From: Bacilli bacterium
Lineage (GTDB): Bacteria; Bacillota_I; Bacilli_A; RF39; UBA660
Assembly (NCBI GenBank): GCA_028693035.1
Contig: JAQUWE010000004.1
Location: 9,660 to 73,659, forward strand
Direction: 5' to 3'
DNA: 64,000 bases
Shown: positions 1 to 64,000 of the stretch, piece by piece
How positions within the stretch are numbered: the stretch's first letter is position 1
How the letters are laid out: every line of letters starts with the position of its first letter
Program-made: the position numbers and the translations under genes
The notes under the pieces: model-generated
The model's database searches: none
The model's input: only the letters and a program-made list of their open reading frames with translations
Told to the model about the DNA's origin: nothing

Positions 1-413
1 ATACCATCGAAAAAAAGGTAAAAGAAATTGCAGAAAAATTAAATATCACAGATGTTTTAAACAAATACCCTTACCAAATGAGTGGTGGGCAAAAACAAAG
101 AGTGGCTTCTGCTAGAGCAATTATCACAGATCCAAAACTTATTCTTGCGGATGAACCTACAGGTGCTTTAGATTCTAAATCTGCTAAAATGCTATTAGAA
201 AGCTTTCAAGTTTTAAATGAAAAATGGCAAGCTACAATCCTTATGGTAACACATGATGCTTTTACAGCTAGTTATGCTAGTAAAGTTATCTTTATAAAAG
301 ATGGAAAAATATTTCATGAATTACATAAAGGAGATAAAACAAGAAAAGATTTCTTTGAAGAGATTATTGATGTAGTTACTTTACTTGGAGGAGATGCAAA
401 TGATGCTCTTTAA
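1..413 (+). CDS. ABC transporter ATP-binding protein, BceA-like (5' partial, continues left of the window)
   Basis: The frame is open from position 3. It reads ...[17 protein letters not shown] (ABC signature), then [12 protein letters not shown] (Walker B) and TILMVTHD (H-loop). The 3' end overlaps the start region of the downstream FtsX-type permease. Confidence 0.85.
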
Positions 414-2412
414 AATATCCTCTAAAAATATTTTTAAAAGATTTAAAGATTATGCCATTTATTTTGTAACACTTATTTTAGGGGTTGCTATCTTCTATAT
501 CTTTAATTCTATTGAAAGCCAAACCATCTTTATGAATGTAAGTAGTAACAAAAGAGAAATCATTGATTTAATGATGCAAATGCTATCAGGTATTAGTGTA
601 TTTGTATCCTTTATTCTTGGATTTTTAATTATCTATGCCAGTAATTTCTTTATGAAAAGAAGAAATAAAGAATTTGGTATTTATTTAACACTTGGAATGA
701 GTAAAAAGAAAATATCTAAAATCATTCTAATAGAAACCATTTTAATAGGTCTTGTTTCTTTAGTACTTGGTCTTTTATTAGGTATTGTTCTATCACAATT
801 TACAAGTGGTATAGTAGCGAGTATGTTTGAAGCTAGTATGGATTGTTTTGCTTTTGTATTTTCAAAAGCAGCTGTTATTAAAACCATTATTTACTTTGGA
901 ATTATGTATTTAATAGTCATGCTATTTAATACATGGCAAGTAAATCGTTTTAAATTAATTGATTTATTACAAGCACAAAAAAAATCAGAAAAAGTTAAAA
1001 TTAAAAATCCTATTATCTCAGCACTTGTATTTATTTTATCAGTAGCCATTCTTGCTTATTGTTATTACACAGTCACCTCTGGTTTAGAAAATGTAGGTAC
1101 CGAAGGTGCTTTGCTTAAAATCATTGCCTTGGGTGCTATTTCTACCTTTACTTTATTTTGGTCATTATCAGGTATGATGCTTAAAATATTTATGCACAAT
1201 AAAAAAAGATATTATAAAGGTCTTAATTCATTTACCTTAAGACAAATCAGCAGTAAGGTAAATACAATGGTCTTTTCTGTAACTGTAATATGTTTAATGC
1301 TTTTTGTTACTATATGTGTTTTATCTAGCTCTTTTTCTATCAAAAATTCTATGACAAATAATCTTAAAGAATTAACACCTGTTGATATAAAATTAGATAA
1401 AAAAAGAAACAGTGAGAACCCTCTTTTTGTAGCAGAAGCACTTGATCAAGTACATTTTGATTACAAAAAAGACTTTACAGATATCATTACTTTCCCTGTA
1501 TACGCAACAGATGATTTAACACTAAAAGATACTGTAGGTACCTATGCAGAGGAACTCATTAAAATGAATAAATTTATGGAAAGAAATTTAGCTTTTGCAG
1601 AAAAAATTATCAAGATTGGTGATTATAATAAAGTTGCTAAACTATATGGACAAAAAACCTATGATTTAAAAAACAATGAATATATGATCATTGGGGACTA
1701 TCCAGATTTAATTACAATACGAAATGAAGGTCTTAAAAGAAATACAAAAATTACTTTAGCAGGACAAACCTTACAACCAAAATACAATGAAGTACAAAAT
1801 GGTTTTGTAGACATTGCTGCCAACCATGTAACAACTGGAATTGTATTGGTACCCGATCACATGGATTTAGAATCGATTGTTGTCCTTGATTCTATGATTG
1901 CCAATTACAAAGGCAATAACGATGCTGCAACAGAAGAAAAAGTAATGCAATTTAGTAACAATGAAACCCTTAAACAATTAGGATTAGAAATGACAACAAA
2001 ACAATATATTTATGAAAATAGTGTTGGTTTAGGTGCTATGATTACCTTTATTGGTTTATATATTGGTATTATCTTTCTAATATCAAGTGCTGCTATTTTA
2101 GCTTTAAAAGAGTTATCAGAAAGTACAGACAATAAAGAGAGATTTCTAATGTTAAGAAAGCTTGGTGTTGATGATAAAATGATCAATAAAGCTTTATTTA
2201 AACAAATTGGTGTATTCTTCTTAGTACCCCTTACTTTAGCCCTTATTCACTCTATATTTGGAATTATATTTGCCAATTCTATACTCTCTTCCTTTGGTAG
2301 TGAACAAATGCTAGAATCTGTTTTTTTAACAGCTGTATTTATCTTACTTATCTATGGAGGTTACTTCTTAATTACCTATTTTACAAGTAAAAACATTATA
2401 AAAGAAAAATAA
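400..2412 (+). CDS. BceB-type ABC permease (FtsX family, large extracellular loop), peptide-antibiotic sensing/resistance type
   Basis: About 670 aa with multiple TM helices at both ends and a roughly 200 aa hydrophilic central domain, coupled to the upstream ATPase. GGAGGAG at 387-393 favours the ATG at 400 over the TTG at 385. Confidence 0.8.
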   Translation: MMLFKISSKNIFKRFKDYAIYFVTLILGVAIFYIFNSIESQTIFMNVSSNKREIIDLMMQMLSGISVFVSFILGFLIIYASNFFMKRRNKEFGIYLTLGMSKKKISKIILIETILIGLVSLVLGLLLGIVLSQFTSGIVASMFEASMDCFAFVFSKAAVIKTIIYFGIMYLIVMLFNTWQVNRFKLIDLLQAQKKSEKVKIKNPIISALVFILSVAILAYCYYTVTSGLENVGTEGALLKIIALGAISTFTLFWSLSGMMLKIFMHNKKRYYKGLNSFTLRQISSKVNTMVFSVTVICLMLFVTICVLSSSFSIKNSMTNNLKELTPVDIKLDKKRNSENPLFVAEALDQVHFDYKKDFTDIITFPVYATDDLTLKDTVGTYAEELIKMNKFMERNLAFAEKIIKIGDYNKVAKLYGQKTYDLKNNEYMIIGDYPDLITIRNEGLKRNTKITLAGQTLQPKYNEVQNGFVDIAANHVTTGIVLVPDHMDLESIVVLDSMIANYKGNNDAATEEKVMQFSNNETLKQLGLEMTTKQYIYENSVGLGAMITFIGLYIGIIFLISSAAILALKELSESTDNKERFLMLRKLGVDDKMINKALFKQIGVFFLVPLTLALIHSIFGIIFANSILSSFGSEQMLESVFLTAVFILLIYGGYFLITYFTSKNIIKEK

Positions 2413-2420
2413 TATATGAA

Positions 2421-2447
2421 AAAAGGATAAAAAATATCCTTTTTTTT
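2421..2447 (+). terminator. Rho-independent terminator after the permease gene
   Basis: Stem aaaaggata / tatcctttt with a 5-nt loop, followed by a T-run. Confidence 0.7.
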
Positions 2448-2461
2448 ATTCCCAATAGAAA

Positions 2462-2490
2462 TTGACACCTTTAGGAAAATATAGTAAAAT
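2462..2490 (+). promoter_or_regulatory. Sigma-A-type promoter
   Basis: TTGACA (2462-2467), a 17-nt spacer, then TAAAAT (2485-2490), upstream of the ORF at 2516. Confidence 0.5.
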
Positions 2491-2515
2491 GCATATTGGA
2501 TAGAGGGAGAAACTT

Positions 2516-3262
2516 ATGGAAATAGTAGAGATTATAGTGATTCTTTTATCGACAATACCGATGACTAAAGTTGTACAAATTATGTCTTATACAACTCTTT
2601 TAAAAGATTTAGCTGATTTGGGATATAAAATACTTCCCACTCAAATAGCAGAAGACATTATGCAAGAGGCAAAAGTTCCTACACAAAGAAAACGCAATAT
2701 ACGTATGTGGATTCCTGGTTTGAATCTTGCACATGAATTTATTAACAGGATAAAATATAATGCTGATAGACCATTTCTTCTCCAACATGCAAAAGAAATA
2801 GATCGAGTGCTTCCACTTAGTAGTGAGGAAGAAAAACGATATCAAAAAAATCCATCTAGAATTACATCTATTTTAATTACCAACGATCAAAATAAAAAAA
2901 GATACAAATGGATGATGTTTTATGAAGGAAATGAAAAAAGTGAAATATGGTTTACAGAAGAGAACGAAAAAATAAAAATTGTTAAAGTAACTGGACCCTT
3001 TGTACATAAACCTATATTGGAACAATATGTTATTGTAAAAGAAAGATTAGAAAAAAGTAAAATAACAGAAAATGATAGCAAGCAAATTGAAAAAATGGAA
3101 AATGCACAAAGTGATATACAAAATAGATATTCTAAAAAGCAGGAACTACAGAAAGAAAGTCAGAACCTAAAAAAAAGAAAACAAGCTTCTTTAGAACAAG
3201 AAAATCAAACCCATATAAAAATAGCCAAACTTAAAAAACCAACAAGTAAATTTGATGAATAA
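2516..3262 (+). CDS. Hypothetical protein with a lysine/glutamate-rich C-terminus
   Basis: 248-aa ORF with AGGGAG 6 nt upstream of the ATG. I recognise no motif. Confidence 0.5.
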   Translation: MEIVEIIVILLSTIPMTKVVQIMSYTTLLKDLADLGYKILPTQIAEDIMQEAKVPTQRKRNIRMWIPGLNLAHEFINRIKYNADRPFLLQHAKEIDRVLPLSSEEEKRYQKNPSRITSILITNDQNKKRYKWMMFYEGNEKSEIWFTEENEKIKIVKVTGPFVHKPILEQYVIVKERLEKSKITENDSKQIEKMENAQSDIQNRYSKKQELQKESQNLKKRKQASLEQENQTHIKIAKLKKPTSKFDE

Positions 3263-3354
3263 AAAGGAAATCACTACGATTTTCTTTTTATTTTTATATA
3301 TAAATGATTAAAAAATTATATTTTATTAGTCACAAAAAAAGTAAATCCTAAGAT

Positions 3355-5382
3355 TTACTTTGGTAAACTATTTTCATTTACAGTACTACTTTGTTGTGTT
3401 TTACGAATAAGGTCATATACAATAATAGAATTGGATACAGAAATATCATCATCTGCTATCTTACTATATTTTTTAATATAATCAGAACTTACTGTTTCTC
3501 CTTCATTTAACACTTTACCTTCATCTTTTTGATGACTATAGTACATTTTATCAGTAAGCCAGTTTGCATCTGGGAATACAACGACATTATCTTCTACATT
3601 GAAGATATCGTGTCCAAGTGCATACTTACTTTGGAATCCAAGCATATTTCCAAGTGTTGGAAGTACATCATACATTCCCATAACTTTTGAAACTTCTTTG
3701 TGTTTAATGGTATTATCTTTTGTCCAAATAATAAATGGAACACGTCTGTTTAATTCATACTGATAATAATCTACTTCTTTGTATCTAGAATCATTTTTGT
3801 CTAAAACAGCATCTGTTTCTGGATCATAGTTATAGAACTTTTCATATTCACTTTTTTTCACTTTAGCATCATGGTCTCCATAAATGACAATTGCTGTATT
3901 TTCTAAAAGACCTGAAGCATCTAATTCATTGATGAAATCCCCAATTGCTTCATCTGCATAATGGGCTGATTTGAAATAACTGCCTAATTTTGTACCTTCC
4001 ATATAAGGAACATTTACAGTTTCCTCTTCACCAGTTGTATCATTCTTTTTCTGGTAATTCATACTTACATCGAAATCAGTAATATCTTTTCCTGCATTAT
4101 TAAATGGCGTATGATTGGATAGCATGATTGCAAGTCCATAGAATTTATCATATTTTCCTTTTATAGTAGATATTTTTTCAGTAGATTGTCTAAAGAACGA
4201 TTTATCACTAAGACCAAGTCCAATGGTTTCATCAATCTTATAATCTTTTGTATAACAATAGAAATTGTCATATCCAAATGATTTATGTACATTATTACGG
4301 TTCCAGAAAGTACAGTTATTACCATGCATACTAAAGGTATAATACCCTTGTTCTTTTAAAAGTTTAGGAATTGTAACATAATCTCTATCCCAATAACTAA
4401 TTGCGACTGTACCACTATTTGCTGGCATTAAACCCGTATTAAAAGTAAATTCCGTATCACTACTTGTTCCTACACTTTCTTGTGCATGGAAATTAGAAAA
4501 GTATAATCCTTCATTTGCTAATCTTTTTAAATTAGGTGTTACATCATTGCCATTAAATTCTGTGTGTAAGAGAAAGTCTTGAATACTTTCTGCATGAATA
4601 ACAATTACATTTTTATCTTTTAAAACATTGGTATAACTATTTGCATCTGTATTGTTTTCTCTAGTCTCATAGTAATTTCTAAAACCTTTATAGTTTTCAT
4701 CATACCCAAATAAAGGACTTATTTGTGGTTGAATCGATGTAAAGATGTCATTGGCTTGGTACATAAAAATACCAAACTTCATTGCTACATATTCACGATT
4801 CCATTGTTTCCCAAGTCTGCTTACATCTAAAGATGTTAACATAGAAACAAAAAAACCAGTTACAATAAGAGCTCCTATAAGCGTATTCATAAAACGAATT
4901 TTTCCAACTTCTATTTTACTTACTTTTGGATAATACTCTTTTTTCTTTAAAGATATATGAACAAAAATAAGTGCAAAAATAGACCATAGATAAGAAAAAT
5001 CTTTAAGCTCCATAACATTTTGTACAACCGCATCTCCTACATCTACTATTTGTAGAGAAGTTGCGAGTAATGAAATAGACGCATAAGATAGGTAGTTTGT
5101 ATAATACATCGAATTAATCAAACATAATAGTGTAAAAAAGATTGTCCATCCTAAATAGTATTTAAATTGATTTTTAGGTTTAAATAAATATCCAAAAGCA
5201 CCAACCAAAAGGACAATAATTAAATCTCCTAATATAGGTTTTATTTCAAAATAGTTTTTAACAGATAAAAATCTAAGCAACATTCCATTCATGACATTGA
5301 TGATTACAAACGTAAAAAAAAGTACATTTGTCTTCGCATATCGAATGGTATTCTTTCTTGCTTTCTCAATTATTTTTTTCAA
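3355..5382 (-). CDS. ltaS: LTA synthase family protein (LtaS-like phosphoglycerol transferase/sulfatase)
   Basis: Five N-terminal TM helices followed by an extracellular sulfatase-type domain (VIVIHAESIQ..., GTSSDTEF, MHGN, YGDHD). TTG start preceded by GAGGTGA. Confidence 0.85.
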   Translation of the reverse strand: MKKIIEKARKNTIRYAKTNVLFFTFVIINVMNGMLLRFLSVKNYFEIKPILGDLIIVLLVGAFGYLFKPKNQFKYYLGWTIFFTLLCLINSMYYTNYLSYASISLLATSLQIVDVGDAVVQNVMELKDFSYLWSIFALIFVHISLKKKEYYPKVSKIEVGKIRFMNTLIGALIVTGFFVSMLTSLDVSRLGKQWNREYVAMKFGIFMYQANDIFTSIQPQISPLFGYDENYKGFRNYYETRENNTDANSYTNVLKDKNVIVIHAESIQDFLLHTEFNGNDVTPNLKRLANEGLYFSNFHAQESVGTSSDTEFTFNTGLMPANSGTVAISYWDRDYVTIPKLLKEQGYYTFSMHGNNCTFWNRNNVHKSFGYDNFYCYTKDYKIDETIGLGLSDKSFFRQSTEKISTIKGKYDKFYGLAIMLSNHTPFNNAGKDITDFDVSMNYQKKNDTTGEEETVNVPYMEGTKLGSYFKSAHYADEAIGDFINELDASGLLENTAIVIYGDHDAKVKKSEYEKFYNYDPETDAVLDKNDSRYKEVDYYQYELNRRVPFIIWTKDNTIKHKEVSKVMGMYDVLPTLGNMLGFQSKYALGHDIFNVEDNVVVFPDANWLTDKMYYSHQKDEGKVLNEGETVSSDYIKKYSKIADDDISVSNSIIVYDLIRKTQQSSTVNENSLPK

Positions 5383-5533
5383 ATTATCACCTCATAGACT
5401 TTCTAAGTATACCACATTTCACTTGTTTACGCAATTCTGCACACGAAATTTTCATCTTACTTCTTACCTATATAATTCACCATTTTTCGTATATTTAGTA
5501 CAAATAATTATAAGAAATATGAATAAATTGTCA

Positions 5534-5560
5534 TAAAAAAAATATTCCGAAGAATATTTT
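5534..5560 (-). terminator. Rho-independent terminator after dnaJ
   Basis: Stem aatattc / gaatatt with a cgaa loop. On the minus strand it is followed by a T-run (A-run at 5534-5540 on the plus strand). Confidence 0.6.
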
Positions 5561-6668
5561 ATATATATTGATTAAATTCTCTAATTTCTGTATGGTCTTC
5601 TAGACCTGCTTTTTCTAAAGATTCAAATAATTTCTTTTGTTCTTTGGTCAATTTCTTAGGTATAATAACCTTTAAAAGAATGTACATATCTCCCTTACGT
5701 CCACTATTAGGGTCTTCAATTCCCTTGCTACGTAAACGATGTTTATCTCCTGTACTACTTCCTGCTGGAATAGAAAGTTTCACATTTCCATAAAGAGTTG
5801 GTACTTCTTTTTTACAACCAAATACAGCTTCTGTAATGGTTAAAGGAAGTGTTACATAGATATCACTATCTTCTCTTTCATACAAAGGATGTTCTTTTAC
5901 AGAGAATTCTAAATAGATGTCTCCATTTGGGCCTCCATTGGCTCCTGCTTCTCCTTTGCCTGCTACACGTAGACGGTTTCCTGTATCTACACCTGCTGGA
6001 ATACGTACTTTTATATCTTTGTTTACTTTTACAAAGCCTTTACCATGACAGGTAGAACATGCTGATTCATAGGTTTTTCCTTTTCCTTTACATGTATCAC
6101 ATGTCGTTCTTGTTTGAAATACTCCAAACATGGTTCTTTGTTCAGAAATAACGGTACCGCTTCCATGGCATTCACTACAATTTTTTTCTCCATGTCCACC
6201 TTTTCCATCACAATCGTCACAAGTTTCTGTCGTGTCAACATTGATTTCTTTGGTACAACCAAATACAGCTTCTTCAAAGGTAAGTGTGATTCTTTTTAAT
6301 AAATCTCTTCCCTTTGTTGCATGGGATCCACCTCTTGAAGTGCTTCCACCAAAGCCGAAACCACCTCCAAAAATTTCACTAAATATATCGGAAAAATCGA
6401 AACCTGAGAAATCAAATCCTCCTGCTCCACCTGCACCTGCTGCTCCATCAAAAGCTGCATGTCCGTATCTATCATATTGTGCTCGTTTATCACTATCTGA
6501 TAAAACAGCATATGCTTCTTGCGCTTCTTTAAATTTTTCAGCTGCATTTTCTTCTTTAGAAACATCTGGATGATATTTTTTGGCTAATTTTCTAAAGGCA
6601 CTTTTAACTTCTGCCTCTGATGCACTTTTGTCTACACCTAAGACTTCATAATAATCTTTTTTATTCAT
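5559..6668 (-). CDS. dnaJ: Molecular chaperone DnaJ
   Basis: J-domain with KKYHPD, a G/F-rich region, and four CxxCxGxG zinc-finger repeats. Confidence 0.97.
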
Positions 6669-6682
6669 ACAACACCTACTCC

Positions 6683-8485
6683 CTAACTATTATATATTTC
6701 TTCAAATTCACTTACTAAACCTTCAAATGTTTGAATGGCATTTTCAATTGGATATGGTTTTGTTAAATCACATCCTGTTTTTTGCAATAACTCTATTGGT
6801 GAATAGCTATTTCCACTCTTTAAAAATGTTAAATAATTTTCTAAAGCGCCTTCCTTTTCATCCAAAATATCATTTACGATTTTTGTGGCACAAGAAAGCC
6901 CTGTCGCATATTTATATACATAAAAATTATAATAGAAATGTGGAATTCTACACCATTCATATTTGATTTCTTCATCAATCACAACGTCTTTACCAAAATA
7001 TAATTTATTTATGTCATAATACTTTTGATTCAAAGTATCCGCTGTTAAAATTTCGCTTCTTTCCTTCATTTCATACAGATCTTTTTCAAATTCAGCAAAC
7101 ATTGTTTGTCTAAATATGGTAGCTTTGTATAAATCTAAAAGCTCATTTAACAAGATAAGTTTTTCTTCCTTATTCGTTGTCTTTTGCAATAAATATTTAT
7201 ATAAAAATAATTCATTAACAGTAGAAGCAACCTCAGCTACAAATATTTTATAATCCCCAGTTTGATAAGGTTGATTGCTTCTTGTATAGTAACTATGCAT
7301 AGAATGCCCTAATTCGTGAATTAATGTTGATACACTATTTAATTGTCCCTCATAATTAAGAAGAATAAAAGGAAGTGTATCATAGGAACCACCAGAGAAG
7401 GCACCCCCTCTTTTTCCTTTATTTGGATAAATATCAATCCATCCATCAGTAAAGGCTTTAGATGCATCTGCTACATAAGTATCACCAAGTGGCTTTAACG
7501 CTTCTAAAACAAGAGCATGGGCTTCATCAAAAGTATACTTTTTATTACTTTCTCCAATAGGATTCACATAGGTATCGTATAAATGATACTCTTCTAATCC
7601 AAGAATGTTTTTCTTTAAAGCATAATATTTATATAAAGCAGGTAACCCCTTATGAACAGTCTCAATAAGTGTTTCATAAACATTCTCTGATACCTCATCA
7701 GGAAATAAAGAAGCTTCTAGAGAGGTATTAAAATTTTCAAAGTTAGCAATCACTTTATTCAATTCTGTATTGGCTTCAATTGTATTTGCAATGGTATGGT
7801 TGTATTGTTTATATACCTTATAAATGGCTTCAAAAGCACGTTTTCTAACATCTCTATTTTTGGATTCTATATAAATCGAATAATTGCTTTGCGTTAATTC
7901 CACTTCATGGTTTTCTTCATCTAAAATTTTACCAAATACCATATCTGTATCTACTAACGTACTATAAATATTACTAGGGGCAAGCAGAACATTTCTTAAA
8001 GAAGAAACAACCTTTTCCTGATCTTTTGATAAATTATGTCCTTTATATCTGAAAATATCAAATAATATTTTTTCAAATTTACGTAATTCAGGAAATTCTA
8101 TATACATTGTCTCTATTTCTTTATACTCTTTTTCTAGTAATTCAGGTTTTACAAAGGTAGATAGAATTCCTATTTCTGTATATAAATTTTCTACTTTACC
8201 ATTTAATTGTTGATAGTGGGAATTGGAAGTATCCCCTTCATATAAATAGTGTGCATAAGAATATAATTTATCTAATTCTCTTTCTATCTTTTCATCGAAT
8301 TGTAAAAATTCATATAAATTTTTTGAAGATTCTAAAAAAGTTTTTTCGTATTTTTTATACAATAAGGCTTTTTCTTTTGTTTCTTCATATGCCTTATAAA
8401 ATTCTTCTTCTGTCCTGTAGATACTTTTTAAATCCCATTTGTACTTCTCATCAATCTCACTTCTGTTTTTGATGTTTTGTTCCAT
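6683..8485 (-). CDS. pepF: Oligoendopeptidase F (peptidase M3B)
   Basis: 600 aa with the HELGHSMH zinc motif and the typical PepF N-terminus (KYKWDL). Its stop lies 14 nt upstream of the dnaJ start. Confidence 0.9.
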
Positions 8486-8511
8486 TTTTTCTCCTTTTAT
8501 TTACAAGACAA

Positions 8512-8531
8512 AGTTCTAGTCTCCTAGAACT
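8512..8531 (-). other. 8-bp hairpin between dnaK and pepF (possible attenuator or processing site)
   Basis: agttctag / ctagaact with a tctc loop. There is only a weak T-run on the minus strand. Confidence 0.3.
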
Positions 8532-8545
8532 TCTCTTATATTCTT

Positions 8546-10384
<1,839 letters not shown>

Positions 10385-10399
10385 TTATCTCTCCTTTTC

Positions 10400-10981
10400 T
10401 TATTCACTTACTTTGACCATAGCAGGTCTTATTACTTTATCTTTTAATAAATATCCTTTTTGAAGGACTTCTAAAACCATACCTGGTTCTACGCCCTCTT
10501 TAGCTTCTGTCATAACGCCCTGGTGATAGGTTGCATCAAATGGTTTATTATTTCCATCAATTGCTTTTACACCAAAGCTTTCTAATACTTTTATTAAATG
10601 ACAATATATCATTTTAAAACCTTCTAAGAATTTTGATAATTCATCTTCTAAATTATCATCATCTAATTTAATCGCTCTTTCAAAGTTATCCACAATTGGT
10701 AATATTTCAAGAGCAATGTCTTCATGTGCATACTTTAGCATGTAACTTACTTCTTCATCTTTTCTTTTACGATAATTGATCAGTTCTGCTTTTTCTGACA
10801 AGACTTTATTTTCTAATTCTTTAATTTGATTTTGGAGTTCTTCTGTGATGTTTTTTTTCTTTTCTTTTTTTTCTTTTTTCTTTTCTTCTTTATGTGGACA
10901 CTGACAAGTGTCTCCTTTTTCTTCGCAAGTACAGTTGTCAGTATGTAACATTTCTTCTTTTTCTATTTCTTTATCTGGCAT
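10400..10981 (-). CDS. grpE: Nucleotide exchange factor GrpE
   Basis: Charged coiled-coil N-terminus and a conserved C-terminus (RPAMVKV). It sits between hrcA and dnaK. Confidence 0.93.
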   Translation of the reverse strand: MPDKEIEKEEMLHTDNCTCEEKGDTCQCPHKEEKKKEKKEKKKNITEELQNQIKELENKVLSEKAELINYRKRKDEEVSYMLKYAHEDIALEILPIVDNFERAIKLDDDNLEDELSKFLEGFKMIYCHLIKVLESFGVKAIDGNNKPFDATYHQGVMTEAKEGVEPGMVLEVLQKGYLLKDKVIRPAMVKVSE

Positions 10982-10984
10982 ACT

Positions 10985-11977
10985 TTACTCCTTTTCAATA
11001 TTTTCTTTAATATAATTTAATAATGCGGTAACTTTGTCATATTCCATTCGTTTGGGTCCAATTAAAGCAAGGGTTCCTTCTTCTCCATTCATAGAATAAT
11101 TGGTCTTAATAATCGCTACATCATTGTCAAATTCATTTTCACTTCCAATGTAGATATGTACCCCTTCATCATCTTCTCTAATATGATCCACCATATTTTG
11201 GTTATCAAATTTTTCTAAAATAGTTCTTATTTTATCTGCATTATTGAATTCAGGTTCTTTTAACATGTTATAGTTATTGTTTACCTTTACATTAGAAGCT
11301 TGTTGTAAATCTGTAAAGACTGTATAGAAAGCATTGTATAAAACCTCTTTTTGTTTGATTTCATTTCCAATAATTGGTTTTACTTCATATTCTAGTTTTT
11401 CACTCACTTCATCGACTGGTGTCCCAATAATATGATGGTTGATGATTTCTACAACTTGTTTGATTTCTTCTGGTTTGATAGCTTCTTTAATAAACATTTT
11501 CTTATGTTCAACATGTCCTTTGTCTGTTACTACAATGGCGATAAAACTATTTTGATCAAGTGGGATTACTTCTACTCTACTAATTTTATTGTCTTTGGAA
11601 GATTTTCCTAAAACAACAGAAGTATAACTTGTTAACTCTGAAATAATTTCCATACTTTTAATAATCGTATCAGAAAGCATCAGCGAATTATTGCGGAATA
11701 TGGTTTGTAATTTTAAAACATCTTCGCCACTAAGTTCCTTTGGTTTCATAATATTGTCTACGTAATACCGATATCCTTGTTCAGAAGGAATACGACCTGA
11801 TGAAGTATGTGTTTTTTCAAGCAAACCCATTTCTTCTAAAAGGCTCATTTCGTTACGAATGGTTGCACTTGAGCATTTTAATAAATTGCACAGTGATTTT
11901 GAACCAATCGGACGCGCTGTTTTAATATAATCTTCTACAATAAATTTTAGTAATTCTTTTTGTCTTTGTGAAAGCAA
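10985..11977 (-). CDS. hrcA: Heat-inducible transcription repressor HrcA
   Basis: Winged-helix N-terminus (LSQRQKELLKFIVEDY...PIGSK). AGAGGTGA plus 5 nt favours the TTG at 11977; the GTG at 11986 lies inside the SD. Confidence 0.93.
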   Translation of the reverse strand: MLSQRQKELLKFIVEDYIKTARPIGSKSLCNLLKCSSATIRNEMSLLEEMGLLEKTHTSSGRIPSEQGYRYYVDNIMKPKELSGEDVLKLQTIFRNNSLMLSDTIIKSMEIISELTSYTSVVLGKSSKDNKISRVEVIPLDQNSFIAIVVTDKGHVEHKKMFIKEAIKPEEIKQVVEIINHHIIGTPVDEVSEKLEYEVKPIIGNEIKQKEVLYNAFYTVFTDLQQASNVKVNNNYNMLKEPEFNNADKIRTILEKFDNQNMVDHIREDDEGVHIYIGSENEFDNDVAIIKTNYSMNGEEGTLALIGPKRMEYDKVTALLNYIKENIEKE

Positions 11978-12016
11978 TCTTATCACCTCTTTGTAGTATA
12001 TGCAGTTTTCTATTTT

Positions 12017-12043
12017 TTAGCACTCCTTATATATGAGTGACAA
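12017..12043 (-). promoter_or_regulatory. CIRCE operator (HrcA binding site)
   Basis: TTAGCACTC-N9-GAGTGACAA, matching the consensus TTAGCACTC-N9-GAGTGCTAA at 16 of 18 positions. It lies immediately downstream of the -10 box. Confidence 0.85.
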
Positions 12044-12047
12044 TACA

Positions 12048-12076
12048 AGTATAGCATCCCTTTGTAGCATTGTCAA
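12048..12076 (-). promoter_or_regulatory. Sigma-A promoter of the hrcA operon
   Basis: On the minus strand: TTGACA, a 17-nt spacer, then TATACT, located between the two CIRCE copies. Confidence 0.6.
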
Positions 12077-12090
12077 CGGAAGAGTGCTAA
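12064..12090 (-). promoter_or_regulatory. Second, degenerate CIRCE-like element overlapping the -35 box
   Basis: gtagcattg-N9-GAGTGCTAA. The right half-site is perfect; the left half matches at 6 of 9 positions. Confidence 0.4.
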
Positions 12091-12145
12091 AAAAATAAAA
12101 TTTTATTTCTCTATACATTTTGTTCTTATTACTTTTTACTTATAC

Positions 12146-12168
12146 AAAAAGGGACTTATGTCCTTTTT
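12146..12168 (-). terminator. Rho-independent terminator after the pilin-like gene
   Basis: Stem aaaaagggac / gtccttttt with a ttat loop. A/T-runs flank both sides. Confidence 0.6.
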
Positions 12169-12178
12169 TTATTATAAA

Positions 12179-13543
12179 TTAAGCAGTTCTTCTCCACATA
12201 TACACAGTTACATACGGTTGTAAATTAGAGAAAGCTGTTCCAGATCCTGTTGCCCCTGTTGTAGAAGCATTTGTAGAAACTGTATGGCTATGATTTCCTG
12301 TTGTACTTGTCGTTCCACTATAGGTATGCGTGTGCGCTCCTGCACTGCTCGTTGTTCCGCTATACGCATGCGTGTGATTTCCCGCATTATCCATTCCCAT
12401 ACGAGCGCCATGTGTTGGTTGGGTGGTTCCTACAAAATCTGCATAAACACCAAATATTCCACCGGAACGGTTGCTTGGATTCCAACTCCATCCACCAGCT
12501 GATGGATTATAATTATAAACATTATGTGTATGATTACCGGCTGCGCTTGTCGTACCACTAAAGGTATGGGTATGGGCTCCTGCAGAGGAAGAAGTTCCAC
12601 TAAAGGTATGGGCATGGTTTCCAGCTGTCGAAGTACTTCCACTTAAAGCTGGTATACTATGGCTGTGACTTGGCAAGTTAGCTGCTGCTAAAGTGGTGGT
12701 AGTGCTTCCTCCTGTTTTGCCTATCGTGTTAAAGTTGCCATCAGCACTATTGATGCCTACCAAAGTTCTTCCTGTTCCATAAGCTTCCCAAACACCGCCA
12801 AATAGTATAGATGGGCTTGTACTACTCGTACTAATATAAATACTTCCAACTGGGTATGTTTCATTTAACTGATTTTTACTGATGACAGAAATATCTGCGG
12901 TATTTTTAGCCACTTGTGTCTTTAAATTGCCAATATCAACAGTATTGGTCTGGACTTGACTTTTTAAGGTTGTATTTTCTGTTTGTAGTGAAGTAATCTT
13001 AGCATCTTGGCTTTTATCTTTATTCTCAAGACTTGTATTTTTAGAGTATAAATCTTTTACATCATCTTGTAATTTTTTTACTGCTTTTGTAAGTTCTTCT
13101 CTTGTTAGAGTCGTAGAAGTTGTTGTGACAACGACGGGTGTATCTGCATCTTTATTGGCATAGTATTTTCCATTGGTTAGGTTTTCTACTTCTATAGTGC
13201 CATCATTATAGAGCAAAACTTTCCCAGCTATAGGGGCTTCCCCACTATACGTAATTTCATACCCTTCTGCTGAGACACCTTTTTTCCCTAAAGCCTCATC
13301 AAAGACAAAAGAAATAAGTCCACCATTTTCTTCAAATGTTTTATATAACTTTGTACTATTTCTCGCAAAATACACATCGGCTGCTCTTACAATTCCTTCT
13401 GTTGTTTCTTTGAAAGCATTCTTTTGTGAACTTTCTATTACTTTATACACCATTGGTACTGTTATAACAGAGACAATACCTAGTACTACAATAATGCCTA
13501 ATACTTCTATTAAGGTAAAACCTTTTGGTCTTTTATTTCTCAT
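12179..13543 (-). CDS. Prepilin-type N-terminal cleavage/methylation domain protein with a coiled coil and a phage tail-collar/tail-fibre-like C-terminus carrying HxH repeats
   Basis: MRNKRPKG|FTLIEVL followed by a hydrophobic helix (class III signal). A coiled-coil segment is present (TSLQTENTTLKSQVQ...). The C-terminus has YPVGSIYIS...LFGGVWE...LPSHSH, six GNHxHT/GAHTHT repeats, and ends NLQPYVTVYMWRRTA. AAAGGAG lies 7 nt upstream of the ATG. Confidence 0.8.
   Translation of the reverse strand: MRNKRPKGFTLIEVLGIIVVLGIVSVITVPMVYKVIESSQKNAFKETTEGIVRAADVYFARNSTKLYKTFEENGGLISFVFDEALGKKGVSAEGYEITYSGEAPIAGKVLLYNDGTIEVENLTNGKYYANKDADTPVVVTTTSTTLTREELTKAVKKLQDDVKDLYSKNTSLENKDKSQDAKITSLQTENTTLKSQVQTNTVDIGNLKTQVAKNTADISVISKNQLNETYPVGSIYISTSSTSPSILFGGVWEAYGTGRTLVGINSADGNFNTIGKTGGSTTTTLAAANLPSHSHSIPALSGSTSTAGNHAHTFSGTSSSAGAHTHTFSGTTSAAGNHTHNVYNYNPSAGGWSWNPSNRSGGIFGVYADFVGTTQPTHGARMGMDNAGNHTHAYSGTTSSAGAHTHTYSGTTSTTGNHSHTVSTNASTTGATGSGTAFSNLQPYVTVYMWRRTA
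12250..12680 (-). repeat. Coding tandem repeats (S/T-rich G-x-H-x-H units)
   Basis: Two blocks of three units, AGNHAHTFSGTSSS / AGAHTHTFSGTTSA / AGNHTHN and AGNHTHAYSGTTSS / AGAHTHTYSGTTST / TGNHSHT. The region is locally GC-enriched. Confidence 0.7.
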
Positions 13544-13623
13544 TTTTACACTCCTTTTATTCTACTTTTTTTGTACTCTCTTATATACAAAGTATACCTT
13601 TTTTTTAAAAGTTGTAAAGCATA

Positions 13624-13648
13624 GAAAAAAATATCCGAAGATATTTTT
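13624..13648 (-). terminator. Rho-independent terminator after mraY
   Basis: Stem aaatatc / gatattt with a cgaa loop, and a T-run on the minus strand. Confidence 0.55.
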
Positions 13649-14639
13649 AAATCCAAACACCAAAACCGATAGCTGCCATACTAAGAATAAGTCCTACTAC
13701 CCAAAACATTTTAACGATGTCTCGCTCTCCCCATCCTAATTTTTCAAAATGATGATGGAGAGGTGCCATCAGAAGTACTTTTTTACCAAAGTATCTTCCT
13801 GCAACCATTTGCACAATACAAGATACTGTTTCTATTACAAACACACCTGCTACTACGATAAGTGTAAATTCATGACTGGTAATAATCGCTACCGCTGCTA
13901 AAGTAGCTCCTAAGGATAAAGAACCGGTATCTCCCATAATCACTTTGGCAGGATGATCATTAAAGACTAAAAATCCTAAAAGAGCTCCTACTAAAATAAA
14001 ACAGAAAATAGCAATGTCTTCATGTCCTTGTAACCATGCAGTTCCCCAGGTAATTACACCGAAGGCTGCAAAAGCCATTACGGAAAGTCCGCCTGCAAGA
14101 CCATCTAATCCATCTGTAATATTCACAGCATTAGAAGTAGCTACTAAAACAAGTAAAATAAATAAAGCAAAGAAAATACCCATTTCTATTTTTATATTTA
14201 AAGTATAAATAAAGAGTCTTGGTTCATTTCCACTTGCTACATATAAATAGTAAAAGACGATCGCAATTAAAATTTGACCAATCAACTTTTGCCATTCTGT
14301 AAGTCCTTCATTCTTTTTTCTTTTGATAATTAAGTAATCATCTAAAAATCCAAGTAATCCATATGCTACAAATACAAATAAAATAATAAATAAATGACTT
14401 GTAAATTGCATTTTACCAGTTAGGATAAGTAACAAAGTAGCAAATAAAGTAGGAAGAATAAAGATAAGTCCTCCCATTGTTGGAATTCCTTCTTTTTCTT
14501 TATGCTTTTTGGCTAGAAAAATACTTATTTTTTGTTTTGCTTTCAATTTTCTTAAAATGGGTATAAATACCAATCCAAATATAACGGATATAATAAACCC
14601 TATCATCATTGCGAGTACGGATTTTGCTAAAATTAACAC
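13647..14639 (-). CDS. mraY: Phospho-N-acetylmuramoyl-pentapeptide transferase MraY
   Basis: Ten-TM protein with KEGIPTMGG, NAVNITDGLDGLA, GDTGSLSLG and PLHHHFE motifs. GTG start. Confidence 0.95.
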   Translation of the reverse strand: MLILAKSVLAMMIGFIISVIFGLVFIPILRKLKAKQKISIFLAKKHKEKEGIPTMGGLIFILPTLFATLLLILTGKMQFTSHLFIILFVFVAYGLLGFLDDYLIIKRKKNEGLTEWQKLIGQILIAIVFYYLYVASGNEPRLFIYTLNIKIEMGIFFALFILLVLVATSNAVNITDGLDGLAGGLSVMAFAAFGVITWGTAWLQGHEDIAIFCFILVGALLGFLVFNDHPAKVIMGDTGSLSLGATLAAVAIITSHEFTLIVVAGVFVIETVSCIVQMVAGRYFGKKVLLMAPLHHHFEKLGWGERDIVKMFWVVGLILSMAAIGFGVWI

Positions 14640-14650
14640 ACGATCATCTC

Positions 14651-15997
14651 CTACATAAATTCTAATACCACTTGTTTATCATCAAAGTAACTTTTTTCAC
14701 CACAAATTATTTGATATGTTTCATGTCCTTTTCCAAGCAATAATAGTATATCATTTTTTTCTAATAATTGCACACCTTTTTGAATGGCATCTTTTCTGTT
14801 TACTATTACTTCATAATTGGTATTGCTAAGTCCCTTTACCATATCTTCTAAAATACTTGTAGGATCTTCCCATCTTGGGTTATCACTTGTAAAGATAGCG
14901 TAATCGCCTAAATCTGTCGCAATCCTAGCCATATGGGGTCTTTTGGTTTTGTCTCTATTTCCACCACACCCAATAATGACATATATTTTTCCTTCACATA
15001 TTTCTTTTGCTGAAACAATCATATTTTCTACAGCATCTGGCGTATGTGCATAATCTATAATAATAGTATTTTCATTATATCTTATTTTATCCATTCTACC
15101 AATAGGAGGCTGCACATTTTTGACAATTTGTCTTGTTTCTTTAAATCCTATTTCATTTAAAACAGCAATACAAGCTAACATATTATAAATATTGTATTTG
15201 CCAATCAAACTACTTTCGTATTCTTTTTTTTGTCCCATATATTCTATTGTAAATGTATTTTTATCGGAATTGATTTTGTAATCGGTTACCGTATAGTCTC
15301 CATTTTGAAATCCATAAAATAAAGTTTTATTGGCTTCTAAGACATAGTATAGATAGTAAGGATCATCACTATTGACAATCGCTTTTCCACCTTTTTTTAA
15401 TTGTTCAAATAGTTTTTGTTTTGCAAGAGCATAGTTTTCCATTGTTTTGTGAAAGTCTAAATGATCTCTTGTTAAATTGGTAAAAACAGCGTAATCAAAT
15501 AAAAGTCCCTCTACTCTTCCGTAAGAAAGGGCATGGCTGCTTACTTCTAAAGCAACATATTCTATTTTTTGTTCTTTACATTCTAATAGCATTTCATATA
15601 CATCTAAAAGATCAGGTGTTGTATTATTTAAATCTCTTACTTTAGAGTCCATATAAAAGCCAATGGTTCCAATGTATGCACTTTTTTTATGGAGTGCCTG
15701 CAAAGCTTCATAGAGAAGAAAGCAGGTTGTTGTTTTGCCATTGGTTCCCGTTACCCCTATTAGTTTTATATCAGCAACTAAGGGATATATATTTTCTTTT
15801 AAATATTTGGTTAAATAGTCTCTTGTATCTTCTACCAAAATGGTTTCTACAGAGTAAGATCCTTTTTCTGCAATAATGGTAGTGGCCCCTTTTTCGATGG
15901 CATCTTTGATGTACTCATGTCCATCGTGTACAGCGCCTTTTAATGCGACAAAGGTATCTCCTTTTTCTATTTTTCTAGAATCTATTTTGATTTTCAT
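14651..15997 (-). CDS. murE: UDP-MurNAc-L-Ala-D-Glu:meso-DAP ligase MurE (DNPR type)
   Basis: DSRKIEKGDTFVA, GVTGTNGKTTT, LEVSSHAL, and DNPR in FTSDNPRWEDP. AGAGGTGG plus 5 nt favours the ATG at 15997. Confidence 0.85.
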   Translation of the reverse strand: MKIKIDSRKIEKGDTFVALKGAVHDGHEYIKDAIEKGATTIIAEKGSYSVETILVEDTRDYLTKYLKENIYPLVADIKLIGVTGTNGKTTTCFLLYEALQALHKKSAYIGTIGFYMDSKVRDLNNTTPDLLDVYEMLLECKEQKIEYVALEVSSHALSYGRVEGLLFDYAVFTNLTRDHLDFHKTMENYALAKQKLFEQLKKGGKAIVNSDDPYYLYYVLEANKTLFYGFQNGDYTVTDYKINSDKNTFTIEYMGQKKEYESSLIGKYNIYNMLACIAVLNEIGFKETRQIVKNVQPPIGRMDKIRYNENTIIIDYAHTPDAVENMIVSAKEICEGKIYVIIGCGGNRDKTKRPHMARIATDLGDYAIFTSDNPRWEDPTSILEDMVKGLSNTNYEVIVNRKDAIQKGVQLLEKNDILLLLGKGHETYQIICGEKSYFDDKQVVLEFM

Positions 15998-16094
15998 ATA
16001 AACCACCTCTACTTTATTTTATGGCTTTATAAAAAAGAGGTGCTTTTTAGAAAAAAAGACCTTCTATAATAAGAAAGACTTTGTTATTTTTGTT

Positions 16095-17051
16095 CTAACT
16101 TTTGAAGAAAGAATCATTTTGTAAAAAATTGTGATTGTTTAAATCAATTTGGATATAATCAACCACTTTTTTTGCTTTTATAAGATATTCTATAACAAAA
16201 GATTGTTCTTTTGTTTCATCATAAGTAATTGTGAGTTCTAACAATCTTAAAAGCAAAAGATAAAGTAACTGGTTATAGAGATTTTTTGGTGGATGATTTT
16301 CATAAACACCTTGTATAAAACCATCAAAGAATTTTGCATTCTCCTGGCGATTAAAAGCAGATGCGATGGACCATCTAAAGTTCATTACAAAATAATCGAA
16401 ACAAAAAGATTCTATATCAATGACTGTAAGGGTGTGCTCTTTTTCTACCATCATATTTTTAGGATGCATATCACCGTGTATATATTCTTTTTTACAGTCT
16501 TTAAAACTTTCTTTTAGTGCATAGAGTCTATCTATAATATGTTCTATTTCTTTTCTACTAAAAACTTTGGAAAAGGCATCATAATTTTTATTATAAATGG
16601 AGGTAAATGCTTCAACTGTAGTTTGCGTTAACGCATCTATATCTTCTCTTTTTTCAAATTCTTTTTTTTGTGGTTCTTTTTCATTGATTTCTTTAAAATA
16701 GTTACCTGCTGTAACGCCATAAGTATAAAATTGTTCTTTTGAACAGGTATCATATAAAGTATTTAAAGCTTTGCCATCTATCCAACTATAGATACAATAT
16801 ATTTTATTTTCTATCGTTCCAGAGGTGATAAGCTGCATAGCTTTGGGTGTATGCTTTGTATAAATAGAGACTATTTCTTTTATATTTTCTAAAGTTAAAG
16901 GACTGTTATCCATTATTTTTAGAAAGAAAGTCTCTTTTCCGCGCATAACTTTTAAGACAGTCGCACCAGACTGACTATCTTGGATGGGTTCTAAAATATC
17001 AATTTCCTTTAAAAAATTTATTTTTCTTATATACTCTGTCATTTCTTTCAT
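16095..17051 (-). CDS. Phosphotransferase of the APH/choline-kinase family, substrate unknown
   Basis: Catalytic loop IHGDMHPKNMMV and the metal-binding VIDIESF motif, in a 318-aa protein of kinase-fold size. Confidence 0.7.
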   Translation of the reverse strand: MKEMTEYIRKINFLKEIDILEPIQDSQSGATVLKVMRGKETFFLKIMDNSPLTLENIKEIVSIYTKHTPKAMQLITSGTIENKIYCIYSWIDGKALNTLYDTCSKEQFYTYGVTAGNYFKEINEKEPQKKEFEKREDIDALTQTTVEAFTSIYNKNYDAFSKVFSRKEIEHIIDRLYALKESFKDCKKEYIHGDMHPKNMMVEKEHTLTVIDIESFCFDYFVMNFRWSIASAFNRQENAKFFDGFIQGVYENHPPKNLYNQLLYLLLLRLLELTITYDETKEQSFVIEYLIKAKKVVDYIQIDLNNHNFLQNDSFFKS

Positions 17052-17066
17052 CTCTATTCTTCTTTA

Positions 17067-17105
17067 TAAAAAAAGCTTTATAATAGTTTTTCATCTATTA
17101 TAAAG
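17067..17105 (-). terminator. Strong rho-independent terminator after the murE paralog
   Basis: Perfect 11-bp inverted repeat ctttataatag / ctattataaag with an 8-nt loop, then a 7-8 nt T-run on the minus strand. Confidence 0.75.
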
Positions 17106-17123
17106 TTTTTATTTGTATTTATT

Positions 17124-18503
17124 TTATGATTCTACCAAAGTTCCTTTTTTTTGCAAATATGTAGATACTTCTTTTTTATCACTAAAAGGAATTCTTTCAT
17201 TTCCAACAATCATCGCATCTTCATGCCCCTTGCCAAGAATTAAAAAGATATCATTTTCTTTTAATAAATCAATTCCTTTTATAATTGCTTTTTTACGATC
17301 TAAACAAACTTCATAATTGTCATAAGTAGCGCCTTCTGTCATATCTGCAACGATTTGTTTTGGGTCTTCAAAATGAAGATCATCGTTGGTAATAATGACG
17401 TGATCTGCTAAGTGACAAGCAAGAGATAACATAATAGGTCTTTTGGTTCTGTCTCTGTCTCCCGTACAACCAAAAGCTACATAGATTTTTCCTTTACAGA
17501 TGGTTTTTACTGTTTTTAATATTTTTTCCACAGCATCTGGTGTATGAGCATAATCAATAATAATACTATTTGTTTTATAATGAATGGTTTCCATACGTCC
17601 AATAGGCGCTTTTAATAAAGGAATGATTTCTTTTAACTTATCTGCAAAACCCATTTCACTTAAAATACAAATTGCACTTAACATATTATAAATATTATAT
17701 TGGGCGATCAGTTGCATGTCTATTTCATATATAATGCCTTTATGTTCATAAGAGAAAGTAGTTCCTTCTGCAGTCATTTTATAAGAATCAACCTTATAAT
17801 CTCCACCTGTAAATCCATAGGTAATATTGTCATTTCCTTCTAATAAAAAGTAATCTTTATATTTATCATCTATATTGATAAATGCTTTTCCATTTTTCTT
17901 AAGCTTTTTGAATAACAATTGTTTTGCAAGAGCATAGTTTCCCATGGTTTTGTGATAATCTAAATGATCTTGTGTAAGATTTGTAAACAAAGCATAATCA
18001 AATAAATATCCTTCTACCCTATTATAAGAAAGAGCATGACTGCTGACTTCCATAATAATATATTTACAGCCATCTTCCTTTGCTTGCATAAACATATCAT
18101 AACTATCCCAAATATCAGGACTTGAATTTGGTAAAGAAAATACTTTTTCTTCTAGGTAAAAACCATTGGTACCAATATAAGCACTTTTTATACCCATAAG
18201 TCTTAAAGCTTTATAAATAAGAAAGGCAGTTGTTGTTTTTCCATTGGTTCCTGTAATTCCTACAAATTTAACGTTTCTAAGTTTTGGATTGTAATGTTTT
18301 TTTAAATAAGACAAAAGATATTCTCTACTATCATCCACTATTTCATAGGGAATTTCATAGGTTCCTTCTTCTGCGATAATTTTAGAAGCTCCATTTTGAA
18401 TGGCTTTATCTATATAATCATGCCCATCTCCATCAATGCCTCTAACAGCAACAAAGATGTCTCCGTTTTTTACTTTTCTAGAATCTGCTGTTATATCTAA
18501 CAT
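17124..18503 (-). CDS. MurE-family Mur ligase paralog with a non-DNPR specificity motif
   Basis: DSRKVKNGDIFVA, GITGTNGKTTT and MEVSSHAL are MurE-like rather than MurF-like. NDDLHFEDP replaces DNPRWEDP. GAGGTG lies 7 nt upstream of the ATG. Confidence 0.8.
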   Translation of the reverse strand: MLDITADSRKVKNGDIFVAVRGIDGDGHDYIDKAIQNGASKIIAEEGTYEIPYEIVDDSREYLLSYLKKHYNPKLRNVKFVGITGTNGKTTTAFLIYKALRLMGIKSAYIGTNGFYLEEKVFSLPNSSPDIWDSYDMFMQAKEDGCKYIIMEVSSHALSYNRVEGYLFDYALFTNLTQDHLDYHKTMGNYALAKQLLFKKLKKNGKAFINIDDKYKDYFLLEGNDNITYGFTGGDYKVDSYKMTAEGTTFSYEHKGIIYEIDMQLIAQYNIYNMLSAICILSEMGFADKLKEIIPLLKAPIGRMETIHYKTNSIIIDYAHTPDAVEKILKTVKTICKGKIYVAFGCTGDRDRTKRPIMLSLACHLADHVIITNDDLHFEDPKQIVADMTEGATYDNYEVCLDRKKAIIKGIDLLKENDIFLILGKGHEDAMIVGNERIPFSDKKEVSTYLQKKGTLVES

Positions 18504-18623
18504 ATTTACACCTCATTTTTTATTTTACTATAAATTTTATAGAATTACAAATAGTCCTTTCTATAGTATTGTTATATTCAGTAAAAGTATGTACTAAAAA
18601 AGCCGTCTTTCTTAGTAAAAAAA

Positions 18624-19334
18624 CTAAAAAGATGACTTTTCTATTAAACTTTCTTTATTAAATGATTTGATTTCTCCTATTTTATTATATAGAACTTGTA
18701 TTTTGGTTTGGTTATATGTGGATAAATCTAAAACAATTTCTGTGATATTGCCATCTAGAGTTGTCGTAGAAATCCCTACATTTCCTTCTATAGGCACTGT
18801 TTCTTCTTTATATAAGGAAGCAAACGTAGAAATAGGTAAAAGATATGTTTTTACTATTTTTTTATCTGCATACTGGGTAGTCGCATTTAAAGTAGCTTTT
18901 TCTATATAACCCGATAATTGTTTAGGTGTAATCTTTTCAAAATCAAAGAAAAGAGGTGTACTTTCTACCATCGTAGGCGCTAAATAATAATGGCTGTTTT
19001 CTACATAATAAACGTCTCCCGTTTCCTCTACTGTAATGCTTTGTTTATTATTATATCTTTTTCCCCTTACATGCACTGTTTTAATAGGTTCGTCTGTTGT
19101 AAGTAAATATGTAATATTTGTTTGATATTCATAATTAACCAATGTATCTAAAGTGGCTTTTTTAGGAAGCTTATTTTGGTATAGTTCATCTTTATCTTTA
19201 AAATCAATAAATAAAAATATACAAGTAAAAAAGAGAAGATAAAGCCCTAGTTTCATAAGAGACTTGTACCTTGGAATGGCCCATAGCTCTTTAAGCTTTT
19301 CTATGTAAACATTCTTCTTTTTTTCTTTTTTCAT
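18624..19334 (-). CDS. Hypothetical membrane-anchored protein
   Basis: A single N-terminal TM helix followed by about 180 aa that are predicted to be extracellular. The ATG at 19334 sits 1 nt after the fmt stop. Confidence 0.5.
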   Translation of the reverse strand: MKKEKKKNVYIEKLKELWAIPRYKSLMKLGLYLLFFTCIFLFIDFKDKDELYQNKLPKKATLDTLVNYEYQTNITYLLTTDEPIKTVHVRGKRYNNKQSITVEETGDVYYVENSHYYLAPTMVESTPLFFDFEKITPKQLSGYIEKATLNATTQYADKKIVKTYLLPISTFASLYKEETVPIEGNVGISTTTLDGNITEIVLDLSTYNQTKIQVLYNKIGEIKSFNKESLIEKSSF

Positions 19335-19335
19335 C

Positions 19336-20319
19336 TTAGTCAATCACTTTTCCTAACAATTCTTCTTTTTGATGATATCCATTGATAAAGTCTACGGCTT
19401 TCATTTTTCCTTTTCCTTCTGGTTGAATTTCTTTTAAAATAATTTCTCCATTGGATACTTTCACACCAAGACCTTCTTTATAAAAGCCTGTAATTTGTCC
19501 ATCAAATTTTTCTGGAAAATAGTTGGTAGAAATTAGCACTTCCCATACTTTTACGATTTTGCCATCTAAAACACAGTAAGCACCTGGCCAGCTATTAAGA
19601 CCTCTTACTTGGTTATAAATTTCTCTTTTTGTTTTGGAAAAGTCAATTCTTTCATCTTCTCTTTTAATATTAAAAGCATATGTTACTTCACTTGTATCTT
19701 GTTTGGTTCTTGGATTGGTTCCCTCTATAATAGAAGGCAGGGTTTCTAAAAGTAAATCTCTTCCTACAATAGACAATTTATCATGTAGTGTAGAAGCGGT
19801 ATCTTCTTCTGTAATTTCTACTTCTCTTTGACTGATAATGTCACCAGCGTCCATTGCTTTGCTCATATACATAATCGTCATACCTGTTTTACGGTGTCCT
19901 TTGATAATGGCCCCATGAATAGGAGCCCCCCCTCTTAGTTTTGGTAACAAGGAAGCGTGCACATTGATGCATCCAAGTCTTGGTAACTGCAAAAGGGTAA
20001 CAGGTAAAATTTGTCCGTAAGCACAAGTAACAATTAAGTCTGGCTTCCATGCATAAATTTCTTCTTCTGCTTCTTTTATTTTTTCTGGTTGTATAACTAA
20101 AATTCTATGTTTTAAAGCAACCTCTTTGATAGGGGTTGGAGAAAGGGTTCCTTTTCTGCCTACTTTACGGTCAGGCTGCGTAACAATACCCTTTACATTA
20201 TAATTTTCTATAAGTCCTTCTAAAACAGGAACAGCAAAATCTGGAGTTCCCATAAATACTATACGTAATTCTTTTTCTACGTGGATATCTTCTACATTCA
20301 TATTATCACCTATTTTCAT
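19336..20319 (-). CDS. fmt: Methionyl-tRNA formyltransferase
   Basis: RIVFMGTPDFAVPVL, HASLLPKLRGGAPI. An alternative start exists at the ATG at 20301. Confidence 0.93.
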   Translation of the reverse strand: MKIGDNMNVEDIHVEKELRIVFMGTPDFAVPVLEGLIENYNVKGIVTQPDRKVGRKGTLSPTPIKEVALKHRILVIQPEKIKEAEEEIYAWKPDLIVTCAYGQILPVTLLQLPRLGCINVHASLLPKLRGGAPIHGAIIKGHRKTGMTIMYMSKAMDAGDIISQREVEITEEDTASTLHDKLSIVGRDLLLETLPSIIEGTNPRTKQDTSEVTYAFNIKREDERIDFSKTKREIYNQVRGLNSWPGAYCVLDGKIVKVWEVLISTNYFPEKFDGQITGFYKEGLGVKVSNGEIILKEIQPEGKGKMKAVDFINGYHQKEELLGKVID

Positions 20320-20343
20320 TTTATCACACTTCTTTCTATTCTT

Positions 20344-22521
20344 CTAGAGTGTGAGTGGATTTAAATCAATCTGCACATAGACCTGCTTGCCTTTCGCATA
20401 ATGTTCATTTAAATACACAAGTTTTTTTAAAATGGTTTCTCTCTTTTTATATTTAATAATGATTTTATAATAATAGAAATCATTTTTTTTAGGCATCGCA
20501 GCGGCAGCAGGACCTAGAATGGTATTCCCTCTATTGTCTTTGTCTAAAAACTTTCTGATTTTAGCACTTTGTTCGATAGCAAAATCTTCTTTTTTAGAAG
20601 AGATTTCAATGACCGCTAAATTGTAATAAGGAGGATACCCTAGTAATTTACGAAGGCGCATTTCTTCTTTATAAAATCCTATATAATCATGGGTACTTGC
20701 TTTTACAATACTGTAATGATTCATATTAAAACCTTGAAAGATAACTTGCCCTTTTTTGTGACTACGTCCTGCTCTTCCCGCTACTTGATTGAGTAAAGCA
20801 AAGGTGCGCTCGCCACTTCTAAAGTCTGGCATATTGAGTCCAGCATCAGCATTTAATACCCCTACAAGTGTTACATTTTCAAAATCAAGTCCTTTAGCAA
20901 TCATTTGTGTTCCTACTAAAATATCATATTTTAAATCTTTAAAATCACCCACAATTTTTTCATGAGCATTTTTTTTGCTTGTCGTATCCGCATCCATTCT
21001 TATAATACGTGCGGAAGCAAATGTTTTTTGGAGTTCCTCTTCTAGTTTTTGGGTACCAAGTCCAAAGGAATCAATGCGCTTGCTTTGGCACTCTGGACAT
21101 TCCTTGATAGGACGTTCTCCATATCCACAATAATGACATCGCATCGTACCCGATGATTTATGAAAAGTAAGCGGAATATCACAGTGTGGACACTTTACTG
21201 TATACCCACAATCATGACAAGTCATAACCGTTGTATACCCTCTTCTATTTAAAAGTAAGATACATTGTTCTCCTTTTTCAAGGGTGGTTTGTATACTTTG
21301 TATTAATTTCCTTGAAAATAAAGAATGTCCGTTTTTTATTTCTTCTTTCATATCTATAAGTTCTACTTTAGGAAGGGTGTTGTGAATACGGTTTTTTAAT
21401 TCTAATAATGTATATTCTCCCATTAGCGCTCTTGTATAACTTTCAATAGAAGGGGTTGCACTTCCTAAAACAATAGGACATTTGTGGTATTTAGCGCGGT
21501 GAAGAGCAATATCGATCGCATGATACTTAGGCTGATTTTCTTGTTTATAAGAACTACTATGTTCCTCATCTAAAATTATAATACCCAAATTTTCAAAGGG
21601 AGCAAAGACAGCGGATCTAGCACCTATAACAATAGATACTTCCTTATTGGTAATTTTGCGCCATTCATCATATTTTTCTCCATTAGAAAGACGACTATGT
21701 AAAATAGCAATTTCATTTCCAAACCTATTTTCAAAAACTTCTACAAACTGGGGTGTTAAACTGATTTCTGGGACAAGTACCAAGGCTTCTTTTCCTTTTT
21801 CTAAAACCTTTTCAATCAAGTGCATATACACTTCTGTCTTGCCACTGCCTGTAACACCATGTAGGAGGTATGGCTGAAAACCCTCTTTTTCTGAAATAGT
21901 TTGTACAATATTTGCTTGTTCTTCTGTTAAAACAGTTTCATTTTTCATTTGTACATTCTTTGCAGAAAGTCGATATACTTCTTCTTTCTTTTCTACTAGT
22001 ACTTCCTTTTTTAATAAAGTCTGCACTGCAGAAGCAGATATTTCTAATAGTTCTTTTTTTTCTACTTTTTCTCTATCATCTAATCTCTCAATGATTTCTT
22101 TTTGTTTTGGTGTTTTGGCAAGTGAGACAGCTCTTTCATATGACATATTTAAAAAGATATAAGTGATATATTTTTTAGGAACGACATATTCTTTTTTTGC
22201 TTTAAGTGCGGGAGGTAACATGGTTTGATAAGAAGCAATTTGGGTAGCCAATGTTTTTTTACTAATATAACTTCCAAGTTCTAATAATTCTTTATTTAAA
22301 ACAGGTTCTTTATCTGTACAAGATAAAATATCTTTGGTCTGATATTCTCCTTGATACTCTGCAAGAATTTCTAAAATAAAACCCTCTAATTTTTGATTGC
22401 CAAAAGGAACCATAACTCTTTTTCCTACTTCCATTTCCTTTTCTAAATTTAGAGGAACATGGTAAGTAAAAGTTTTATTGGTTGCTTTGGCTTTTAATTC
22501 TACTAAAACATTTACATACAT
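20344..22521 (-). CDS. priA: Primosomal protein N' (PriA helicase)
   Basis: GVTGSGKTEVY, DEEH, Cys-rich zinc-binding insert (CHDCGY...CPHC...CHYCGY...CPEC). GAAGGTGA plus 5 nt favours the ATG at 22521. Confidence 0.93.
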   Translation of the reverse strand: MYVNVLVELKAKATNKTFTYHVPLNLEKEMEVGKRVMVPFGNQKLEGFILEILAEYQGEYQTKDILSCTDKEPVLNKELLELGSYISKKTLATQIASYQTMLPPALKAKKEYVVPKKYITYIFLNMSYERAVSLAKTPKQKEIIERLDDREKVEKKELLEISASAVQTLLKKEVLVEKKEEVYRLSAKNVQMKNETVLTEEQANIVQTISEKEGFQPYLLHGVTGSGKTEVYMHLIEKVLEKGKEALVLVPEISLTPQFVEVFENRFGNEIAILHSRLSNGEKYDEWRKITNKEVSIVIGARSAVFAPFENLGIIILDEEHSSSYKQENQPKYHAIDIALHRAKYHKCPIVLGSATPSIESYTRALMGEYTLLELKNRIHNTLPKVELIDMKEEIKNGHSLFSRKLIQSIQTTLEKGEQCILLLNRRGYTTVMTCHDCGYTVKCPHCDIPLTFHKSSGTMRCHYCGYGERPIKECPECQSKRIDSFGLGTQKLEEELQKTFASARIIRMDADTTSKKNAHEKIVGDFKDLKYDILVGTQMIAKGLDFENVTLVGVLNADAGLNMPDFRSGERTFALLNQVAGRAGRSHKKGQVIFQGFNMNHYSIVKASTHDYIGFYKEEMRLRKLLGYPPYYNLAVIEISSKKEDFAIEQSAKIRKFLDKDNRGNTILGPAAAAMPKKNDFYYYKIIIKYKKRETILKKLVYLNEHYAKGKQVYVQIDLNPLTL

Positions 22522-22577
22522 CGTTATCACCTTCTATTTATTATATCATATTTTTTTTAGAACAAAAAAAAATACAT

Positions 22578-22772
22578 TTAATCTAAATGTATCAAACCAG
22601 CGTGTATTTCTTCTAACGCTTTTCCGATTTCTTTTTTTGATTTGTACTCATTTTCTTTCATTTGATAATGATTTGTTTGTTGCATCTCATGTACTCTTTT
22701 AGCAGTTACATTTACTAGTAAATACTTAGAGCCAATTTTTTGCAATAAACTATCAATGGAAGGATATAACAC
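22578..22772 (-). CDS. rpoZ: DNA-directed RNA polymerase subunit omega
   Basis: (M)[35 protein letters not shown] plus 8 nt precedes the GTG at 22772. The longer ORF starting at 22808 is probably an artefact. Confidence 0.8.
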
Positions 22773-22814
22773 ACTTACCACGCTCCTTACTCTCATCATA
22801 TAATACATTTACAC

Positions 22815-23417
22815 CTAATGCAAGTCATTCGTCTTTTTTTGACACAAATTGACAGTGTAAAGATTGTAAAGTTCATCGATTTCTTCTTTACTATAAATTG
22901 CTTTTTGTCCCATATGTCTTTCTATCTTAGGCACTAAATATCTTTCATGCACTAAAATTTCATCTTTATAATCCGTCACTAGAAAATGACAAGCCTCTTT
23001 TATGACAAAAACTTTTTGACAAGAAATTTCTTTGATAAGAAGTACTTTATTTAAAGCTTCATTTAAAAGGTTAAAGGGATTGGGTAAAGATATATTATCT
23101 GGTTTTCTTATAAGCCATTCTTTTTGATACTTGCCAGTTATTAAACCATTCTCTGTATACAAATAAAAGAAATAAAAACCAAATTCACTTAACAGCAAGA
23201 CCTCATTCTTTCCTACAATAATTACTTTCTTGTATCCCTTTATTTTATGCGTATAAAGATTTAAAAAGTCCTGTGGTGTTAAAACGGGCTTACTCTTTTC
23301 TCTTTTCTGATCTAATTTATAGATCCATCTAGCTCCTAAATAAAGGACAAGCAAAAAACAAGTAAAGTAGAAGGCAGGTTGTTTAAAAAGATTAAAATTT
23401 TGAAAAAGAACGAACAT
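22815..23417 (-). CDS. Hypothetical membrane-anchored protein (weak NERD-like resemblance only)
   Basis: 200 aa with an N-terminal TM helix. Its ATG lies 1 nt after the pdp stop, consistent with translational coupling. Confidence 0.45.
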   Translation of the reverse strand: MFVLFQNFNLFKQPAFYFTCFLLVLYLGARWIYKLDQKREKSKPVLTPQDFLNLYTHKIKGYKKVIIVGKNEVLLLSEFGFYFFYLYTENGLITGKYQKEWLIRKPDNISLPNPFNLLNEALNKVLLIKEISCQKVFVIKEACHFLVTDYKDEILVHERYLVPKIERHMGQKAIYSKEEIDELYNLYTVNLCQKKTNDLH

Positions 23418-23418
23418 T

Positions 23419-24690
23419 TTAACGAATAACCTCTAATAGTAAAGGGGTTTCTTCCTCTAAAAAGCATTCTATTTGATAAGCCTTTTTTAATGCTGCAAAA
23501 GAAATCTCTTTTGTATAATAAACAGTATAAAGAACCTCTCCTTGGTTTACCCTATCCCCTATTTTTTTATGAAGAACAACGCCTACACCATAGTCTATCT
23601 TGTCTTGCTTTGTTTCTCTTCCAGCTCCAAGATCATGAACAAATTGTCCTACAAGATTGGCATCAAGCTTTGTGACAATACCACTTTCATCACTTTTTAT
23701 ATCGATTTGATTTGTAGATACCGCAATTGCCTTGCTGTTTCCATTCTGTGCTTTTACAAGTTCTTCAAACGTTTCATAAGCTTTGCCATTAGAAAGATTT
23801 TCTTTACACAAGGCACGTGCTTCCTCTAAGGCAATCCCTTTTCCAGCATGTACCATATAACTGCCAAGTTCTATTGCAAGATTCTCTAAATCTTTTGGAC
23901 CCTTTCCTTTTAAAGTATCTATAGCTTCTATTACTTCTAATCCATTTCCAATTGCTTTCCCTAAAGGGGCATTCATATTGGTTAAAAGACAAATGACTTC
24001 CTTTTTATGATGCGCACCAATTTCAACCATAAGATGGGCAAGAGCAGATGCATCTTCTATCGTTTGCATAAGAGCGCCTTTTCCGACCTTTACATCTATC
24101 ACAAATTTATCAGCACCACTCGCAAGTTTCTTACTCATGATACTAGAAGCAATAAGAGGAATAGAAGATACTGTTCCTGTTACATCTCTTAGTGCATACA
24201 TTTTTTTATCAGCAGGTACCAAGTTTCCTGTTTGACTAGCAAGTGCAATTCCTATTTTTTTTACTTGCCCAATAAAAGCTTCTCTAGGAAGATCTACATT
24301 AAAATCTTGAATACTCTCTAATTTATCAATAGTCCCACCCGTAAGGCCAAGACCTCTTCCACTCATTTTTGCAACTGGAATGCCTAAGGAAGCGACCAAA
24401 GGCGCAACAACCAATGTCGTTTTATCTCCAATACCACCTGTGGAATGTTTATCTACTTTCGTTGTAGTGATTTCACTTAAATCAATGGTGTCTCCACTAT
24501 GCAGCATACATTCTGTCAAATAAGAAGTTTCTTCGGCATTCATGCCATTGATACAAATGGCCATTAATAAACTACTCATTTGATATTCTTCTATATTTCC
24601 ATCGACATAATTTTCAACAACAAAAGAAATTTCTTCTTTACATAGTGCTTGTCCTACTCTTTTTTTATTGATAATATCAATTATATGCAT
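23419..24690 (-). CDS. pdp: Pyrimidine-nucleoside (thymidine) phosphorylase
   Basis: VDKHSTGGIGDKTTL and MSGRGLGLTGGTIDKLE motifs, 423 aa. Confidence 0.93.
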   Translation of the reverse strand: MHIIDIINKKRVGQALCKEEISFVVENYVDGNIEEYQMSSLLMAICINGMNAEETSYLTECMLHSGDTIDLSEITTTKVDKHSTGGIGDKTTLVVAPLVASLGIPVAKMSGRGLGLTGGTIDKLESIQDFNVDLPREAFIGQVKKIGIALASQTGNLVPADKKMYALRDVTGTVSSIPLIASSIMSKKLASGADKFVIDVKVGKGALMQTIEDASALAHLMVEIGAHHKKEVICLLTNMNAPLGKAIGNGLEVIEAIDTLKGKGPKDLENLAIELGSYMVHAGKGIALEEARALCKENLSNGKAYETFEELVKAQNGNSKAIAVSTNQIDIKSDESGIVTKLDANLVGQFVHDLGAGRETKQDKIDYGVGVVLHKKIGDRVNQGEVLYTVYYTKEISFAALKKAYQIECFLEEETPLLLEVIR

Positions 24691-24837
24691 ATCAAATCCC
24701 TACTTTCTAGTATTATTATAGCATGAATTTTAAAAGAAAAAAGGAAACATTCTCCAAAGACAAACAAATTATGACAAACTGTATTTTGTTGACACTTTTG
24801 CATTCTATTTTTATAAAAATAAGTTCTGCAAATTGGT

Positions 24838-24866
24838 TTGACATTTTTATAAATACGTGCTAGAAT
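24838..24866 (+). promoter_or_regulatory. Sigma-A promoter of the cold-shock gene with an extended -10
   Basis: TTGACA, a 17-nt spacer, then TGcTAGAAT. This predicts a leader of roughly 80 nt, which is typical for csp genes. Confidence 0.6.
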
Positions 24867-24949
24867 ATGGGTATATTTCAAATGACGTATATTTCATTCT
24901 TTTTATGATAATAGTTACGGTTCGAAATGTTAGTGAAGGAGGAATGAAA

Positions 24950-25165
24950 ATGCACAATGGTACAGTAAAATGGTTCAAAAGCGATAAAGGTTTTGGATTT
25001 ATTACAGATAACGAAACTAAAGAAGATGTTTTTGTACACTTCTCTGCAATCAATGTTGACGGATTCAAAACACTTGAAGAAGGACAACAAGTTACATTTG
25101 ATGTAGAAAGCGATCCAAAAAACCCAAGTAAAAACAGAGCAACTAACGTTGTTATTGCAAAATAA
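24950..25165 (+). CDS. Cold-shock protein (CspA family)
   Basis: [15 protein letters not shown] (RNP1) and VFVHFS (RNP2). GAAGGAGG lies 7 nt upstream of the ATG at 24950. The ATG at 24944 is too close to the SD. Confidence 0.93.
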
Positions 25166-25187
25166 TAATTGAAAGCTTATATTTACT

Positions 25188-25217
25188 AAAAAACAATGTT
25201 TAATTACATTGTTTTTT
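25188..25217. terminator. Bidirectional rho-independent terminator (csp / ssb)
   Basis: Perfect 12-bp stem aaaaaacaatgt / acattgtttttt with a 6-nt loop. The A-run and T-run are part of the stem arms. Confidence 0.8.
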
Positions 25218-25222
25218 TTGTA

Positions 25223-25546
25223 TTATTTTTTACTAGAAAGAAAGGTCACCTTTTCGGCAATGACTTCCATCACTCTTTTGGGATAATCATCCTCTTGTTC
25301 AATAGAACGGGATTGGATACGGCCTTTGATCCCTACTAAATCTCCTTTCTTACAATATTCGGTTGTATTTTCTGCGATGCCTTGCCAAAGAACACAGGAA
25401 ATAAAATCAGTATCATATTCCCCACTTACATTCTTATAACTTCTAGGTACTGCTAAAGTAATATTGGTTACTTTTTTTCCTTTCTCTGTTTCAATTAATT
25501 CTGGATCTCTTACGAGTCTTCCTACAATAACGGTTTGATTTAACAC
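25223..25546 (-). CDS. ssb: Single-stranded DNA-binding protein, short form lacking the acidic C-terminal tail
   Basis: (M)LNQTVIVGRLVRDPEL... is an OB fold. The protein ends ...VTFLSSKK with no G/Q-rich linker and no DDDIPF-type tip. AGGAGG lies 6 nt upstream of the GTG at 25546. Confidence 0.85.
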   Translation of the reverse strand: MLNQTVIVGRLVRDPELIETEKGKKVTNITLAVPRSYKNVSGEYDTDFISCVLWQGIAENTTEYCKKGDLVGIKGRIQSRSIEQEDDYPKRVMEVIAEKVTFLSSKK

Positions 25547-25704
25547 ATTATGCCTCCTTTCAAACACACTATAACAGAACAAAAAAAAGAAAACAAATGA
25601 CATATTTCAGAAATTTATTTTCTTTTTATTACATTTTTTATATAAAGGATTCCTATAAAAAGTATATTTTATAAGAAGGTATTCTCAAAAAATTAAAATT
25701 ATCT

Positions 25705-26016
25705 TTATTTACAATTTAAATGATGTTCATATTTTTTGATATTTCTATTCTTATCAGATACAACTGTTGTGTATGAAGATTCTTTACAGGCTTTTAGTTT
25801 GGATAAGTCATAGGTGTCTCCTATTTTTTCATTGATGGTTTTTAGTTGTTTGATTGAAACATCGTTTTTATCTTGTCCTTCTACGCCTTTCATATAAGAC
25901 TCGTAGTACTTTTTGGCATAGGTTTCCATAATGCCTTCGTAATTAACTTTTTTAGTGCATCCCGTTGCAAGTAAACCAAGAAGTATAAAACTAAGAACGA
26001 TCATCTTTTTTTTCAT
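25705..26016 (-). CDS. Putative lipoprotein
   Basis: MKKKMIVLSFILLGLLATGC: a signal peptide with a lipobox-like ATGC. Confidence 0.55.
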   Translation of the reverse strand: MKKKMIVLSFILLGLLATGCTKKVNYEGIMETYAKKYYESYMKGVEGQDKNDVSIKQLKTINEKIGDTYDLSKLKACKESSYTTVVSDKNRNIKKYEHHLNCK

Positions 26017-26030
26017 CTTTTATCTTCCTC

Positions 26031-27341
26031 TCAAAAATAGTCTTTTAATAAGTGATTTAATTCAACTGCATATTCCATTGGTAATTCTTCTCTTAACTTA
26101 TCAATAAATCCCATAATTAATAATTGTTTTGCAGTTTCTAATGGTACCCCTCTACTTTGTAAGTAAAAGAGATTGTCCTCACTTATTTTAGAAACAGTGG
26201 CTTCGTGATTTAAAATAGAAGTATCATTTTTAACTTCATTTTTAGGAATGGTATCACTTTTGGATTTTCCATCTAGTATAATTGTATCACATTTGATTGT
26301 ACTTTGTGAATACTCTGCTTTTTTATCCATGTAAACAGTTCCTCTATAAGTAGCGTTTCCTCCGTCTACCGCAATAGATTTACTGATAATACTGCTTTTT
26401 GTATGTGGGGCTAAATGAATCATTTTTGCGCCTGTGTCTTGTTGCTGAATGCCTTTCGCAATCGCAACTGAAATGCAGTTTCCTTTGGCGTATTCTCCAT
26501 TTAAAATACAGCACGGATATTTCATATTTACTTTAGAACCTACATTGCCATCAATCCATTCCATTAGGCCACCTTTTTCCACAATGGCTCTTTTGGTTAC
26601 TAAGTTATAGACATCGCTCGACCAGTTTTGGATTGTAGTATATCTACATTTGGCATTTTTCCCAACATAGATTTCTACGACGGCAGCATGCAAGGCATCT
26701 TCTGTATAGGTAGGAGCTGTACACCCTTCCATATAATGGAGATCACTGTCTTCTTCTACAACAATAATGGTTCTTTCAAATTGTCCCATATTTTTACTAT
26801 TGATTCTAAAATAGCTTTGTAAAGGTCTATCTATTTTTGTATGAGGGGGTACATAAATAAAAGTGCCTCCACTCCATACTGCTCCATTAAGAGCTGTATA
26901 TTTGTTTTCATCATATTTGACTAAGTTATTAAAATATTTTTTAAATAAATCAGGATATTTGCGAAGGGCTGTATCGGTATCACAAAAGATAATATTTTTA
27001 TCTTCTAATTCTTTAATCATACTGTGATAGATAACTTCACTTTCATACTGGGCACCTATACCACCTAAATACTTTTCTTCTGCATCTGGAAGCCCTAATT
27101 CTTTAAATGTATTTCTAGCATCTTTTGGTACTTTAGACCAATCATGATGTACCTTATCATCAATTCGTTTATAATAATGCACTTTACTAAAATCAATTGT
27201 CAGTTCTGGTCCAAAACGAGGATTTGGAAGACGCTTAAATGTCTCAAAAGCTTGTAGTCTAAATTTTGTCATCCATTCTGGTTCTTTTTTTAGGGCAGAT
27301 ATTTCTTTAACTTTATCTATATCTAATAATTTTGTATTCAT
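26031..27341 (-). CDS. sufB: Fe-S cluster assembly protein SufB
   Basis: SufB/SufD beta-helix C-terminus (HEATVSKISEDNLFYLQSRG...LPMEYAVELN). Confidence 0.9.
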   Translation of the reverse strand: MNTKLLDIDKVKEISALKKEPEWMTKFRLQAFETFKRLPNPRFGPELTIDFSKVHYYKRIDDKVHHDWSKVPKDARNTFKELGLPDAEEKYLGGIGAQYESEVIYHSMIKELEDKNIIFCDTDTALRKYPDLFKKYFNNLVKYDENKYTALNGAVWSGGTFIYVPPHTKIDRPLQSYFRINSKNMGQFERTIIVVEEDSDLHYMEGCTAPTYTEDALHAAVVEIYVGKNAKCRYTTIQNWSSDVYNLVTKRAIVEKGGLMEWIDGNVGSKVNMKYPCCILNGEYAKGNCISVAIAKGIQQQDTGAKMIHLAPHTKSSIISKSIAVDGGNATYRGTVYMDKKAEYSQSTIKCDTIILDGKSKSDTIPKNEVKNDTSILNHEATVSKISEDNLFYLQSRGVPLETAKQLLIMGFIDKLREELPMEYAVELNHLLKDYF

Positions 27342-27383
27342 ACTATCACCATTGTTTATTATACTAGAAAAAACAAAAAAAGC

Positions 27384-27902
27384 CTAGCGTTGAAACCAGG
27401 TCTTTTTCATTTCTTTATTTGATTGTTTCTTCTTTTGACTTGCGATTTCTTCTTCAGTTAGTATCCATTCTGAAGGTTCAGCAACTGTTTTTATAGCCTC
27501 TATGTACTGTTTAATAATAATAAATTGTAATGGTTGATTAAGCTGACTTAAATCAAAGTGTTCAGGATTTACAATGGCAGGACTATTTGTAAGACCTAAT
27601 CTTTCATAAAAATCATGATCTTTTGTATAAGCCTTAGATGGAGGAACAATTACATATGTTTTATATGGTTCTTTTTCATTATGTTCATCTAGCATGCAAG
27701 CCATCTCTACTTCTATTCCATTTACCATTTTCTTATATTTGGCAAATAAATGATACTCAACCTCTAGTGGCGCGTTCCAACTAATTTTGGTACGATCCTC
27801 ACTTACTGTTGAATAAGATATACACGCTACACATAAGTCTGTATAAGCTCTACTCATTAATTCTGTTTCTATTTGTCTTTCTCTACTTTTTTTCCACACC
27901 AT
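27384..27902 (-). CDS. Hypothetical protein encoded between sufU and sufB
   Basis: 172-aa ORF with GAGGAG 7 nt upstream of its ATG. The start overlaps the sufU 3' end by 20 nt. I recognise no motif. Confidence 0.55.
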   Translation of the reverse strand: MVWKKSRERQIETELMSRAYTDLCVACISYSTVSEDRTKISWNAPLEVEYHLFAKYKKMVNGIEVEMACMLDEHNEKEPYKTYVIVPPSKAYTKDHDFYERLGLTNSPAIVNPEHFDLSQLNQPLQFIIIKQYIEAIKTVAEPSEWILTEEEIASQKKKQSNKEMKKTWFQR

Positions 27903-28323
27903 TTTGATACTCCTCTACTACTTTTTTTATACCCCACCAAGGAAGTAATGCACATTTTTTTCGGTTGGGTTGTTTGTAGATATCATCATAGACAATTGCA
28001 TTTTCTAGTACGTCAGCATCATATTCTTTTTCGTTGACCATATTTTCATACTGCGTAATTAAGTGGGAAACTTCAGTCACTGTTTTTCCAATCAATGTTT
28101 CAATCATAATGGAAGTCGCACTGGTACAAATGGCGCAGGCTTCTCCATCAAATCTTATATCTTCTATTTTTTCATCTGTTATTTTTACATTCAGATGAAT
28201 TTCATCGATACAGCTTTCATTATTCATGTTTACATATAGATAGGAAGGATCACTGGTAAGTCCCTTATTTCTTGGATGACTGTAATTTTCTAAAATGATT
28301 TCTCTTTTTAAATGATTGTCCAT
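27883..28323 (-). CDS. sufU: SufU/IscU-like Fe-S scaffold and sulfur-transfer protein
   Basis: ILENYSHPRNKG, NESCIDEI, GEACAICTSATS. Confidence 0.85.
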   Translation of the reverse strand: MDNHLKREIILENYSHPRNKGLTSDPSYLYVNMNNESCIDEIHLNVKITDEKIEDIRFDGEACAICTSATSIMIETLIGKTVTEVSHLITQYENMVNEKEYDADVLENAIVYDDIYKQPNRKKCALLPWWGIKKVVEEYQNGVEKK

Positions 28324-28389
28324 CTTTTCACTTCCTTTTGTGCTTTATATTATAACACAAGAATAGAAATTAATAAAATTTATATTTTT

Positions 28390-29616
28390 TTAGGAAAGTG
28401 CGAAATTGCCATCTTTGAAAATGATATATTCATTTCCTTCTACATCTTTTCCAATAATACTTAAATCTTTAGAACCCACCATAAAATCTACATGGGTATC
28501 ACTATGATTAACACCTGCTTTTAGCAACTCATCTCTTGTCATAGTTCCCCCACCCTTAACAGTTGTTGGAAAGCCAGATCCAAGCGCTAAATGGCAAGAT
28601 GCATTTTCATCATATAGTGTTGTATAGAAAAGAATATTGGAGTTTGATATAGGAGAATCATAATCTACTAGTGCGACTTCTCCTAAGTATTTAGCTTGTT
28701 CATCAATCTCAAAAATACTTTCTAAAGCTTTTTGTCCTTTTTCTGCTTTATAATCAATTACTTTTCCATCTTTAAAAGTCAAATAAAAGTTTTCGATAAT
28801 ATTGCCTTGATATACAAGTGGTTTTGTACTGTAAACAGTCCCATTTGTCCCTAAATAATGTGGAGAACAAAAGATTTCTTCTGTTGGTAGATTGACAACC
28901 AAATCTCTTTTGTGAGAAGGAGAATATTCTTTGGCTCCTGTAAAACGGAAATTTTCAGGTAACGTAACTGTTAAATCCGTACCTAAATCATTTTGATAAT
29001 GTAGCGTCTTTAATGAAAGACTGTTTATTTTTTCACAGCGTTCTATCGTAAGGGCTATTTTTTTATCCCAAGCTGCAATAGGATCTTCTTCATTTACTAA
29101 AGTACATGTAAAAATAGCTTCCCATAATTTATTTGTTGGATTTTCTTCATTTGGAAACACTTTTTTGGCCCATCCATCTGTTGCCACGGCAGCGATAACC
29201 CAAGGCATGTTATAGGTCTTTCTTTGTCCTCTAGCATATGCTTCTGTCTCTAACATTCTTTTTTGAGAAGCAAGTATTTTTTCAGAAGGTACATCCTCAT
29301 ATTCGTCTGGATCTGCTCCTTTTAAGGCAATAACTGAACCACCTTTTTTGGCATACTCGTCCATTTTACTACGGTCAAATAAAGGACAATTGTAAATTTC
29401 TTCTGGTGTAAGAGATAGCAAATGCTCTTTTACAAGTTTAGAGTCTATTATAATATAGCCTATATCTGTAACGCCCATTTCTTTTGCGTGAAAAGTCAGT
29501 CTATCAATAAAGTCAGTGGCTTCGATAGGACCTAAAATAAGTAAGGGTTCATTTGCTTGTATATTGATTCCTTTTTGTAAGATTAATTGTGCATATTTTT
29601 CTAAATTTTGTTCCAT
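28390..29616 (-). CDS. Aminopeptidase, M29 (AmpS/PepS) family
   Basis: N-terminus MEQNLEKYAQLILQKGINIQ..., C-terminus HLALGSGFP...HVDFMVG. AAGGAGG lies 6 nt upstream of the ATG at 29616. Confidence 0.85.
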   Translation of the reverse strand: MEQNLEKYAQLILQKGINIQANEPLLILGPIEATDFIDRLTFHAKEMGVTDIGYIIIDSKLVKEHLLSLTPEEIYNCPLFDRSKMDEYAKKGGSVIALKGADPDEYEDVPSEKILASQKRMLETEAYARGQRKTYNMPWVIAAVATDGWAKKVFPNEENPTNKLWEAIFTCTLVNEEDPIAAWDKKIALTIERCEKINSLSLKTLHYQNDLGTDLTVTLPENFRFTGAKEYSPSHKRDLVVNLPTEEIFCSPHYLGTNGTVYSTKPLVYQGNIIENFYLTFKDGKVIDYKAEKGQKALESIFEIDEQAKYLGEVALVDYDSPISNSNILFYTTLYDENASCHLALGSGFPTTVKGGGTMTRDELLKAGVNHSDTHVDFMVGSKDLSIIGKDVEGNEYIIFKDGNFALS

Positions 29617-29674
29617 ATAGTGCCTCCTTATTGTTAGTATAGCACCTATACAAAAAAAATACCATAAAAGGTAT

Positions 29675-29935
29675 TCATCTTGATTCGACAATTAATTTGA
29701 TCGCGGTTCTCTCTTCTCCTTCAATCACAATATCAGTAAAGGCTGGAATACAAATCAGATTCTTGCCAGAAGGTGCCACAAAACCTCTAGCAATAGCGAT
29801 GGCTTTGATTGCTTGGTTTAAAGCGCCTGCCCCAATCGCTTGCATTTCTACAGATCCTTTTTCCCTAAATACATTGGCAAGTGCTCCTGCAACTGCATTT
29901 GGGTTTGATTTTGCTCTAACTTTAAGTGTTTCCAT
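29675..29935 (-). CDS. spoVS: Stage V sporulation protein S
   Basis: 86 aa: LKVRAKSNPNAVAGALA...AIGAGALNQAIKAIAIARG. Confidence 0.9.
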   Translation of the reverse strand: METLKVRAKSNPNAVAGALANVFREKGSVEMQAIGAGALNQAIKAIAIARGFVAPSGKNLICIPAFTDIVIEGEERTAIKLIVESR

Positions 29936-30094
29936 AATTATTTCCTCCTTGTATAGTTAAATATATGATTGATACACTTTTTTATGCGTAATGCAGGAGG
30001 CATAATATGTTTGGTTTAGGAATTTCTATTGTAATTTGACATAGACTATATAGATATAAGATATAATTTTTTATTATTTTTTTATAAAAAAGCA

Positions 30095-30122
30095 TTGACT
30101 TAAGACAAAAACATGGTATAAT
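30095..30122 (+). promoter_or_regulatory. Sigma-A promoter for tRNA-Gly with an extended -10
   Basis: TTGACT, a 16-nt spacer, then TGgTATAAT, ending 18 nt upstream of the mature tRNA 5' end. Confidence 0.6.
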
Positions 30123-30140
30123 TTTAATTGTCTACTTGAT

Positions 30141-30214
30141 GCGGATGTAGTTTAATGGTAGAACCTCAGCCTTCCAAGCTGACTACGTGGGTTCGATTCC
30201 CATCATCCGCTCCA
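30141..30214 (+). tRNA. tRNA-Gly (anticodon UCC), CCA encoded
   Basis: I folded the cloverleaf by hand. Acceptor stem GCGGATG/CATCCGC, D-stem GTTT/GAAC, anticodon stem TCAGC/GCTGA with loop CTTCCAA, and T-arm GTGGG-TTCGATT-CCCAT. Confidence 0.95.
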
Positions 30215-30225
30215 TATAGAATTTC

Positions 30226-30255
30226 AAAACCTTGTATTCCAAGGTTTTTCTTTTG
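30226..30255 (+). terminator. Rho-independent terminator after tRNA-Gly
   Basis: 9-bp stem aaaaccttg / caaggtttt with a 5-nt loop, followed by a T-rich tail. Confidence 0.8.
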
Positions 30256-30380
30256 TTTATAAGGGATAAATCAACATTTTATCATGTTTTTTTCAATGCT
30301 ATCTTAGCCTTAAAAGTGCTTACTTTTGACAGAAACAAGTCCAAAAACAAGACCAAAATATATAAAAAGGAAAACAACGC

Positions 30381-31580
30381 TTACGCATTGTCTTTTTTCT
30401 TTGGAATTACATTTCCTATCTTATCTACTGTATAATTTGATTTAAAAAATATACTGACCGTAATAAACTGATATATAGAGGAAAAAACTTGCCCAATACC
30501 TGTGCAAAATGGATTTTTAAGTAACGACATTATCATTCTTAACATAGAAGAAATAATTTTATTCGATGTCATTTTAAAAGCAGACCATTCTAATTGTAAA
30601 TAACACGTTTTAATTTTATATATTGGATAAATAATAAAATTGATTATTTCAAAAGAAAAATAAATCATAGTTAATTTAAAATCTAGATCATAAAAACCAT
30701 ATAACAATCCAAACATAATTAAGCTTGTTGAAAATACTAAACCAATTAACTTATAGGCATTCCTTCTATGTATTTTATAATTAAAATGGTTCTTACTTAT
30801 ATCAATTTTTGCAATCGTAACAATAGCTTCTGCAGTATCCCACTGCGTATCTGTTATAAGTGCTATAAAAGTTAACGCAAGTGCATACTCTTCTCCAAAT
30901 TCAAGTGCATTTTTTAGACCAAATAAAAATATTAAAAAGAATGCTATACTATTGAATAATTCTACCGAATCATATTTAATACAATTGAAAATATTCAACT
31001 TAAATTTAAACTTATTACTATTCTTAATCATAATAAATAAAGTAAATAAAGCAAGAGGAACTAAGGTAATTATTACTATCATATTTTGATTTTTTGTTAT
31101 TAAAGATGTTCCAATCAATAAAACAAAATTTAATAAATTAAATATTAATGAATAGGTATTGGCTAATTCATTTTTTTCTTCATAATAAAGTTTATTCAAT
31201 GACATCGCAAATTCTAAACTTAAAAATAATTGTAAAACCGAATATATGGTAAAAGTTTTATATATGGATATATCCATATTCATAAAATGAATGTAATTAT
31301 CTATATTTAATATAACAATACTAAAGATTACTATTGAAATAATACTTCCTACAACAATGCCAGACATGACTGCATTATTATTTTTATCCTTTTCTTTACT
31401 TATATTCGCACCTGTTGAAAATACAGATTTAAGTATATAATAAATAAACTGTAAGGGATATGTAAGTGTAAATATATTTATAAGGTTTTTGTCTATTGTT
31501 ATCCCTAATAAAAACCAAGATAAAACAGGAATAAAGGATAATAGTGATAAATCAAAACCAATTTGTAATAATCTTTTCAT
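30381..31580 (-). CDS. Polytopic membrane protein, possibly a MOP/Wzx-like flippase (tentative)
   Basis: 399 aa with about 10-12 predicted TM helices. Coding sequence is very AT-rich. Confidence 0.45.
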   Translation of the reverse strand: MKRLLQIGFDLSLLSFIPVLSWFLLGITIDKNLINIFTLTYPLQFIYYILKSVFSTGANISKEKDKNNNAVMSGIVVGSIISIVIFSIVILNIDNYIHFMNMDISIYKTFTIYSVLQLFLSLEFAMSLNKLYYEEKNELANTYSLIFNLLNFVLLIGTSLITKNQNMIVIITLVPLALFTLFIMIKNSNKFKFKLNIFNCIKYDSVELFNSIAFFLIFLFGLKNALEFGEEYALALTFIALITDTQWDTAEAIVTIAKIDISKNHFNYKIHRRNAYKLIGLVFSTSLIMFGLLYGFYDLDFKLTMIYFSFEIINFIIYPIYKIKTCYLQLEWSAFKMTSNKIISSMLRMIMSLLKNPFCTGIGQVFSSIYQFITVSIFFKSNYTVDKIGNVIPKKKDNA

Positions 31581-31658
31581 ATTTTTAATACCTCTGATAA
31601 TTCTATAAAATGTATTATAATTTTACCATATTAAGTAAAAATACACCAGATATTACAT

Positions 31659-31694
31659 AAAAAATAAAAGACAATACTCATTACATTGTCTTTT
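31659..31694 (-). terminator. Rho-independent terminator after the MBL-fold gene
   Basis: 10-bp stem aaaagacaat / attgtctttt with a 9-nt loop, and a T-run on the minus strand. Confidence 0.7.
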
Positions 31695-31698
31695 CAAA

Positions 31699-32313
31699 TT
31701 AAATTTCAATGGTTTCTTCAATTTCTAATATTTTATAAGGAATACTAAAGTTTTTAAAATTATCATTCATATAATTTAAATCTGTTGGGTAAGCTTGATT
31801 ATCCATATGAACAGGCAAAACTAGTTTAGCCTCTAATTCTTTAGCAAACAATGAAGCCTCATACGAAGACATAGTTAAACCATATCCTGTAATTGGCATC
31901 GCTACTACATCCACTTTATAATTGTTATTAAAGCAAATCGTATCACTTGTAGCGTAGAGCCTTAATTTTCCATCATCAATTATATACCCTACATTTTCAA
32001 ATACTTCTTTCCCCTCTTTCAAGTTTGGATTATACCCATGAATGGCTTTAACGACCTCAATTTTAAAATCACCAAAATTTAAATAATCATTTTCTTTAAT
32101 AATATTAAATTTAATATTTGGAAATTCACTTTGCACTTCCTTTGTAGAATATATTGGTACATTTATGTTTTCCAAAATTTTTGCATTTATATGATCAGCA
32201 TGCTTATGGGTAATGAATACTATATCTGCTGTTTCCCAATCTCTCAAAAATTTTTCTTGATACTTTAATGTCCCTGGATCTATCAATACTTTTTTATTGT
32301 CCATTTCAATCAT
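31699..32313 (-). CDS. MBL-fold metallo-hydrolase (the reading frame and family N-terminus continue to 32349 without a canonical start)
   Basis: FITHKHADH (HxHxDH) motif. The in-frame upstream codons encode IIKITKYPQSCL, the usual family N-terminus, and begin at ATT/ATA. Confidence 0.75.
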   Translation of the reverse strand: MIEMDNKKVLIDPGTLKYQEKFLRDWETADIVFITHKHADHINAKILENINVPIYSTKEVQSEFPNIKFNIIKENDYLNFGDFKIEVVKAIHGYNPNLKEGKEVFENVGYIIDDGKLRLYATSDTICFNNNYKVDVVAMPITGYGLTMSSYEASLFAKELEAKLVLPVHMDNQAYPTDLNYMNDNFKNFSIPYKILEIEETIEI

Positions 32314-32456
32314 TAAACATGATTGAGGGTATTTTGTAATTTTTATAATTTCTCAGTCCCTTCTATATCTGGTATATATTTTTCAAATATATATTCTCTA
32401 TAATTTAATTTAGTAATAGCACGTGTTTCATCTATTCTCTAGCTTTTAAAATATGA

Positions 32457-32810
32457 TTATAAACCCTGTCTCTTTAGAGTAAAAATCACGCAGGCCTGTT
32501 TATTTGACTCTTCTTCGGTATAATAACCACCTTCGTAAGTATCTTTAACAACTGCAGATACTGTAGGATACTGGTCTATAAAATCTTCCTTATAATATTT
32601 AGAATAACAATCAAACCAATTATCAAATACTTCTATATTTGTTACTGCAACAGTTACTTCATCATCAAGATTAGGTAATTTTTGAAACCGAATGGTATCC
32701 CCTATCTTAACCAATTTCCTTTTGTCATCATAAAGCCTATATTCTCTTTTTTTTCTATCTAATTTTAAATCTTCAAATTCTGATTGGTAGAGTTTCATAG
32801 TATGTTCCAT
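32457..32810 (-). CDS. ASCH (PUA-like) domain protein
   Basis: 117 aa with the pattern F..L....K..EYRLYD.KR..VKIGD.I.F, typical of ASCH. AAGGAGA lies 6 nt upstream of the ATG. Confidence 0.65.
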   Translation of the reverse strand: MEHTMKLYQSEFEDLKLDRKKREYRLYDDKRKLVKIGDTIRFQKLPNLDDEVTVAVTNIEVFDNWFDCYSKYYKEDFIDQYPTVSAVVKDTYEGGYYTEEESNKQACVIFTLKRQGL

Positions 32811-32961
32811 TTTATTTCTCCTTAACTAGTAATTTAATACTACATTTTTTTGAAAAAAATATTTGCTTATTATATATATATTGCAGGCATAGCTAGTATA
32901 ACATAAAACTATAAAAAATATAACATATGTGCTATAATTTCATTATATGGAGGGAATAAAT

Positions 32962-34287
32962 ATGAATATAAAAGAGGACGCAAAGCAATTTGCTATTAAT
33001 GCTCATAAAGGCCAAATAAGAAAAAATGAACCTGATAAACCAATGATTATGCATCCCATAAGTGTTGGCATGTTATTGGAAGAATATGGTTACAACGACA
33101 ATGTAGTTGCAGCTGGTTATTTACATGATGTTGTTGAGGATACAGAATACACTTTAGAAAATATTGAAAGAATATTTGGTAGTACTATCGCTGAACTTGT
33201 AAAAGGTGCATCGGAACCAGATAAATCATTATCTTGGAAAGAAAGAAAACAGCATACTATAGATGAAACTAAAGAATTATCTTTTGAAAATAAATTAGTT
33301 GTGTGTGCAGATAAAATAAATAATTTAGAAGATTTAATGTTAAAGTTTCAGAAAACTGGAATTAGGGATTTTTCACGTTTTAAGATGGGTGAAGAAGAAC
33401 AAAAATGGTATTATACTGGGGTATATGAAAGTCTTACTTTTGGTCAAGATAGCGAATTGCCAATTTTTTTGAGATTAAAGAATGTTTTAGATATTGTGTT
33501 TTACAATAAAAGAAACGAACAGTTGGAAGATATATTTTCGTCAGATCCAAATTATTACCATAAGTTAATCAGTCTACACTCTCAAAAAGTAGAACTACAA
33601 AAATTAAAAAAATTGTGTAGTTTACCTAAACCATTTGTTATTGAATTTTGTGGTACTCCACGAACTGGAAAAACCACTATATTAAACAATTTATATGTAT
33701 TTTTTAAAAAAGGTGGATTTTCCGTTAATATGATCGAGGAATTAACAACTTCAGATCATTATAAAAAGGTAGTATTACCAAAAATCCAACATATGCCAAC
33801 AGATAAATTAAATATAGCAATTATAAGAGAAGCTGAAAAACAACTTCGCCATGCTATATCAAAAAATGATGATATTATCCTCATTGATAGATCGTTAAAT
33901 GATAGGGTCATTTGGAATTACAGAAAATTTGTTCGTAACGATATGACAGAAGAACAATATAGACAAATTACAGAACAATATTCTACAGTTTCCAAAGAGT
34001 TAATAGATCTGTTAGTCATTGGATACACAGACGCCCAAACAGCCGTGAAAAGAGATTATATAAATAGTTTGGCCCTAGAAGAAAGTAGATTTTTAAATAT
34101 TGATAATATTCATGAATACAATAAAAATATGGAACTATCAATGAACGTTTTCAAAAAAAGTGTAAATAATATTTATAAGCTTGATACTACTGATATTTCA
34201 CCAAGAGATTCCTCAGTACTAATTGCTGAAAATATAATGCACATAATGAGAGAAAAATATATAAAAGCATTCAAAGATAGTATCTAA
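32962..34287 (+). CDS. Fusion protein: SpoT/RelA-type HD (alarmone-hydrolase-like) domain plus a C-terminal P-loop kinase-like domain
   Basis: N-terminal part: HKGQIRK..., MHPISV, YLHDVVEDT, FGSTIAELVKGASEP. C-terminal part: Walker A CGTPRTGKTT and Walker B-like IILIDRS. GGAGGGA lies 6 nt upstream of the ATG at 32962. Confidence 0.8.
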   Translation: MNIKEDAKQFAINAHKGQIRKNEPDKPMIMHPISVGMLLEEYGYNDNVVAAGYLHDVVEDTEYTLENIERIFGSTIAELVKGASEPDKSLSWKERKQHTIDETKELSFENKLVVCADKINNLEDLMLKFQKTGIRDFSRFKMGEEEQKWYYTGVYESLTFGQDSELPIFLRLKNVLDIVFYNKRNEQLEDIFSSDPNYYHKLISLHSQKVELQKLKKLCSLPKPFVIEFCGTPRTGKTTILNNLYVFFKKGGFSVNMIEELTTSDHYKKVVLPKIQHMPTDKLNIAIIREAEKQLRHAISKNDDIILIDRSLNDRVIWNYRKFVRNDMTEEQYRQITEQYSTVSKELIDLLVIGYTDAQTAVKRDYINSLALEESRFLNIDNIHEYNKNMELSMNVFKKSVNNIYKLDTTDISPRDSSVLIAENIMHIMREKYIKAFKDSI

Positions 34288-34346
34288 TATTAAATATTCT
34301 ATAAAATAAGTAAATTTCTATATAAAAAATTCATTTATAAAAAAAT

Positions 34347-35324
34347 TTAAATGTTCCATTTTGGTGGATACATATAATCAATTTTTTCTTTTTTAACGCA
34401 ATATTTCTTTTTAATTTTAGTTCTATTAGACTTTAGACTAGGAACTGCCTGTCTACAATATTTATCTAATTCACAGAATATATTTTGACAATCAATAAGT
34501 TGTAAAGGTCTATTCCCAATTTTTTTAAAATCGAGATGTAATCTTTTAAATTCTTTGTCCTGATTTTCAAACATATAGAAAATAATATCTTCATTGGATT
34601 GGTTTCCCTTACTAGTAAAACACTTAGCAATTCCCCTTATTGAACCTGGACCTGCCACTGTAAACTCATCTTCTCCCCAGTTTACAACTTTACTATAATT
34701 GATATCAGTCACAAGCTGATATGCCATAAAGTTTCCTATTAAAGGATAAGACTTTATTAAAAGAAAAGCATCTTCCATATGCTTACACTTCATAATTTTA
34801 TTCTGCACCTTATCTATAACAAACATTTTTTCTAAAAGAGCCAAATGATTTTGATGCTTTCTATCGTATCCAAAAGCTTTATTAGCGCAACTTATATAAG
34901 CATCACTATATATTTTTATGCCTTCTTTTAGTGCACTTTCTAAAATGTTTGAGTAAACATTTTTATCAAAATTTTCTAAGGTAATCTCCCCTATATTTTT
35001 TTCTAATAATTCCCATGTAGATTCTTTATTAAATAGTTTAAAAAGAATAATTCTAAAAAGAATACTCTCATCAGGGTATTTTTTTCCATTGTATATGACA
35101 TTTTTAAGCAAGTATTGACTCACTCTATCGTTCACTCTATAGCTATTACAAAACTTATACTCTTGCAGTATCGGATCTTCTGTCCATGGGCCTCTTTCTC
35201 CATTATCCTTTTTTACGAAGATATTTTGTCTTTCAGCAGCAAAGTACCAATATAGATCATAAATTTCTTGTCGCTTTCTAAAATTTTCAACCACTGTACA
35301 TCTACCTTTCTTATAATTTTTCAT
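34347..35324 (-). CDS. Protein resembling the 5-hmdU DNA kinase helical / aGPT-pyrophosphorylase family of phage thymidine hypermodification (tentative)
   Basis: Motifs recalled from that family: ERQNIF...GERGPWTEDPILQEYKFCNSYRVNDRVSQ, and later GNFMAYQLVTDINYS...AGPGSIRG. No P-loop is present. The ORF itself is solid at 325 aa. Confidence 0.45.
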   Translation of the reverse strand: MKNYKKGRCTVVENFRKRQEIYDLYWYFAAERQNIFVKKDNGERGPWTEDPILQEYKFCNSYRVNDRVSQYLLKNVIYNGKKYPDESILFRIILFKLFNKESTWELLEKNIGEITLENFDKNVYSNILESALKEGIKIYSDAYISCANKAFGYDRKHQNHLALLEKMFVIDKVQNKIMKCKHMEDAFLLIKSYPLIGNFMAYQLVTDINYSKVVNWGEDEFTVAGPGSIRGIAKCFTSKGNQSNEDIIFYMFENQDKEFKRLHLDFKKIGNRPLQLIDCQNIFCELDKYCRQAVPSLKSNRTKIKKKYCVKKEKIDYMYPPKWNI

Positions 35325-35610
35325 TTATTATAACATCATGCTTATATTTTTTCACTCATTTTATCATTGTTTCTTCATCTTATATTTTATCTTTGAATCT
35401 ACTCTGTATGTTTTCTCTATAATACTATAAAGGAATGCCTAAACAGAAAGTAAAAATTGTATATATGTGATTTCAAAGTAGGTTCTTAGCTTTCCAATAT
35501 TGCTTTTTCCAACATATTATATATTGAAAAGAAAAGGAATCTGTAAAAGCTTAACTATAAGTACAACACCTTCTTTATCCTTTTCAATATGACAAGAAAG
35601 GAGTATATAA

Positions 35611-36474
35611 ATGAACAATTACGAAAAAGCACTACAAAAAATTAAACACGACGAAAAATGTAAACCAAAAGGTATGTATTATATAGGCGCAGCAGGTCCT
35701 ACGGGTCCAACAGGTCCACCTGGACCAGCTGGAGGTCCTACGGGTCCGACAGGTCCAACCGGGCCAACGGGGCCAACCGGGCCAACCGGGCCAACGGGAC
35801 CAACTGGGCCTGGCGGTCTTCTTGGTGCAACGGGTCCAACCGGGCCAACGGGACCAACCGGACCTGACGGGCTTCTTGGTGCAACAGGACCAACCGGACC
35901 AACTGGACCTGACGGGCTTCTTGGCGCAACAGGACCAACGGGGCCAACGGGTCCAGCAGGCGTTGATGGCATTATAGGTCCAACAGGTCCAACCGGACCA
36001 ACTGGACCTGACGGGCTTCTTGGCGCAACGGGTCCAACGGGGCCAACGGGCCCAACAGGACCAGCTGCTCTTGGAGCTCTTGAAGTTCAATTGCAAACTG
36101 GTGCATTTCAGGAAATTACTGATGCTTCTGCAATAGCTTTCAACACGGTTATTACGAATAATGCACCTAATATTACTTATGATACAACAACAGGTATTTT
36201 CACAATTACTACACCCGGACTATATTATATCAACTGGTGGGTCGCTGCCGATTCAGCACCAGTGGTAAATACTATCAATTTAGCAATCGCAACATCTGCC
36301 GGTCAAAACATTCAGGCATCATCAAATATTGCTGCACTTAATTTTAGCGGAAATGCTTTATTAAATGTTACAACTGCTCCACTAACTTTCTCATTAGTCA
36401 ATCAAAGTGGCGGCTCAATATTCATCGGAGAATATCTAGCACAAGCTGATTTAACTGTTATCCAGCTTATATAA
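35611..36474 (+). CDS. Collagen-like triple-helix repeat protein with a globular C-terminal domain (BclA-like architecture)
   Basis: About 125 aa of G-X-Y triplets, mostly GPT, followed by a domain of about 135 aa rich in beta-strand-type sequence. GAAAGGAG lies 7 nt upstream of the ATG. Confidence 0.85.
35695..36066 (+). repeat. GC-rich 9-bp-periodic (GGnCCnACn) coding repeat with higher-order [14 protein letters not shown](D) units
   Basis: Read directly from the sequence. All six frames are open here, which generates the spurious antisense ORFs in the track. Confidence 0.9.
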
Positions 36475-36499
36475 AATAATTTTTTAAAGTTGCTTACTT

Positions 36500-36556
36500 A
36501 TCACTAAAGTATCTTAAATAAATATTTATTTATAGAAATCTTTAGTGATTTTTTGT
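36500..36556 (+). terminator. Long-loop hairpin terminator after the collagen-like gene
   Basis: tcactaaag ... ctttagtga stem enclosing an AT-rich inner palindrome, followed by TTTTTTG. Confidence 0.5.
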
Positions 36557-36625
36557 GCTTAAAAAAATACATCTTGTTTATAAACAAAAATGTATTTAAA
36601 ATATAAATTTATTTTGTACTATTTT

Positions 36626-37228
36626 TTAAAGGTATTCCTCTATTTTTTTAATATGATTTACTTTTGCTTTCTTATAGGAGTAAATATAATAAATACTAAA
36701 TAGAATACTAGCACCTGTAGCTACCAACATATCAAGCATTGTGTCCTGTATCCCACTATCTAAAACATGCTGGGTATCTCCCCCTGTAATCTTATCACAA
36801 AAGAATTCAAAATACTCCCAAATACCTGCAACGGCTGTACTAAACAATATAATAAAAACAACAATAAACCAAGTTTTTTTATTTTTTAGTTGGGCTTTTT
36901 TCAAAACCAAAAGAGCTACTAAAGAAGTTAAGAAACCAGAAATAAAATGTGTAAACTTATCAAATCCTCTTGTTTGAGGTAAATTATATAAATTTAAAAC
37001 ACTACCTAAAATAACACAGCAAAAAGTAAATAAATAATAAATAAACTTAAGTGGTTCTTTCATTTCATAATGAAATATTTTTTGAATCAAATAGGGACCT
37101 AACAAAATAGGAATCACTGTAAAAGCAACCAGTAAACGATCTGTAGTTCCTATACGTATCCTATCATAAATATACCACACATCAATAATAATAAATAAAG
37201 CAATTAAAATTCTATTTAGTAATTTCAT
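36626..37228 (-). CDS. Integral membrane protein of unknown function (possibly DUF2238/YjdF-like)
   Basis: 200 aa with about 6 TM helices. GGAGGGA lies upstream of the ATG. Confidence 0.45.
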   Translation of the reverse strand: MKLLNRILIALFIIIDVWYIYDRIRIGTTDRLLVAFTVIPILLGPYLIQKIFHYEMKEPLKFIYYLFTFCCVILGSVLNLYNLPQTRGFDKFTHFISGFLTSLVALLVLKKAQLKNKKTWFIVVFIILFSTAVAGIWEYFEFFCDKITGGDTQHVLDSGIQDTMLDMLVATGASILFSIYYIYSYKKAKVNHIKKIEEYL

Positions 37229-37349
37229 AATCCCTCCTATTTTTATTATAACTCTAACATTAGTACTTTACAATTATTATACGGTTTTTTTATTAAAATA
37301 TGAAATAAATTATTTTTTACCGATTGTTTCGTTAACATACAATTCTTGT

Positions 37350-37378
37350 TTGACTATCCTTATTTTTATCGTTATAAT
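37350..37378 (+). promoter_or_regulatory. Consensus sigma-A promoter
   Basis: TTGACT, a 17-nt spacer, then TATAAT, about 100 nt upstream of the small ORF at 37487. Confidence 0.6.
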
Positions 37379-37486
37379 AAAAATACTCTGTTATTTCAGA
37401 TATTTATTTTTACTATTTGAAAAATTTATTTTCATTTTTACTGAGTGATAAATTCATAATTTGTATTATTTAAAAAGGAGATCATT

Positions 37487-37654
37487 ATGATTAATATTAT
37501 TTTCGAAAGTGGGTTTTCAATGAAAATTCCTTTAGGGACCGTTTTAAAAATTATTACATATAAAAAAGAACCCAACCAACTAACCATTGAAACACAAACA
37601 AGTAAAAACACCTTTACAGGTGTTCATAAATTTGAGGTAGTATTTTATAATTAA
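37487..37654 (+). CDS. Small hypothetical protein (55 aa; below the ORF-track cutoff)
   Basis: AAAGGAG lies 7 nt upstream of the ATG. Translation: MINIIFESGFSMKIPLGTVLKIITYKKEPNQLTIETQTSKNTFTGVHKFEVVFYN. It is flanked by a consensus promoter and a terminator. Confidence 0.4.
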   Translation: MINIIFESGFSMKIPLGTVLKIITYKKEPNQLTIETQTSKNTFTGVHKFEVVFYN

Positions 37655-37721
37655 AGTCATACTTTACTTTATTACTAGACATTATTTCAACAATTATTTA
37701 GTACATCTTTTTTACGAAGAA

Positions 37722-37757
37722 ACTTATAAAAGTACCTATACTTTATAAGTTTTTTTA
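37722..37757. terminator. Hairpin terminator between the small ORF and the lysin gene
   Basis: acttataaaagta / tactttataagt (12 bp with one bulge) and a ccta loop, followed by a T-run. Confidence 0.65.
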
Positions 37758-38756
37758 TTTTATAACCAAAATTTGTCCTGGATAAATTACATTAGGATTA
37801 CTGCCAATCGTTTTACGATTTTTTTCATATAACGTTTTCCAACTCATTCCATATTTGGCTGCGATAGAACTTAAGTTATCTCCCTTTTGTACCTTATAAG
37901 TAACAGAACTAGATTGACTACTGCTATTTGGGATTTTTAAAATTTGTCCTACTTGTATTTTATTGGGATCAGCAATGCTATTTGCACTTGCTATTTCCTT
38001 GTAACGTGTCCCATTTCCATAAAATTTTTGGGCAATGGTCCACAAACTATCTCCCTTTTGTACTTTATATGTGACATCGCTGGGAGTTGGTGTTGGGGTA
38101 GGTGTAGGCTCTGGTTCTACACGAGGACTGTCTGTATAATGATTCAATCCTTGTGAAACAATAAGTTCATGATAATCTTTATAAGCAATGTTCATGTCGA
38201 CGTCACCCGTAATTCCATTGACCCTACCTGTACTACTATACTGCCATATTCCAAATGGTTTTTCATATGTAGGCCTACTAGCCCACTGTGCAAGCCATTT
38301 GTCATAAGAATTTAATTCTGGACTATTTAAGATGGTACGGAACCAATGTAAGTTTGCATAGATCATCGCATAATATCCGTTTTCTTCAAGTGTCTGACAA
38401 AAAGTGGTACAAATATCTGTATAGGTTTGATTAGAGGCACCACCATGTGCTTCTTTCCAACCATCTCCATCTTCCATGTCAATCACAATAGGATAAGTTG
38501 GCTTATAGCCTTTAATACTATTTAACATACCGGCTACTTCTTGTTTGGCTTCTTCTACATTTAAAGCATATGAATAGTGGTAAAAACCATAAGGAATACC
38601 ATAACGTTCACAGGCATCCGCATAGGTTCTAAACATCTTATCTTCATGATAATAGCCATACCCAGAACGTATGATTACAAAATCTACTTGTTCTTTTACT
38701 TTAGAAAAGTCTATATTTCCTTGATAATAAGAAATATCAATTCCACGTTTTTCGAT
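37755..38756 (-). CDS. GH25 muramidase with two C-terminal LysM domains and no signal peptide (endolysin-like); apparent ATC start
   Basis: The conserved GH25 N-terminus RGIDISYYQGNIDF lies upstream of the first ATG (38636), in frame. AGGAGG sits 6 nt upstream of ATC at 38756. A PTPTPTPTP linker is followed by two YKVQKGD...LysM repeats. Confidence 0.75.
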   Translation of the reverse strand: MEKRGIDISYYQGNIDFSKVKEQVDFVIIRSGYGYYHEDKMFRTYADACERYGIPYGFYHYSYALNVEEAKQEVAGMLNSIKGYKPTYPIVIDMEDGDGWKEAHGGASNQTYTDICTTFCQTLEENGYYAMIYANLHWFRTILNSPELNSYDKWLAQWASRPTYEKPFGIWQYSSTGRVNGITGDVDMNIAYKDYHELIVSQGLNHYTDSPRVEPEPTPTPTPTPSDVTYKVQKGDSLWTIAQKFYGNGTRYKEIASANSIADPNKIQVGQILKIPNSSSQSSSVTYKVQKGDNLSSIAAKYGMSWKTLYEKNRKTIGSNPNVIYPGQILVIK

Positions 38757-38972
38757 ACTATTCCTCCTCTCTACTATAGTAAATGATTAAAAACAATGTA
38801 CAGAAAGGACTTGCACCTCTTTTGAATCGTATTTATTTTTTATATTTGTTTTTCTTTTTTTTTTTAGTACTGGCATGACAAAAATGTCATTTTATAAGGT
38901 AAAAAATATGATATAATATGTATGTATGTTTTAATTAAAAGAAACAATAATAAGTGGTAAGAGGTGGTCAGT

Positions 38973-39566
38973 TTGTCAGATACAAAAGAAAAAAATAATA
39001 CATTCAAATGGGTGATTCAAGCGTTTACCATTTTATTTACAATCGCAATCATTGCTTTTATTATTTATGGAATTAAAGAAGGCATTTTTTCTTCCAATAA
39101 AGAGATGCTACAATATATAAAGAAAATGGGTTATATAGCTCCTCTCCTATTTATTTTTATTCAAATTGTGCAAGTAATATTCCCAGTGATTCCAGGTGGT
39201 GCTAGTTGTCTAGCAGGTGTCATCGCTTTTGGTCCTATAGAAGGCTTTATTTACAATTACATCGGTCTATGTCTTGGATCAGCAATTGCCTTTCTATTGT
39301 CTAGAAAATATGGCATGAAATTAATCCAAAAATTATTCAAACCGGAAACCACAGAAAAATATATGCAATATATTAAGGAACATAAATTTCATAAAATATT
39401 CTTTTGGGGCATTTTCTTACCAGGCGCACCTGATGATTTGCTTTGTTATATTGCAGGTATTACAAATATGTCGTTTAAAACTTTTATTATCATTATTATT
39501 TTAGGAAAACCACTTGCCTTACTTGGCTATAGTTTTGGAATTGGTATTTTACCTTTCTTTACATAA
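38973..39566 (+). CDS. TVP38/TMEM64 (DedA-related) family membrane protein
   Basis: VIFPVIPGGASCLAGVIAFGP...LGSAIAFLLSRKYG. AGAGGTGG plus 5 nt precedes the TTG at 38973; an alternative GTG start is at 38964. Confidence 0.75.
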   Translation: MSDTKEKNNTFKWVIQAFTILFTIAIIAFIIYGIKEGIFSSNKEMLQYIKKMGYIAPLLFIFIQIVQVIFPVIPGGASCLAGVIAFGPIEGFIYNYIGLCLGSAIAFLLSRKYGMKLIQKLFKPETTEKYMQYIKEHKFHKIFFWGIFLPGAPDDLLCYIAGITNMSFKTFIIIIILGKPLALLGYSFGIGILPFFT

Positions 39567-39615
39567 AAAAACTCTTATCAGGAATTTACTTAAAAACCAT
39601 GATAGAGTTTTTTGT

Positions 39616-39900
39616 TTACATTAAATATTTCTTTATATCCACATATCCATTTTCTTTAAATGATATACCTTCTTGCAGCAAAAGTTCTTTTTGTGCATAA
39701 TAACCAGGTGCCAATCTGCCTATATGATTCACAACCCTATGACAAGGGTATTCTCCATAATGGGAGGCCATCTTCAAGGCTTTTCCTACCATTCTAGGAC
39801 CACAGCCAACCAAATAAGCAATTTGTCCATAAGTAGCGACTTTCCCTTTTGGTATCTCTGATACTGTTTCATAAATTCGATACAAAACATCTTCATTCAT
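39616..39900 (-). CDS. MGMT-family DNA-binding domain protein with the PCHRV active-site motif
   Basis: IPKGKVATYGQIA...YPCHRVV. This is a short, single-domain form; an alternative GTG start is at 39909. Confidence 0.8.
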   Translation of the reverse strand: MNEDVLYRIYETVSEIPKGKVATYGQIAYLVGCGPRMVGKALKMASHYGEYPCHRVVNHIGRLAPGYYAQKELLLQEGISFKENGYVDIKKYLM

Positions 39901-39942
39901 TTTTACCACACCATTATTTCTATATTATAAAAAAAGAAGCAA

Positions 39943-40485
39943 TTAAACACTCATTAATTCTTCTTCTTTTTGTTTTAATTTAGTATCAATCATTTTATTA
40001 AATTTATTAATAAGTTCTTGTACTTCATCTGTAGCTTGTTTTTTTTCATCTTCAGCAGCTTCTGATTTTTTGATATCGTTATTAGCATCTTGTCTACTAT
40101 TACGAAGTGCGATACGAGCATCTTCAGCCATTCCTTTTACTTGTTTTACATAATCTTTTCTAGTTTCTTCTGTAAGAACAGGAATATTTAAAATAACAGT
40201 TTCTCCATTATTATTTGGTGTAAGCCCAATATCTGCATTGTAAATACCCTTTTCAATTGCTCCTAAAGCAGATTTATCAAAAGGTTTAATTGCAAGCTGT
40301 CTTGCTTCTGGAATAGAGATATTTGCAAGTTGTTTTAAGGGTGTATCTACACCATAGTAGGATACCATTACTTTATCCAAAATAGCAGGATTGGCTCTCC
40401 CAGCTCTTACATTTGAAAATCTTTTTTCCATCGCATCAATGGAACTTTGCATATGTTCTTCCGCATCTATTAAAATTTCTTCCAT
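39943..40485 (-). CDS. frr: Ribosome recycling factor
   Basis: 180 aa: VRAGRANPAILD, LNIPVLTEETRKD. Confidence 0.95.
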   Translation of the reverse strand: MEEILIDAEEHMQSSIDAMEKRFSNVRAGRANPAILDKVMVSYYGVDTPLKQLANISIPEARQLAIKPFDKSALGAIEKGIYNADIGLTPNNNGETVILNIPVLTEETRKDYVKQVKGMAEDARIALRNSRQDANNDIKKSEAAEDEKKQATDEVQELINKFNKMIDTKLKQKEEELMSV

Positions 40486-40623
40486 ACTTTCATCCTTTCA
40501 GTATTCTTATTATAATATATTTTTAATTTTAATACAATATATTCTACTCTATTCCCCATATTTTAACACATTCTACCCATTTATTTTTTTACTATTTTGC
40601 GGTATAATAAGAAAGGTGAAAAT

Positions 40624-41550
40624 ATGAAAAAAAGAAAAGTAAAAAAAGGACCGTTTATCGCACTTATCCTTCTAATCATTTTATGTATTGGTGGATTTTC
40701 TTTATACAAGTATATTGAATATCGCAATAGTAATACCTATAAGTTATTAGAGAAAGGATATACAAAGGAAGAAGTTCCTAAAATCAATAAACTAAAAAAT
40801 GTAAACCGTATTGTAGAGATGAATTATCAAAAGAATTTAGTTTCTTTACTGGATGAAACCTATTTTTTAGAAAAAAATCTAGATCAGTATTTAGATTATA
40901 AAAAAGAGAATCCAAGCAAATCTACAAAAGATATTATCGCAATTGTGAATGTAGGCACAAGTAAGCCTTATTATGAGGGTTTAAAGGAAACAGATACCAG
41001 TAAAAAAGAATTGATGCTGGTTAATAAATACTTCAAATTACCGGATACTTATAAAGTAGAAAAGGTAAAAGAATTAAGTAGTAAATACTCTTACGCAGGC
41101 AATAAAATCAATGAAGACATTTATGAACCTTTAAAAGATATGTTTGATGCTGCTACGAAAGACAATGTTAAACTTGTGGTAACGTCTGGCTACCGTTCTA
41201 TAGAAAGTCAAGAAAAAATTTATAAAAATTATGTTTCTACAAAAGGAAAAGAATGGGCAGATGGTTTTGCAGCCCGCCCTGGTTGCTCTGAGCATGAAAG
41301 TGGCTATGCTGTCGATTTTATCCAAATGGGAACCAATAGAGATACTTTTGAAGCATCAGAAGGATTTGCTTGGTTACAAAAACATGCTGCAGAATATGGA
41401 TTTATTTTACGATATCCAAAAGATAAAGAATATCTAACTGGTTATGAATATGAATCTTGGCATTACCGCTATGTAGGAGAAAAAACCGCTACCAAATTAA
41501 AAAAATTAAATATTACTTTTGATGAATATAGTGCATTCTACTTAAACTAA
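40624..41550 (+). CDS. VanY-like D-alanyl-D-alanine carboxypeptidase (M15B), membrane-anchored
   Basis: SGYRSIESQ, SEHESGYAVD, ESWHYRYVG, with an N-terminal TM helix. AAAGGTGA lies upstream of the ATG at 40624. Confidence 0.85.
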   Translation: MKKRKVKKGPFIALILLIILCIGGFSLYKYIEYRNSNTYKLLEKGYTKEEVPKINKLKNVNRIVEMNYQKNLVSLLDETYFLEKNLDQYLDYKKENPSKSTKDIIAIVNVGTSKPYYEGLKETDTSKKELMLVNKYFKLPDTYKVEKVKELSSKYSYAGNKINEDIYEPLKDMFDAATKDNVKLVVTSGYRSIESQEKIYKNYVSTKGKEWADGFAARPGCSEHESGYAVDFIQMGTNRDTFEASEGFAWLQKHAAEYGFILRYPKDKEYLTGYEYESWHYRYVGEKTATKLKKLNITFDEYSAFYLN

Positions 41551-41590
41551 ATTTTTTCCCTTTATTGCATATACTACAGTAGGTGAAAAT

Positions 41591-42232
41591 ATGAAAAAGT
41601 ATTTTATACTCATTCTACTCATGCTGTTTATCAAAGGAGATACGATTATGAATTTTTATGAGAATGTAAAACAAGTAAAAAACCCAAGTGATATTTTAGT
41701 ACTTGTCAATAAAAATAATAGATTAGATAAAAGTTATGTACCCTATGATTTAAGTAATATTGATACAAAGTATGCAAACGAAAATAAAATGGTTCGTAAA
41801 GAAGCCAAAGAAGCTTTTGAAGCATTAAGTGAAGAAGCTGCCAAAGAAGGCTATAGAGTCATTGCTGTTTCGACTTATCGTAGCTATGATTACCAAGAAA
41901 ACTTATATAACTACTATGTAGAAACAAAAGGGCTTGCGTATGCAGATGCTTGTAGTGCAAGAAAAGGACACTCCGAACATCAAACTGGACTTTCTATCGA
42001 TGTAGAAGGCAGTACTGGTACTTATGATGAGTTTGGAGAAACAAAGGATTTTATATGGATGAAAGATCATGCCCATCTATATGGATTCATTTTAAGATAT
42101 CCAGAAGATAAAACGTATATTACAGGCTTTAAATATGAGCCATGGCACTATCGCTATGTTGGCAAAAAAGCAGCCAAAGAAATTTATGACAAAAAAATAA
42201 CACTAGAAGAATACTTAGATAAAATTCACTAG
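41591..42232 (+). CDS. VanY-like D-alanyl-D-alanine carboxypeptidase (M15B), second copy
   Basis: STYRSYDYQ, SEHQTGLSIDV, EPWHYRYVG. It has the same ggtgaaaatATGaaaaa start context as the first copy. Confidence 0.85.
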   Translation: MKKYFILILLMLFIKGDTIMNFYENVKQVKNPSDILVLVNKNNRLDKSYVPYDLSNIDTKYANENKMVRKEAKEAFEALSEEAAKEGYRVIAVSTYRSYDYQENLYNYYVETKGLAYADACSARKGHSEHQTGLSIDVEGSTGTYDEFGETKDFIWMKDHAHLYGFILRYPEDKTYITGFKYEPWHYRYVGKKAAKEIYDKKITLEEYLDKIH

Positions 42233-42244
42233 TGTTTTTTTATG

Positions 42245-43885
42245 TTAAAAAATCCAGGTAGATAACCACTGCATAGAGGATATTCTCTCTTCTGAAACAG
42301 GCATTCCTGAAAAAACAGGAAAGAAATAAAAGAAGAAAAATACTACCAAAATAATAACCAAAATATAAAAATAAGGTTTTTTCCACTTTTCAGTAAAATC
42401 CTTTACCATATAAGTAATGGCTAATAGTGTAAAAGGAAAAGCTGGGAAGTAATGGTATAGAAACATACCCCTACTAATACCCACATAAGGCAACAATAGA
42501 CAAAGATAAGTTCCTAATAAGAAAATTGCTTTCTTATCTTTCTTACAAGCCTTATACAGCATATAAAGCATAGATATGGACCCCATCCACCATACAATAG
42601 GATTTCCAAAACCACTGATGGTACTTTTGAGTCCCCCTACTGTTCCTACATAATACCAGACCGGTTTTATCATAAGTGGCCATGTATAAAAGGAAGAATA
42701 AAAAGGATGATCTGCTTTTAAACTAGAATGATAAGCAAACATTGACTTTGTAATATTTTCTATTTCTGCAAAGCTTCCTGTATGAAAATAATACATAGTA
42801 GGAAAACATAAATATAAACTAAGATATAAAACAAGAGGTATAATGACAAAGAACAAAAGACACACAATTAAAATTTTAATGCCTTGTTTTTGCAACCAAT
42901 CTTTTCTTTTACACTGTTTAAAAAAGTGAATAAAGAAAAAGATAGCTAAAGCAAGTGCTCCAAAAAGAGAAGTCCATTTAGTGGCAATGGCACATCCAAT
43001 AAAAAAGCCAGATAAAAATAATTTAAAAAGTTTCTTTTTGAATGGAACCTCTTCTTTATAAGTTAAGTATTCATACATAAATAGAAAAGAAAGAAGCAAA
43101 AATAGAACAAGGAAAGGATCTACAGAAGCCATTCTTGTATGGGCAAAATGGAACCCATCTAAAGCAAATAATAAACCAGCCAAAGCTGCATACTTTGTTT
43201 TTTTAAATAAACGCTTCGCAAATATATACATAACAGGAATCATAAGTATACCTGCTATATTAGGCATTAGTCTATAGTAGAAAGGTGCCATTTGGAAAAG
43301 TTTAATAGGAATACTAATTAGAATTTTACCAAGAGGTGGATGCACCCATTCGTAGGCAGGAAGTACATTCGCATATTCATAAGCGGTTCTAGCAAAATAG
43401 ATTTCATCAAAATAAGAACTATTATAACTTGATATTTCTTTTGGAATTGTATTTTGTTCATCAAATAAAAGCTGATTGCTTGTATCTTTGTTTATAGAAA
43501 GAACTTGTCCATTCTTATCATATAAAGCAGTTTCTCCTAAATAGCTTTTATCATCCACTTCTATTTTTAAATATTTCATTTTAGCATTTATAGAAAGATC
43601 ATTCCAGGTAAAAACCGAAAGTGTGCTAGGTACCTCTAAAAGCGTATAATTCTCATTGTCTAAAGAATAAGACATAGTTATTTTACCTACCTCATGTCCA
43701 GTAAAATAACGTATTTTATCCACTTCTGTCTCTTCTTTTAATTCTATCACTAGGTTTTTTTTATTCACAAATGTATTGGGATTTTTGGTAGATCCCAAAT
43801 GATAAAAGGAAAGTACTGCATACAAAAGAGTTATAGTACACATTATAAAATAATCAAATCTAGTCAATCTTTTCTTCTTTTCCAT
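42245..43885 (-). CDS. GT39/PMT-like (GT-C) lipid-carrier-dependent glycosyltransferase
   Basis: YFDEIYFARTAYEY...WVHPPLGK loop motif and a polytopic membrane topology. A TATAAT lies between the ORF-track ATG (43918) and the ATG at 43885, which favours 43885. Confidence 0.7.
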   Translation of the reverse strand: MEKKKRLTRFDYFIMCTITLLYAVLSFYHLGSTKNPNTFVNKKNLVIELKEETEVDKIRYFTGHEVGKITMSYSLDNENYTLLEVPSTLSVFTWNDLSINAKMKYLKIEVDDKSYLGETALYDKNGQVLSINKDTSNQLLFDEQNTIPKEISSYNSSYFDEIYFARTAYEYANVLPAYEWVHPPLGKILISIPIKLFQMAPFYYRLMPNIAGILMIPVMYIFAKRLFKKTKYAALAGLLFALDGFHFAHTRMASVDPFLVLFLLLSFLFMYEYLTYKEEVPFKKKLFKLFLSGFFIGCAIATKWTSLFGALALAIFFFIHFFKQCKRKDWLQKQGIKILIVCLLFFVIIPLVLYLSLYLCFPTMYYFHTGSFAEIENITKSMFAYHSSLKADHPFYSSFYTWPLMIKPVWYYVGTVGGLKSTISGFGNPIVWWMGSISMLYMLYKACKKDKKAIFLLGTYLCLLLPYVGISRGMFLYHYFPAFPFTLLAITYMVKDFTEKWKKPYFYILVIILVVFFFFYFFPVFSGMPVSEERISSMQWLSTWIF

Positions 43886-43937
43886 CCGTATCACATCCAC
43901 TTTTATTATAACATACATCTATACAAAAGATAGGCAT

Positions 43938-43962
43938 GAAAAAAAGTGCAGATGCACTTTTG
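43938..43962 (-). terminator. Terminator after the cotD-like gene
   Basis: aagtgca / tgcactt hairpin, with a T-run on the minus strand. Confidence 0.45.
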
Positions 43963-44238
43963 TTACATAAAGTTAGAACAACTTCCACAATCATTGTTTA
44001 CAACTTGATTTTCTTGTGAACATGAATATTGTGGAGTGTAAGTATGATTATAAATATCACGTTTTATAACGTGTGTATGAATTGGGCAAACATGTGGAAC
44101 TTCATGAATGCATTCTTCTTCAACACATTTTGTAATAGTTGGTTCTACTACTTGGCATTCTGACATTGTGTTTGCGTTCATTTGATTTCCAAAGCCAAAT
44201 CCCATTTGCCTATTACAGCAAGATTTTCTTCCAAACAT
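43963..44238 (-). CDS. Small Cys/His-rich protein, CotD-like spore-coat protein (tentative)
   Basis: 91 aa with HEVPHVCPIHTHVIKRDIYNHTYTP, reminiscent of CotD His/Pro/Thr repeats. AGGAGGA lies upstream of the ATG. A CATAagaTA box, a possible sigma-K -10, is on the minus strand at 44260-44268. Confidence 0.45.
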   Translation of the reverse strand: MFGRKSCCNRQMGFGFGNQMNANTMSECQVVEPTITKCVEEECIHEVPHVCPIHTHVIKRDIYNHTYTPQYSCSQENQVVNNDCGSCSNFM

Positions 44239-44357
44239 AATACTTCCTCCTATCTAATCTATCTTATGATGCATAGGGTTTCGTGAATATGGTATTCGCC
44301 TGTTAGAAGGCAAATAAAAAAAGCTTTATTGCTTTTTTATTCATTTTTATATTAAAT

Positions 44358-46727
44358 TTATCTTTTTTTAAATGGACTCACTTTTTTTATTAAACTTCCT
44401 ATTCTTATCAAAAAGAGATAAATAAGTTTACAAATACCTATTATAAAATGATATAGAGCAAGGGTTCCATTTTTAATAATTGTATAGAAAGAAATAAAAA
44501 TAGAAGCTACAAATGTAAAGAAAGACAATATCATTTTTTCAAGTACTAAAAACTCATGATAACAGTGAAAACGAATAGACGCTTGTTCCATTTTAAATAC
44601 AAAAGGATTTTTTTTCATATCTGCAATCTCTTGTGCAGTAAGGGGAATAACGGGCTCCATATAAAATTCTTTGTAATACGTATTGCAAAGTGACTGAAAA
44701 TGATCGCTGTCTGCTAAAAAGTAATAATTTATATATTCTTTATATATATTCTGGTTTGCTCTTAGTTTTATAGCGTTTTCAATCGCTTGTTTACGAGGAG
44801 AATGTACAGTATTTTCAAATATCTTTTCCATTTTAGATACCATATTTTCTAAAGTAAAACTTTTTATAATACGTTTTCTTGCATTTTTTGAATAAGAGGA
44901 AATATTTTCTTTTATTTTGACAATCGCATCTACATAAAGTGAAATTTCCTCATCCATATAATCTTTATCATAAAGGGTTGTCTCTTCTTGCAGCAAAGGT
45001 ACAATAACCCCTACTTCCTCTGAAATAAGTTCCTTCTGTCCCCCTACATCACTTGAAACAATAGGTACACCCATAGATAAAGATTCATACGTGGTTAAAG
45101 CAAGTCCTTCTTTGATAGAACAGTTTATAGTCATATCACACATTTTATAAAATTCTTCTGTTTTATCTACTCTTCCCAAAAATTGAATATATGTAGAAAG
45201 TTCTTTTTGTTCTACTTTTTCTTGCATCTTTTCTAAGAGTGGTCCATCTCCAGCAATTAGAAATAAGACATTAGGAATTTTATCTTTAATACTCTCTATA
45301 ATTTCTACCAACAAGAGAGGTCTTTTAGCGGTTGCGATACGGCATATATAACCAATTACAAAAGCATCTTCTGCTACTTTATATTGTCTTTTTAAATTGT
45401 TTTTATCATACTTTTCAGGATCAAATTTATCAGCATCTACTCCAATATAAACTGTTTCGATTTGCTCTTTAGGTACTCCAAAATGTTCATGAAGAATCTT
45501 TTCACTTCCCTGATTACAAAATAAAGTTTTATCAAGCAAGCTATGTACAACATGATTGTCTCTTGAATACCCTCCAAATCTGTTATACCATTCTTCCATA
45601 TGGATGTAGTCAAGGATAGGAAGTGTAGGATATTTTTCCTTGATATAAGGAATAGAAGCATATCCAAAAGTAGAATTTGTGTTAAATACAAGATCTATAT
45701 TTCTGGTTTTAATAATAACATCTAAAAAATAATTCCAGTATTTATGATCGATAAAAGTAGATAAATCAAAAATTTCTATGCCAGTTTGTTCAAACTGTTG
45801 ACGCCATATATATCCTGTTGGGTGTGTAGTAATTAAGGTTATTTCAAATTTGTTTTTATCAATCCTCTTTAAAAGATCCAAATTAAATTTATCAGCACCA
45901 CCCATTACCATCCAAGGAATTATCATTAAAATATGAATTTTATTTTCTTTGTTTCGAGTAGGAAGTACAAAGTCTTCTATTTTGGTTTGCACCATTTCCC
46001 AAAAATAACAATTTCTTGGAAACTGGATTACTTGATTCATATCTGTAATCATTTCTATTTGTGATTCTTGTAATTCTATATATGGTTTTAACTGGTTAGC
46101 GCTATATCCATGATAACTTATGTGGATAGGATATTCATTATTTTCATATAAATAAAAATATAAATCGTTACTTTTTTCTTTAGCGAGCCATTCATTCAAA
46201 ATAACAGTATCAAATATGGCACCAAATAAATTTGGATTTTTATAAAACATTTTATTCCAATCAAAAGTGTCTTTCCAAACACTGTTGTCTTCTAGCAATA
46301 CTATATCTGAATATAACCAATGTTTATCTTGTGTCTTTAAAGCAAGGTAAGATGTTTCTAAATACGTAGGATCCAGTAAATCCCCTGCATTTATAAAAAG
46401 TGTATACAAAGAAGATTTTGCTTTTTCTTTATTTGCACGCTCAATAATAGTACGCATAGAAGTATTTTCTTGTTTGATTCCTTTTATACGGTTTTTTTCA
46501 GTAAATAGACTTTGGGCAAAAGAAATACTCTTGTCTATTTTTTTTCCTATAAGAATTATTTCAAACAAATAATAACTTTGATGAAGAAGAGAAAGTAAGG
46601 TTTTTTCTCCTAAAGAATCTTCTCCTAAAACAAGCACAACAGAAAAAATAGGTTTCCAATTTTTACTTGGATAAGTAAAACCTCTTTCCTTTATTTTACT
46701 TGCTGATTCTAACTCCAAATGTTTCAT
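44358..46727 (-). CDS. Large multidomain glycosyltransferase (degenerate GT2-like N-terminus, GT4/GT-B domain, C-terminal TM segment)
   Basis: EGLALTTYESLSMGVPIVSSDVGGQKELI (E-x7-E), 789 aa, with a hydrophobic C-terminal helix. Confidence 0.75.
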   Translation of the reverse strand: MKHLELESASKIKERGFTYPSKNWKPIFSVVLVLGEDSLGEKTLLSLLHQSYYLFEIILIGKKIDKSISFAQSLFTEKNRIKGIKQENTSMRTIIERANKEKAKSSLYTLFINAGDLLDPTYLETSYLALKTQDKHWLYSDIVLLEDNSVWKDTFDWNKMFYKNPNLFGAIFDTVILNEWLAKEKSNDLYFYLYENNEYPIHISYHGYSANQLKPYIELQESQIEMITDMNQVIQFPRNCYFWEMVQTKIEDFVLPTRNKENKIHILMIIPWMVMGGADKFNLDLLKRIDKNKFEITLITTHPTGYIWRQQFEQTGIEIFDLSTFIDHKYWNYFLDVIIKTRNIDLVFNTNSTFGYASIPYIKEKYPTLPILDYIHMEEWYNRFGGYSRDNHVVHSLLDKTLFCNQGSEKILHEHFGVPKEQIETVYIGVDADKFDPEKYDKNNLKRQYKVAEDAFVIGYICRIATAKRPLLLVEIIESIKDKIPNVLFLIAGDGPLLEKMQEKVEQKELSTYIQFLGRVDKTEEFYKMCDMTINCSIKEGLALTTYESLSMGVPIVSSDVGGQKELISEEVGVIVPLLQEETTLYDKDYMDEEISLYVDAIVKIKENISSYSKNARKRIIKSFTLENMVSKMEKIFENTVHSPRKQAIENAIKLRANQNIYKEYINYYFLADSDHFQSLCNTYYKEFYMEPVIPLTAQEIADMKKNPFVFKMEQASIRFHCYHEFLVLEKMILSFFTFVASIFISFYTIIKNGTLALYHFIIGICKLIYLFLIRIGSLIKKVSPFKKR

Positions 46728-46833
46728 ATATACACTCCTATTTATATAGATTTTTTCTAATTTAATTATATCATTTTTTTATAGAAAAGTAGAGTCTGTT
46801 ATAAAAAAACATCACTTAGTAAAGTGATGCCTT

Positions 46834-48864
46834 CTATTTTATAGAATCTCTATTATCAATTTTATATAGAATAAGGGGTGGTGTTAAAATAAAGTACTCT
46901 TTATTCTTAATACTCTTTTTTAAAAATGAATCTAAGTTTCCTTTTAAGAACGCTTGGTTTCTTTTTTCTATATACATTTGTGTATCTTGATCAAATTCCT
47001 TTATTCTATTTTGTACATATTTGTTTTTAGTGAAAATACTTTCTAATAAAGGTCTCATCTTATCTTCTATATATGTAATAAATTCTTTTCGTTCTTTTTC
47101 CTCTAATTTATATAATGGATTTATAATAAATTCTTCTATTCTAAACCAATATACATAAAAACGAAAAGCATCTATATCTAGGTTTTTTTCACCAACATAT
47201 TCTTGCACTCTTTGTTCAAGCATCGCAATGATATCAATCATATCCTTACCAGCACTTGTACGCATGATAGAGCCTTCCCTAATCATATATTCATAATAAG
47301 GTTTTGGAATATATTTAATGGTTTCTGCCTTTAATAAAATAATTGGATTGGTACTTAAATCTTCGAATTTTAGACCTTCTGCGAAAGATAAATGGATATC
47401 CGTATACATTCTTTTTTTAACAATTTTGTTACATGCAGATGGCATAATAGTCGCATATAATAAACTTTGATATTCATTTTCTAATTGTAACATTCTATCT
47501 AAAGCAGGCGTTGGATGTGGATTGTCTGGAAAAACAGATAACCAATCACAAAGTACAACATCTATGTCCTTTTCCATATAAGGAAGTGCCTCTTTGAAAA
47601 AGTTTTTATCGATGGTATCATCTGAATCGATAGAAGCAATATATTTTCCTTTTGATTCTTTTAATCCTACATTTCTAACATTTCCTAATCCATGATTTTC
47701 TTGTTTGATATAACGAATTAAATCTGGATAGGCCTCTGTATATGATTGAATGACCTCTTCACTGTTGTCTTTAGACCCATCGTTAATGACTAATACTTCC
47801 ATATCATCTATACGGGCATTTACAACAGAAGCTAAACATTTATCTAAATATTTTTCCACATTATAAACAGGAACAATTACACTTAGTAATTTTTCTGTTT
47901 CAATATTTTCTTTTTTAGTAACTACTTTTTCTAGAAATAAAGAAATTGATTTTTCAGAATTTTTTGTATATTTTTTTCTAAATGAATCATATAGTTTATT
48001 GATTTTTTCTTCATTTTTAGAAATTTCTTCTATTTTAGATGCCATTTCATTTATATCATCATCACTTTTTAATACTAACCAATTTTTTAATTCTGGTGCC
48101 TTATCTAAAAAGTCTGTATTTCCAAGGATACAAGGTACACCTAAATCCATGCTTTTTAAAAAGATCATCATATCGTTGTTTGTAAAATTGGCGTAGAAAT
48201 TGATTGCATTGCTCTCATATAATTCTTGTTTTGTCTGCGCTTCTTTATACGCTACTGGAAATGTTTTGATAAAACGATATGTCTCTGGTATTACCTTATA
48301 AAAATGGGCTGTTTTATGCGCAAGCATAATTGCACTTAAAACATTATAGAAGTTATTTTTAGGATCAAAGTCATTGCTTAAAATACCTATAGTATCTGGG
48401 TTTCTTTTTACTAGGTTCTTTTCTTTTGGAATATCTAAATCAATTGGATAGACATTCATTCCTTTTTTTTCAAGGCAAGCACATAGATCTTTATCTATAA
48501 CACCTACTTTTTGAATACATCCTTTGTGATATAAATCCATAATGCCTTTATAATTGGTATAAATATGAATATCACTAAAACTTGCTAAAGAATAGGTAAA
48601 TAAGAAATCAATTTCTACTTCTTCAAAAAAACGATTTACAATATGAAAGTATTCTGTTAAATAATTTACAAAAATTATTTTTTTAATACTGTTCTTTTTA
48701 ATAAAATTCGTTAAAAAGATTACATCATCTTCTGTGTTTTTGAAAACAATCACATTCCCAAAAGAATGTACAAGAGGTTCTACTAGGTTATCCAAAAGAG
48801 AGGGTACACAAACCACATAATCTAAGTTATATATTACATCTAAATTTTTATCTAACATATACAT
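46834..48864 (-). CDS. Two-domain glycosyltransferase (GT-B-like N-terminus plus GT2 C-terminal domain)
   Basis: LSVIVPVYNVEKYLDKCL...VLVINDGSKDNS...SIDSDD. Confidence 0.8.
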   Translation of the reverse strand: MYMLDKNLDVIYNLDYVVCVPSLLDNLVEPLVHSFGNVIVFKNTEDDVIFLTNFIKKNSIKKIIFVNYLTEYFHIVNRFFEEVEIDFLFTYSLASFSDIHIYTNYKGIMDLYHKGCIQKVGVIDKDLCACLEKKGMNVYPIDLDIPKEKNLVKRNPDTIGILSNDFDPKNNFYNVLSAIMLAHKTAHFYKVIPETYRFIKTFPVAYKEAQTKQELYESNAINFYANFTNNDMMIFLKSMDLGVPCILGNTDFLDKAPELKNWLVLKSDDDINEMASKIEEISKNEEKINKLYDSFRKKYTKNSEKSISLFLEKVVTKKENIETEKLLSVIVPVYNVEKYLDKCLASVVNARIDDMEVLVINDGSKDNSEEVIQSYTEAYPDLIRYIKQENHGLGNVRNVGLKESKGKYIASIDSDDTIDKNFFKEALPYMEKDIDVVLCDWLSVFPDNPHPTPALDRMLQLENEYQSLLYATIMPSACNKIVKKRMYTDIHLSFAEGLKFEDLSTNPIILLKAETIKYIPKPYYEYMIREGSIMRTSAGKDMIDIIAMLEQRVQEYVGEKNLDIDAFRFYVYWFRIEEFIINPLYKLEEKERKEFITYIEDKMRPLLESIFTKNKYVQNRIKEFDQDTQMYIEKRNQAFLKGNLDSFLKKSIKNKEYFILTPPLILYKIDNRDSIK

Positions 48865-48867
48865 ACC

Positions 48868-50679
48868 TCACATTTCTAAGAACTGTTTTACATTCTTTTG
48901 ACTTTCTTTTTTATTTTGTTTTTTTATTTCTTTTTGATATAATTCAATAATTTTATCTTTGTTTTTTAAACATTTTTGTATTTTATCCTTAATTGCGACT
49001 GGACTTTCTTCATTGTCAACAACTAAGTAAGATTCTATTTCTTTTCCTTTAAAATAATGATGGTTATTTCCTGTAATACAAGGAACACCCACTTCTAAAC
49101 TTTCTAAAGGTAACATAGGAGCACATTCTGAAAAAGTAACATAAAGATTTACATCATTTTGGGCCATTCTCTTCATAAGTTCCTCACGTGGTAAAGGTTT
49201 ATCAAGTCCTGTAAGTGTAATATTTAAACTCTCAGCAAAATCCTTTACTTCACTATTTAAAGGAACAAGATCTAATACTACATTGTCTAAAAGAGATATT
49301 GCCGCAATTTGCGCAAAAGTGTTTTTACGCCAGTCATAGCAAGTGGCTGCATAAAGACCTACTGTAGTTGGACCTTTCTTAGTTTCTGCCTTCTTTATCT
49401 TTGTATCTACTTTGTTTGTAATGAAACATGCTTTAATGCCTTGTTCCTTGTAGAAATCCATTATACTTTGTTTACATGTACCAAAAACTTTAATAATACC
49501 TTTTCTGTGTAAATCAATCATCTCTTGATTTCTTCTCCAGCCATAGATATCCAAAATTTGGGAATGATTCCCATGCCAGAATGTTTTGATAACAAGTTCT
49601 GGATTTTGTTTATGTAAATAAAGGACTAAAGATTTCCAGCCTTCTGCAAAGGAACTGAAAATAACTTGTGATACGCCACTTTCTATAATCGCATTACCTA
49701 CTTGCTTCACATCTTGTTTACGGAATAATTCTGTACATGTTACTAAATTTTCAAATAATTCTTTGGTTGCATTACTAACACCCATCCAATCTTTATTATA
49801 GAAAACTATATAGTCTTTTTGGTTCTGTGTAACAGATTGAATCAAATCGATTGTTGTTTGTTTATTATTTAAATAAGCTTCATCAATTCTTGCGTTCTTT
49901 CTTTTTTGTCTTTTGTATAAAACAAGGGGAAATAAAACCACTTTTCCTGTTTGACGAACATAATGCTTTGTCTTTCTATAAAGAACAAGTGCTTTAATGG
50001 TATTTCTTTTTCCTAATTTACGTACCATTTGCATTTCCATTCTCTCTTTGAAAGGCACCCAGCTAGCATCGTAGTAATGTACCATACAAGTATTATCTGT
50101 AAAAATATTATTATCACGATTATAAGAGTATGGATAGAAATATTCTCTTGGATAAATGCAGATATCATGTTCTAAAACTTGAATTTTACTGCTTCCATAT
50201 ACAACACCATATTCTTCTAAAATAGCACTTAATAGTTTAGGAACCGCTAATTCTGATAATTTATCAGGCTCAAAAGATGCGAAAGAACGATATTTTTCTA
50301 ATAATTTAGTACTTAAAATAGAATTGGGTTCACTTTCGTACCAAGCACCTACTGCGACCGCACCAGAATCTTCTATGCCTAGGAAAGTTGCATGTTCAAA
50401 AAGATGGCTAATGTCTTTGGTAACTTCCATATCTGTATCAAAATAGATACCACCATATTCTTTTAGCGCTTTTGCACGTGCATAATCTGCCATGAAAGCC
50501 CATTTTTTATTTTCATATGCGCCTTTAATAAAAGGACATTCTTCTAAATCAATATTTTCTTCTGACCATTTAATAATTTCAAAGTCAGGTAAATACTTTT
50601 TCCAACTTTTTAAACATTTTTCTCCCATTTTAGGAAAAGGCTTATCTCCAAACCAACAATAATGAATATATTTTTTCAT
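48868..50679 (-). CDS. Two-domain glycosyltransferase (GT32-like DXD N-terminal domain plus GT4-like C-terminal domain)
   Basis: IHYCWFGDKPFP...YGGIYFDTDME in the N-terminal domain, LPLESLEVGVPCITGNN in the C-terminal domain. Confidence 0.75.
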   Translation of the reverse strand: MKKYIHYCWFGDKPFPKMGEKCLKSWKKYLPDFEIIKWSEENIDLEECPFIKGAYENKKWAFMADYARAKALKEYGGIYFDTDMEVTKDISHLFEHATFLGIEDSGAVAVGAWYESEPNSILSTKLLEKYRSFASFEPDKLSELAVPKLLSAILEEYGVVYGSSKIQVLEHDICIYPREYFYPYSYNRDNNIFTDNTCMVHYYDASWVPFKERMEMQMVRKLGKRNTIKALVLYRKTKHYVRQTGKVVLFPLVLYKRQKRKNARIDEAYLNNKQTTIDLIQSVTQNQKDYIVFYNKDWMGVSNATKELFENLVTCTELFRKQDVKQVGNAIIESGVSQVIFSSFAEGWKSLVLYLHKQNPELVIKTFWHGNHSQILDIYGWRRNQEMIDLHRKGIIKVFGTCKQSIMDFYKEQGIKACFITNKVDTKIKKAETKKGPTTVGLYAATCYDWRKNTFAQIAAISLLDNVVLDLVPLNSEVKDFAESLNITLTGLDKPLPREELMKRMAQNDVNLYVTFSECAPMLPLESLEVGVPCITGNNHHYFKGKEIESYLVVDNEESPVAIKDKIQKCLKNKDKIIELYQKEIKKQNKKESQKNVKQFLEM

Positions 50680-50690
50680 TCTTCCACCAC

Positions 50691-51617
50691 CTATAATTTA
50701 TTTTTCCACTTTTTTATTCTTTTTTTGATTTTTTGCTGAAATGTATTTGCTAACAAATCATTTATGACTTTTTGTTTCTTAAGTTCCTCACGATATTTTT
50801 TTTGCTCTTCTCCCTTTAGGAAAGATACATATCTTAAAGCAGCATTGGCCATGTAGCTATAAAGAAGTTGCTTGCTTACCGGTTCTATTTGTAAAGGCTT
50901 CACCTTTTTTTTAATAGTCTGGTTGTAATAAAGAACATCATACGCTCTTTTGACTGTCTTTATAACATCTTCATTTCTTGTAATACTGTTTTCTGTTTGT
51001 ACATATGTATAGAAAACAAAATCTAATATTTTTATTTTATTACTTTTAATTAGGGTATAAGGAATAAGTCCAAAATCTTCATGATATCTGCCCTCTGTAA
51101 AAAGCAATTTATTTTGTTTCATATAAGAAGTTTTATAAGCATAAAGTACTGCCATTTCAAACAAGACACCATCTGTAATAAGCCTTTGAATTGCCTTGTC
51201 TCCTTTTAAAACAGTACCTTGATAAGAAGTTTCTTTTACCTTTTCTGTACCATCAGGATATAACTCTTTATAATTAAACTTAAGTAAGTCTAAATCTTCT
51301 TCCATATGTGCTTCTAATAAAGAAAGCATATTTACATCTACAAAATCATCGATATCTACAAATAAAAAGTAATCGCCTGACGCTATATCAATTCCTCTAT
51401 TACGAGAAGCACTTAATCCTCTATTTTCTTGATGAAACAGTTTGATCTGTTTATAGCGTTCTGCATATTTTTTTAAAATAGGAAGACTTTTGTCTGTACT
51501 ACCATCATCTATAATAATAATTTCATAGGCAGCATATGTTTGATTTACAAGAGAGTCTAAACAGGTAGAAATGTATGGTTCTCCATTATAGACAGATACA
51601 ATAAAACTATATTTCAT
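50691..51617 (-). CDS. GT2-family glycosyltransferase
   Basis: SFIVSVYNGEPYISTCLDSLVNQTY...IIIDDGSTD...FVDIDDF. Confidence 0.85.
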   Translation of the reverse strand: MKYSFIVSVYNGEPYISTCLDSLVNQTYAAYEIIIIDDGSTDKSLPILKKYAERYKQIKLFHQENRGLSASRNRGIDIASGDYFLFVDIDDFVDVNMLSLLEAHMEEDLDLLKFNYKELYPDGTEKVKETSYQGTVLKGDKAIQRLITDGVLFEMAVLYAYKTSYMKQNKLLFTEGRYHEDFGLIPYTLIKSNKIKILDFVFYTYVQTENSITRNEDVIKTVKRAYDVLYYNQTIKKKVKPLQIEPVSKQLLYSYMANAALRYVSFLKGEEQKKYREELKKQKVINDLLANTFQQKIKKRIKKWKNKL

Positions 51618-51624
51618 ATAACAT

Positions 51625-52692
51625 CTACCCCTCTATAATCTTTTCGGTATTTTGAATTGTTTCTTGTATAAAAGTATTTTCATCAAATGCTTTAGGAATT
51701 TTATTTATAAATGCTTTTTCGATGGTTTCATAAATACTGTTTTCATCTTGCTGTGCAAGAAATACATAATCCTTTAATGCGAAAGAACCTGTTGTTACAG
51801 CAATGGTTGTCATTACTTTTTTTCCTAAAATCAAAGCTTCCATACAGACTACTGGAAACCCTTCATAGTAAGAGGGTAAGACAAAAAGATCTGCTTGTTT
51901 TATATAAGGATAAGGATTGCTTTTACTTCCTAAAAAGGTAACATTTTCTAAATGGTTATCTTCTACATATTTTTCAAATAAACCTTTATCAGGACCATCT
52001 CCTATTATGTATAAATGTTTGTGACTTTTCTTTTCTTGTAAGGTTTTCATAACAGAAAGAAGTCTTAAAATGCCCTTAGAGTCTTCTTCCAATCTTCCTA
52101 CAAAAAGCATATTTTCTTTGGTAGGAAAAAGGCTTAGAGATTGTTCTGCTTTGGTTCTAATTTCTACTACATCAAATAAGTTGTTTGTGACCTTTGCTTT
52201 GGTTTCCAAAGAAGGATATATTTTTAGAAAATCATTTTTTGATTCGTTGGAAACAAAAACAATTTGATTGAATTTAGAAACTTCTCTTTTATCAAAAAAG
52301 CGAATAAAATTTTCTTTGTCATAAATAAATGCATAATTACTATGTACCCATAAAGTACTTTTTTTCCCTACTCTCTTTGTAATAATAGAAGAAGGAATAT
52401 CATACGTGGCATAGCATATACTATGATCATATTTTTTAAAATGAGATAAAGTATACCATAGTAGATGAAGTCTATTGTAAATTTTTCTAAGAGGTACAAA
52501 CCTTATATTAGACAAAGCATACTCTTCTACATGAACGTAAGAAGGGATATCCTTTAAGAAAATCCCTCTTTTTTCTTGTAGTAAAAGGGTAATGTCATAT
52601 TTTTTTGGATCTAATTTCTTTAAAAGATTAATGAGTGATTTCTCAATTCCACCAAAATCTAAATAGTAGCTCGCAATTAAAATTTTTTTCAT
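51625..52692 (-). CDS. GT4-family glycosyltransferase
   Basis: LPSYYEGFPVVCMEALILGKKV. The ATG at 52692 (MKKILIAS) follows the upstream stop, whereas the longer ORF would overlap the ATPase gene. Confidence 0.8.
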   Translation of the reverse strand: MKKILIASYYLDFGGIEKSLINLLKKLDPKKYDITLLLQEKRGIFLKDIPSYVHVEEYALSNIRFVPLRKIYNRLHLLWYTLSHFKKYDHSICYATYDIPSSIITKRVGKKSTLWVHSNYAFIYDKENFIRFFDKREVSKFNQIVFVSNESKNDFLKIYPSLETKAKVTNNLFDVVEIRTKAEQSLSLFPTKENMLFVGRLEEDSKGILRLLSVMKTLQEKKSHKHLYIIGDGPDKGLFEKYVEDNHLENVTFLGSKSNPYPYIKQADLFVLPSYYEGFPVVCMEALILGKKVMTTIAVTTGSFALKDYVFLAQQDENSIYETIEKAFINKIPKAFDENTFIQETIQNTEKIIEG

Positions 52693-52708
52693 ACGCAATC
52701 CTTTTACT

Positions 52709-53509
52709 TTATTTTTTCTTATTTTGTTCTTTTTCTTTTTCTTCTGCTTTTCTTCTATCTTCACTTTGTTTTTGTGTTTCACCCATTTGTTCTAAGTAAT
52801 ACGCATCACAAAGTTCTTTTGTTTCTCCTATCATTCGTACATTTCCATGTTCAAGCCATATGACTTTGTCACATAATTCTTGAATGGATTGAATGGAATG
52901 GGATACATATAAAACGGTTGTTCCACCTTTAATCATTTCCATCATTTTATTTTTACTTTTCTCTTGGAACTTAATATCTCCAACTGATAAGATTTCATCC
53001 ACAATTAAAATTTCTGGATTTACAATCGTTGCGATAGAGAAGGCAAGTTTAGCAGTCATACCAGAAGAAAAGTTCTTAACAGGTGCATCTAGAAAATCTC
53101 TTAATTCTGAAAATTCAACAATATCATCAAATTTTTCATCAATAAATACTTTTGAATATCCCAAAATAGCACCATTTAAATAAATGTTTTCACGTGCAGT
53201 AAGCTCTGGGTCAAACCCTGCGCCAAGCTCAATCATAGGAGAGACAGCACCTGCGATGGTTACTTTTCCTTTGGTTGGTTTCATAACGCCACTGACTACT
53301 TTTAAAAGGGTACTTTTTCCAGCACCATTGCTTCCAATTAAACCAACGACTTCTCCTTTATTTACATGAAAGGATACATCAGAAAGAGCCCAAAAATCTT
53401 TTTTTTCTTTTTTTGTTTTTTTAGTAAAAAGGTTTATAAAAGTTTCTTTGAAAGAAGTTGCTTCTACACCTAAATCAAATTTCATTGATACATGTTCTGC
53501 TCTAATCAT
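52709..53509 (-). CDS. tagH: Polysaccharide/teichoic-acid ABC exporter ATP-binding protein (TagH/Wzt-like, short form)
   Basis: GSNGAGKSTLLK, FSSGMTAKLAFS, ILIVDEILSVGD. At 266 aa it has no extra C-terminal domain. Confidence 0.9.
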   Translation of the reverse strand: MIRAEHVSMKFDLGVEATSFKETFINLFTKKTKKEKKDFWALSDVSFHVNKGEVVGLIGSNGAGKSTLLKVVSGVMKPTKGKVTIAGAVSPMIELGAGFDPELTARENIYLNGAILGYSKVFIDEKFDDIVEFSELRDFLDAPVKNFSSGMTAKLAFSIATIVNPEILIVDEILSVGDIKFQEKSKNKMMEMIKGGTTVLYVSHSIQSIQELCDKVIWLEHGNVRMIGETKELCDAYYLEQMGETQKQSEDRRKAEEKEKEQNKKK

Positions 53510-53520
53510 GTTATTCCTCC

Positions 53521-54333
53521 TTATACATAATAAATAAATTTATCTTGTTTTTTTCTAAATGTAATTGCCCCTATCATAAAGGTTGCAATACTTATTATAA
53601 GTAATATACCCATTGTCAAAAAGGAAGGTCTTTCTCCAAATAAAACAATTTGACGGACTGCGGTAATATACTGATACATTGGGTTGTACTGAAAAAGGGC
53701 TTGTAGATTTGCTGGTAAAATTTCTACGCTATAGAAAACAGGTGTTACATAATTCCATATTGTTAAAATAATTCCATAAATATAGAACATATCTCTTAAG
53801 AAAACAGAGATACAAGATAAGAATAATCCAATTCCTGCTGTAAAAATAAAGAAGCAAAGGAATAGGAAAGGTAAAAAGATATAGGTCCAGTTAATCGGAC
53901 AAGCATATTGTCCAAGTCCTACATAAGAGAGTAGGATAATCGCAAACCAAGGAATTAGTGTTAAAAGAAAATTGATTCCTACAAATAAGCATTTTGCGAT
54001 AGGGAAAATATATTTAGGAATATAAATCTTATTAATCAGTGAAAAGTTTCCTACAACAGATGTCATTGCTAAATTAGAAGCTTCACTAAAATAATTAAAC
54101 ATAATAAGTCCTGTCATTAAATATACTAGGTAATTGACACCCTCTACTTGAAATTTAAACATTTGAGAGAAGACAATGGCCATAACTGCCATCATTAAAA
54201 CGGGGTTTAAAATACTCCATAGTACACCTAGTACACTTCTTTTGTATTTTACCTTAAAATCTCTCATAATAAGTTGATACATTAAAAAAGAATAGCGTTT
54301 AAAATTATTCCATATGTTTTTAATTGTTTTCAT
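53521..54333 (-). CDS. tagG: ABC-2 type exporter permease (TagG/Wzm-like)
   Basis: Six TM helices. The N-terminus ...LIMRDFKVKYKRSVLGVLWSILNP is typical of ABC-2 permeases. AGGAGG lies 4 nt upstream of the ATG at 54333. Confidence 0.85.
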   Translation of the reverse strand: MKTIKNIWNNFKRYSFLMYQLIMRDFKVKYKRSVLGVLWSILNPVLMMAVMAIVFSQMFKFQVEGVNYLVYLMTGLIMFNYFSEASNLAMTSVVGNFSLINKIYIPKYIFPIAKCLFVGINFLLTLIPWFAIILLSYVGLGQYACPINWTYIFLPFLFLCFFIFTAGIGLFLSCISVFLRDMFYIYGIILTIWNYVTPVFYSVEILPANLQALFQYNPMYQYITAVRQIVLFGERPSFLTMGILLIISIATFMIGAITFRKKQDKFIYYV

Positions 54334-54341
54334 AATTCCTC

Positions 54342-55292
54342 CTACGTTCTTTGTAATGTGCAGTACATTTCTACACACCATTTATGATTTTTTATAATTC
54401 TTTTTAAAAGGGAAGTTTTTCTATATTCTGCATTTTTTCTCCATCCTGGAAAATGTGTATTTAAATAAACATACCCTGCCGTAATAAACTCTTTTTTTAT
54501 AATTGGATCTTGTTGATATTTTTGCCTAAGCATATATCTTGTAATCTGGTGAATGTTTAAGAAGGTAAGAAATTCTTGAAACTTTTCTTCTTCATAATAA
54601 TGATTTACCAAATCCATTACTTTAAAAATATCAAAAACCTTTTTATCCATTGTATTGGTTTCACTTTGTGCATGAATCATATAATGATAATAAGCTTCTT
54701 TTATATGCCCTATTTTCTTTGCATGAAATAAGGCTTTCATAACAAAAGGCATATCTTCATATTTTATATCTTCTTCAAATACAATTTTATGTTCTATAAG
54801 TATTTCTCTTAAGAATATTTTATTACAAGGACCATAATCATCCATGAGTAATAAATTCGGATCTTTATGCACATTAGAAGCTATAAAGTAAGGCGTTTCA
54901 AATACTTCCTTTTTACCATCTTCTGTTTCTTTATAATAATCTCCTGTAACGATATCCAATTGTTTTTTTTCTGCAAAGGCATAGTATTTTTCATACATTT
55001 TAGGACTTACATAATCGTCTCCATCTACAAATCCAACATATTTTCCTTTGGCTTTTAAAAGACCTTTATTTCTTGTTTTCCCAATACCTTCGTTCTTTTT
55101 ACTATCAATAAAAACAATATTCTTATATTTTTTTTGATAAGAGGCAATAACCTTACCACTGTTATCCGTACTTCCATCATTTACCACAATAATTTCTATA
55201 TCTGATAAAGTTTGTTTTACTAAAGAATCCAGACAAATAGAAATGCTATTTTCTTTATTATAAACAGGTACGACAATGCTTACTTTTATCAT
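54342..55292 (-). CDS. GT2-family glycosyltransferase
   Basis: VSIVVPVYNKENSISICLDSLVKQT...IIVVNDGSTDNS...FVDGDD. Confidence 0.85.
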   Translation of the reverse strand: MIKVSIVVPVYNKENSISICLDSLVKQTLSDIEIIVVNDGSTDNSGKVIASYQKKYKNIVFIDSKKNEGIGKTRNKGLLKAKGKYVGFVDGDDYVSPKMYEKYYAFAEKKQLDIVTGDYYKETEDGKKEVFETPYFIASNVHKDPNLLLMDDYGPCNKIFLREILIEHKIVFEEDIKYEDMPFVMKALFHAKKIGHIKEAYYHYMIHAQSETNTMDKKVFDIFKVMDLVNHYYEEEKFQEFLTFLNIHQITRYMLRQKYQQDPIIKKEFITAGYVYLNTHFPGWRKNAEYRKTSLLKRIIKNHKWCVEMYCTLQRT

Positions 55293-55375
55293 ATTTCACA
55301 TCTCTCTATTAACAAGTATCTTTTCTGACTATTTTCATTATACCGTATTTTTTAAAATAAGACAATTTTTTCTCA

Positions 55376-56683
55376 TTAAAAAGGCATCTTAAAATTACCA
55401 TTTTGCATTTTTTTCATCATGGTTTTCATTTGTTCAAATTGTTTTAAAAGGCGGTTTACTTCTTCTACAGAGCGAGCACTTCCTTTCGCAATTCTTTGTT
55501 TACGAGTCATTTTTAAAACTTCTGGATGTTTTCTTTCATATGGTGTCATAGATAAAATAATGGCTTCAATATGTGCGATATCTTTAGGATCTATTTTTAC
55601 ATTTTGAAGTCCCATTTTAGAAGCACCAGGAATCATTTTAAGAAGGTTTTCTAAAGGACCTAATTTCTTGATTTGTTTAAATTGTACTAAAAAATCTTCT
55701 AAATCAAATTTTCCACTTTTCATTTTTTTAGCAGCTGCAGTTGCTTCTTTTTCGTCGATAACACTTTCTGCTTTTTCGATCATAGAAAGGATATCTCCCA
55801 TCCCTAAAATACGAGAAGCCATACGATCTGGATAGAAAGGTTCAATTCCATCTAATTTTTCACTTACACCAATCATTTTGATAGGAACACTTGTAAGATG
55901 ACGGATAGAAAGAGCGGCTCCACCTTTGGTATCTCCATCTAATTTAGTTAAAATAGCGCCTGTTAGTTTTAATTTCTCATTAAATCCTGTAATGACATGA
56001 ATGGCATCTTGCCCTGTCATACTATCGATAACAAGAATGGTTTCTTCTGGATGTACTTCTTCTGTTATTTTCTGCAATTCTTCCATTAATGCTTCATCGA
56101 TATGAAGGCGTCCTGCTGTATCTAACAAGACATAGTCATAGCCATTTTCTTTGGCATGCGTAATAGCGTTTTTAGCAATAATAATAGGGTTTCCTTGTCC
56201 TTCTTCGTATACTGGAATATTAAGTTCTTTTCCAAGTTGTTTTAACTGGTCAATGGCAGCAGGTCTATAAACATCACATGCGACTAAAAGAGGCTTTTTA
56301 TGTTCCTTTTTACGGAGTAAATTAGCCAGTTTGGCACAAGTCGTTGTTTTTCCACTTCCTTGTAACCCAGCCAGCATTAAAATAGCGGGACTTCCTTTTG
56401 TATTTAAAGGGGCACTATCTCCTCCTAATAATTCAACAAGTTCATCTTTGACGATTTTAACAAAAACTTCTCCTGGTTTTAGACTTTTTGCGACTTCCTC
56501 TCCAAGTGCTTTTGCTTTTACATTTCCTACAAATTCTTTTACTACTTTATAATTAACATCGGCTTCTAAAAGAGCAAGACGAATTTCTCTTGTTACTTCG
56601 CTGATGTTTTCTTCTGTTAATTTTCCATATCCTTTAATTTTGTCAACGGCTTTACTTAAACGTTCTCCTAAATTTTCAAACAT
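55376..56683 (-). CDS. ffh: Signal recognition particle protein Ffh
   Basis: MFENLGERLSKA..., GLQGSGKTTT, DTAGR, TKLDGD, and a Met-rich M domain. AGAAGG lies upstream of the ATG at 56683. Confidence 0.95.
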   Translation of the reverse strand: MFENLGERLSKAVDKIKGYGKLTEENISEVTREIRLALLEADVNYKVVKEFVGNVKAKALGEEVAKSLKPGEVFVKIVKDELVELLGGDSAPLNTKGSPAILMLAGLQGSGKTTTCAKLANLLRKKEHKKPLLVACDVYRPAAIDQLKQLGKELNIPVYEEGQGNPIIIAKNAITHAKENGYDYVLLDTAGRLHIDEALMEELQKITEEVHPEETILVIDSMTGQDAIHVITGFNEKLKLTGAILTKLDGDTKGGAALSIRHLTSVPIKMIGVSEKLDGIEPFYPDRMASRILGMGDILSMIEKAESVIDEKEATAAAKKMKSGKFDLEDFLVQFKQIKKLGPLENLLKMIPGASKMGLQNVKIDPKDIAHIEAIILSMTPYERKHPEVLKMTRKQRIAKGSARSVEEVNRLLKQFEQMKTMMKKMQNGNFKMPF

Positions 56684-56740
56684 GCAATACCTTCTTTCTA
56701 ACATTTCTTGTATTTTTATGTGCAATAACATTATACAAGA

Positions 56741-56772
56741 AAAAACAAAAAAAAGCCATATCATAGGCTTTA
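56741..56772 (-). terminator. Rho-independent terminator after the repeat-protein gene
   Basis: aaagcc / ggcttt stem, with a long T-run on the minus strand. Confidence 0.55.
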
Positions 56773-56818
56773 TCTTATTCGCATTTTGATTTGTTTTTTG
56801 TTATTTTTCTAAAGTTCT

Positions 56819-58129
56819 CTACATTCTTGGTAAACACATTTTCTTTTGATAAGAATCTGTTGCTTCTTCTTTTTCTAGTTGCGTAGGTAACTGTGGAAGA
56901 TATACCTTTTTTTGATAATGTTGGTTTTCATTTTCTCCATATATCATCTTTCTCATCTGTGCATAAGGAATGTCTGGGAATAACAAGCGATATTCATTCT
57001 CTTTTGTCACCTGTGCCCACTGTAATATTCTTGCATATAAAACAGGGGGATACATAAGTTTCTTATCTGGTACTGAAACAATATATTTCCGAATGCTTTG
57101 TAAAGAAGAAATACCTTGTTGCATGAAAGGTGTACAAATGTAATTGACGATAAGCTGTTTTGTAATTCCTAAAATATTTACTGTTTTTTCTAAAGGATAG
57201 TCCTCAATTTCTAATAGAGACAGTATATAAAAAATGTCTTTTTCTGTAGGCATGAGCTGATCCTTTGTAAGTCTAGCAATCAGGGCACGTTTTACTCTTC
57301 TATCTGCACCCTTTGTCTTTAAAACCGTACTATACATTTCATCCTCTGAAATACCTGCTTTTTTAAATACTAGTGTAGGCTCTGCCATCCCTTTATCTAC
57401 TTCTTCTAAAATAGAAAATAAAAATTGTTGGGCCTTTATTTCTTCCTTTGTTTTTAGAACAGTACTATGGATATTTCCTTCTATCATTTTTGGATTCTTT
57501 AATACTCTTGCTGCTTTGAAAACTCCGTAGTCCATTCGGCGTAAAATATTAAGTATATATTTTTGTTCTTCTAATTCTTCTTTGGTTTTTAGAACAGTAC
57601 TATATATATTTCCTTCTAAAACTTTTGCATCTTTTATAACTTCCAATGCTTTTGCCTTTTCATTATCGATTTGATTTAGGATAGATAGTAAAAATTTTTG
57701 TTCGTTTATCTCTTTTGTTTTTACAAAGTTAGCAACTATATTGGCTTTTGAAGGATGGCTGACACACAATAAATTTTCCATTCCTGTGAAAGCAGTAGGT
57801 AAAATTTGTTCATCTTTCCATAACGTTTCCATATTTTTCTCTTTTGACATAAATAAAAGAAAATGATAAAAATTGTCAAGTTTTTTTACCTCTTCCTCAG
57901 TCCTTTTCATACTGATTACTTTTATATAACGTTTATAATATTTTTGATATAGAAAATGAAGGCGCATACTATTTTTTAGATATTCAAGTTCATATACTTC
58001 TAAATCATTTTTTCCATTTTTTTCTGTAAGTCCCTTTATAGTATTTCCGCTTTCTGCTTTTTCAGCTGGATGATAGGCGAAATGAAATTCAGTTGCTATA
58101 TTAGGATGGATTTTAATCTTTTTTTCCAT
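56819..58129 (-). CDS. Hypothetical protein with four tandem 45-aa repeats
   Basis: 436 aa. AAAGGAGG lies upstream of the ATG. The repeats are centred on STVLKTKEE(L/I)..Q.(Y/F)(I/L).(N/S)IL...D. Confidence 0.6.
   Translation of the reverse strand: MEKKIKIHPNIATEFHFAYHPAEKAESGNTIKGLTEKNGKNDLEVYELEYLKNSMRLHFLYQKYYKRYIKVISMKRTEEEVKKLDNFYHFLLFMSKEKNMETLWKDEQILPTAFTGMENLLCVSHPSKANIVANFVKTKEINEQKFLLSILNQIDNEKAKALEVIKDAKVLEGNIYSTVLKTKEELEEQKYILNILRRMDYGVFKAARVLKNPKMIEGNIHSTVLKTKEEIKAQQFLFSILEEVDKGMAEPTLVFKKAGISEDEMYSTVLKTKGADRRVKRALIARLTKDQLMPTEKDIFYILSLLEIEDYPLEKTVNILGITKQLIVNYICTPFMQQGISSLQSIRKYIVSVPDKKLMYPPVLYARILQWAQVTKENEYRLLFPDIPYAQMRKMIYGENENQHYQKKVYLPQLPTQLEKEEATDSYQKKMCLPRM
57275..57757 (-). 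repeat. 135-nt-period coding tandem repeat (about 4 units, diverged)
   Basis: The sequence tttttagaacagtacta recurs at 57451 and 57586, exactly 135 nt apart. Protein-level periodicity is 45 aa (KTK at residues 136, 181, 226 and 271). Confidence 0.7.
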
Positions 58130-58193
58130 AGTGTTTCCTCCTTTTAGAGTTCTATTGTACGCTAAATGCTAAAGAATGTAAAGAAAAAAGGAA

Positions 58194-60311
58194 CTAGTGT
58201 TCCTTTAAGCAAAATGTTTCATCGCCAATATCGATTGTAAGATTTTCACCAAATGCAAGATTTCCATTGATAATATTTTCTGCAAGTAAAGTTTCAATAT
58301 GACGGGATACATATCTTTTAATAGGACGTGCACCATACCTTTCATCAAAAGCATTTTCAATGATAAATTCTCTTGCTTCTTTTGTAAGCGTAATTTTTAT
58401 TTTTTTATCTGACAAGCGCTTTTCTATATCTTGTATAATTTTGTCAAGAATACTGTAAATCACTTCTTTTGATAAAGAATGGAAAACAATGATTTCATCA
58501 ATACGATTGATAAATTCTGGTTTGAATGTATGTTTAAGTTCTTCCATTACCAAACCATGGGCACCTTCTTTATTTTCTAGGATATATTCACTTCCTAAAT
58601 TAGATGTCATAATAATAATGGTATTTTTAAAATCTACTGTTCTTCCTTGCGAATCTGTAATACGACCATCATCTAAAATTTGTAATAAAATATTAAAAAC
58701 ATCTTTATGTGCTTTTTCAATTTCATCAAATAAAACAATACTGTAGGGATTTCTTCTTACGGCTTCTGTTAATTGTCCACCTTCATCATAGCCTACATAC
58801 CCTGGAGGAGAACCTACCAATCTAGACACACTATGGGATTCCATATATTCACTCATATCAATACGAATCATGTGTCTTTCGTCATCAAATAATTCATAAG
58901 CAAGAGAACGCGCTACTTCGGTTTTACCAACTCCAGTTGGTCCTAGAAAGATAAAGGAACCGATTGGTTTGTTAGGGTCTTTAATACCTGCTCTACTTCT
59001 CATAATGGCTTCACTGACAAGTTTTAAAGCTTCCTTTTGACCTTTTACTCTTTTCTCTAAATTGTCCTCTAGATGAAGCAGTTTTTCTTTTTCTGTTCCT
59101 ACCAATTTACTTACAGGAACATGGGTCCATTTTGAAACAATTTCCGCAATGGATTCTTCATCGACTGTATCACTTAAAAGGGTGGATACATTTTCTTTTT
59201 GTAGAAGAGAGAGTTCACTTTCTAATTTTGGTAAAATACCATGTCTAATTTTAGCAGCTACATCTAAATTATAATCTGCTTCTGCTTGTTCTAATTTAAA
59301 ACGATTGTTTTCTATTTCTTCCTTTTTCTTATTGATTGTATCGTTGATTCCTTTTTCCTGTTCCCAGTCCTTACGGAATGCTGATTCTTTTTGTTTCATG
59401 GTTTCTAATTTTTGATTGATTTCTTCTAATCGTTTTTTAGAAAGCTCATCCTTTTCTTTACGAAGTGCTTGTTTTTCTATTTCAAGTCTCATAATGTCTC
59501 TTGATAAAGTATCCAATTGGGTGGGCACAGAGTCCATTTGAACTTTTATTGTAGCGCATGCTTCATCTACTAAATCAATGGCTTTATCTGGTAAAAAGCG
59601 GTCTGTAATATATCGGTCTGACAAAGTAGCTGCCGCAACTAATGCTCTATCTTTAATACTTACGCCATGGTATACTTCAAAACGTTGTTTAAGTCCACGC
59701 AAAATGGTAATGGTATCTAGGACATTGGGTTCACTAACTTGTACCTTTTGAAATCTACGTTCAAGAGCTCCATCTTTTTCAATATATTTTCTATATTCAT
59801 TTAAAGTGGTTGCACCTATTACATGAATTTCACCACGGGCTAGCATAGGCTTTAACATATTTCCTGCATCCATGGCACCCTCTAAAGCACCGGCTCCTAC
59901 AATCATGTGGATTTCATCAATAAACATGATAATATTGCCATCACTTTCTTTGACTTCTTTTAATACGGCTTTTAGACGTTCTTCAAATTCTCCACGGTAT
60001 TTAGCGCCCGCAATCAAAGAACCCATATCAAGTTCCCAAATGGTTTTTCCTTTTAAGGAATTTGGGACATCTCCTTTGACAATACGAGAAGCAAGTCCTT
60101 CTACTATAGCGGTTTTACCAACACCTGGTTCTCCAATTAAAACCGGATTGTTTTTTGTTTTTCTAGATAAAATACGCGTTATATTACGAATTTCATCATC
60201 ACGGCCAATAACAGGATCCACCTTTCCATCTTTTACACTTTGGACGATATTCCTTCCATATTTTTCTAAAACATTTTGTAAATTTTCTTCATAAGGATTT
60301 TGTCCATTCAT
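58194..60311 (-). CDS. clpB: ATP-dependent chaperone ClpB lacking the canonical N-terminal domain
   Basis: Starts just before [28 protein letters not shown]. It has two AAA+ modules ([18 protein letters not shown]) and a coiled-coil middle domain. AAAGGAGG lies 7 nt upstream of the ATG at 60311, giving about 705 aa. Confidence 0.9.
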
Positions 60312-60391
60312 AAACATGCCTCCTTTAATTATATTATATGTTGGTCTTTTTCTACCAAACACATACAGTATAACGCAAAAACTAGCACTTG

Positions 60392-61243
60392 TCAATAACG
60401 AGTGCTAGTTTGTTTCTTTTGAAATTTCTTTTGCATCATTTCTAATGTACCTCTTTGTGACACAATTTTATTTTGCAAATAATATAATTGATCATCTATC
60501 ATATTCAAAACATAATTAAACCACTTATTCCATGATTCAACAGTAGTATTACAATTTTTTAAATCAATATCGTTTTGATATTGATAATAGTTGCCCCTAG
60601 TTAATCTATAATTATTCGATAAATTCAATATTGGATATTGAAATGAAATACGCAACCTGTTGCTATATAGTTCTGTCATTTTTTGTTCTTGCAAAATACG
60701 AGAAATTCTTCCATTACCATCATTAAATGGATGGATATTTGAAAAAAGGACATGAATTATGGCTCCTTTTATAAATGGGTGTTGAAAGTCTTTCCTATTA
60801 TAAAAGTCAACAAATTCTTTCATATATTCTTCGATTTGTTTTTCCTCTATTGCAACAAATCTTGCGCTGTCAATCGTACATCCTGGTTTACCAATCCAAG
60901 CTGGCGAATTTCTATATTGTCCGGCTTTGACTTTATATTTATAATTTTCATCAATAATTATTTTTTGAAGTCCCATCAACATCTTTTCATCAATTTCTGT
61001 TTTTTTTGAAAAAACATTTTCATAATAATATAATAATTCAGCAGGATACGAAGCCTTTTCTAAATTTCCACTATCCACCATTCTTCTAAAATAACAATCT
61101 AATAAAAACAAATTCATTGTAGTATTTCCATACTTCAGAATACTATTTATATAGTTTAAACATTCTTTTTCTGTATCCACTAAATGTTCTTGCACAAAAT
61201 TTGTTAAAGGAATGGCATCAATGTATTTTGGTAACTTACTCAT
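60392..61243 (-). CDS. Fic family protein (AMPylase-type motif)
   Basis: [12 protein letters not shown] matches HxFx(D/E)GNGRxxR. AAGGAGA lies upstream of the ATG. Confidence 0.85.
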
Positions 61244-61311
61244 ACAAATCTCTCCTTAAAATATTATTTTATAGAGTATAATAACAAACTTACAACTAAA
61301 ACGCAAATCTT

Positions 61312-61830
61312 TTATACATTTACTTCATTTACTTCATTTACAAAATCTATAATTTGTTCCAAATGATCAATAACTGGGTATTCTTTGCCTTTTTCTTTAA
61401 GAGCAAATTTGACACCTATACCACCAGCTTCGATCCATTTTTTCAAATTGCCACTATAATCATCTATTAATATAGCATTCTTGGCATTGACCATCTTTGT
61501 TTTATCAATACTTTTGGGAACAGTAATAATTGTAATTTCATGAAGCTTTTTGCGTATAAAATTTATTTTAGCTTCTGCTTCTCCTAAACTGGTCACATGG
61601 GTTAAAATATTAACATTGAAATACCCACTATCTACAATACAATTTATTTCTTTATAAGCATCGTGAATTTCATCTGCTTCTTCTAAAAATTCTTTCCAAT
61701 CTAAATTTTTATAAAAATTAACGACTTTACTATAGTCCTTGCCGTCAATTCCAATTTCTTGCATCATTTGATAAGAACTTGTAATGGTATCCATAATTAC
61801 ACCATCAAAATCAATATATAAATTTTTCAT
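61312..61830 (-). CDS. HAD-superfamily hydrolase, 5'(3')-deoxyribonucleotidase-like (tentative)
   Basis: N-terminal YIDFDGVIMDT (DxDG motif I), 172 aa. Confidence 0.6.
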   Translation of the reverse strand: MKNLYIDFDGVIMDTITSSYQMMQEIGIDGKDYSKVVNFYKNLDWKEFLEEADEIHDAYKEINCIVDSGYFNVNILTHVTSLGEAEAKINFIRKKLHEITIITVPKSIDKTKMVNAKNAILIDDYSGNLKKWIEAGGIGVKFALKEKGKEYPVIDHLEQIIDFVNEVNEVNV

Positions 61831-61894
61831 AAAACACCTCTTCTATATTATAATTCGTACATCAGTTCGTGTCAATGTATAAAAAAAAAGAATC

Positions 61895-62104
61895 TTATTC
61901 AGCAGAATCTTTTTTAATAACTTCTTTTCCTTTATAGAATCCACAAGCAGCACATACTCTATGTGGTCTTACTTCAGCACCACATTTTGGACATTTAACA
62001 GTTGCGTTTTCAGAAATCTTGTAATGAGTTCTTCTTTTTCTTCCTCTTGTTTTACTTACTTTTCTAAATGGAACAGCAAACAATTGGATATTTAAATGCA
62101 TCAT
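61895..62104 (-). CDS. rpmF: 50S ribosomal protein L32
   Basis: [18 protein letters not shown]...CPKCG...[20 protein letters not shown] lies 5 nt upstream of the ATG. Confidence 0.9.
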
Positions 62105-62121
62105 ATCTACACCTCTTTTCG

Positions 62122-62607
62122 TTATAACAAATTTTTTAATTTCTCGAATTCCGGATTTATAATTTCCTTTTCTTCTTCATCGGTTAAAAGTTTCCATCCG
62201 TCTCCCTCTAAATGAACAGAAGCAGCGTTTTCACTTACAACACGCATGGGAATTTCCACTAATATATTTTCCCATATAATTGGTAAAATATCAAGGGTAT
62301 TTTCCACATTTTTAATATTTTCATCAATTTCTTCGAATAAATTCAATAATAAATCTTCTTTTTCGATTTCAAAAGGAACATTTACTTCTTCTAAAGTAAC
62401 AGCGCAAGGTAAAACCATTACACTCTCTACATGAAGTTTTAAAACAATTTCATCCATAGCGTCCTTGTAAATAGATCCTTCTACATGAACAGGATTCATC
62501 TTTAAAACGCCTACTTCTTTATAAAGACTTTCCTCTATAGTAAGATATTCATCAAAGACAAGTTTTTTTACAATTCCGTTTCGTAATCTGATTAAATCAA
62601 TTATCAA
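62122..62607 (-). CDS. YceD/DUF177 family protein (23S rRNA accumulation protein)
   Basis: Sits in the conserved position immediately upstream of rpmF. Acidic protein of about 160 aa. GGTGGTGA plus 5 nt precedes the TTG at 62607. Confidence 0.7.
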
Positions 62608-62715
62608 TTTTATCACCACCAAGCCTTCTCATTATACTAAAGTTTCCTTAAAAAAGCAAATCATTTATGACAAGTTCTTAAAAGTGTGGTAAGATAAAGA
62701 AACTGAGGTGATAAA

Positions 62716-63897
62716 GTGAAAGCAACAGGTATTATTTGTGAATATAACCCCTTCCATAATGGACACTTCTATCATTTACAAAAAGTGAAAGAAATGTTTA
62801 AAGAGGATGTCATTGTTTTAGTGATGACTGGGCATTTTAGCCAAAGAGGAGAACCAAGTATTATCAATAAATGGGATAAAACCAAAATAGCGCTTACTGC
62901 TGGCGTTGATTTAGTCGTCGAACTTCCCTTTGTATTTGGTAGCCAAAGTGCGGATATTTTTGCGAAAGGCAGTATTGATTTACTAGATGCACTTCATGTT
63001 TCACATATTGTATTTGGAACAGAAAGCAATCATATAGAAGCACTGGAAGAAATGGCAGACATCCAGTTAACAAGTACAGAATATCAAAACAAAGTAAAAG
63101 AATTATTAGAAGAAGGCAATAACTATCCAACGGCAATGGCAAAAGCCTTACAAAAATTTTGTAAGGAACCCATCCGTACACCTAATGATTTACTAGGACT
63201 TAGCTATATCAAAAGAATCAAAGAAATTAAAAGTCTAATAAAACCTATTTCTATTCAAAGAATGAATGATTATCATGACTTGGAATTAAAAAGCAAAATG
63301 AGTAGCGCTAGTGCGATCAGAAAAGGTTTACAAGAAGGAAAAGATATCTCTTCCTTTGTTCCTTCCTTTACACTTCCCTTTTTAACAAGACCTGTCTTTC
63401 AAGAAGATTATTTTTCTTTATTAAAATACAAAATATTGACAGAAGTAAATACACTTGAAAAATACCAAACCGTTGATGAAGGACTCCCTAGTCGTATCCA
63501 AAAAAATATTATAAAAAGTCCTTCTTTTGATACCTTTATTCAAAATATAAAAACCAAAAGATATACCTATAATAAACTTTCTAGAATGTCTAGCCATATC
63601 CTATGTAATTTTACAAAAGAAGAAGCTCATTTATGCAAAGAAATAGAATATATTAGAATATTAGGTTTTACAGAAAAAGGAAAAAAATATTTACATAAAA
63701 TAAAAAAGGAAGTAGAACTTCCTCTTGTTACAAAGTTTGGGGATACCAAAAGCAAACAATTGGAAATAGAACAAAGAGTAACTTCCGTATATGCAAGTGT
63801 TTTACCTGAAAAAGGAAAACAAAAATTAATAGAAAAAGAATACAAACAGTCTCCTATTTTTATAGAAGAAAAGAAAAACCCTATAGCAAATATATAG
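62716..63897 (+). CDS. tmcAL: tRNA(Met) cytidine acetate ligase TmcAL (YlbM/UPF0348 nucleotidyltransferase)
   Basis: (M)KATGIICEYNPFHNGHFYHL is the family's signature N-terminus. GAGGTGA lies upstream of the GTG. Confidence 0.85.
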   Translation: MKATGIICEYNPFHNGHFYHLQKVKEMFKEDVIVLVMTGHFSQRGEPSIINKWDKTKIALTAGVDLVVELPFVFGSQSADIFAKGSIDLLDALHVSHIVFGTESNHIEALEEMADIQLTSTEYQNKVKELLEEGNNYPTAMAKALQKFCKEPIRTPNDLLGLSYIKRIKEIKSLIKPISIQRMNDYHDLELKSKMSSASAIRKGLQEGKDISSFVPSFTLPFLTRPVFQEDYFSLLKYKILTEVNTLEKYQTVDEGLPSRIQKNIIKSPSFDTFIQNIKTKRYTYNKLSRMSSHILCNFTKEEAHLCKEIEYIRILGFTEKGKKYLHKIKKEVELPLVTKFGDTKSKQLEIEQRVTSVYASVLPEKGKQKLIEKEYKQSPIFIEEKKNPIANI

Positions 63898-64000
63898 AGT
63901 TTTTTTTCTTATCAAAACATAAAAAAAAGAAGAATTAAATTTCTTCTATTTTCATGAAGTTTGTAGTTTTTACTGCTGTATTATTTGGGAATCCTCCTGT

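Follow-up and report, generated by a model that had tools for sequence, protein, structure and literature searches.

A type IV prepilin-like protein with a phage tail-fibre-type head in a Bacilli bacterium

How a single chromosomal gene comes to begin like a type IV pilin and to end like a phage tail fibre is the question raised by one locus in a 64,000-nucleotide stretch of DNA (64 kb, hereafter the window) from a Bacilli bacterium. The gene lies between dnaK-grpE-hrcA on one side and mraY-murF on the other. The open reading frame exists exactly as the sequence-only reading had drawn it, on the minus strand with a product of 454 aa, and the protein starts with MRNKRPKG, followed immediately by FTLIEVLGIIVVLGIVSVITVP. 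That reading had also given the gene its own ribosome-binding site and terminator. The former is present (Table 1), and the hairpin with its U-run downstream of the stop codon folds at −11.9 kcal/mol (z = −4.3), although a consensus terminator scan did not call it. Promoter-like sites in the upstream region are no more frequent than in shuffled sequence, and hence the site included in Table 1 is weak evidence of a promoter.

Table 1. Parts of the gene and its flanking signals (positions in the window, residues of the encoded protein)
Feature	Position	Strand	Description	Evidence
Promoter-like TTTACA-16-TATACT (10/12 matches)	13591..13618	minus	between mraY stop and gene	consensus scan only
Shine-Dalgarno AAAGGAG	13551..13557	minus	7 nt 5' of ATG	read directly in sequence
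Whole gene	12179..13543	minus	454-aa modular prepilin with phage-fibre C-terminal module; stop codon 12179-12181	ORF list; Pfam N_methyl, Gp10_C and Phage_fiber
Leader peptide MRNKRPKG, residues 1-8	13520..13543	minus	predicted prepilin-peptidase cleavage after Gly8	conserved G8/F9/T10/L11/E13
Hydrophobic alpha1-N, residues 9-40	13424..13519	minus	mature Phe1, Glu5	Pfam N_methyl; NCBIfam; invariant columns
Globular pilin part, residues 41-138	13130..13423	minus	rest of alpha1 and six-strand beta-sheet	AF2; representative relatives
Thr-rich linker VVTTTSTT, residues 139-146	13106..13129	minus	pilin/phage-fibre junction	PHROG start; pLDDT dip
Coiled-coil stalk, residues 147-226	12866..13105	minus	about 12 heptads, one register, roughly 12 nm	heptad/periodicity analysis; AF2
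N-terminal half of Gp10_C/collar-type head, residues 227-299	12647..12865	minus	YPVGSIY, GGxWE, LPSHSH motifs	Pfam Gp10_C; T4 gp10 alignment
Ascending needle strand, residues 300-341	12521..12646	minus	three GxHxH units, 14-residue period	Pfam Phage_fiber; motif positions; gp37 tip match
Hypervariable tip insert, residues 342-385	12389..12520	minus	predicted ligand-binding end	identity comparison; phylogeny
Descending needle strand, residues 386-422	12278..12388	minus	three GxHxH units	motif positions; Pfam Phage_fiber
C-terminal head half, residues 423-454	12182..12277	minus	ends NLQPYVTVYMWRRTA	aligns to T4 gp10 C-terminus
Terminator-like hairpin GGAC-AUAA-GUCC	12146..12170	minus	A/U extension, then U-run	RNA fold

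The N-terminus has the properties of a class III signal peptide, as had been proposed: a basic leader ending in Gly, Phe at +1, Glu at +5 and a hydrophobic stretch. The Pfam N_methyl profile matches residues 4-28 with 24.1 bits, compared to a gathering cutoff of 21.2, and the N-terminus also matches the NCBIfam models GspG, PilA and ComGC. The residues G8, F9, T10, L11, E13 and P30 are invariant in 32 of 32 family members sharing only 33-80% identity. P30 corresponds to Pro22 of the mature protein, and G22 (mature Gly14) is conserved in close homologs. The leader peptide is only 22% conserved.

Structure prediction is consistent with the claim that a pilin-sized globular region follows. In the AF2 model of the isolated pilin module (pLDDT 86.8, pTM 0.72) a helix at residues 11-72 is joined by six predicted strands, and in the model of the full protein pLDDT exceeds 90 across the globular pilin part. 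A Foldseek comparison of the isolated module with the PDB gave no significant pilin match (FimU at E ~ 3, TM ~ 0.23), and the assignment of a pilin fold consequently rests on topology and on the alpha1 sequence matches. The search was probably defeated by the long free alpha1 helix and by the N-terminal truncation of the PDB pilins.

The border between the pilin module and the phage-fibre module is marked by the linker, where pLDDT falls to 74; PHROG tail-fibre profiles start matching at residues ~122-143. Beyond it, the heptad-like coiled coil of the sequence-only reading proved to be a single stalk whose register is unbroken from residue ~145 to ~232 (~85 residues), with a hydrophobicity power of 28 at a period of 3.5-3.6 compared to at most 7 at other periods. 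AF2 places helices at residues 148-199 and 204-229. Close homologs share 56% identity in the stalk and differ by 7-residue indels. The continuous heptad stalk is compatible with a trimer, the modelled state being the monomer.

The C-terminal part, which makes up about the outer two-thirds of the protein, is related to the distal end of phage tail fibres. The Gp10_C profile (PF21939) matches with 94.5 bits (cutoff 27) in two stretches that cover both halves of the domain, the Phage_fiber HxH repeat (PF03335) matches with 22.6 bits (cutoff 20), and PHROG tail-fibre families cover residues ~122-454 with E-values of 1e-20 to 1e-31. A sequence search of the PDB retrieved the C-terminal domain of T4 gp10 (2fkk, 3.9e-5), aligned at both ends, and the tip of gp37 (2xgf, 0.009) over residues 271-431. 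The tail-fibre similarity asserted in the sequence-only reading is thus upheld, but not under the profiles it named: neither Collar (PF07484) nor Phage_fiber_2 (PF03406) was among the Pfam matches up to E = 1. Structural similarity to the gp10 C-terminal domain was found by Foldseek with the head (2fl8 with probability 0.97 and 2fkk with 0.91, at E-values of only 0.015-0.04 and from a low-confidence monomer model). Fourteen phage baseplate or fibre models in BFVD were matched at E ≤ 1e-3, the best at 1e-8. In the full-protein AF2 monomer the head and needle have pLDDT of 40-60.

The six G-x-H-x-H units counted earlier are located at residues 308, 322 and 336 and at residues 388, 402 and 416, with an exact 14-residue period, and LPSHSH (residues 291-295) provides a seventh HxH. 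The units split the Gp10_C head three and three around an insert of 44 residues, which is the arrangement of a gp37-type needle, where tandem repeats of ~14 residues flank a tip and are inserted in a collar. H293, H295, P443 and Y448 are invariant in 58 sequences, and the N-terminal head half is 89% identical among close homologs.

The insert behaves differently from everything around it. Its mean pairwise identity among close homologs is 15%, compared to 83-89% for the pilin module and head core (together the chassis), and its phylogeny is incongruent with that of the chassis. The insert recurs only in the positional ortholog (P0003), was not found among the viral ORFs compared, and has no silent counterparts elsewhere in the 64-kb window (blastn, tblastn). 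A hypervariable tip on a conserved chassis, with discordant phylogenies, suggests a signature of receptor binding.

The gene had been described as an orphan. It does stand alone in its placement, but the label does not fit, since the fusion recurs as a family: of the 120 best homologs, at least 51 have the prepilin start, including 19 whose start codon was called too late. The same fusion of prepilin and head occurs in dozens of metagenomic proteins from uncultured Bacilli/Mycoplasmatota-type bacteria, and some genomes carry three or four paralogs. Among the 80 loci listed for GTDB representative genomes there was no complete fusion, while many pilin-module relatives and some heads were present. 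The pilin module has 301 representative relatives at E ≤ 1e-10 with lengths of 124-846 aa, and the prepilin motif is present in all 145 that were inspected. Some of the relatives are stand-alone pilins of 124-150 aa. A Pfam census of 108 relatives found N_methyl in 106 of them and a variety of grafted modules, of which Gp10_C is the commonest (19), followed by Flg_new (6) and by Laminin_G_3, DUF285 and Fib_succ_major (3 each); Ig-like, fn3 and LRR modules were also found. The pilin module acts as a carrier for varied adhesin-type modules.

Profile, structure-prediction and comparative evidence support the reading of the domains as a prepilin signal, a pilin-sized module, a coiled coil and a phage receptor-binding head with HxH units. 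In our view the product is a modular type IV pilin, most probably one of the low-abundance "minor" kind, whose effector module is the domesticated distal end of a phage tail fibre, and we put the probability of this reading at roughly 60%. Modular pilins combine an N-terminal IPR012902/N_methyl pilin module with a domain that is not specific to type IV pilus biology (PMC8179133), and the protein has this composition. Among the catalogued examples are a phage S74 module and a single protein that has three tail-collar domains (PMC8179133). The suggestion of an unusual architecture, a phage-type adhesin tip on a pilin stalk, therefore holds for the domain layout, which profiles, AF2 and homologs all favour, but not for its uniqueness: the fusion is a further case of a known modular-pilin design and no one-off oddity.

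The lack of pilus-assembly genes in the neighbourhood, noted in the sequence-only reading, was confirmed: no T2SSE, T2SSF or Peptidase_A24 was detected among the ORFs scanned in the 64-kb window, and no pilus-machinery genes lie within 10 kb of any fusion gene examined. All family members examined are solitary and stand beside housekeeping genes. Among related MAGs, one (L082) has PilC, PilD and a pilin, and two others (L075 and L077) have Tad-like operons with an N_methyl pilin. None of the best 120 PilD homologs was assigned to the eight fusion-bearing contigs compared, a result that carries no weight either way.

The scattered placement of the fusion genes, outside any pilus operon, speaks against a pilus and fits the alternative that survives best, although we still regard it as rather unlikely. 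The protein could be a membrane-anchored surface fibre that is never polymerised, with the class III signal serving only for export and anchoring and the ~12-nm coiled coil pushing the head through the wall, in effect a stand-alone adhesin without a pilus. Some archaeal surface proteins use a class III signal. The same head occurs on plain Sec signals, TM anchors or InlB-type repeats in 41 of the 120 matches, from similar metagenomes, and therefore a pilus is not needed to use the head module. The three alpha1 helices of a trimer would give a stable membrane anchor, and a one-start pilus helix may not easily accommodate a rigid obligate trimer with three of them. The invariance of Gly-1, Phe+1, Glu+5 and Pro+22 across the family points the other way. 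A plain membrane anchor would have no reason to conserve G8, F9, T10, L11, E13 and P30; Glu+5 and Pro+22 are important in filament assembly, not in anchoring. The existence of the identical pilin module as small stand-alone pilins also counts against a simple anchor, as such proteins are sensible only as filament subunits.

An improbable alternative is that the displayed head masks or mimics a phage receptor, by binding the cell's own wall polymer or by competing with phage fibres and so blocking adsorption of phages that have the same head; equivalently, the phage module would bind the cell's own wall. The head is homologous to real phage fibre heads, with 35-39% identity over its whole length, and a hypervariable tip would fit an arms race. 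The PADLOC defence models, however, yielded no family at E ≤ 0.01, there are no defence genes nearby, and the tip cassette of this gene is missing from the viral ORFs compared. The same carrier pilin bears lectin, Ig-like and LRR adhesin modules, which argues for adhesion in general.

A decayed-prophage tail-fibre gene with a prepilin-like N-terminus arisen by chance, which the strong tail-fibre profile matches and some phage-like genes 21-25 kb away would suit, can be set aside as highly improbable because the gene is kept at the same position after murF-mraY in a related genome (flanking proteins 77-94% identical), phage genes are absent within 10 kb both here and at 8 other family loci, 32 members share an invariant prepilin signal, and among 92 viral ORFs that carry the head not one starts with a prepilin or hydrophobic N-terminus. 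The sequence-only reading had reported no phage genes nearby and had named a prophage tail module as the origin that would speak against it; the locus has neither the phage neighbours nor the variable presence of such a module. The distant phage-like genes encode a GH25-LysM lysin, a 5-hmdU kinase homolog and a collagen/C1q fibre, and they are embedded among housekeeping genes such as frr. Two viral contigs (L089 and L090) seemed at first to match residues 10-454. The match in L089 spans two adjacent ordinary phage ORFs, and neither contig has a head-bearing ORF with a prepilin or hydrophobic N-terminus.

If the gene encodes a modular pilin with a phage-derived tip, its product could work as follows. 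The protein would be exported and retained in the membrane by the hydrophobic alpha1-N, and prepilin peptidase would remove the 8-residue leader after Gly8. The coiled coil and head would hold three chains together as a trimer, as they do in phage fibres, and the HxH motifs may coordinate metal ions on the three-fold axis to give a stiffened needle. The trimer might then be displayed at the tip of a type IV filament, as with the homotrimeric initiator pilins CofB and TcpB, where its variable tip would bind a ligand exposed on a surface; another cell (through a glycan or surface protein), host mucus or a particulate substrate would be the most plausible partner. Paralogs and strains that keep the chassis and replace the tip could between them cover a range of binding specificities. 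That the protein trimerises and binds metal and a ligand is predicted here by analogy with the phage homologs.

The closest functional parallels are PilB (vWA) and PilC (lectin) of Streptococcus sanguinis (Raynaud et al. 2021, PMC8179133), which have the same class III signal, small pilin module and C-terminal graft, and with which ligand binding at a filament tip is the predicted role in common. The Laminin_G_3 lectin-type module of PilC is the one found on 3 of the 108 relatives of the carrier pilin. In contrast to PilB and PilC, the graft here is the distal end of a phage fibre (coiled coil, Gp10_C head and HxH needle), a module absent from the 2021 modular-pilin catalogue, which is older than the Gp10_C Pfam model. 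A coiled coil of ~85 residues takes the place of a short loop as the link, trimerisation of the module is expected to be obligatory, and the gene lies outside a pilus locus. The same dataset (Dataset S1 of PMC8179133) lists IPR012902-IPR030392 (peptidase S74 tail-spike chaperone) and IPR012902-FN3-3x IPR011083 (tail collar), showing that phage fibre or spike modules have been grafted onto pilins before. Those fusions involve different phage domains and are listed as architectures without analysis. The collar fusion is represented by one protein, whereas Gp10_C is grafted more often than any other module in its carrier family (19 of 108).

CofB of ETEC CFA/III and TcpB of the Vibrio cholerae TCP are large minor pilins with a C-terminal homotrimer and a proposed role in ligand or adaptor binding at the pilus tip (PMC8179133), and in mechanistic terms they set a precedent for a single trimeric head above three pilin modules. 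Neither was retrieved by PDB sequence search or Foldseek, and they resemble the present protein only in function and architecture. Both are part of type IVb systems of diderms, with beta-repeat or beta-sandwich domains in place of a phage collar and needle, and are encoded inside pilus operons. The small TANB77 pilins (PMC11680825) were also considered as relatives and are unrelated.

On the phage side, the D10 collar of T4 gp37 is split by a needle with seven His-coordinated irons and a receptor-binding tip (PMC6957217). The gp37 domains (D10 collar and D11 needle; PDB 2XGF) and the collar-type domains of gp10 and gp12 share the collar-plus-needle topology seen here, with HxH motifs on ascending and descending strands and the tip between them. 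Seven HxH motifs per chain correspond in number to the seven iron sites of gp37, metal binding being a prediction in the present case. Unlike in gp37, the needle is much shorter (3+3 units) and is carried by a pilin instead of a fibre shaft, the protein is cellular and chromosomally encoded, and there is no gp38/gp57A-type chaperone gene near the gene. A further group of cellular proteins (such as P0036, P0041 and P0088) has the same module of coiled coil, head and HxH at 40-50% identity, with several paralogs per contig; these differ in being anchored by ordinary signal peptides, TM helices or InlB B-repeats and not by a prepilin signal.

If the modular-pilin reading is correct, the business end of a phage tail fibre has been re-used by bacteria as a pilus- or surface-borne adhesin. 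This would link phage receptor-binding proteins with type IV filaments, two toolkits that have each been well studied, and would carry the modular-pilin idea over to a module that is an obligate trimer, stiffened by metal and fitted with a swappable tip. The conserved chassis with its 44-residue variable tip would also make a natural scaffold for finding or engineering binding specificities. We speculate further, and only tentatively, that in small-genome uncultured Bacilli/Mycoplasmatota-type bacteria phage receptor-binding tips have been domesticated to serve as exchangeable homotrimeric caps, stiffened by metal, on type IV filaments. Several copies per genome, with a near-identical chassis due to gene conversion or recent duplication and with differing tip cassettes, would then make the specificity of the pilus tip programmable; its targets could be particular neighbouring bacteria, for attachment or for targeted uptake of DNA, rather than host tissue.

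The comparisons also bring to light an extensive set of big, previously undescribed modular prepilins, which come from uncultured Bacilli/Mycoplasmatota-type lineages in metagenomes of gut, rumen and other origin and are in some cases encoded in tandem arrays of up to five genes.

The open reading frame at window positions 12179..13543 on the minus strand encodes 454 amino acids, as the sequence-only reading had proposed, and the prepilin signal noticed at its start (MRNKRPKG/FTLIEVLGIIVVLGIVSVITVP) is recognised by the Pfam N_methyl model over residues 4-28 with 24.1 bits against a gathering score of 21.2. The N-termini of GspG, PilA and ComGC match the first ~50 residues (NCBIfam), far under full-length cutoffs because only the helix is common to them, and a PDB sequence search pairs this helix with several pilins. 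The stalk described as heptad-like keeps to one continuous heptad register between ~145 and ~232, and its hydrophobicity has a strong period of 3.5-3.6 residues. The claimed similarity to phage tail fibres is also borne out: Gp10_C (PF21939) scores 94.5 bits in two stretches (gathering score 27), the Phage_fiber HxH repeat (PF03335) scores 22.6 bits (gathering score 20), and residues ~122-454 match PHROG tail-fibre families with E down to 7e-31. Collar (PF07484) and Phage_fiber_2 (PF03406), the families first suggested, gave no match at E ≤ 1; the related Gp10_C fits instead. The six GxHxH units seen earlier lie at residues 308, 322, 336 and 388, 402, 416, spaced by exactly 14 residues, and LPSHSH at residues 291-295 brings the total to seven HxH motifs per chain.

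The gene has the Shine–Dalgarno sequence (AAAGGAG, 7 nt ahead of the ATG) ascribed to it; the proposed terminator is a downstream hairpin with a U-run (−11.9 kcal/mol, z = −4.3) that the consensus terminator scan did not flag. A consensus scan offers TTTACA-16-TATACT as a candidate promoter. The protein is very rich in Thr and Ser (66 T and 49 S among 454 residues), a composition that makes O-glycosylation of such pilins worth considering.

The head repeats in miniature the layout of T4 gp37, whose D10 collar (residues 811-881 and 1010-1026) shares its fold with regions of gp10, gp11 and gp12 and is split by an inserted needle with seven His-bound iron atoms and a receptor-binding tip (PMC6957217). 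In a PDB sequence search, the C-terminal domain of T4 gp10 (2fkk) aligns at the two ends of the head, and the gp37 tip (2xgf) matches residues 271-431. H293 and H295 do not vary across 58 sequences. The full-length monomer model (pLDDT 72 overall) exceeds 90 over residues 11-140, a helix followed by beta-strands, and contains a long helix spanning 148-229; pLDDT is 50-85 in the head and below 50 in the needle and tip, as expected for a trimer-dependent fold. Foldseek with this model retrieved T4 gp10 at probabilities of 0.97 and 0.91, and 14 phage baseplate or tail-fibre models from BFVD at E ≤ 1e-3. The isolated pilin module (pLDDT 86.8, pTM 0.72) is modelled as a helix at 11-72 followed by six strands, a predicted arrangement consistent with the pilin 'lollipop' topology; a fold search with it against the PDB returned no significant match.

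Features of the protein and of the window, with identity averaged over all pairs of the five closest homologs
Feature	Position	Mean identity	Remark
alpha1-N		88%	
Pilin globular part		83%	
Stalk		56%	heptad-sized indels
Head core, N-half	residues 227-299	89%	
HxH strands		62-69%	three units before the insert, three after
Tip insert	between HxH triplets	15%	44 residues, essentially unalignable
Head core, C-half	residues 423-454	89%	
hrcA-side promoter			TTGACA-17-TATACT, two CIRCE-like operators flanking
CIRCE-like repeats	window 12017-12043, 12064-12090		flank hrcA promoter
CIRCE-like repeat	window 60382-60408		overlaps start of Clp-family AAA+ ATPase gene 58194-60395
Protein without Pfam match	window 18624-19343 (-)		239 aa, between fmt and Mur ligase gene
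HMUDK_hel homolog	window 34347-35324 (-)		1.8e-105
Collagen/C1q-like protein	window 35611-36474 (+)		287 aa
Endolysin-like protein	window 37755-38636 (-)		GH25 + 2xLysM

Among the IMG/VR matches listed, 78 of 80 viral loci match residues ~120-454 only, and viral heads are 35-39% identical to that of the target over the full head. Two viral loci seemed to match at full length, L089 and L090; the match in L089 spans two neighbouring ordinary phage ORFs. A prepilin or hydrophobic N-terminus was found in 0 of 92 head-bearing ORFs in the listed viral loci, L089 and L090 included. Judged from these sequences, the head belongs to phages and the prepilin fusion does not.

The gene had been taken for an orphan, a view that has to be dropped, as a collection of 5.8 billion proteins holds 1,614 homologs, many of which automated pipelines already tag PF07963 + PF21939. 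The best 120 of the 1,614 comprise 32 with a canonical G/F-T-L-[IV]-E prepilin start, 19 starting 'MGVIALITVP...', 41 with a Sec signal, TM anchor or InlB B-repeats, and 28 with no hydrophobic N-terminus, including proteins resembling true phage fibres. In the 19 the pilin helix is the same, but the gene start has been placed too far downstream, at an internal Met within alpha1, and the prepilin signal is thereby hidden from automated annotation. Gene starts are doubtful in many entries (P0003, P0005, P0010, P0022, P0028 and P0030-type), and the long 'MLTNSN.GGG.LE...' leaders of some are probably translated Shine–Dalgarno regions. The 32 prepilin-bearing members, 33-80% identical, share invariant G8, F9, T10, L11, E13 and P30, that is Gly-1, Phe1, Thr2, Leu3, Glu5 and Pro22 of the mature numbering. 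Glu5 and Pro22 typify pilins that form filaments (T4a and Com pilins); that neither varies speaks for an N-terminus working as a pilin rather than as a generic anchor.

The pilin module is also a carrier of other domains. When residues 1-146 by themselves served as query in an exhaustive HMMER search, 7,847 representatives matched at E ≤ 1e-3, of which 301 reached E ≤ 1e-10; the matches cover the entire module, and the proteins range in length from 124 to 846 aa. Among the matches listed, the prepilin motif is present in 145/145 additional relatives and a Gp10_C-type head in 20/145. A Pfam census of 108 of the listed relatives recorded N_methyl in 106, Gp10_C in 19, Flg_new (List-Bact repeat) in 6, ALK_LTK_GRD in 4, DUF285, Laminin_G_3 and Fib_succ_major in 3 each, and Ig-like, fn3, LRR/BspA, RCC1 and others in 1-2 each. 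In a GTDB genome scan, almost all relatives among the matches listed came from MAGs of uncultured Bacilli, 'Tenericutes'/Mycoplasmatota and Erysipelotrichaceae, where prepilin genes of large size (300-2,674 aa) abound and frequently stand in tandem. One array has five ~685-aa prepilin-type genes (L078 1291-12052) and tandem arrays of up to five also occur at L042, L081 and L052, all in uncultured Bacilli; these arrays are a large undescribed expansion of big pilins within such lineages.

The Pfam model of Gp10_C was created later than the 2021 dataset of 'modular pilins', which presumably accounts for its absence there. That dataset (Raynaud et al. 2021, PMC8179133), with >1,200 InterPro proteins and 264 architectures, follows the same module-grafting pattern as the carrier family, counts the phage S74 chaperone module among its frequent architectures, and includes one protein with FN3 and three tail-collar domains, but lacks Gp10_C. 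The display strategy, described earlier as unusual, is therefore not unprecedented, its design principle being published. A literature search found no paper describing the prepilin-Gp10_C fusion; what is new is the specific module (coiled coil, collar and HxH needle from phage receptor-binding proteins), its place as the commonest graft in a large family of carrier pilins from uncultured Bacilli-type bacteria, the multi-paralog organisation with tip-cassette behaviour, and the implied obligately trimeric pilin.

We favour, with a probability of roughly 60%, a modular minor type IV pilin with the domesticated distal module of a phage fibre as its effector. The leader would be cleaved after Gly8, three chains would trimerise through stalk and head, the HxH motifs may bind metal, and the protein would be presented at the filament tip in the manner of CofB/TcpB, its own tip binding a surface ligand. 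The main rival, a membrane-anchored trimeric fibre that never polymerises, would suit the solitary, scattered genes and the occurrence of the same head on Sec and TM anchors, but sits poorly with invariant Glu5/Pro22 and with stand-alone pilins carrying the same module, and we consider it rather unlikely. A receptor mask or decoy found no positive support and is improbable.

The loci of relatives show the fusion genes to be solitary members of a multigene family that is stable on the chromosome. Homolog P0003 (71% identical) lies in the same place, directly after murF-mraY on a 234-kb contig, with flanking proteins 77-94% identical to their window counterparts; next to it in tandem comes another copy, its pilin module virtually the same and its stalk different. 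Two more paralogs on this contig (P0006, P0008) have other housekeeping neighbourhoods; a further conserved locus, behind a TetR-ABC2 pair, is common to P0002 and P0004. P0015 comes after tuf and P0027 after recA, and P0016 has dinB on one side and an ABC transporter on the other. Phage genes and pilus machinery are absent from all these loci, so that a prophage tail remnant, the refutation envisaged for neighbouring genomes, is effectively excluded. A 123-aa N_methyl pilin with the same module, an 849-aa YfhO-family glycosyltransferase and P0006 follow one another at L002 6868-11416, an order repeated at the end of L005. Immediately upstream of P0004 (L170 7224-9794) is an 856-aa ALK_LTK_GRD + F5/8-type-C + DUF6273 protein; since ALK_LTK_GRD is also borne by carrier pilins (4/108), modules appear to be common to pilin-borne and other surface proteins.

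Assembly machinery of type IV filaments is present in related MAGs. At 6305-10363, directly ahead of mraZ-rsmH(-ftsL), L082 encodes PilC (two T2SSF domains), PilD (A24_N_bact + Peptidase_A24; 5,789 homologs when used as query) and a pilin of 121 aa. A 478-aa polytopic membrane protein without Pfam match, which may act in pilin glycosylation or as an enzyme of the ligase type, lies between pilD and the pilin gene, pilC coming first. L075 (79-7164) and L077 (14187-18759) carry Tad-like sets with a ParA/TadZ-like ATPase, a ~440-aa T2SSE ATPase and a pair of single-domain T2SSF proteins; in L075 the operon further contains TadE-like proteins and an N_methyl pilin. The pairing of these Tad-like operons with an N_methyl (FTLIE-type) rather than a Flp-type pilin is unusual.

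Variation is concentrated in the tip (see table). P0001 and P0002 are 96% identical in the pilin module and 17% in the tip, whereas the P0001 tip is 60% identical to that of its positional ortholog P0003; between P0003 and P0004, identity is 95-97% for pilin module and head core and 11% for the tip. The phylogenies of the regions thus conflict. Homogenisation may keep the pilin module and head core of paralogs alike inside one genome, or tips may be exchanged as cassettes; either reading entails recombination with tip-focused diversification, the behaviour expected of a receptor-binding end. There is no silent tip cassette anywhere in the window, and the tip was not found in the phage ORFs collected in this analysis.

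Within the window (30% G+C) the gene stands alone, as had been noted: it is flanked by dnaK-grpE-hrcA and mraY-murF, it is the sole match of a prepilin-motif scan, none of the ORFs scanned encodes a T2SSE, T2SSF or Peptidase_A24 protein, and scanning all window ORFs for a GxGDxK/multi-TM motif gave no match. Elsewhere the window encodes housekeeping functions and envelope biosynthesis (Mur ligases, priA, fmt, SUF, SRP54, Clp ATPase, a glycosyltransferase/ABC cluster). Three CIRCE-like inverted repeats (TTAGCACTC-N9-GAGTGCTAA with 2-3 mismatches) occur against a chance expectation of 0.02, and the position of the third suggests HrcA control also of the Clp-family ATPase gene. The HMUDK_hel homolog, strongly similar to the helical domain of phage 5-hmdU DNA kinase, and the GH25-LysM gene have no further prophage genes around them and may be phage genes that were domesticated or left behind. 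GPT-type collagen repeats and a C1q-like head make up another trimeric fibre-like protein; it is BclA-like, lacks a signal peptide, and matches tail-fibre PHROGs at 1e-35 yet has housekeeping genes around it. The 239-aa protein is conserved in a related genome (L001 4241-4960), likewise between fmt and a Mur ligase gene.

Follow-up and report, generated by a model that had tools for sequence, protein, structure and literature searches.

Identification of a hydrolase-kinase fusion gene

What is the role of a protein that joins a small alarmone hydrolase (SAH) domain to a P-loop kinase-like domain, and is it linked to the phage-type gene that lies beside it? The question is raised by a gene in the window, the whole 64,000-nucleotide stretch of DNA analysed here, which the initial annotation had placed at 32962-34287 and described as an unusual hydrolase-kinase fusion. 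Its product is labelled 'HD domain-containing protein' at NCBI. The gene and its upstream signals are as follows.

32930..32938, + strand: extended -10 promoter-like element TGcTATAAT (TGnTATAAT), an inferred promoter, read directly from the sequence
32949..32954, + strand: ribosome-binding site GGAGGG, 7 nt before the ATG at 32962, read from the sequence
32962..34287, + strand: fusion gene, whole gene, encoding the 441-aa SAH-kinase fusion protein (NCBI MDD3340941.1)

The open reading frame as listed runs from 32947 to 34287 on the plus strand. The true start of the gene is the ATG at 32962, because the GGAGGG sequence lies 7 nt upstream of it and homologues also open with MNIK, equivalent to a start at this position; the gene limits proposed at the outset are thereby supported. 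The -10 element is absent from the output of a consensus promoter scan because its -35 is poor. An Rfam search upstream of the gene gave no match, and the 5' UTR is only ~20 nt long; a riboswitch or leader RNA was dropped as a candidate on both grounds.

The fusion itself is real. In an alignment of 32 homologues of 60-81% identity, the residues that make up the catalytic sites and motifs of the two domains show little or no variation, which argues against a chance joining, and every motif cited in the initial annotation was found (H31, H55-D56, E59-D60, FGSTIAELVKG, GTPRTGKTT, and IILIDRS). The AlphaFold2 model of the whole protein has a pLDDT of 92.8 and a pTM of 0.89. The protein joins known hydrolase and kinase folds, and the combination itself is unstudied: no SAH-kinase fusion was found in the profile libraries or in the literature searched, consistent with an uncharacterised architecture.

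The N-terminal domain is related to RelH and Lmo0812

The hydrolase part of the protein occupies the first 185 residues.

32962..33516, + strand: small-alarmone-hydrolase domain (HD_4, RelH/Lmo0812-like), aa 1-185, assigned by Pfam, PDB, and Foldseek searches

The N-terminus had been read as a SpoT/Mesh1-type hydrolase, and the searches bear this out. Pfam HD_4 (PF13328) matches the protein with an E-value of 1.1e-15 and 58.1 bits, above the Pfam threshold of 27.2 bits, which places it among the HD_4 small alarmone hydrolases. NCBIfam spoT_relA also matches (E 1.6e-20), over the hydrolase part only. The best PDB sequence match of the domain is Lmo0812 (4yf1, E 1.2e-34), followed by Mesh1 and RelH, and Foldseek returned 4yf1, 7qoc, 7qoe, and 3nqw with a probability of 1.00 and target-normalised TM scores of 0.77-0.91. 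The SAH catalytic motifs consist of an Arg (HD1), a His (HD2), His-Asp (HD3), Glu-Asp (HD4), Asp-Lys/Arg (HD5), and an Asn (HD6) (PMC9293644). All six are present, as R20, H31, H55-D56, E59-D60, D117-K118, and N121, respectively, and are kept in 31-32 of the 32 homologues. Judged by these residues, the domain is presumably a catalytically intact SAH that carries out Mn2+-dependent 3'-pyrophosphohydrolysis.

Corynebacterium glutamicum RelH (7qod), Leptospira RelH (7qoe), and Listeria Lmo0812 share the fold and the six HD motifs with the fusion protein, whose N-terminal 185 residues are 38-41% identical to Lmo0812. Lmo0812 has been placed in the MixSpo subfamily (PMC10434055), and through this best PDB relative the N-terminal domain can be assigned, indirectly, to a probable RelH/Lmo0812 (MixSpo) kind. 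One difference lies in the HD1/HD2 loop, where the conserved Pro is followed by Tyr in Lmo0812 and Drosophila Mesh1, whereas the fusion has an invariant Met. Another is size. Known SAHs are single-domain proteins of ~180-200 aa; the fusion departs from this 'small' form by its ~255-aa kinase module after the hydrolase and, at 32 of 87 loci (one third), by an additional, YedJ-like HD domain at the N-terminus of 652-aa forms.

Metazoan MESH1, an NADPH phosphatase and ppGpp hydrolase, is among the best sequence and fold matches; its identity is only ~29%, and it has no kinase domain. It provides a precedent for an SAH acting on a non-alarmone 2'/3'-phosphorylated nucleotide. Like the fusion gene, MESH1 and orphan bacterial SAHs stand without an adjacent toxic synthetase.

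The C-terminal domain has a predicted nucleoside/nucleotide kinase fold

The remainder of the protein comprises a long lead-in helix (aa 196-218) and a P-loop kinase at approximately aa 220-441, with three conserved segments.

33517..34284, + strand: C-terminal module, lead-in helix plus P-loop kinase of thymidylate kinase (TMK)/deoxynucleoside kinase (dNK) fold, aa 186-441, assigned by Foldseek, AAA_28, and profile searches
33652..33678, + strand: Walker A/P-loop GTPRTGKTT, aa 231-239, with an Arg inside the loop
33886..33915, + strand: DRSLNDRVIW segment after the Walker-B-like strand, aa 309-318, assigned by homologue conservation
34048..34089, + strand: LID-like basic segment KRDY...ALEESR, aa 363-376, with conserved R364

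A kinase-like C-terminus with a Walker A motif had been anticipated, in agreement with the conservation of GTPRTGKTT and with the TMK/dNK fold obtained by AlphaFold2 and Foldseek. The G, T, P, R, G, K, and T of Walker A are kept in 31-32 of the 32 homologues, with G, G, and K invariant also in the family of stand-alone kinases described below. The Walker-B-like strand region, IILIDRS, corresponds to aa 305-311. Residues D309, R310, S311, N313, D314, and W318 vary little or not at all among the 32 homologues, and D, R, D, and W recur in the stand-alone family; we take the DRSLNDRVIW segment to correspond to DR(Y/H)/ERS, a motif of the TMK/dNK kinases. Fusion and stand-alone members alike conserve the LID Arg and the Glu that follows strand 2, and position 375 in the LID-like segment is Ser in the window protein versus Arg in 31 of the 32 homologues. 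The features presumably shared with TMK/dNK enzymes are the Arg within the P-loop (found also in class I TMPKs), the Glu following strand 2, the DRx motif, and the LID-like basic segment. From its residues and its modelled fold, the domain is expected to be a catalytically intact ATP-dependent kinase of the TMK/dNK type. A set of polar residues away from the ATP site is also conserved (E260, T262, S264, N313, D314, W318, Y366, N382, Y386, and N387), which argues for a specific second substrate.

For this module, a Foldseek search with the AlphaFold2 model returned AbmG (8j5f), TMK (3hjn and 3tmk), dAK (8puu and 2jas), dCK (2no9), and Dm-dNK. A profile of the stand-alone family searched against PDB sequences aligned with the dAKs of M. 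mycoides and Giardia and with TMK along most of the domain length. Pfam AAA_28 is matched only marginally: against a cut-off of 27 bits, the whole protein scores 26.0 and the domain on its own 27.3. This Pfam family includes the ribosylnicotinamide kinase domain of NadR. The fold is thus common to TMK, dCK/dGK/dAK, Dm-dNK, AbmG, and AAA_28 at identities of 11-21%, and the fusion kinase family, unlike TMK/dNK, has its own long N-terminal helix and C-terminal extension. The top PDB profile match of the family, confined to the N-terminal P-loop half, is FtsY, the GTPase of the SRP receptor; because this is the strongest profile match, we keep in view that the domain may be a non-kinase NTPase.

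The initial annotation had left room for a polynucleotide kinase. This reading is disfavoured, as profile and fold searches give small-molecule nucleoside/NMP kinases, and no Pnk, Clp1, or Grc3 is present among the 60 best PDB sequence matches or the 50 best fold matches listed.

The kinase family occurs alone and fused to several hydrolases

The kinase family is a small one: 409 representatives were recovered at E <= 1e-3 from among 1.84 billion. Its members are found alone or fused to Nudix or other HD hydrolases, which points to free-nucleotide metabolism. Among 33 stand-alone relatives, AAA_28 is matched by 29 (best 2e-14), Thymidylate_kin by 11, and dNK by 4. Fusion of this kinase to a pyrophosphohydrolase is recurrent. 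HD_4 is joined to it in at least seven further 50%-identity clusters in addition to the window's own, and two members (P0134 and P0228) are fused to a generic HD or a dGTPase-like HD domain. In the Nudix-fused relatives, an alignment of 38 sequences shows a Nudix-box-like motif; the C-terminal half of the AlphaFold2 model of one such relative matches the Nudix protein Tm1382 (3e57, 1e-8), and the same model also recovers AbmG, TMK, dCK, dAK, and dNK in Foldseek.

The stand-alone members bear on whether the P-loop domain might be mainly a sensor of ATP, GTP, or NMP that switches the SAH allosterically. A precedent for such control exists in the long RSH enzymes, whose hydrolase is governed by the nucleotide-binding domain beside it, and in the regulation of SAHs by oligomerisation (PMC9293644); the pTM of the model suggests a fixed interdomain arrangement that would suit it. 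However, the residues that a functional kinase requires (the Lys/Thr of Walker A, the DR motif, the LID Arg, and the Glu that follows strand 2) are kept in the fusion and also in stand-alone members that have no hydrolase, and we consider a mainly regulatory role of the P-loop domain unlikely.

Distribution and genomic context of the fusion

A survey of the distribution, as had been suggested for this architecture, recovered the full-length fusion in at least 120 clusters at 90% identity and in ~80 species-level MAGs; assemblies with the gene include GCA_017432825.1 and GCA_019972955.1. The carriers are MAGs of uncultured gut Bacilli/'Tenericutes' (Mycoplasmatota-labelled), and every member comes from uncultured organisms. 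Divergent fusion clusters also exist, in which the kinase part is just 27-45% identical. In one divergent member, the gene precedes dnaG-sigA by 20 nt.

Gene contexts are variable and mostly housekeeping. When neighbours were clustered at 85 loci, taking three genes on each side, the best family was present in 9 of the 85, and a conserved operon was dropped from consideration. Phage records, IMG/VR contigs, and plasmids yielded no two-domain form, their matches covering the HD part only, and a mobile-element origin was dropped on this basis. A tblastn search of the kinase against 50,697 phage records yielded no detectable relative, and no att-like repeat of the nearby tRNA-Gly was found. A PADLOC scan of the protein, its neighbours, and the kinase-family relatives gave no relevant match. 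The Rel synthetase domain found nothing by tblastn in any locus, a search that a divergent toxSAS could escape. These findings speak against the toxin-antitoxin (TA) or anti-phage setting first envisaged for the protein.

The search was extended to 2.3 Mb of lineage DNA, a small, redundant sample of low power, in which tblastn detected neither Firmicute Rel (synthetase part and C-terminal domains) nor apt, dtd, or recJ, the usual neighbours of Rel. If an RSH synthetase is indeed missing from the lineage, the hydrolase probably acts on another compound, as metazoan Mesh1 does, for instance on NADPH or on a 3'-phospho-nucleotide.

The same context was weighed against a function in nucleic-acid end healing, in the manner of T4 Pnk or Runella HD-Pnk, whereby the SAH would strip a 3'-phosphate or pyrophosphate from RNA and the kinase would phosphorylate 5'-OH ends. 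An example substrate would be tRNA CCA ends pyrophosphorylated by toxSAS toxins. HD-Pnk shows the domain order seen here, with the HD phosphoesterase at its N-terminus and the P-loop kinase at its C-terminus (PMC6097658), and some SAHs take the 3'-pyrophosphate off tRNA, an activity likened to the 3'-phosphatase of Pnk (bioRxiv 10.1101/2021.04.30.441581). What the fusion has in common with T4 Pnk and Runella slithyformis HD-Pnk is architectural only: one polypeptide combines a phosphohydrolase with a P-loop kinase. The fusion kinase is closer to the small-molecule kinases that dominate the best 60 PDB sequence and best 50 fold matches than to Pnk, a distinction drawn from these profile and fold searches. 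HD-Pnk resides in an RNA-repair cluster with a ligase and Tpt1, whereas the fusion gene has no conserved neighbours, and a ligase or other repair gene is never one of them across the 85 loci. As the phage genomes gave no tblastn match and the loci no Rel-type synthetase-like gene, end healing appears quite unlikely.

Association with the HMUDK_hel neighbour is not conserved

Downstream of the fusion gene, in convergent orientation, lies the gene that had suggested a connection with phage DNA modification.

34347..35324, - strand: HMUDK_hel/aGPT-Pplase-clade-1-like protein, convergent (NCBI MDD3340942.1; Pfam HMUDK_hel, E 1.8e-105)

Its resemblance to enzymes of phage 5-hmdU DNA is genuine: besides the strong Pfam match, it is homologous to phage M6 gp55 and to phage proteins annotated 'aGPT-pyrophosphorylase clade 1', and NCBI labels it 'putative DNA base hypermodification protein'. 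HMUDK_hel adjoins the fusion gene in 2 of 88 loci, the window and L061, in opposite relative orientations; in L061, both genes are on one strand and HMUDK_hel comes next after the fusion gene, separated from it by 65 nt. Viewed from the other side, the fusion gene occurs within 6 kb of close HMUDK_hel homologues in 0 of 84 cases. The usual partner of these homologues is a radical SAM/SPASM gene, which HMUDK_hel typically follows. The functional link proposed between the two genes finds no support in these counts, and since the adjacency is not conserved, we do not count the HMUDK_hel neighbour in the same system as the fusion gene.

The kinase was compared with that of phage M6. Pfam HMUDK_HMUD1 gave no match to the fusion protein at E <= 0.1, with M6 gp54 itself at 7.7e-18, and BLASTP of the C-terminal domain against M6 gp54 aligned the P-loop alone (E 0.27). 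Membership of the kinase among 5-HMUDKs was dropped accordingly.

It was also asked how far these data would accommodate the framing given at first, namely a TA or anti-phage component, or a DNA base hypermodification partner of the 5-hmdU-type neighbour, with base activation by the kinase and group transfer by the neighbour. SAHs are known in TA and phage settings (PMC7229694), and in L061 the order of kinase then HMUDK_hel mirrors that of gp54-gp55 in phage M6, where the kinase likewise adjoins HMUDK_hel. However, the M6 gp54 kinase is of another family than the fusion kinase, and the rest of the hypermodification cluster is absent here, with neither an ADDT nor a thymidylate-synthase-like hydroxymethylase gene adjoining the fusion gene in the window. 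Considering also the rare adjacency, the negative PADLOC scan, the lack of a conserved neighbour, and the absence of the two-domain form from the phage, virus, and plasmid collections, we regard this framing as very improbable.

Proposed function and its significance

The fusion looks like a housekeeping nucleotide enzyme, not a phage-defence or DNA-modification system. We tentatively favour, at slightly less than an even chance, a stand-alone, chromosomally inherited bifunctional enzyme of nucleotide metabolism, in which an SAH and a nucleoside/NMP kinase perform consecutive recycling steps. The hydrolase domain would cleave the 3'-pyrophosphate off (pp)pGpp and/or (pp)pApp or, as Mesh1 does, a 2'/3'-phosphate from a related nucleotide. 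The kinase domain would use ATP to phosphorylate a free nucleoside or nucleoside monophosphate at its 5' position. Two recycling steps would thereby be held in one polypeptide, for example pGpp/ppGpp -> GMP/GDP + PPi, after which the hydrolysis product would be re-phosphorylated and returned to the NDP/NTP pool. We infer the substrates, the order of the reactions, and the coupling between the two domains. The pairing of phosphorylation with pyrophosphate removal, which the initial annotation had suggested for a nucleotide or nucleic acid, would then be the most reasonable reading for nucleotides, and its nucleic-acid version is disfavoured.

Within the RelA/SpoT superfamily, the SAHs are the branch least understood, and recent work has brought ppApp, NADPH, and even tRNA 3' ends into the range of their substrates. 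A fusion to a kinase, conserved lineage-wide in abundant, uncultured Bacilli of human and animal guts, offers a handle on the substrate or product of an SAH in vivo, because the acceptor of the kinase should be chemically linked to what the hydrolase consumes or releases. It bears on the management of alarmones and nucleotide pools in reduced-genome gut bacteria, and the small kinase family is itself an uncharacterised module of nucleotide metabolism. Should the protein prove to be an ordinary salvage enzyme, hundreds of MAG proteins whose present label is only 'HD domain-containing protein' would still gain a new annotation.

Conservation of the two active sites together, even at deep divergence with the kinase part down to 27-45% identity, would also fit a signalling enzyme with opposing activities, following the logic of Rel or PFK2/FBPase2, in which the P-loop domain makes a nucleotide messenger and the SAH degrades it. 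The messenger could be, for example, a 3'- or 2'-phosphorylated purine nucleotide whose level is set without an RSH-type synthetase. SAH and Mesh1 enzymes act on 2'/3'-(pyro)phosphates, as the NADPH and PAPS complexes among the PDB matches and the literature agree, and the low-power survey of 2.3 Mb of lineage DNA returned no Rel-type synthetase. Two kinase-family members show weak 6PF2K matches, which reach only E ~1e-3. To our knowledge, however, kinases of the TMK/dNK fold phosphorylate the 5'-OH or 5'-phosphate and not the 2'/3'-OH, and nothing here indicates 3'-kinase chemistry. Salvage or recycling would account equally well for the kinase in its stand-alone and Nudix-fused forms. Opposing activities of this kind therefore seem improbable to us, and more narrowly, a self-contained pair in which the TMK-like domain writes a phosphorylated purine nucleotide second messenger and the SAH erases it is still more doubtful. 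If such a pair did operate, a large, uncultured gut lineage with reduced genomes would run an alarmone-like circuit without an RSH-type synthetase, and the Nudix-fused and HD-fused kinase relatives would represent parallel versions of the same design.

The long RSH enzymes (Rel/SpoT) offer a related comparison. Their hydrolase is homologous to that of the fusion and is likewise joined to a second nucleotide-handling catalytic domain; this second domain is a synthetase of nucleotidyltransferase fold in the long RSH enzymes, whereas in the fusion, which has no TGS/ACT domains, it is a P-loop kinase.

A predicted alarmone hydrolase joined to a little-known kinase family

The window DNA is chromosomal and AT-rich (G+C ~30%), carrying housekeeping genes for PriA, fmt, two Mur ligases, SufB/SufU, SpoVS and frr. 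The fusion gene and its parts were located as follows.

32930-32938, forward strand: TGnTATAAT element upstream of the fusion gene, read from the sequence
32947..34287, forward strand: fusion ORF as listed by ORF calling
32949-32954, forward strand: GGAGGG before the ATG, read from the sequence
32962..34287, forward strand: fusion gene from its real start ATG, 441-aa product
Residues 1 to ~185: small alarmone hydrolase (SAH) domain, from Pfam HD_4, TIGR00691 and PDB matches
Residues ~186-441: C-terminal module; the AlphaFold2 model shows a long helix at 196-218 and then a P-loop alpha/beta domain

The ATG at 32962 is the true start; the ribosome-binding site agrees with it, as do the homologue starts, which share the MNIK N-terminus. 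The feature is real, with the boundaries that the initial annotation had assigned. The protein is identical to NCBI MDD3340941.1, labelled "MAG: HD domain-containing protein [Bacilli bacterium]" and encoded on a contig of 75 kb. It is an uncharacterised fusion in which a hydrolase of known type is joined to a kinase family about which little is known.

The proposed SpoT/Mesh1-type hydrolase at the N-terminus was borne out by an above-threshold match to Pfam HD_4 (E 1.1e-15) and by the hydrolase part of TIGR00691 spoT_relA (1.6e-20). The nearest solved structure is Listeria Lmo0812 (4yf1; E 1.2e-34, residues 4-170), followed in the PDB sequence search by the Mesh1 enzymes of Drosophila and human, the RelH proteins of Leptospira and Corynebacterium, and the hydrolase domains of long Rel proteins. 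Within the small alarmone hydrolases, Lmo0812 and the RelH proteins are assigned to the MixSpo (RelH) subfamily (PMC10434055). The six catalytic motifs defined for the hydrolase, HD1 to HD6 (PMC9293644), are complete (R20, H31, H55-D56, E59-D60, D117-K118, and N121), and among 32 homologues with 60-81% identity, 31-32 keep them. Because all six motifs are present and conserved, the SAH domain looks catalytically competent.

The C-terminal domain resembles small-molecule kinases

An AlphaFold2 model built from 32 homologues was confident (pLDDT 92.8, pTM 0.89). Its C-terminal half matched the albomycin kinase AbmG, thymidylate kinases (TMK), human dCK, Drosophila dNK, and the Giardia and Mycoplasma deoxyadenosine kinases in the PDB, in agreement with the expected P-loop kinase-like domain. 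The Pfam match to AAA_28 is marginal: against a cut-off of 27, the complete protein scores 26.0 bits and the kinase domain on its own 27.3 bits. When 1.84 billion representative proteins were searched exhaustively with the C-terminal domain by HMMER, just 409 relatives came up at E <= 1e-3. In the alignment, stand-alone kinases retain the GTPR[TS]GKT[TS] P-loop, the Glu following strand 2, the DR[GS]xxDxxxW motif and the Arg of the LID-like segment. Among 33 stand-alone members, Pfam matches were to AAA_28 (29/33), Thymidylate_kin (11/33) and dNK (4/33). The Arg within the P-loop and the DRx spacing recall class I thymidylate kinases.

The match of the kinase-family profile to FtsY/SRP54 is confined to the P-loop half; that to deoxyadenosine/deoxyguanosine kinases and TMK spans most of its length. 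The matches listed for this profile include no polynucleotide kinase, and the suggested polynucleotide-kinase option is not favoured. An enzyme that heals nucleic-acid ends in the manner of HD-Pnk or T4 Pnk would fit the report that some SAHs take pyrophosphate off tRNA 3' ends (bioRxiv 10.1101/2021.04.30.441581), but the relatives of the kinase count against it, and we consider it quite unlikely. From sequence and model, we conclude that the domain probably represents a TMK/dNK-like family of small-molecule kinases that is small and uncharacterised, and whose acceptor is not readable from sequence.

Codon 375 (34084..34086) encodes Ser in the window protein and Arg in 31 of 32 homologues. It lies in the LID-like ALExRRF segment, where the neighbouring R376 is kept, and Ser375 may alter activity.

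The fusion is widespread in gut Bacilli and has no conserved partner

Each of the best 120 database matches was 60-100% identical to the query over at least 98% of its length, and they came in two sizes, near 445 aa and near 652 aa. The larger class, one third of the homologues, has an extra N-terminal YedJ-like HD domain, which 32 of the 87 loci fetched encode. This domain, of ~205 aa and weakly YedJ/PRK10119-like (PDB 2pq7, 2pjq), gives an HD + SAH + kinase protein, exemplified by loci L003 (8001-9959), L004, L005 and about 30 others. Scanning one genome per GTDB species, we found relatives encoded in 461 stretches; the best 80 are nearly all full-length at 47-81% identity, and their genomes are nearly all MAGs from the gut that carry the labels Bacilli, Mycoplasmatota/Tenericutes or "Clostridium sp. 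CAG:524 / CAG:433". The HD_4 + kinase architecture persists in more divergent clusters, whose kinase parts are 27-45% identical, and all members derive from uncultured organisms. The two-domain protein was not found in 50,697 phage records, and 2.9 million IMG/VR contigs and 72,556 plasmids gave matches to the HD part only. Structural matches in BFVD were to single domains only.

When ORFs were called in 85 loci and three neighbours per side were clustered, no family recurred in more than nine loci. Among the flanking genes were those for S-adenosylmethionine synthase with ThiF, SRP54, asparagine synthase, recombinases and ABC transporters. In L177 (8001-11115), P0393, a divergent homologue of the HD_4-kinase type, precedes dnaG-sigA-trmK, the region of the macromolecular-synthesis operon, by 20 nt. 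The fusion protein has no counterpart among the PADLOC models, and a Rel synthetase query matched in none of the loci; nor did a (p)ppGpp synthetase match in 2.3 Mb of sampled lineage DNA, a sample of low power. The fusion gene is monocistronic and vertically conserved, not a cassette, and the toxin-antitoxin or anti-phage setting proposed for it found no support in these surroundings.

A ~356-aa protein with an HD-like signature (NLDHS, GLFHDIATP) and no Pfam match (L001:6865-7935) recurs near the fusion gene in 8 of 87 loci, directly upstream in one, and near HMUDK_hel in 6 of 84 (e.g., L128).

The convergent HMUDK_hel gene is seldom a neighbour of the fusion gene

34347..35324, reverse strand: HMUDK_hel protein over its full length (E 1.8e-105), labelled "putative DNA base hypermodification protein" at NCBI

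This neighbour is homologous to phage proteins annotated as aGPT-pyrophosphorylase clade 1 and to phage M6 gp55 (E 1e-24), which comes after gp54, a validated 5-hmdU DNA kinase. M6 gp55 is dispensable for the reconstituted M6 reaction (PMC8989533). The fusion kinase was rejected as a 5-hmdU DNA kinase: it shares just the P-loop with gp54 and has no match to Pfam HMUDK_HMUD1. HMUDK_hel adjoins the fusion gene in just two loci, convergently in the window and downstream on the same strand in L061. In the latter (9968-12372), the fusion protein is 57% and HMUDK_hel 71% identical, with a 65-nt gap, an order mirroring the kinase-then-HMUDK_hel order of gp54-gp55.

Viewed from the HMUDK_hel side, none of 84 fetched loci with close homologues had a fusion gene within 6 kb. 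Directly upstream stood a radical SAM/SPASM gene in 55 and an AP_endonuc_2 TIM-barrel gene in 7. Some other contexts held genes of nucleotide salvage, such as NTPase_I-T, PNP, Nudix, PnuC and NT5C-nucleoside hydrolase. Since these 84 loci are without the fusion gene within 6 kb and adjacency is confined to the window and L061, the adjacency in the window is best treated as coincidence or a loose nucleotide-metabolism neighbourhood, not one system. The dramatic contextual readings, defence or hypermodification, are unsupported, and we regard them as highly improbable.

The radical SAM + SPASM protein is ~334 aa and encoded on the same strand (loci L096-L175 and L089-L092). We know of no description of this chromosomal pair. 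HMUDK_hel itself shows 75-80% conservation in a great many MAGs of gut Bacilli; in the window it is without a partner and has its own promoter-like site at 35355..35327.

Recurrent hydrolase fusions suggest a nucleotide pathway

The kinase family occurs as a single protein of about 240-310 aa, C-terminal to HD_4, C-terminal to other HD domains (P0134, and P0228 with a dGTPase-like N-terminus), and N-terminal to a ~200-aa domain bearing a Nudix-box-like motif. The model of this last form (pLDDT 92.3) matches the Nudix protein Tm1382 (3e57) in its Nudix-like half and again TMK, dCK and dNK in its N-terminal half; Pfam, NCBIfam and PADLOC hold no family covering it. At least three unrelated (pyro)phosphohydrolase folds acting on free nucleotides are thus joined to the kinase family, and this recurrence is the strongest available argument that kinase and hydrolase act in one small-molecule nucleotide pathway. 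The kinase-Nudix proteins (P0179-P0269, alignment A3) are of ~450 aa; a few copies sit on IMG/VR contigs, and locus L093 is a viral contig.

The fusion protein combines two intact active sites with lineage-wide conservation, no partner genes and a repeated kinase-hydrolase fusion. We propose that the SAH domain would strip (pp)pGpp or (pp)pApp of its 3'-pyrophosphate or, like Mesh1, take a 2'/3'-phosphate off a related nucleotide, and that the kinase would then phosphorylate the nucleoside or NMP so formed, or a related one, and return it to the NDP/NTP pool. This general nucleotide-recycling scheme is plausible, if tentative; any specific substrate is less probable. One speculative version, pGpp to GMP to GDP, would bypass the guanylate kinase of Firmicutes, which is (p)ppGpp-sensitive. 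That the P-loop instead forms a nucleotide-sensing regulatory domain seems unlikely, and a writer/eraser pair for a new messenger very unlikely. The fusion would be notable for stringent-response specialists and easy to test.

Other features of the window

30141..30214: tRNA-Gly(UCC), followed by the window's lowest-GC stretch (24.7% over 30-32 kb)
14651..18503, reverse strand: two MurE-like Mur ligase paralogues (451 and 459 aa)
16095..17051: APH-family phosphotransferase gene between them
37755..38636, reverse strand: GH25 muramidase with two LysM repeats
35611..36474, forward strand: collagen-like gene
29675..29935: SpoVS

The stretch from the tRNA to 32313 encodes an MBL-fold hydrolase, an ASCH-like/phrog_19935 protein and a 399-aa multi-pass membrane protein with no Pfam match. 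An att-like repeat was not found, so it is not clearly an island. The GH25 profile matches from position 40 on, and the muramidase may be N-terminally truncated or its start mis-called. The collagen-like gene near SpoVS carries GPT triplet repeats (9-nt periodic in the DNA) and a C1q/BclA_C-like C-terminal domain; its product is an exosporium-type BclA-like glycoprotein.

Follow-up and report, generated by a model that had tools for sequence, protein, structure and literature searches.

The window analysed here, a 64-kb stretch of DNA from a Bacilli bacterium, encodes on its minus strand, at exactly 34347-35324, a real ORF of 325 amino acids. The ORF call, the Pfam assignment and the fold matches all identify its product as a stand-alone protein of the HMUDK_hel family (PF18723), and NCBI lists the same protein (P0001) under the name 'putative DNA base hypermodification protein [Bacilli bacterium]'. 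The true coding sequence probably begins at a GTG at position 35294, which is codon 11 of the ORF as called, and would then cover 34347-35294 (minus strand) and 315 amino acids. This start is favoured because no more than 3 nt separate the end of an extended -10 element (TGtTATAAT) from the annotated ATG, because an SD-like sequence, GAAAGGTAG (35310-35302), is located 7 nt upstream of the GTG, because the orthologues are mostly 311-314 amino acids long and because residues 1-11 have pLDDT values below 50 in the structural model. The -10 element belongs to a sigma-70-like promoter candidate at 35327-35355 on the minus strand, in which GTGAAA is separated from TGtTATAAT by a 17 nt spacer (10 of 12 matches, TG present). 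This candidate is only suggestive, since promoter-like sites were not enriched relative to shuffled sequences in this AT-rich region.

The HMUDK_hel gene is flanked on its upstream side by a divergent collagen-like gene and on the other side by a convergent gene for a protein with HD_4 and P-loop (AAA_28-like) domains (32947-34287, plus strand). Beyond the latter are an ASCH-like candidate gene (32457-32810, minus strand) and a gene for an MBL-fold hydrolase (31699-32313, minus strand). Both the convergent P-loop gene and the MBL hydrolase gene, which the first-pass annotation had pointed out as neighbours, are indeed present. Its naming of an ASCH protein is compatible with a match to the PHROG family 'RNA-binding protein' (E = 6.6e-16) but is unproven, as no Pfam domain was detected in this protein at E <= 0.01. 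The same annotation had placed the gene in a bacterial island. It is indeed a chromosomal, cellular gene with a tRNA-Gly gene nearby, but the case for an island is weak, with neither an integrase nor convincing att repeats found around it.

The assignment to PF18723 was made with E = 1.8e-105 and 352.8 bits (cutoff 25) over profile positions 2-280 of 281. This was the sole Pfam domain in the protein, no cofactor-binding domain being detected with Pfam, and scans against NCBIfam and PADLOC gave no match. The protein had also been proposed to resemble the aGPT-Pplase families, but neither Pplase1 nor PF18724 (aGPT-Pplase clade 2) was matched at E <= 0.01 in the Pfam search. In a fold search against BFVD, the protein matched the 5-hmdU DNA kinase of SP10 (E = 1.6e-9, TM 0.59) and five more HMUDK_hel proteins, phage proteins included, at E <= 1e-5, as well as two proteins named Pplase1 (E = 5e-6 and 7e-4). 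Its fold is accordingly that of the SP10 kinase and of the other 'helical domain' proteins from phages, and apparently also resembles that of aGPT-Pplase clade 1, although of these two sister families PF18723 is the better fit. Profile, fold and phage homologues therefore agree with the earlier call of a family known from phage thymidine hypermodification. The emphasis that had been put on finding such a gene in a bacterial genome was overstated, since some 4,400 clusters make up PF18723 when it is grouped at 50% identity, a good many of them cellular, and the protein already carries a hypermodification name at NCBI.

Searches against the PDB gave less. The top of the fold list consisted of HhH glycosylases and 8z2n (gp46), all with weak scores, while sequence searches, whether started from the protein alone or from a profile of the family, gave either no match or spurious matches to aquaporins. 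The AF2 model used for the fold searches is of moderate confidence (pLDDT 71) and is poorly modelled around residues 276-280. The HhH-GPD glycosylases (Ogg, AGOG, AlkA and Mag) have an all-helical fold and an HhH-like hairpin in common with the window protein, but the scores were not significant (best E = 0.2; TM 0.3-0.5), no HhH-GPD match was found in the window protein with Pfam, and the Cys-Glu-Lys motif conserved in it is not one that marks glycosylases.

To define conserved positions we aligned 54 PF18723 sequences, including those of phages and of the defence system DS-4 described below. The window protein has all of the family-invariant residues R32, F58, R63, D66, D207, G225, G227, G231, E285 and K288 as well as the near-universal C284. 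Four of these are located in an N-terminal block at residues 31-70 (ER..IF, PWT.DPIL and YKF.N.YR..DR.SQ, with R32, F58, R63 and D66 invariant; 35115-35234, minus strand), and another four in an HhH-like hairpin followed by a Gly-rich loop at residues 194-231 (PLIGNFMAYQLVTD...AGPGSIRG, with D207, G225, G227 and G231 invariant; 34632-34745, minus strand). The two motifs singled out in the first-pass annotation are both present, as AERQNIFVKKDNGERGPWTEDPILQEYKFCNSYRVNDRVSQ (residues 30-70) and GNFMAYQLVTDINY...AGPGSIRG (residues 197-231). The remaining residues form the candidate active-site motif F-C284-E285-L-D-K288-Y (34458-34478, minus strand), which corresponds to a family-wide Cys-Glu-x-x-Lys signature with Cys in 53, Glu in 54 and Lys in 54 of the 54 sequences.

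The column of Cys284 aligned with the catalytic Cys247 of PaMx11 gp46 (hhalign E = 2.7e-4, probability 42%), a pairing that was obtained with both the default and the low-mact settings, while reversed controls gave E = 0.6-0.8. The alignment rests on remote homology, and the confidence of the structural model is low locally; a Foldseek comparison of the window protein with 8z2n yielded E = 0.24 and a probability of 0.90. PaMx11 gp46 is a glycinyltransferase of solved structure (PMC11472151) in which Cys247 is the C6 nucleophile (PMC11472151; PMC8989533). It belongs, together with M6 gp51 and ViI gp247, to aGPT-Pplase clade 2 (PaMx11 gp46/PUGT; PDB 8z2n), a group of amino-acid:DNA transferases that aligned with the window protein at the column of the catalytic Cys, at an invariant Arg and over the HhH-like segment and that may serve as a model for a Cys-to-C6 chemistry in it. 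Likewise, the hairpin and Gly-rich loop aligned to the clade 2 segment FGPWIGFKVAD, which contains the DNA-wedging Trp146 (PMC11472151). The differences are also clear, with an identity of about 14% and with an invariant Glu after the Cys in PF18723 versus a Lys in clade 2. Moreover, the metal-coordinating Glu-Thr pair of clade 2 (PMC13458397) aligned to Gln280-Asn281, so the chemistry of the window protein may differ. The alignment of a near-universal Cys with a catalytic one, together with the retention of the Cys-Glu-x-x-Lys residues and the invariant Arg and Asp in very distant members, as is typical of active sites, suggests from sequence comparisons that the protein is an enzyme rather than a passive helical domain.

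Relatives of the gene in phages are located inside thymidine-hypermodification clusters, as for ViI gp160 and the proteins of the M6 gp55 type, or are fused to a kinase in an SPO1-like phage. Those compared here (ViI gp160, the M6 gp55 type, PhiW-14 C9DG43 and the C-terminal half of the SP10/SBSphiC 5-hmdU DNA kinase) were 24-31% identical to the window protein and had in common with it the full-length Pfam family, the fold and the invariant residues, C-E-x-x-K included. Unlike the window gene, they occur either as fusions to a 5-hmdU DNA kinase or in translational coupling with one, and are surrounded by genes for a TS-like hydroxymethylase, Pplase2, NMAD and PLP/rSAM or FAD/acetyltransferase proteins, none of which is encoded in the 64 kb of the window. 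The same clusters contain TS-like, 5'-deoxynucleotidase and HD phosphohydrolase genes, and a MazG-like gene is located directly upstream of ViI gp160. We know of no biochemical activity for any PF18723 protein. Both M6 gp55 and ViI gp160 were dispensable for hypermodification in vitro, and those kinase partners that have been characterised experimentally use 5-hmdU in DNA, and not nucleotides, as the target of phosphorylation (PMC8989533).

Other relatives are linked to defence. DS-4 ('NTTI') is an anti-phage system of E. coli that was predicted with DefensePredictor and validated (DeWeirdt et al. 2026; PMC13092281 supplement), and consists of a five-gene operon for a TS-like protein, a small P-loop kinase, an HMUDK_hel protein, a TIR protein and Nmad2 (PMC13092281 supplement). 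Its HMUDK_hel component resembles the window protein in being a stand-alone PF18723 protein (340 aa, 29% identical, E = 5e-30) with the same motifs, and is likewise chromosomal, cellular and annotated as 'putative DNA base hypermodification protein'. Of this operon the window has the HMUDK_hel homologue, and a search there for genes of the TS-like, P-loop kinase and NMAD types found none. The nearest relatives outside the gut Bacilli clade are fusions of a Tmk-like kinase with HMUDK_hel, the latter domain having about 50% identity with the window protein (for example in P0125 from L121). In these operons the fusion gene is followed by MazG-MazG_C, and the flanks contain type I RM, DCD and AAA_15/metallophosphatase genes; the Tmk-like domains of P0125 and P0127 carry an EGxDGxGKTT motif. 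The fusions reside in defence islands, in contrast to the window gene, which has no partner and is surrounded by housekeeping genes. A long TS-family gene at another locus (L119) was considered as a hydroxymethylase candidate, but it passes an equivalog cutoff for ThyA and is only 25-27% identical to the TS-like proteins of phages and DS-4. It is plausible that PF18723 as a family has a function of the defence type, and to this extent the anti-phage function proposed for the window finds a basis in the DS-4 homologue and the relatives in a defence island; the module to which that function had been attached is unsupported.

In that module, the HMUDK_hel gene was to act with its window neighbours in base modification, sensing of modified DNA or defence, with the HD/P-loop protein as a split-off kinase and with the ASCH-like and MBL proteins as further components. 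The genes are physically adjacent, fusion or coupling of HMUDK_hel to P-loop kinases is common elsewhere, and HD phosphohydrolases occur in phage clusters and near a few of the orthologues. However, tblastn searches with 16 window proteins identified the HD/P-loop, ASCH-like and MBL genes near HMUDK_hel in none of 80 orthologous loci, and the reverse comparison of HD/P-loop orthologues in three other genomes revealed no HMUDK_hel, ASCH or MBL gene nearby. The P-loop domain of the neighbour was rejected as one half of a split 5-HMUDK, having nothing but the Walker A motif in common with the Tmk-type, PF18748-type (phage) and DS-4 kinases, and no P-loop kinase domain of PF18748 or PF18747 was found fused or adjacent to the HMUDK_hel domain of the window. 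The two genes are moreover convergent, and hence not co-transcribed, and in one orthologous locus (L007) the HMUDK_hel gene is located about 1.8 kb from SpoVS with the four intervening genes missing. The observation that no hydroxymethylase is visible holds more widely than originally stated: no TS-family gene (dUMP hydroxymethylase) was found in the window or in any of the 80 orthologous loci, and homologue searches showed that hydroxymethylase, kinase, NMAD, MazG and Pplase2 genes are absent from the window. The module is already largely refuted by synteny and we regard it as highly improbable; the HD/P-loop neighbour is an independent gene of the lineage, and the window genes adjoining HMUDK_hel are unrelated to it.

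The 80 orthologous loci are from uncultured gut Bacilli and encode proteins that are 72-80% identical to the window protein; overall, orthologues were present in more than 100 species of this group at 72-87% identity. The dN/dS ratio was about 0.095, with dN values below those of IscU, and the gene is thus under strong purifying selection across these species. Stand-alone copies (0.096) and copies linked to a radical SAM gene (0.093) were equally constrained. For pairs with the window copy, dS values were similar to those of IscU and SpoVS and saturated as in the neighbouring housekeeping genes, while among L007, L031 and L047 the dS values of HMUDK_hel were lower than those of IscU, which hints at lateral exchange. 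A prophage or viral origin of the gut Bacilli clade was rejected, since viral contigs contained no close relatives and no integrase or att site was identified, in line with the previous placement of the gene in a bacterial chromosome. The orthologues are mostly flanked by genes for tRNA synthetases, NusG, ABC transporters and similar functions. Scanned together against Pfam, 137 of the flanking genes yielded 133 families and no conserved neighbourhood at the domain level.

The sole recurrent partner was a radical SAM/SPASM gene located directly upstream of HMUDK_hel in 34 of 71 informative loci. This gene was never observed without HMUDK_hel (24/24), and HMUDK_hel copies with and without it are interspersed in a single tree. 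The HMUDK_hel gene thus lacks conserved neighbours except for this optional one. The two-gene cassette of gut Bacilli, identified in the present analysis, contains an HMUDK_hel half that is orthologous and about 77% identical to the window protein, whereas a tblastn search with the radical SAM protein found no homologue in the window. Cassettes were enriched beside recombinase, ORF6N or REase-like genes (18/38 versus 7/42, p = 0.004), and two MAGs contained two cassette loci each (L027/L045 and L042/L044). The radical SAM protein of the MAGs showed no similarity to the M6 gp53-type enzyme of phages, which was discarded as its counterpart.

Our preferred reading, to which we assign a probability of about 40%, is that the gene encodes a self-sufficient HMUDK_hel/aGPT-Pplase-like enzyme that combines base flipping and Cys284 chemistry in a single-gene anti-phage conflict function. 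The HhH-glycosylase-like, all-helical fold would act on DNA by flipping out a pyrimidine, most likely uracil or thymine with a substituent at C5 (a 5-hmU-type base, for instance), upon which Cys284, together with Glu285 and Lys288, would attack C6 of the ring and thereby activate the C5 substituent. Such an attack has been shown for the distant homologue aGPT-Pplase2 (M6 gp51; Cys247 of PaMx11 gp46). The target would most likely be foreign (phage) DNA with C5-modified thymidine, or intermediates of such modification, and the base might be covalently trapped, stripped or mis-decorated. The protein would then serve in conflict or surveillance as a single-gene relative of the multi-gene DS-4, and not hypermodify host DNA. 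Autonomy is supported by the lack of shared neighbours in all 80 loci, the 133 flanking families, the equal constraint on solo and radical SAM-linked copies and the lack of any toolkit gene in 64 kb. The conflict role on foreign DNA is the weakest step; it draws support from the DS-4 homologue, the Tmk-HMUDK_hel/MazG defence island and the cassettes beside recombinase, ORF6N and REase-like genes, and is weakened by the lack of a PADLOC match. The enzymatic step is in turn weakened by the dispensability of M6 gp55 and ViI gp160 in vitro, by the remoteness of the Pplase2 link and by the pLDDT of the model.

An alternative is a housekeeping enzyme that serves to modify or repair the DNA (or RNA) of the cell itself and could, for instance, remove or process oxidised thymine (5-hmU) or install a native C5-pyrimidine mark; the gene would be a core gene of these reduced-genome gut Bacilli, with help from the radical SAM/SPASM partner in some genomes. 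The window copy has housekeeping genes around it, a rate of evolution below that of IscU and an apparently vertical inheritance, a pattern that fits such a role at least as well as it fits defence. The high identity and low dN/dS across more than 100 species, the saturated dS values, the flanking tRNA synthetase, NusG and ABC transporter genes, the single-gene organization reminiscent of many DNA glycosylases with their similar fold and the lack of close relatives on viral contigs all point in this direction. On the other hand, PF18723 relatives are located in phage hypermodification clusters, in defence islands and in a validated defence system, with no housekeeping member known, and the low dS values among L007, L031 and L047 and the association of the cassettes with recombinases and ORF6N, including the two MAGs with two cassettes each, also count against it. 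We consider a housekeeping role to be somewhat unlikely.

Two further alternatives concern what the domain itself does. It could be a non-catalytic specificity module that recognises or flips a modified base on behalf of partner enzymes encoded elsewhere, such as a kinase, MazG or the radical SAM enzyme, which is how the name given to the family in Pfam ('helical domain of 5-hmdU DNA kinase') was originally read. Such a function would be consistent with the fusions and translational coupling to kinases in phages and bacteria, with the dispensability in the M6 and ViI reconstitutions and with the lack of a detected cofactor-binding domain. It is made unlikely by the Cys-Glu-x-x-Lys motif and the invariant Arg and Asp in distant members, by the pairing of the Cys with a proven catalytic residue and by partnerless copies being as constrained as partnered ones. 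Alternatively, since the Tmk-like kinase and MazG domains to which HMUDK_hel is linked act on free nucleotides, the substrate could be a pyrimidine nucleotide (dUMP, dTMP, a 5-hmdUMP-type compound or triphosphates) rather than DNA, and the enzyme would shape the nucleotide pool; the effect could be salvage, detoxification or phage starvation. The fusions in P0125 and P0127 and to MazG/MazG_C, the MazG-like gene upstream of ViI gp160 and the TS-like and 5'-deoxynucleotidase genes of the phage clusters speak for this. We find it quite improbable given that the fold family (HhH glycosylases and Pplase2) acts on DNA by base flipping, that conservation extends to the HhH-like hairpin and the Gly-rich loop and that 5-hmdU in DNA is what the experimentally characterised kinase partners phosphorylate (PMC8989533).

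A last, very unlikely reading is that proteins of the window type install or remodel C5-modified T or U in the DNA of these strictly anaerobic gut Bacilli themselves, half of the lineage with the help of the radical SAM/SPASM enzyme. The latter would functionalise the methyl group of thymine without oxygen, replacing the hydroxymethylase/kinase route of phages, and the Cys284 enzyme would then carry out a group transfer. If true, this would be the first case of a cellular genome with its own pathway for thymidine hypermodification.

Taken together, the family call is correct, the module is wrong and the gene is a solo gene that does not represent a new system. Its interest lies in the family, which is central to the thymidine-hypermodification clusters of phages and to at least one validated bacterial defence system. 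The gut Bacilli clade provides a minimal case for the function of this domain, with one gene, no obligatory partners, strong selection and a clear candidate active site (Cys284, Glu285 and Lys288). If confirmed, a Cys-to-C6 chemistry would reclassify the 'helical domain' as an enzyme, would help explain DS-4 and the predicted MazG/Tmk-linked defence systems, and may offer a reagent to recognise or derivatise modified pyrimidines in DNA.

The minus-strand ORF that spans exactly 34347-35324 encodes 325 aa and is a member of Pfam family PF18723 (HMUDK_hel) over its full length, as the first-pass annotation had proposed and as the NCBI annotation of the identical protein (P0001) agrees; both motifs on which that call was based were found in the protein, at residues 30-70 and 197-231. 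PHROG 2396, of unknown function, also matched (E = 1e-56), and scans against NCBIfam and PADLOC and a sequence search against solved structures gave no match. The true product is probably 315 aa and starts at an in-frame GTG at 35294, because the sole good promoter-like site (extended -10, TGtTATAAT) stops 3 nt ahead of the annotated ATG, the GTG is preceded 7 nt upstream by an SD-like GAAAGGTAG, most orthologues are 311-314 aa long and residues 1-11 have low confidence in the structural model. PHROG 800, labelled 'terminase small subunit', matched the protein through a C-terminal HMUDK_hel-like region. Ab18 ORF12 (5405-5974 of the phage locus L083) is a 5-hmdU DNA kinase, yet it is annotated as 'terminase small subunit' like PHROG 800, and the label is probably a mis-annotation that has spread among kinase-HMUDK_hel fusions.

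For the analysis of gene neighbourhoods, we scanned one genome per GTDB species and obtained 145 relatives. The best 80 of these, with 72-80% identity, belong to uncultured gut Bacilli, whose MAGs are labelled either "Tenericutes" or "Clostridium sp. CAG". The target had been proposed to form a module with three nearby genes: a convergent fusion of a RelA/SpoT-type HD domain (HD_4) with an AAA_28-like P-loop domain (32947-34287, plus strand), an ASCH-like gene (32457-32810, minus strand) and an MBL-fold hydrolase (31699-32313, minus strand). The HD/P-loop and MBL genes were as described and the ASCH assignment is plausible, the gene having no Pfam match and matching only a PHROG annotated "RNA-binding protein". 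The module itself found no support: homologues of the three genes were present in 0 of the best 80 orthologous loci, and 137 other flanking genes, pooled and scanned against Pfam, gave matches to 133 families, each in at most 4 loci. The HD/P-loop gene is itself conserved in the gut-Bacilli lineage (orthologues with 60-81% identity, in 445-aa and 652-aa forms), and in three other genomes its orthologues had no HMUDK_hel, ASCH or MBL gene nearby. The protein was rejected as an HMUDK_hel-linked kinase, since its kinase domain has only the Walker A motif in common with the genuinely linked kinases. Elsewhere, the HD/P-loop gene is often close to group-II-intron/retron-type reverse transcriptase (RVT_1) or Fic genes.

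The 64-kb window contained no homologue of the 5-HMUDK kinase, Tmk-type kinases, NMAD, MazG/MazG_C, PLP enzymes, the clade 2 aGPT-Pplases (Pplase2) or TS-like enzymes, the last confirming the earlier remark that no hydroxymethylase is visible. Nor was a TS gene found near HMUDK_hel in the 80 orthologous loci. [quoted passage not shown]

In five genomes, including that of the window, the target gene lies near SpoVS or IscU. The distance to SpoVS is about 1.8 kb in another gut Bacilli locus (L007) and 4.4 kb in the window, where a segment of four genes (TM399, MBL, ASCH-like and HD/P-loop) intervenes, edged by a single tRNA-Gly(TCC) gene (30141-30214, plus strand). Since the shorter interval lacks them, these four genes look like variable filler beside the tRNA gene. 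An 18-nt AT-rich direct repeat with 89% identity (30350-30367 and 34249-34266) brackets the segment; it is probably a chance match, because there is no integrase. Convincing att repeats were likewise absent. Upstream of the target, a divergent gene (35611-36474, plus strand) encodes a collagen-like protein of exosporium BclA-type architecture, with a C1q/BclA-like domain at the C terminus and long GPT triplet repeats, which show up in the DNA as large tandem families; the orthologues in L007 and L025 also have collagen-like genes nearby. Between the target and frr, the variable stretch holds a GH25 muramidase that carries two LysM domains (37755-38636, minus strand), with no phage structural genes beside it, and a small downstream ORF (39616-39909, minus strand) whose sequence suggests an MGMT/ATL-like protein. 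In 2 of the 80 loci (L056 and L061) the next gene, on the strand opposite to HMUDK_hel, encodes an Ogg-type 8-oxoguanine DNA glycosylase (OGG_N and HhH-GPD), probably by coincidence.

De novo clustering of neighbours in the 80 loci yielded a single recurrent partner: a radical SAM/SPASM gene (about 334 aa) located directly upstream on the same strand and usually separated by a 4-nt gap or overlapping (for example, L001 1544-2662; also at L084-L109). It adjoins HMUDK_hel in 38 of the best 80 loci, or in 34 of the 71 whose upstream sequence is long enough, and has no homologue in the 64-kb window. A metagenome scan with the partner as query showed HMUDK_hel immediately downstream in all 24 close relatives with downstream sequence, and the partner therefore depends on HMUDK_hel rather than the reverse. 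The protein is a generic SPASM-type enzyme with no specific NCBIfam equivalog, and showed no similarity to the M6 gp53-type radical SAM enzyme of phages. Of the 38 loci with the partner, 18 have a serine recombinase, ORF6N, REase-like or similar gene next to them, versus 7 of the 42 loci where the partner is not adjacent (Fisher p = 0.004).

The median dN/dS across orthologue pairs was 0.095 for the target versus 0.21 for the radical SAM partner. Copies with and without the partner were interspersed in the target tree, with the window copy on a deep branch among other solo copies, and the constraint was equal (dN/dS of 0.093 with the partner and 0.096 without), from which it follows that the solo copies, too, have a function. 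In pairs involving the window copy, dS values of 1.5-2.2 were as saturated as those of IscU and SpoVS and dN was lower than for IscU, in keeping with vertical descent under strong constraint. Between L007, L031 and L047, the dS of the target was clearly below that of IscU, a hint of some lateral exchange. No close relative was found in the viral contigs of IMG/VR.

More distant homologues (24-31% identity, tblastn) were present in 489 of 50,697 phage records, which fall squarely within the groups that hypermodify thymidine, namely the ViI-like, M6/Yuavirus-like, Vibrio, Microbacterium and SPO1-like Bacillus phages. The ViI homologue, Vi01_130c (orf00160, gp160), immediately follows a MazG-like gene. 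The Yuavirus homologue corresponds in position to M6 gp55: the P-loop 5-hmdU DNA kinase lies on one side and an NMAD gene on the other, and the cluster also encodes a PLP enzyme, a radical SAM enzyme, a 5'-deoxynucleotidase and a TS-like protein. The start of the Ab18 homologue overlaps the stop of the kinase gene, and in SBSphiC the homologue is joined to kinase domain PF18748 in one protein; each of these was assigned to PF18723 by HMM. Transfer of amino acids onto 5-phosphomethyl-dU has been shown for the clade 2 aGPT-Pplases M6 gp51 and ViI gp247, which have an essential Cys plus a nearby Glu; reconstitution works without M6 gp55, and ViI gp160 does not figure among the components with a demonstrated requirement (Lee et al. 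2021, PMC8989533).

The occurrence in a bacterium, regarded as notable in the first-pass annotation, is not unusual: an exhaustive HMMER search recovered 4,385 clusters at 50% identity (E <= 1e-3). The nearest relatives outside the gut-Bacilli clade (about 50% identity) are fusions to an N-terminal Tmk-like P-loop kinase, a C-terminal MazG plus MazG_C or an N-terminal glycosyltransferase. One such locus (L121 2594-13083) resembles a defence island, with, in this order, a type I restriction subunit, a dCTP-deaminase-like DCD protein, an ImmA-like peptidase, [Tmk-HMUDK_hel][MazG-MazG_C], an 876-aa AAA_15 ATPase and a metallophosphatase. The E. coli operon DS-4, validated as a defence system by DeWeirdt et al. 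2026 (PMC13092281), encodes a TS-like enzyme, a small P-loop kinase, a 340-aa "putative DNA base hypermodification protein" of PF18723, a TIR protein and Nmad2, and the defence domains predicted in that study include aGPT-Pplase, MazG and MazG-C. Its PF18723 protein shares the motifs of the window protein (29% identity, E = 5e-30), but the operon has five genes whereas the window lacks homologues of the TS-like enzyme, the 5-HMUDK/Tmk-type kinase and NMAD.

AlphaFold2, run with 31 close homologues, gave an all-helical model (mean pLDDT 71, pTM 0.73). Compared with predicted viral structures, the model matched the SP10 "5-hmdU DNA kinase" (E = 1.6e-9, TM 0.59), five other HMUDK_hel proteins, two "Pplase1" proteins (E = 5e-6 and 7e-4) and, weakly, a clade 2 "amino acid:DNA transferase" (E = 0.8, probability 0.82). 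No match to the PDB was significant; the top of that list (E = 0.2-1, TM 0.33-0.48) consisted of the HhH DNA glycosylases MjOgg, AGOG, Mag2 and AlkA together with 8z2n, a structure of the PaMx11 gp46 glycinyltransferase. In an alignment of 54 sequences across PF18723, including DS-4 and phage members, R32, F58, R63, D66, D207, G225, G227, G231, E285 and K288 were invariant and C284 was kept in 53, making a Cys-Glu-x-x-Lys signature near-universal. Profile-profile comparison with a 38-sequence alignment of PF18724 gave E = 2.7e-4 (probability 42%, 170-246 aligned columns) versus E = 0.6-0.8 for reversed-sequence controls. In this remote alignment, C284 is paired with gp46 Cys247, which is invariant and which the crystal-structure paper (PMC11472151) identifies as the nucleophile for attack on C6 of the flipped pyrimidine; R272 falls on R235, and the HhH-like segment aligns with the Pplase2 segment bearing the DNA-wedging Trp146. 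The Pplase2 metal ligands are Glu-Thr (PMC13458397), whereas the aligned residues are Gln-Asn. The remote homology and the residue conservation suggest that PF18723 proteins are enzymes with Cys-to-C6 chemistry on a pyrimidine, beyond mere helical DNA-binding modules. By analogy with Pplase2, the base would be flipped out and Cys284 would then attack C6 of a C5-substituted pyrimidine.

The target is thus a cellular, strongly selected and autonomous single-gene unit to which the window neighbours are unrelated, and the radical SAM/SPASM gene is an optional, dependent partner elsewhere in the lineage. DS-4, the relatives in defence islands and the mobile-element context of the cassettes with the radical SAM gene suggest a conflict-related role. 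A housekeeping function accounts nearly as well for the window copy, which is solo, slowly evolving and set among housekeeping genes. Further alternatives to the enzymatic reading are a non-catalytic recognition role, to be set against the near-universal Cys-Glu-x-x-Lys signature, and, for the substrate, a free nucleotide in place of the flipped base of the Pplase2 analogy.

The PF18723 family, its phage context and its bacterial members, one of them in a validated defence system, are already known, and the target is already annotated accordingly. What is new is a clade of solo HMUDK_hel genes without partner genes, widespread in a lineage of gut Bacilli, a dependent radical SAM/SPASM partner in about half of the orthologues, and the argument that the "helical domain" may bear an active site, as predicted here, equivalent to that of Pplase2.
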